DNA of 10,844 nt from an uncultured archaeon (GTDB lineage: Archaea; Asgardarchaeota; Lokiarchaeia; Sigyniarchaeales; SOKP01), in contig CAZOYD010000094.1 of the NCBI GenBank assembly GCA_964583985.1, positions 1 to 10,844 on the forward strand, in the 5' to 3' direction. The position numbers were made by a program, and so were the translations under genes. The notes below the pieces were generated by a model. It was not told the DNA's origin. It did not search any database and saw only the letters and a program-made list of their open reading frames with translations. Shown here one piece after another: positions 1 through 10,844 of this stretch; the first letter of the stretch is position 1; every line of letters starts with the position of its first letter.

Positions 1-2
1 TA

Positions 3-245
3 CAAGAGGATTACTCAATTATAATAAATGAATTAAAAGAACAGACGAAGATCTTATCAAAAAAGGGCGTTCACCTGGTGGTATTAGAGCCTAAAAAAAG
101 CTATGCAACCAAAGCGTTGGGTGTCAACACATTCGCAGCGGAAAAGATAAAGAAAAATTTTAAGAAATACGCCAAAGCAGAAATCTACAAATTTGATAGG
201 TATGATCCAGAACATCTCATCTTGGAATTAAAGAAGATTCTCTGA
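3..245 (+). CDS. 3' end of a gene running in from the left edge; possibly the C-terminus of a VWA domain (Mg-chelatase ChlD/BchD-like or MoxR-associated)
   Basis: Not in the ORF track; translated by hand. Frame 3 is open from base 3 to TGA at 243-245: QEDYSIIINELKEQTKILSKKGVHLVVLEPKKSYATKALGVNTFAAEKIKKNFKKYAKAEIYKFDRYDPEHLILELKKIL*. The helix-'KKGVHLVVLE' strand-helix-'AEIYKF' strand-helix pattern resembles the end of a VWA fold. The MIDAS motif would lie outside the window, so the product call is weaker than the CDS call. Confidence 0.6.
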   Translation, partial: QEDYSIIINELKEQTKILSKKGVHLVVLEPKKSYATKALGVNTFAAEKIKKNFKKYAKAEIYKFDRYDPEHLILELKKIL

Positions 246-323
246 TTCTGTGCAATTTAAAGAATTTAAAATCAAATTTTGATAGTAATTTCTATATACC
301 TTTGCTTTATTGTATTATAATTA

Positions 324-1574
324 ATGTCTCACAAATCAAAATCTGTTTTAGTTATTGGTTTTAACACCAGACCTTTGGCTTTTTCTCTTTTCAATGCAGA
401 TTATGAAGTTTATGCTGTAGATTTCTTTGGAGACTTAGATCTTTATCCTCATGTTAAAGATTCAATTATTATTACCAAAGAATTAAACACGAATTATGAT
501 GTAATAAAGGATTATTATCATCATTACCTTGCTGAATTTGCAATTAAATTTTTAGATAAACATCCTAAAATTGATTTCTTAATTATTGGAAGCGGTTTAG
601 ACGATGCGTTCAATGAGAGAAATTTTATATTACAAGAAATTCGCAAAAGAAATAACAACATTCAGAGCATGAACAATGAGTTAGAAGTAGTAATGAATGC
701 CAGGAATATACGGGAAATTTTCGAAATATTAATTTCGAAAAACTATAAAGTTCCAGAGACCAAATATCCAAAAAATCTAGATGAAATCAAGAATTCTGAT
801 GAGTTCCCCTTTATTTTAAAAAAATTTCGGAGTTCAGGAGGAATAAATATCCATAAAATAGATGATAAAGAGGCACTCAGCTCAACTCTTAGAATAAATT
901 TTCCTAAAATGGATGATATTTCCGATTGGTTAGTACAAGAATACATTGAAGGAATTCCCGTGAGTTGTACAATAATCTCCGATGGAGTCCATGGTAAAGT
1001 TATCTCTATTAATCGTCAAATAATCGGAGAGAAGTACCTTAACACACCCAGAGATTTCATGTACTGTGGAAATGTTGTTCCTGCCCAGATTGGTGCTAAT
1101 ATTAAGAATACTATAATGGAAATCTCTCTAATGTTGTCAAAAACATTGAAACTTAGAGGGATTAATGGGTTTGATTTTGTAGTGAGGAATCACTATCCTT
1201 ATTTGATGGAAATAAATCCTAGAATACCTGGATCAATAAGTGCTTCAGAGCTCACGTTAAACATTAATTTATTAGACTTGCATGTTAAAAGTTTTAATTC
1301 AGAGAACTGGGAAGAAATAGAACGTGTATTGTCTAAGAGTAATTCAACTCAATTTGCAACCAAATTAATTTTCTTCGCTCCTAAGGAATTAAAAAAGCGG
1401 GATTTGATTAAAATTAACGATCTTGAATATATTCATGATAAGTCTGATCCCGATAGTCCTATTCAAAAATTTGATCCCGTTTGTACAATATTATTTGGAG
1501 CTCCTGACTTTGCAGCATCTTATTTTGGAGCTTTGAAAATTGTCGATAAGATTTACAAAATAATTTCAGAGTAA
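324..1574 (+). CDS. ATP-grasp domain protein, COG2232-like predicted ATP-dependent carboligase
   Basis: 416 aa. ATP-grasp motifs FPFILKK..SSGG.NI, WLVQEYIEGIPVSC, GINGFDFVV and LMEINPRIPGS are present. The N-terminus VLVIGFNTRPLAFS..ADYEVYAVDFFGDLDL is typical of the archaeal COG2232 group. Confidence 0.85.
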   Translation: MSHKSKSVLVIGFNTRPLAFSLFNADYEVYAVDFFGDLDLYPHVKDSIIITKELNTNYDVIKDYYHHYLAEFAIKFLDKHPKIDFLIIGSGLDDAFNERNFILQEIRKRNNNIQSMNNELEVVMNARNIREIFEILISKNYKVPETKYPKNLDEIKNSDEFPFILKKFRSSGGINIHKIDDKEALSSTLRINFPKMDDISDWLVQEYIEGIPVSCTIISDGVHGKVISINRQIIGEKYLNTPRDFMYCGNVVPAQIGANIKNTIMEISLMLSKTLKLRGINGFDFVVRNHYPYLMEINPRIPGSISASELTLNINLLDLHVKSFNSENWEEIERVLSKSNSTQFATKLIFFAPKELKKRDLIKINDLEYIHDKSDPDSPIQKFDPVCTILFGAPDFAASYFGALKIVDKIYKIISE

Positions 1575-1581
1575 GTCGGAG

Positions 1582-2316
1582 TTATTCAATAATCGCCTTT
1601 ATTTTTGCTATATAAGAACCAAGTTTACGTTCATCTGCTTCTGGTACGGCTATAGCAAGTATTCTGTTTTGATCTAATTCATGGATAATGATTGACCCGT
1701 TTTCTCCTCCTATTATTGAGTATTCCAAGCCTTCTTCCAATAAGATACCTGCTAAATTGTAAATCGCCGATGTCATGGCCGAAAGTATCGGTTCTGGCAT
1801 TGTAGTTTGCATTTTTATGGGCAAGCCATCTTTTGTAATAATAGCGATGACCAAAGCGTTTGGTATAGCTCTCTTTATGGCGACAAAGACGTCCTCTTTA
1901 ATTAAATCTGAAGTATCTATAATTGCTGAGATGGAAATGGCAAATTGTTTTAATAATTTAATAAAAGTATCCAATCCTTCAAGTTCAGCTAATTCTCGAT
2001 TTAAAAAGGATATTAAAGCAATGTTTTCTGTTAAGATTGATAAAATAATTCGTTTTTTTCCAGTAATCATATTATAGGAAATTTTTTGATTTAATGAATC
2101 TTGTAATATTTTAGAAGATAAGAAAACTAATGAACTGCTTGCCGCAGATATTTCAGTTTTTGTCATTGATATATCCTTTTTAAATTTACTAGCAAGATAT
2201 GTACCCCCATGAGTTGAAACACTTATTCCCAATATCGCGGCATTTGCATTTAATAATTTTTCAATCAGATCAACTAGATCGGTTTCTAAATCATCTATAT
2301 TTGATTGATTATTCAT
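1582..2316 (-). CDS. tandem (double) Roadblock/LC7 (MglB/LAMTOR2-like) domain protein
   Basis: 244 aa, two Roadblock-like units. Unit 1 (~aa 10-134): ILGISVSTHGGTYLAS...EISAASSSL...YNMITGKKRIIL...ISAIID. Unit 2 (~aa 138-244): ALVIAIITKDGLPI...ILSAMTSAIYNLA...YSIIGGENGSIIIHEL..RILAIAV...KLG...IKAIIE. 'TKDGLPI', 'LSAM' and 'GENG' match the Roadblock consensus. Confidence 0.85.
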   Translation of the reverse strand: MNNQSNIDDLETDLVDLIEKLLNANAAILGISVSTHGGTYLASKFKKDISMTKTEISAASSSLVFLSSKILQDSLNQKISYNMITGKKRIILSILTENIALISFLNRELAELEGLDTFIKLLKQFAISISAIIDTSDLIKEDVFVAIKRAIPNALVIAIITKDGLPIKMQTTMPEPILSAMTSAIYNLAGILLEEGLEYSIIGGENGSIIIHELDQNRILAIAVPEADERKLGSYIAKIKAIIE

Positions 2317-2337
2317 GAAATTATAATAACATTAATT

Positions 2338-2348
2338 AAATTTAAAAC
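2338..2348 (-). promoter_or_regulatory. candidate archaeal TATA box for the double-Roadblock gene (possibly leaderless mRNA)
   Basis: The minus strand reads GTTTTAAATTT about 22-32 nt upstream of the ATG at 2316, with no SD-like motif. AT-rich context makes this weak. Confidence 0.3.
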
Positions 2349-2416
2349 TATGGTAGATTAAATTAAGTTTAAAATCATGCTAAATTAGATTAAATTTACC
2401 TCAATAAAATAGAATT

Positions 2417-2436
2417 AAAAAGGAAATCTTATATTA
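2417..2436 (+). promoter_or_regulatory. candidate BRE + TATA box for the coiled-coil gene
   Basis: Purine-rich AAAAAGGAAA followed by TCTTATATTA about 50 nt upstream of ATG 2485. An alternative TTTTTAAG lies at 2456-2463. Confidence 0.3.
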
Positions 2437-2484
2437 TTATTCTTAATTTAGAGCATTTTTAAGATCGAAGAGACTGAATTTCAA

Positions 2485-3378
2485 ATGGAAGATAAAGACC
2501 AGATTATTGTTAATTTGCAAAAGGAATTAAATTCTACGAAACAAGAGATGGAAAAGGCTAAACTTCTTGAAATAAATGTAAAAACAAAAGATAAACTTAT
2601 TGAGAACTTACAAAATTCGATGGAATTAAAAGAGGACCAGATAAAAACGTTAAAGGATTCGATTAACTTAAAAACAGAACAGATTAAAACGCTCGATAGC
2701 TCATTGAAGATAAAAGATGAAAAAATTAAAACAATGGAAAGGACTTTGATGCTAAAAGAAGAGGAAATCAATGAACTTAGAGAAAGCACGATCGATAAGG
2801 ATGAAATACTTGAGAAAAATAAAATCATAGAAGATTTACAAGGGAAATTAGAGATCTTAAAAGGTGAATTAGATACAGCTGATCAAGATTTAGAAATTTT
2901 AGAGAATGAAAATGTAACGTTAAGAAATCAATTAGCAGCATCTTCTGGATCTAAAATTATTGACGCAACGAATTTGGTTATCCCTAAAAAGCTGATTTTA
3001 GAAAAAATGAAGGAAATCTTGATGAAAGCAGTTCATAACGTGACGATCGTGGTTCCAAATATTAAGGATTTACAAGAACTGACCCTTTATGAGGTTAGAT
3101 CTTCCGTGATTATTAAAGTATCTACCTCAATTGATATCACTTTAGAAGAAGATGCTGAAATTTTAGAGGAGTTAGAGAGTCTCGATAATATTACAATCCG
3201 GATGTTTGATTCTGAGGACAGATACGTAATTGATCGTGATAATGAAGAGCTACTTTTTTCTGTTATTGGAAAATCCGAAGATAATAATCTGGTAATTCAA
3301 ACAAGGGATTCAATGCATATAAATTTGCTCAAATATCTAAGCATGGAAGCTTGGCTTCGTTCAAGAAAGCTGGATTGA
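2485..3378 (+). CDS. coiled-coil protein with C-terminal PLD-like/TrmB-like alpha/beta domain lacking an HKD motif
   Basis: 297 aa. aa 1-~152 is a continuous E/K/L-rich heptad pattern, followed by an ASSGS linker. The rest, ILEKMKEILMKAVHNVTIVVP...VIIKVST...NITIRMF....YVIDRDNEELLFS...LVIQTRD..INLL....EAWLRSRKL, follows the PLD-fold/TrmB middle-domain pattern ('I..A...v.i..P', 'iD.ee.l', terminal W). CDS is secure; the fold call is moderate. Confidence 0.65.
   Translation: MEDKDQIIVNLQKELNSTKQEMEKAKLLEINVKTKDKLIENLQNSMELKEDQIKTLKDSINLKTEQIKTLDSSLKIKDEKIKTMERTLMLKEEEINELRESTIDKDEILEKNKIIEDLQGKLEILKGELDTADQDLEILENENVTLRNQLAASSGSKIIDATNLVIPKKLILEKMKEILMKAVHNVTIVVPNIKDLQELTLYEVRSSVIIKVSTSIDITLEEDAEILEELESLDNITIRMFDSEDRYVIDRDNEELLFSVIGKSEDNNLVIQTRDSMHINLLKYLSMEAWLRSRKLD
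2563..2814 (+). repeat. 42-bp / 14-aa degenerate tandem repeat (5 clear units plus 1 degenerate) within the coiled coil
   Basis: LLEINVKTKDKLIE / NLQNSMELKEDQIK / TLKDSINLKTEQIK / TLDSSLKIKDEKIK / TMERTLMLKEEEIN / ELRESTIDKDEILE, with K invariant at position 9. Visible in DNA, e.g. ttaaaagaggaccagataaaaacg vs ttaaaaacagaacagattaaaacg. Confidence 0.8.
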
Positions 3379-3382
3379 AATT

Positions 3383-4096
3383 TTAATGGAACAAACAATT
3401 TTCTTTTTCACATTTCTCATTTTTGTTTGAAAAATAGCACGATTTTGGTTGATAGTTTAGTTTAATATTGAAATTTTCTTCTAAGAAACGTAAAGTTTCG
3501 GAAATCGAGATTTTTACTGATCTTTTACAGCAATGTTCTAAGTTATCACCTATTTTTGATAAAGATCTGGAGGTCATTTGATTTGCTAAGGTTCGTTCTC
3601 TACCTTTAGAGGGATTAGCACCAGTGAAAATACTTATGGCAATTCCGGACCCCATTCCCGCTCCACAGGACCCATAAAATCCGCACCACCCCCCTGGAAT
3701 CTTAGAGGCACGCCTTATTGCCTCTTTAATATCAAAAAGGGTAATAGATTCCCCATTGGGCTTTTTAATATCATTATTTTTTAGTGCTGTCAGAATGACT
3801 GCTGGCGTAAGCACGTGGTGTTCAGGGCCATACATCTTGAATTTAGGGTGACGCATGATCTTTTCCGCTAAAATAAATGGGTCTTTGATATCTGTCGTTT
3901 CAGTTATATTTTCAATAATTTCCATAGCTCCGCTTTGATGGCAATTATCACAGATATAATGAAAATCTTCACAAAATGTGTTTGTGTTGAATATTTTTCC
4001 ACAAAATTCACATGTAAGGTCCTTATAGTCGCTAGGGATTATAGCATAAACTAAATCTTTACCACATATTTCACATTTATCCTTTTTATCATTCAT
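3383..4096 (-). CDS. Cys-rich DUF5714-like protein with N-terminal zinc-finger-like module
   Basis: 237 aa, 14 Cys. N-terminal C8xxC11-x17-C29xxC32-x9-C42xxxH46xxC49xxC52. Family motifs MYGPEHH, PGGWCGFYGSCGAGMG, CCKR and C-terminal C-x8-C-x4-C. Confidence 0.8.
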   Translation of the reverse strand: MNDKKDKCEICGKDLVYAIIPSDYKDLTCEFCGKIFNTNTFCEDFHYICDNCHQSGAMEIIENITETTDIKDPFILAEKIMRHPKFKMYGPEHHVLTPAVILTALKNNDIKKPNGESITLFDIKEAIRRASKIPGGWCGFYGSCGAGMGSGIAISIFTGANPSKGRERTLANQMTSRSLSKIGDNLEHCCKRSVKISISETLRFLEENFNIKLNYQPKSCYFSNKNEKCEKENCLFH

Positions 4097-4116
4097 GATG
4101 GATACATCTCAAAAAT

Positions 4117-4965
4117 TCATATTTTTATGTAACTTTTAACCATCTTGTCAAAATGAGTCAATCTCTTATAACCTATATTCTTCAATAATCTAATTGATGA
4201 TTTAAATTCATACCCTATTTCATTTGGATGATGAGCATCAGATCCCAATATAACATCAATACCTAAATTATACATTTCTTTAATTATCTCTTTGCTCGGA
4301 TATTGTTCTTTTATTGGTCTTCTTAATCCACTAGTATTAATTTCAATTACCACCTCCCGTTTTTTGGCCATTTCTAAAGTTTTAAATTCTTCTTCTATTA
4401 TGAGTTCTTTATTATTAGGAAGAATATTGAACTTTTTGGGAAGATCAAAATGACCTATCGTGGTGAAATTAAATCGATCAGAACTTATCATTGCTTGCAT
4501 GGTTTGAAAGTAATTAGTATAAATTTCATCCGTGTCTTCGAATTTGGTGTAATCTTTCAAAAAACGAAAATCATCGAATGCAAAAAGACCAAATGAAGTG
4601 TTTAAATTATGAATGGAACCAATTATATAATCTAATTGATCAGAATATCGTTCGAGATATTTACGATGTTTATCAACTTGTTTTTCTACAAAATCTAATT
4701 CGAAAGCAACTTTTACCGAAATTTGATTTTTATATTTTTCTCTCAGATTTATTGCATTAAAAATGTATGAGTCAAGTTCATCAATAGGCATTGAATATTC
4801 CTGATATGGCATGTTCTCAATTCCATCGAGAATCTCATATGGAAAGTGAGCGCTTAATCCAATTACGTTAAACTTTTTATTTATTGCTGCTGTCACATAT
4901 TGTTCAAGATTTCCAGTAGCGTGTCTACAAAATGAGCTATGAGTATGCCAATCTTCAAGATGCAT
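4117..4965 (-). CDS. hisK: PHP-family histidinol-phosphatase-like phosphoesterase (HisJ/HisK family)
   Basis: 282 aa. PHP metal-binding motifs DWHTHSSFCRHA, GLSAHFP, FELDF, DYIIGSIH, IGHFDLPKKF, IEINTSGLR..KEQYPS and LGSDAHHP. Family is clear; the substrate is inferred. Confidence 0.85.
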   Translation of the reverse strand: MHLEDWHTHSSFCRHATGNLEQYVTAAINKKFNVIGLSAHFPYEILDGIENMPYQEYSMPIDELDSYIFNAINLREKYKNQISVKVAFELDFVEKQVDKHRKYLERYSDQLDYIIGSIHNLNTSFGLFAFDDFRFLKDYTKFEDTDEIYTNYFQTMQAMISSDRFNFTTIGHFDLPKKFNILPNNKELIIEEEFKTLEMAKKREVVIEINTSGLRRPIKEQYPSKEIIKEMYNLGIDVILGSDAHHPNEIGYEFKSSIRLLKNIGYKRLTHFDKMVKSYIKI

Positions 4966-5058
4966 TATTTAATGATGGTAAATTATGAGAATTATAAGAA
5001 TTATCATTAAGTATCGAAAATAAAATTTGTGTCTTTAAATTATTGAACTTTCCTTATC

Positions 5059-5448
5059 ATGGAATTCAAGAATAAGCAAAATGATGGACCATTTGAAATA
5101 GTGATGGTTGATTTGCAAATAGAGGATCAAGTATTTAGAGGAATCCTGTATTTTCATTCAAGTAATTTCAAACGACCTCATCCGATAATAGTATACTTTC
5201 ACGGTTTTCCTCAAATTACTCCTCTGCAAGAGATTGCAAGAAATTATCGTTATCTACTCGAAAAAGGGTATGCATTTTAATTATTTAATATTACGGGCTA
5301 TAATTTCAGCGATGGAACAATATCAATTAAAAATCAAGTTACTGATGCTTTGAGAATCATTGAGTTTTTGGAGTCAATGATATAAAAGCAAATAATTGTC
5401 GGGGATAATATTAATATTTCCAATCATTTTTTAACATCAAATGATTAG
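5059..5448 (+). pseudogene. decayed, truncated alpha/beta-hydrolase (peptidase S9/esterase-like)
   Basis: The 73-aa ORF contains HPIIVYFHGFP and ends GYAF-TAA (5278-5280). Reading through in frame gives LFNITGYNFSDGTISIKNQVTDALRIIEFLESMI-TAA(5383-5385)-KQIIVGDNINISNHFLTSND-TAG(5446-5448). This continues the hydrolase consensus (F.y.GyG.SeG......D.....fL.....I.i.GHS.G). The nucleophile elbow is degraded and the C-terminal half is absent. Confidence 0.8.
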
Positions 5449-5622
5449 GTTGATTTAAATAAAGAAATCCTTCTTTTTATTAAATATTAGCATTATGAAT
5501 ATTACCATCAAATATTAATATTCTTCTACTCAAATTATTTAGAATCTATAAAGCAAAATTATAAAAGAATGAAAAAAACCTATTCTAATAATAAGATATA
5601 AATATTATAGAGCGCGAAAAAT

Positions 5623-8600
5623 TTGACCTCTACCGAAGAAATTTCAAAATTAAATTTTCAAGAATATATAAAAGATGGAAAATCATTAACTTTTTTGGTA
5701 GGTGCTGGGTGTTCCGTCTTGACACCATCAAACTTACCTAATGCAAGCGATTTGATTAAATCCATTTTAAAATTGACGATTATCGAATCTGAAGTTGATA
5801 AAATAGAATCTTTGGAGAATTTAACTCTTGAACAACTGTTAAGGATTATTTATTCAATCATTGATGAAAGTTCTGAAATTCTTGGCTTTTTTTCAGAGTG
5901 TGATAAGCCAAACATTGAACATTTTTTCTTAGCTGAAATGATCACCAAAGGTAGTTTTGTCATGTCAACGAACTTCGATCACCTTATTGAAACTGCGCTT
6001 CTAACCTTAAATGTCCCTCGGAAAAAAATTATCCCCGTCATAACTCAAAAAGATTATGAGAAGTACACAAATCCTGAAAAGTTATTTGAAAGTGGTAAAA
6101 TGGGCGTCTATAAAATTCATGGTGCTTCTAATAATCTAATTACTGGTGAGAATACTCAGGAATCGCTCATAATTACATTAAAATTAATAGGAACGAATCA
6201 AGAAGGACGAAATATTGTTCAATTAGAACCCCATAAAGCAGAATTTATAAGAAATGTATCAAGAGATAGGAATTTGATAGTATTGGGGTATTCTGGTATG
6301 AATGATTATGATATGACTCCTACAATTGAACAGATGGATTCATTAAAAAATTTGATATGGGTAAATCATGTTGAAGAAATAAAGGATGTTAATCAATTAA
6401 AAGAAATCAGAGATAATAACATTCAATCATTAAAAGATATTGATGAATTAGACCAGATATTATTGGACATTTCACGAGTAAATCATCACCTAAATATTTA
6501 CAGGTTAGATATCAATACCAGAATTCTTCTAAACGAGTTAATTGAGAGTACTGAGAATATTAGTAAAGAACCCAATGAATTAGATTTCTCAAGGTGGATA
6601 AAAGAATCTATTAAAGAACTCTCCAATGAAGAAAAATTATTCATTCCACTTAAGATATATCATGAAAATAAACAATATAATGATGCTTTAAGATGTTTAG
6701 AAAGAATTTATAGATTAGCTGAGGATAGTGGAGATGAAAAATGGAAGACAATTTCATTAATGAATATGGGTATCATCAACTTAGAACAAAATGAACTCGA
6801 AAAAGCTTTGGAATGGTTTAAAAAAGCTCTTCAATCCCAAATTAAATTAAAAACATTTCCTGAAAGAATTTCAATTTTTAAGAATATTGGGCTAATATAC
6901 CAAGCTCAAGGAAATTTGGTAGAAGCATATAATTTTTTTCAACAAGGATTGAAAATTAATATAAAATACAAAGATATGAAGACCGAATCCGAATTGTATA
7001 ATCAAATAGGTCTATTAGAACTAAATCGTTCTAACTATAAAGAAGCTATTAAAAATTTTGATATCTCGTTAAAAATAGATGAAAAATTGAATAATTTGCA
7101 AGAAAAAGCATTTAAACTTAAAAATATTGCAGCTACTCACGTCAAAAGCAGAAATCTTTCTGCTGCATTAAACGATTTGGATGAAGCAATGGAAATAAAC
7201 GATACACTTGGAAATCTGATTGAAAAAGGAAATATACTCAATAATTTGGGGTTGATTCATCATATTGGAGGAAATTCAATTTTAGGGATTGAAAAATGCA
7301 ATAAAGCACTAGATATATTTATCCAAATGCAATTTATTGAAGGAAAAATGGATGTTTTAAATAATCTGGGAGAAATCTATAGAGATCAATGGAATTATCC
7401 AAGATCTTATGAATATTTCAAAGAAGCAGTTCAATTAGCAGAAGATTATGGTAATATTGAAAAACAAGCGAAATTTTCAACCCAAATTGGAATCATTTTT
7501 CGAAACCAAGATAAATATTTCGAAGCACTCCAATGGCTTGAAACGGGTCTAAATCTTTTTAATCAGATTGGCAATCTCCGCGGAAAAATAGAAACTTTAA
7601 AAAATATAGGATTAATATACAAGAAACAACGAAATTATACTAAAGCTTTAAGGCGTCTTGAAAAAGTTTTAGAAATTTATCAGCGTTTGAATGATACTCA
7701 AGGAATTGCGACTTTTCTCAATATTATTGGATTAATTTATGTAGACCAAAGAAATTTCAGTAAAGCTTTAGAATATTTTCAACAAGCTCTTGATATTAGC
7801 AGCGAAATTGAAAGCTCGGAAGGAAGTGCTGAAACGCTTAAAAATATAGGCTCATTTTATCAAGAACAAGCGAATTATTCTGAGGCTGAAAAAAGATACA
7901 ATGCGGCATTGGAAATATTAGATAGATTGGGAGATCCAGAAAAAAAAGCAGATATTTTGAATAAAATCGGAACTATATATCAAAATTATGGAAGATATGA
8001 TGATGCAAAGAAAATGTTTGACGAATCCTTTGAAATATTTAAAAATGAACTCAATTATGATGGAAAAATTGATGTATTGTATAATATTGGCTTGAATTAT
8101 CAATATCAAGGCGATGATAAATTAGCTTTAGAAAATTTCGAAGCAGCAGTTCAGATTACTGATCAAATTGGAAATTTGCAAAGAAAACTTGAATGTCTTA
8201 AAGCCATGGGCGAGATATCCAGAGAACAATGGGATTTTATAGAAGCATTAAGGAGATATGAAGAAAGCTTAGTGATAGCGGAAAATTTAGGTAATTTAGA
8301 GGAACAGATAAACATTTTAAAAATAATTGCCGAGATATATCAAGCTCAAAAACATTATCCTGAATCAATTAGACGCTTTCAAGATGCTCTTAATGTTGTT
8401 GAGAAATTAGGCAATCTTGAAGGAAAAGCTAACATTTTCAACAGTATTGGCATTATATATTACGAAGAGGAAGACTTTCCTCAAGCTTTAAATTGGTTCG
8501 AAAAAGCTCTTGAAATTGATGAAGAATTGGGAGATATAAAAGGCAAAGCAGAGCGTTTTTTGAATATTGGAAGCATTTATCTTATTTGGGATGAGTATGA

Positions 8601-9687
8601 TGAGGTTTTACAAAAATACAAAAAAGCTCTTGAGATTAAGGAACAAATTGGAGATCTTGCAGGACAAGCTAGTACTCTTAGAAAAATAGGTATGATTTAT
8701 CACAATCAAAATGATTTAGAGGAAGCTTTTAATTGGTACAGTAAATCTTTAAAATTGTTTGAAGAGATAGAGCGTGTTCAAGGTATATGTGATTGTTATG
8801 AAAGTTTAGGCAAGTTAAATAAGGATCAAGGTGATTATTCACAAGCATTATCTCTTTTCCAGCAATCACTAAAAATTGCTGACGAGAATGATGATCTAGA
8901 ACGAAGAGGTTTTCTTTATAATGAACTCGGTGCTATTTATCAATACCAAGGAATGTATAAAGATGCATTGAAGAAATTCAAACAGGCACTTGACATTTTT
9001 GATCAAACCGGAGATTTAATGGGTAAAACATACAGTCTCAATAAAATCGGCCAAACTTACCAAGAACAAGGGAATTACGATGATGCCTTGAACTGGTATG
9101 ATCGTTCAATCAAATTATTTAAATTTCTTGGAGAGTCAGAAGAAAAATCAAAAGCTTATTATAATACTGCGATGATCTATCGTGATAAAGGTAAATATCT
9201 TGATGCCTTGAAGAATTTTGAGGAAGTTCTTAAAATAGAAATTGATGTTTATAATTTAAAAAGAAAAGCAGATAGTTTGAACAATATCGGACTAATATAC
9301 TTAGCTGAAGCAAACTATCCTGTTGCCATAGAAAGATTTAAAGAAGCTATTCAAATTGCTGATGAATTAGAAGAATTGGATACTAAAGGAACCATCTTGA
9401 ATAATTTATCACTTGTATATCTAAATAAGGGAGATTATACTGAAGCTTGGAAATCCTCTAATAAAGCTCTTGAAATATTCGAACTACTTAAAAATTACGA
9501 AGGAATTGCTGATACGCATTATAAATTGGGACTTACTTACTTAGATCAAAAAAGTTATACGGAAGCTCTTAATAAACATGAAGAAGCGCTTGAAGCTCTT
9601 TCTAAAGTTAGTAAAAATTATACCAAGCTCCCCTTAGCAAAGGTACTTAAAAACAATATCAAATTGATTAAATCTTATCAAAGCTAA
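5623..9687 (+). CDS. SIR2-like (SIR2_2-type, putative NADase) domain fused to 25 TPR-like repeats
   Basis: 1354 aa, TTG start (in-frame TAG at 5608-5610 and no ATG before the first motif). SIR2 motifs FLVGAGCS (G27, 5701), STNFDHLIE (N117, 5971), YKIHG (H166, 6118) and LIVLGYSG (G222, 6286). No zinc-ribbon CxxC pairs and no Walker A. aa 336-1335 form a TPR-like array. Confidence 0.9.
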   Translation: MTSTEEISKLNFQEYIKDGKSLTFLVGAGCSVLTPSNLPNASDLIKSILKLTIIESEVDKIESLENLTLEQLLRIIYSIIDESSEILGFFSECDKPNIEHFFLAEMITKGSFVMSTNFDHLIETALLTLNVPRKKIIPVITQKDYEKYTNPEKLFESGKMGVYKIHGASNNLITGENTQESLIITLKLIGTNQEGRNIVQLEPHKAEFIRNVSRDRNLIVLGYSGMNDYDMTPTIEQMDSLKNLIWVNHVEEIKDVNQLKEIRDNNIQSLKDIDELDQILLDISRVNHHLNIYRLDINTRILLNELIESTENISKEPNELDFSRWIKESIKELSNEEKLFIPLKIYHENKQYNDALRCLERIYRLAEDSGDEKWKTISLMNMGIINLEQNELEKALEWFKKALQSQIKLKTFPERISIFKNIGLIYQAQGNLVEAYNFFQQGLKINIKYKDMKTESELYNQIGLLELNRSNYKEAIKNFDISLKIDEKLNNLQEKAFKLKNIAATHVKSRNLSAALNDLDEAMEINDTLGNLIEKGNILNNLGLIHHIGGNSILGIEKCNKALDIFIQMQFIEGKMDVLNNLGEIYRDQWNYPRSYEYFKEAVQLAEDYGNIEKQAKFSTQIGIIFRNQDKYFEALQWLETGLNLFNQIGNLRGKIETLKNIGLIYKKQRNYTKALRRLEKVLEIYQRLNDTQGIATFLNIIGLIYVDQRNFSKALEYFQQALDISSEIESSEGSAETLKNIGSFYQEQANYSEAEKRYNAALEILDRLGDPEKKADILNKIGTIYQNYGRYDDAKKMFDESFEIFKNELNYDGKIDVLYNIGLNYQYQGDDKLALENFEAAVQITDQIGNLQRKLECLKAMGEISREQWDFIEALRRYEESLVIAENLGNLEEQINILKIIAEIYQAQKHYPESIRRFQDALNVVEKLGNLEGKANIFNSIGIIYYEEEDFPQALNWFEKALEIDEELGDIKGKAERFLNIGSIYLIWDEYDEVLQKYKKALEIKEQIGDLAGQASTLRKIGMIYHNQNDLEEAFNWYSKSLKLFEEIERVQGICDCYESLGKLNKDQGDYSQALSLFQQSLKIADENDDLERRGFLYNELGAIYQYQGMYKDALKKFKQALDIFDQTGDLMGKTYSLNKIGQTYQEQGNYDDALNWYDRSIKLFKFLGESEEKSKAYYNTAMIYRDKGKYLDALKNFEEVLKIEIDVYNLKRKADSLNNIGLIYLAEANYPVAIERFKEAIQIADELEELDTKGTILNNLSLVYLNKGDYTEAWKSSNKALEIFELLKNYEGIADTHYKLGLTYLDQKSYTEALNKHEEALEALSKVSKNYTKLPLAKVLKNNIKLIKSYQS
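6628..9627 (+). repeat. 25 x 120-bp (40-aa) TPR-like tandem repeats
   Basis: Hand alignment: 3000 bp from EEKLFIPLKIY to SKVSKNYTK splits into 25 units of 40 aa without gaps. Consensus approx. A..LnNIG.IY..QgnY.eAL..f..ALeI.e.lgnl.gk. Confidence 0.9.
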
Positions 9688-9708
9688 TTTTTTTCTTTTT
9701 CTATTTTT
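9688..9708 (+). terminator. oligo-T tract, candidate archaeal-type terminator of the SIR2-TPR gene
   Basis: TTTTTTTCTTTTTCTATTTTT immediately after TAA 9685-9687, in the 27-bp gap between convergent genes. Confidence 0.5.
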
Positions 9709-9714
9709 ATAGAA

Positions 9715-10542
9715 TTACGCGAGTAGTTCTATTTCAGAATGAGTCTTTTTTTTTCTTATTTTTATGGCTAAATATGGAAAGACCTCAGCATACAAGATAT
9801 AGAGGTATGGTGCACCCTGATTAAACATTAGGATTGTATCGTAAAGTAAGAAAGATATGCCTGAAGGACGTATTCCTGAAATGAATAACGGAAATTCCAT
9901 GAAAAAAGCTCCAAGGCATCCTATGAGAAATACGAAACCTATTAATTTTAAATCCCGTTTCCTAAATTTACCAGTACCATAAATTAAAAAAAGCAAAAAA
10001 TATCCAACAATAATATTTATGGTCCACGTTATCATCTGAGTATCCATGTGCCTAATTGAAATAACTAAAGTATCGTCAAGGTGAATTAAATATGAAAGAA
10101 AGGGCGTAACCAACCAAAATCCAAAAATCATGCCTGTAAAAAGGAGTATTTCTTTATAATTCCTTTTAACATAATTTTCAAACATTATCCATAACCAACC
10201 AAACGCAAAAAGGGAATATGAAAAAGTCATCATGAAATCTGTTCCAAATTTCGGCCAGAAATAGACTCCTAACGATTGTGGAACCTTTACTCCTCCGATC
10301 CAATATTCGCGAATCATAGTTCCAATAGGATAATTAGATCCCGCTGGTGAATTCCACCATATTATAGCATCAATAAAATATGTGACAAATCCAGTAAAAA
10401 TTCCAAACTTAATCGCATTGCCCTTTTTATATTTTATAAGGAATCCCACCCATATAGCAAGAAAAATACTGTCAATATAGATATAATCATATTCAAATCT
10501 TCTTATTGCTTCATTGAACGATTCATAAACAGCATTTAGCAT
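9715..10542 (-). CDS. hypothetical polytopic membrane protein (~7 TM helices)
   Basis: 275 aa with about 7 hydrophobic aromatic/Gly-rich segments separated by basic loops (KYKK, KRNYK, KFRKR) and a basic C-terminal tail. No family recognised with confidence. Confidence 0.75.
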   Translation of the reverse strand: MLNAVYESFNEAIRRFEYDYIYIDSIFLAIWVGFLIKYKKGNAIKFGIFTGFVTYFIDAIIWWNSPAGSNYPIGTMIREYWIGGVKVPQSLGVYFWPKFGTDFMMTFSYSLFAFGWLWIMFENYVKRNYKEILLFTGMIFGFWLVTPFLSYLIHLDDTLVISIRHMDTQMITWTINIIVGYFLLFLIYGTGKFRKRDLKLIGFVFLIGCLGAFFMEFPLFISGIRPSGISFLLYDTILMFNQGAPYLYILYAEVFPYLAIKIRKKKTHSEIELLA

Positions 10543-10644
10543 GATATCCTATTCCACTGCTTGTATAAATGATAATAATACTCTTTTTTTATAAAAAGAT
10601 TTAATTCTATTTAAAGAACTTGCGAATTTTAATATTAGGTAGAG

Positions 10645-10842
10645 TCATTTAATGTAGCGACTAATATATTTTCTAACTTTTTCTTCTGGCTGAAAAACTC
10701 CATAATGCCCTTCACATAGAATATCTGCTTTCAAGTCCAATAACATGTTGAGAGATTTTTGGTAATCATCGTAATCACTAATCCCGGGAATGATAGGTCC
10801 ATGTAAATCTTGTCCGAATAGAACTTTTATATTAGGCTCTGT
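10645..10842 (-). CDS. 3' end of a metallo-beta-lactamase-fold hydrolase (gene starts beyond the right edge)
   Basis: Not in the ORF track. Hand translation of the minus strand: TEPNIKVLFGQDLHGPIIPGISDYDDYQKSLNMLLDLKADILCEGHYGVFQPEEKVRKYISRYIK* (TGA at 10647-10645). 'VLFGQD', 'Y.KSL..L..L' and 'ILCEGHYG' correspond to the MBL-fold LF.GD and .PGHG motifs. Confidence 0.8.
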   Translation of the reverse strand, partial: TEPNIKVLFGQDLHGPIIPGISDYDDYQKSLNMLLDLKADILCEGHYGVFQPEEKVRKYISRYIK

Positions 10843-10844
10843 TA

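Follow-up and report, generated by a model that had tools for sequence, protein, structure and literature searches.

A Loki-type Asgard archaeon has a gene in which an NADase-type SIR2 domain is joined directly to an array of 25 TPRs, and which behaves as a core, vertically inherited gene. We propose, with moderate confidence, that its product, P0001, is an NAD+ hydrolase that is inherited vertically and gated by its own TPR array, and that may serve in fixed immunity, in stress-induced dormancy or in regulation. In bacteria, SIR2 NADases are mobile and patchily distributed antiviral effectors; in animals there are conserved genes of this kind, such as FAM118. The P0001 gene resembles a switch built into the cell more than a mobile immune gene. 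Should the SIR2 head prove to be an active NADase, a switch that destroys NAD+ would have become a domesticated, fixed part of the cell in the prokaryotes most closely related to eukaryotes, with a bearing on how death and immune signalling of the SARM1, NLR and SIRim types arose in eukaryotes. P0001 would also offer a clean single-chain model of a TPR superhelix gating an enzyme without an NTPase. If the head modifies proteins instead, it would represent a new OGT-like enzyme class.

The SIR2 head and its TPR array

The window analysed here is one whole contig of 10.8 kb (10,844 nucleotides). The coding sequence at 5623..9687 (+), the sole long frame in that region, is intact and specifies 1,354 aa plus a stop from a TTG start. 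This start is supported because the orthologues have ATG at the aligned position; the first internal methionine is M106, and starting there would lose the GAGxS motif.

Regular-expression searches of the translation found the four SIR2 motifs at the residues given by the initial annotation, all on the plus strand. These are GAGCS, the NAD-binding glycine loop (aa 27-31, 5701..5715), whose G27, A28, G29 and S31 are invariant in orthologues; TNFD, with the catalytic-type Asn117 (aa 116-119, 5968..5979), whose N117, F118 and D119 are invariant among 38 diverse relatives; KIHG, with the catalytic-type His166 (aa 164-167, 6112..6123), whose K164 and H166 are invariant in alignments A1 and A2; and GYSG (aa 222-225, 6286..6297), whose G222, Y223 and S224 are invariant in orthologues. 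Both N117 and H166 are conserved without exception in 21 aligned orthologues (the window protein and 20 others) and in the 38 relatives. The lack of a zinc-binding CxxC and of a P-loop, also claimed at the outset, holds over the whole translation, where neither CxxC (seven cysteines in total, two of them in the head) nor the Walker A pattern [GA]xxxxGK[ST] occurs. Pfam gave no match to NACHT, NB-ARC or AAA, in agreement with a SIR2 domain joined directly to TPRs with no STAND module between them.

The N-terminal module (aa 1-340, 5623..6642, +) consists of a SIRim-type SIR2 Rossmann domain at about aa 10-310 and a helical linker, at about aa 320-340, onto the first TPR. The HMM proposed for checking this assignment, SIR2_2 (PF13289), matches aa 113-234 at 31.3 bits, above its gathering score of 24.5, and the classical sirtuin family PF02146 is not among the Pfam matches. 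A phmmer search of aa 1-340 against PDB sequences returned nothing even at E <= 10, and a profile of the head was therefore needed; profile A1, which included TPR tails, was overrun by TPR structures and was rebuilt as A2. The head profile matches the SPARSA Sir2 at E = 2e-5 with GAGxS, TTNFD and GYSG aligned, and the TNFD of P0001 falls on the TTNFD of both the SPARSA Sir2 and FAM118B.

An AF2 model of the head (pLDDT 86, pTM 0.89) was compared with known structures, and the best 43 entries were all NADase-type SIR2s. The nearest folds were those of SPARSA SIR2-APAZ (20.9), SeThsA (18.7), DSR2 (17.6), KomC (17.3) and SIR2-HerA (15.4), followed by FAM118B (15.0) and Avs5 (14), with SIRT3 below all of these at 13.7. 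As judged from sequence and model, the head is a Zn-less, NADase-type SIRim SIR2 fold with its NAD loop and Asn/His pair intact, and fold and motifs together point to NADase activity. A homodimer prediction for two copies of the head with alignment A2 scored 0.02 and was not counted for or against.

Behind the head lie 25 TPR units of the LGN/Pins/KLC type (aa 341-1340, 6643..9642, +), each of exactly 40 aa, and they account for the 1000 aa or so of TPR-like repeats first noticed. The repeat autocorrelation peaks at lag 40 only, and the 25 rows can be printed without an indel. The units show the features of the TPR superfamily, namely tandem helix-turn-helix pairs, the G8, Y11, A20, F24 and A27 pattern and a period of 40-42 aa; TPR_12 matches at E = 6.9e-141 (Pfam), and the profile match to GPSM2 has an E-value of 1e-34. 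A tail of 14 aa plus the stop (9643..9687, +) closes the protein, so that there is no space for another domain. In a model of residues 1-760 (pLDDT 91.7, pTM 0.86), the SIR2 head is predicted to be seated rigidly on the first of the 25 TPRs. When this model was searched against the PDB, none of the solved chains listed covered the SIR2 part together with the TPR part, which is not proof of a structurally new architecture.

Locus, conservation and selection

The initial annotation described the flanking genes as housekeeping-like rather than as a defence island, and saw no ThsB, HerA or pAgo partner. Both observations hold. By Pfam, the other genes of the window carry ATP-grasp_3, Roadblock/LC7, DUF5714 and PHP domains and weak coiled-coil matches, two ORFs have no match, and no TIR/ThsB, HerA or PIWI domain was found in the other ORFs of the contig. 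The conserved divergent upstream neighbour encodes a PHP-domain phosphoesterase (4117..4965, -), which we mention as genomic context only. The convergent downstream neighbour (9715..10542, -) encodes a 275-aa protein of no known family, which is found at that position in 14 of the 22 same-genus loci tested; among the other eight, three are cut off by the contig edge within the gene or directly behind it, and five lack the neighbour in 2-8 kb of downstream sequence. Just upstream and co-directional lies the decayed remnant of an alpha/beta-hydrolase gene (5059..5427, +), with about 95 of 242 codons left and an in-frame stop. In 15 of 25 syntenic loci the match to that gene covers almost all of it, and one further locus has a fragment cut by the contig end. 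Since it is decayed here and has no match in 8 of the 25 loci, an essential functional coupling to it was ruled out.

Of the 23 genomes of the genus that were searched first, 22 have the long form of the P0001 gene, and in all 22 loci it lies between the same neighbours. Across the genus the orthologue is single-copy, with a length of 1,341-1,354 aa and almost no indels. Its dN/dS is 0.11-0.14 overall (0.17-0.18 in the SIR2 part, 0.10-0.12 in the TPR part), and that of the neighbouring genes is 0.08-0.17; the purifying selection on the gene is like that on its neighbours. Furthermore, many helix-A residues specific to individual repeats are invariant across orthologues, among which no hypervariable TPR surface was found. 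In a sister genus the locus is kept, with a form of about 1,200 aa that is some 150 aa shorter and aligns only to window aa 1-1173. Identity between the genera is 37-40% for P0001 versus 49-75% for the neighbours, P0001 diverging faster; the shorter form and the faster divergence mean that the array is not immutable. Across the genus and into a sister genus, the SIR2 and TPR parts are under equally strong purifying selection, in fixed register and at a fixed locus. The patchy distribution, variable locus and defence or mobile neighbours of prokaryotic defence-island genes are not found here. In other families of the same order, synteny was considered and rejected: the proteins of similar length in G032 (a 1,350-aa open frame) and G026 (1,274 aa) are distant paralogues, with 25-32% identity and none of the window's neighbours close by.

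The wider SIR2-TPR family is restricted to the order; copy numbers range from 1 to 14 per genome, and there are several conserved orthologous groups. Its tails vary, TPR counts giving proteins of about 600-1,700 aa and some members having swapped in LRRs; host-like domains (TBP, E2, or domains IV and C of EF-G) occur in some relatives. One relative also has DUF4062, reported to be an NADase domain in a preprint (10.64898/2026.09.04.749371), in keeping with an NAD theme in the family. The three longest 40-aa-repeat arrays of this genome are those of its three SIR2-TPR proteins. A large NLR-like TPR-effector repertoire was ruled out for the genome, where the 40-aa repeat occurs in 13 ORFs only.

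Possible roles of the SIR2-TPR protein

The TPR superhelix would bind at least one conserved protein ligand, probably as extended peptide segments in the TPR groove, as in LGN, KLC and OGT. Occupancy by the ligand, or its loss, would shift the SIR2 head to a different oligomeric state or conformation, and the head would then cleave NAD+; the cellular NAD+ pool would fall, leading to growth arrest, dormancy or death. Such a logic resembles, by analogy, that of DSR2 and SARM1. As the putative sensor surface is conserved and not diversifying, the trigger is more likely to be endogenous or slowly evolving than a fast-evolving viral protein; candidates include a host protein under guard, a peptide exposed by stress and a viral component that is conserved. 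Two considerations stand against a gated NADase: a constitutively kept suicide enzyme is unusual in a prokaryote, and the strong purifying selection on the TPR surface is just as compatible with a scaffold that recruits substrates.

The nearness of the head in fold to defence NADases would suit a classical abortive-infection sensor-effector like DSR2, whose TPRs bind a structural protein of an Asgard virus and thereby unleash the SIR2 NADase to kill the infected cell. So would the varying copy number and tails of the wider family, in which the TBP, E2 and EF-G domains could be integrated decoys. We nevertheless hold this to be unlikely. The orthologue is single-copy, syntenic and of fixed length within the genus, a pattern that the initial annotation had itself named as counter-evidence to its defence reading, and the gene is selected as its neighbours are (dN/dS about 0.12), with no hypervariable TPR surface. 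It sits among ATP-grasp, Roadblock, PHP and DUF5714 genes, outside any defence island, and a second paralogue in this genome is likewise found among metabolic genes. PADLOC, named earlier as a means of recognising a known defence system, yielded no DSR1, DSR2, ThsA or HerA-SIR2 match at E <= 0.01. The core-gene pattern adds weight to a non-defence or fixed signalling role, the former raised as a possibility at the start.

The same core-gene behaviour, together with the conserved repeat-specific surfaces, could be expected of an NAD+-dependent protein modifier (a mono-ADP-ribosyltransferase or atypical deacylase) acting as a housekeeping regulator, with TPRs that recruit and thread clients as in O-GlcNAc transferase. 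The TPRs bear a likeness both to LGN and to the arrays of OGT and SPINDLY, modelling predicts a rigid coupling of head and array, and the EF-G domains IV and C, TBP and E2 fused in some relatives could be substrates. We find such an activity doubtful, however: the solved relatives with a stated activity are NAD+ hydrolases (ThsA, "NAD(+) hydrolase"; KomC, "NADase"), and the reactions known to us for the SIRim proteins studied so far are hydrolysis or processing of NAD+, not protein modification. The sirtuin Zn module, with its two CxxC pairs, is missing, and the NCBIfam deacylase model NF001752 scores 17.4 bits, far below its cut-off of 221. Least probable of all is a non-catalytic scaffold or NAD+-sensing adaptor, whose head would only bind NAD+ or a nucleotide signal while the TPRs organise a complex: an array of such great length, rigidity and conservation is in character for a scaffold of the LGN or KLC kind, and the change of H166 to Tyr in one distant paralogue means that non-catalytic versions exist in the family, but GAGxS, N117, D119, H166 and GYSG are all invariant across about 50% sequence divergence, which is not as expected were binding alone important.

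Returning to the gated NAD+ hydrolase, a broader speculation, to which we attach low confidence, is that chromosomally fixed, SARM1-like SIR2-TPR NADases act in Loki-type Asgard archaea as cell-autonomous death or dormancy switches, guarding conserved host proteins through the TPR groove and through the integrated TBP, E2 or EF-G "decoys" of the paralogues. If true, a STAND-less, vertically inherited set of innate-immune or stress receptors would exist in the archaeal lineage closest to eukaryotes.

Comparison with known systems

The SIR2-TPR fusion itself is already described, both in bacterial conflict systems (PMC8195603) and among eukaryotic SIRim proteins (10.1101/2024.09.18.613514). A survey of Asgard defence (PMC11291487) mentions neither SIR2 nor TPR, and our literature search found no paper combining SIR2, TPR and Lokiarchaeota.

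DSR2 is a sporadic, mobile defence gene, whereas the gene of P0001 is a syntenic core gene. The DSR2 of Bacillus subtilis (PDB 8wyb, 8wkt, 8z18) shares with P0001 a single-chain layout: a Zn-less SIR2 domain of NADase type at the N terminus, directly behind it a long alpha-helical repeat sensor, and no NTPase. The C-terminal part of DSR2 is not a TPR array, in contrast to the 25 regular 40-aa LGN/KLC-type TPRs of P0001. No DSR2 entry covered the repeat part among the matches listed for the 1-760 model, though one could lie outside that listing; by sequence the region is canonical TPR. The PADLOC matches of P0001 included no DSR1 or DSR2 model, only generic TPR models and weak PDC-S65, PDC-S39 and Aga_SIR2 ones.

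SPARSA SIR2-APAZ (PDB 8y80, 8jkz) has an APAZ region and a short pAgo partner and is regulated by guide and target nucleic acid; P0001 lacks APAZ, regulation by the TPRs behind its head would take the place of that by nucleic acid, and no PIWI gene lies on its contig. Unlike ThsA of Thoeris, a SIR2-SLOG NADase (PDB 7uxt, 8bto, 6lhx) with a ThsB/TIR partner, P0001 has no SLOG or Macro domain (Pfam) and no such partner in the window. Avs5/SIR2-STAND (PDB 9jap, 9nc9) and other SIR2-NLR-like proteins share with P0001 a SIR2 effector and a TPR-type sensor in one chain, but with a STAND NTPase, of which P0001 has neither the Walker A nor the NACHT or NB-ARC domain.

Kaur et al. 2021 (PMC8195603) describe an effector-TPR-GreA/B-C-PIN conflict system of bacteria with 13 alternative N-terminal effectors. 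SIR2 is among these and, as in P0001, runs straight into the TPRs without a STAND module. The system is reported to evolve rapidly, whereas the P0001 gene is conserved, and since the TPRs of P0001 extend to within 14 residues of the C terminus, a GreA/B-C or PIN domain is absent. Eukaryotic SIRim proteins, which include FAM118A/B ("SIRanc") and fusions of SIRim to TPR-like or NACHT domains (10.1101/2024.09.18.613514), share with P0001 the occurrence of TPR-like repeat fusions. In LGN/GPSM2-Pins and kinesin light chain the repeats number 6-8 and an enzyme head is absent, where P0001 has 25 repeats behind a SIR2 domain. SARM1, in turn, is like P0001 a conserved, chromosomally fixed NADase-type enzyme on a helical-repeat regulator, the enzyme being a TIR domain in SARM1 and a SIR2 domain in P0001.

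Gene and SIR2 head

The window is one whole contig (10,844 bp) of a 3.8 Mb genome with about 30% GC, assigned from the names of homologues to the Asgard archaea (Promethearchaeota/Lokiarchaeia), and the sole long open reading frame in the region (5623-9687, forward strand) is translated into a protein of 1,354 aa, SIR2-TPR, made of a head (aa 1-340) followed by a TPR array. Its TTG start was accepted because the aligned codon is ATG in the orthologues (the same-genus long forms at the syntenic locus) and because starting at Met106, the first internal methionine, would drop the NAD loop. Regular-expression searches of the translation located GAGCS (aa 27-31), TNFD (aa 116-119, including N117), KIHG (aa 164-167, including H166) and GYSG (aa 222-225), and found neither CxxC nor Walker A in the 1,354 residues. 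All the motifs and residue numbers of the initial annotation were confirmed in this way, as was the absence of CxxC and P-loop. The protein joins a SIR2 domain to TPRs and lacks an NTPase, and the window holds no partner gene.

The Pfam SIR2_2 search that had been proposed as a check gave 31.3 bits against a gathering score of 24.5, and the NCBIfam sirtuin deacylase model reached 17 bits, far below its threshold of 221. Structurally, the head matches SPARSA SIR2-APAZ (20.9; 261 aa, 3.2 Å), SeThsA (18.7), DSR2 (17.6), KomC (17.3), SIR2-HerA (15.4), FAM118B (15.0), Avs5 (about 14) and SIRT3 (13.7). A head-only profile matched SPARSA Sir2 as well (E = 2e-5), in an alignment that includes the GAGxS, NxxH...TTNFD and GYSG blocks, and gave weak further matches to FAM118B, ThsA, KomC and Sir2Tm. 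Furthermore, a set of 38 diverse relatives shows no variation at N117, F118, D119, K164 or H166, and in the 21 aligned orthologues (that of the window and 20 others) G27, A28, G29, S31, G222, Y223 and S224 are invariant too. Taken together, the Pfam, fold and profile matches and the invariant residues therefore identify the head as an intact representative of the Zn-less NADase-type branch of SIR2 proteins, named SIRim (10.1101/2024.09.18.613514), and we infer that it hydrolyses NAD+.

The TPR array

In a BLOSUM autocorrelation, aa 341-1354 give a positive value at lag 40 only, and the 25-repeat solenoid reported in the initial annotation is recovered when residues 341-1340 are written in 40-aa rows, as 25 units with zero indels. 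The per-position consensus (G3, Y6, A15, F19, A22) is the TPR signature offset by 5, and sequence profiles matched GPSM2, KLC, OGT and SPINDLY. A very confident structure model of aa 1-760 (pLDDT 91.7, pTM 0.86) suggests that the first repeats hold the head rigidly. The repeat part of this model matched KLC1/2 at 21-23 and also bacterial BtubC, with Rap phosphatases and OGT as looser matches; among the matches listed for the model, there was no solved chain covering both head and array. The array is a rigid, long TPR structure of the LGN type.

Locus, orthologues and wider family

Forty related genomes were searched with the head, 23 of them from the genus of the window. In 22 of these 23, the head matched a single open frame measuring about 1,351-1,414 aa, interrupted in one case by a contig end; in the remaining genome (86% complete) only shorter forms were seen. 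A scan of the phylum added five same-genus genomes: four have a long form, and in the fifth the frame is interrupted by the end of its contig. In all 22 same-genus loci fetched, the gene keeps its place in the order orf80, ATP-grasp, Roadblock-LC7, coiled-coil, a variable DUF5714, PHP (4117-4965, reverse strand), SIR2-TPR and a convergent gene of 275 aa. The orthologues measure 1,341-1,354 aa, except for one of 1,387 aa and one cut by its contig, and their alignment is practically gap-free across the 1,000-aa array. Amino-acid identity within the genus is 44-81% (about 50% for most orthologues), tracking that of the PHP (46-82%), ATP-grasp (51-78%) and coiled-coil (52-80%) neighbours. Compared with the two closest relatives, the whole gene has dN/dS values of 0.135 and 0.114, the head 0.17-0.18 and the TPRs 0.10-0.12; those of the flanking genes are 0.08-0.17. 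Mean column entropy over the orthologues is 0.95 in the array, not above the 1.08 of the head, and many repeat-specific helix-A residues are invariant, chiefly in repeats 14-17 and 20-25. SIR2-TPR is vertically inherited, with purifying selection acting on both head and array.

Three genes of the locus form a conserved trio (324-3378): they encode an ATP-grasp_3 protein of 416 aa, a protein of 244 aa that ends in a Roadblock/LC7 domain, and a coiled-coil protein of 297 aa. Their order is kept across two genera, the Roadblock protein being the most conserved (65-90% identity), and they could constitute an Asgard GTPase-regulator or cytoskeleton-type module. The DUF5714 gene (3383-4096, reverse strand) is a variable insert in this otherwise fixed order: searched by tblastn in 25 other syntenic loci, four have it complete (L015, L018, L028, L034), and two have part of it, L025 as a 44-aa piece and L017 up to the end of its contig. 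Directly upstream of SIR2-TPR and co-directional with it lies a decayed Abhydrolase_1 (alpha/beta-hydrolase) remnant (5059-5427, forward strand), with about 95 of 242 codons left and an in-frame stop; in 25 syntenic loci, this gene has a near-full-length match in 15, no match in eight and a contig-end fragment in one. The convergent 275-aa gene (9715-10542, reverse strand) is 57-85% identical across the genus; it has no match in Pfam or NCBIfam, nor in the sister-genus loci L042-L044.

These three loci are syntenic and carry a form of 1,201-1,206 aa, 37-40% identical to that of the window; between the genera, SIR2-TPR diverged faster than its neighbours (49-75%). Because the alignment covers only residues 1-1,173 of the window protein, the sister-genus array appears to end some four repeats earlier. 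The last repeats, seemingly missing there, are among the most conserved in the window's genus.

As a unit, the 340-aa head retrieves 1,439 clusters at 50% identity with E <= 1e-3, and 307 with E < 1e-30; among the best 150 head matches, total protein length ranges from 198 to 3,154 aa. It is present in 40 of 200 sampled genomes of the phylum, all but two belonging to the window's order. Genomes carry 1-14 copies. The window's genome has three, and these are the three longest arrays among its 13 open reading frames with the 40-aa repeat. One of them, on another contig (C17; L039:8021-10459, reverse strand), has 813 aa and about 10-11 repeats. It represents a second orthologous group that is also conserved: identity is 57-70% across about 805 aa in the majority of eight further genomes, which come from several genera (besides L039, the loci considered were L041 and L050-L057). 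The sequence conservation of this group exceeds that of the 25-repeat form, but its neighbourhood is not conserved and it is not syntenic; in the window's genome its neighbours are heliorhodopsin, aldo-keto reductase, ferredoxin, ornithine decarboxylase and MFS genes. A distant 1,319-aa paralogue from another genus (L045, in G224:C32) has Tyr for the catalytic H166 and Asp for G29 (columns 166 and 29 of the alignment) and is probably catalytically dead. Other relatives carry LRRs, TBP, UQ_con (E2), EF-G domains IV and C, or DUF4062, the latter reported as an NADase domain in a 2026 preprint (10.64898/2026.09.04.749371). Such attachments could be integrated decoys or substrates. The proteins P0012, P0066, P0021, P0069 and P0103 are candidate domain fusions, among which gene-call fusion artefacts are possible. 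The family therefore comprises both conserved core members and lineage-specific, architecturally inventive ones.

Possible working and comparison with known systems

We give about an even chance to an NAD+-hydrolysing head gated by the array: the repeats would bind conserved ligands and gate the head, which would hydrolyse NAD+. By analogy, this would follow the logic of DSR2 or SARM1, except that the trigger would be conserved rather than fast-evolving. Classical abortive infection set off by a viral protein fits the variability seen at the level of the family, but is contradicted by the behaviour of the window's orthologue, which is single-copy, syntenic and of fixed length, the very pattern that the initial annotation had named as arguing against defence; we consider it improbable. 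An OGT-like protein-modifying enzyme, whose TPRs would recruit clients, is consistent with the conservation; nevertheless, the Zn module is missing and, to our knowledge, the characterised SIRim enzymes are NAD+ hydrolases, so that this reading is likewise unlikely. A scaffold or NAD sensor devoid of catalysis is very doubtful, given the invariant catalytic set.

SIR2-TPR belongs to SIR2_2/SIRim and to the TPR_12 class. The PADLOC models, a comparison suggested in the initial annotation, did not assign it to DSR1/2, and it is not a member of ThsA, SPARSA, SIR2-HerA, Avs5/STAND or the SIR2-TPR-GreA/B-C-PIN system described by Kaur et al. (PMC8195603). The Asgard defence survey (PMC11291487) makes no mention of the family. 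Direct fusions of SIR2 to TPRs (PMC8195603) and of eukaryotic SIRim to TPR-like domains (10.1101/2024.09.18.613514) are already in the literature, and what the window's orthologue adds to them is its status as a core gene. In its working, the nearest system is DSR2, also a single chain in which SIR2 is combined with a sensor made of helical repeats; in the way it evolves, SIR2-TPR stands nearest to SARM1 or FAM118.
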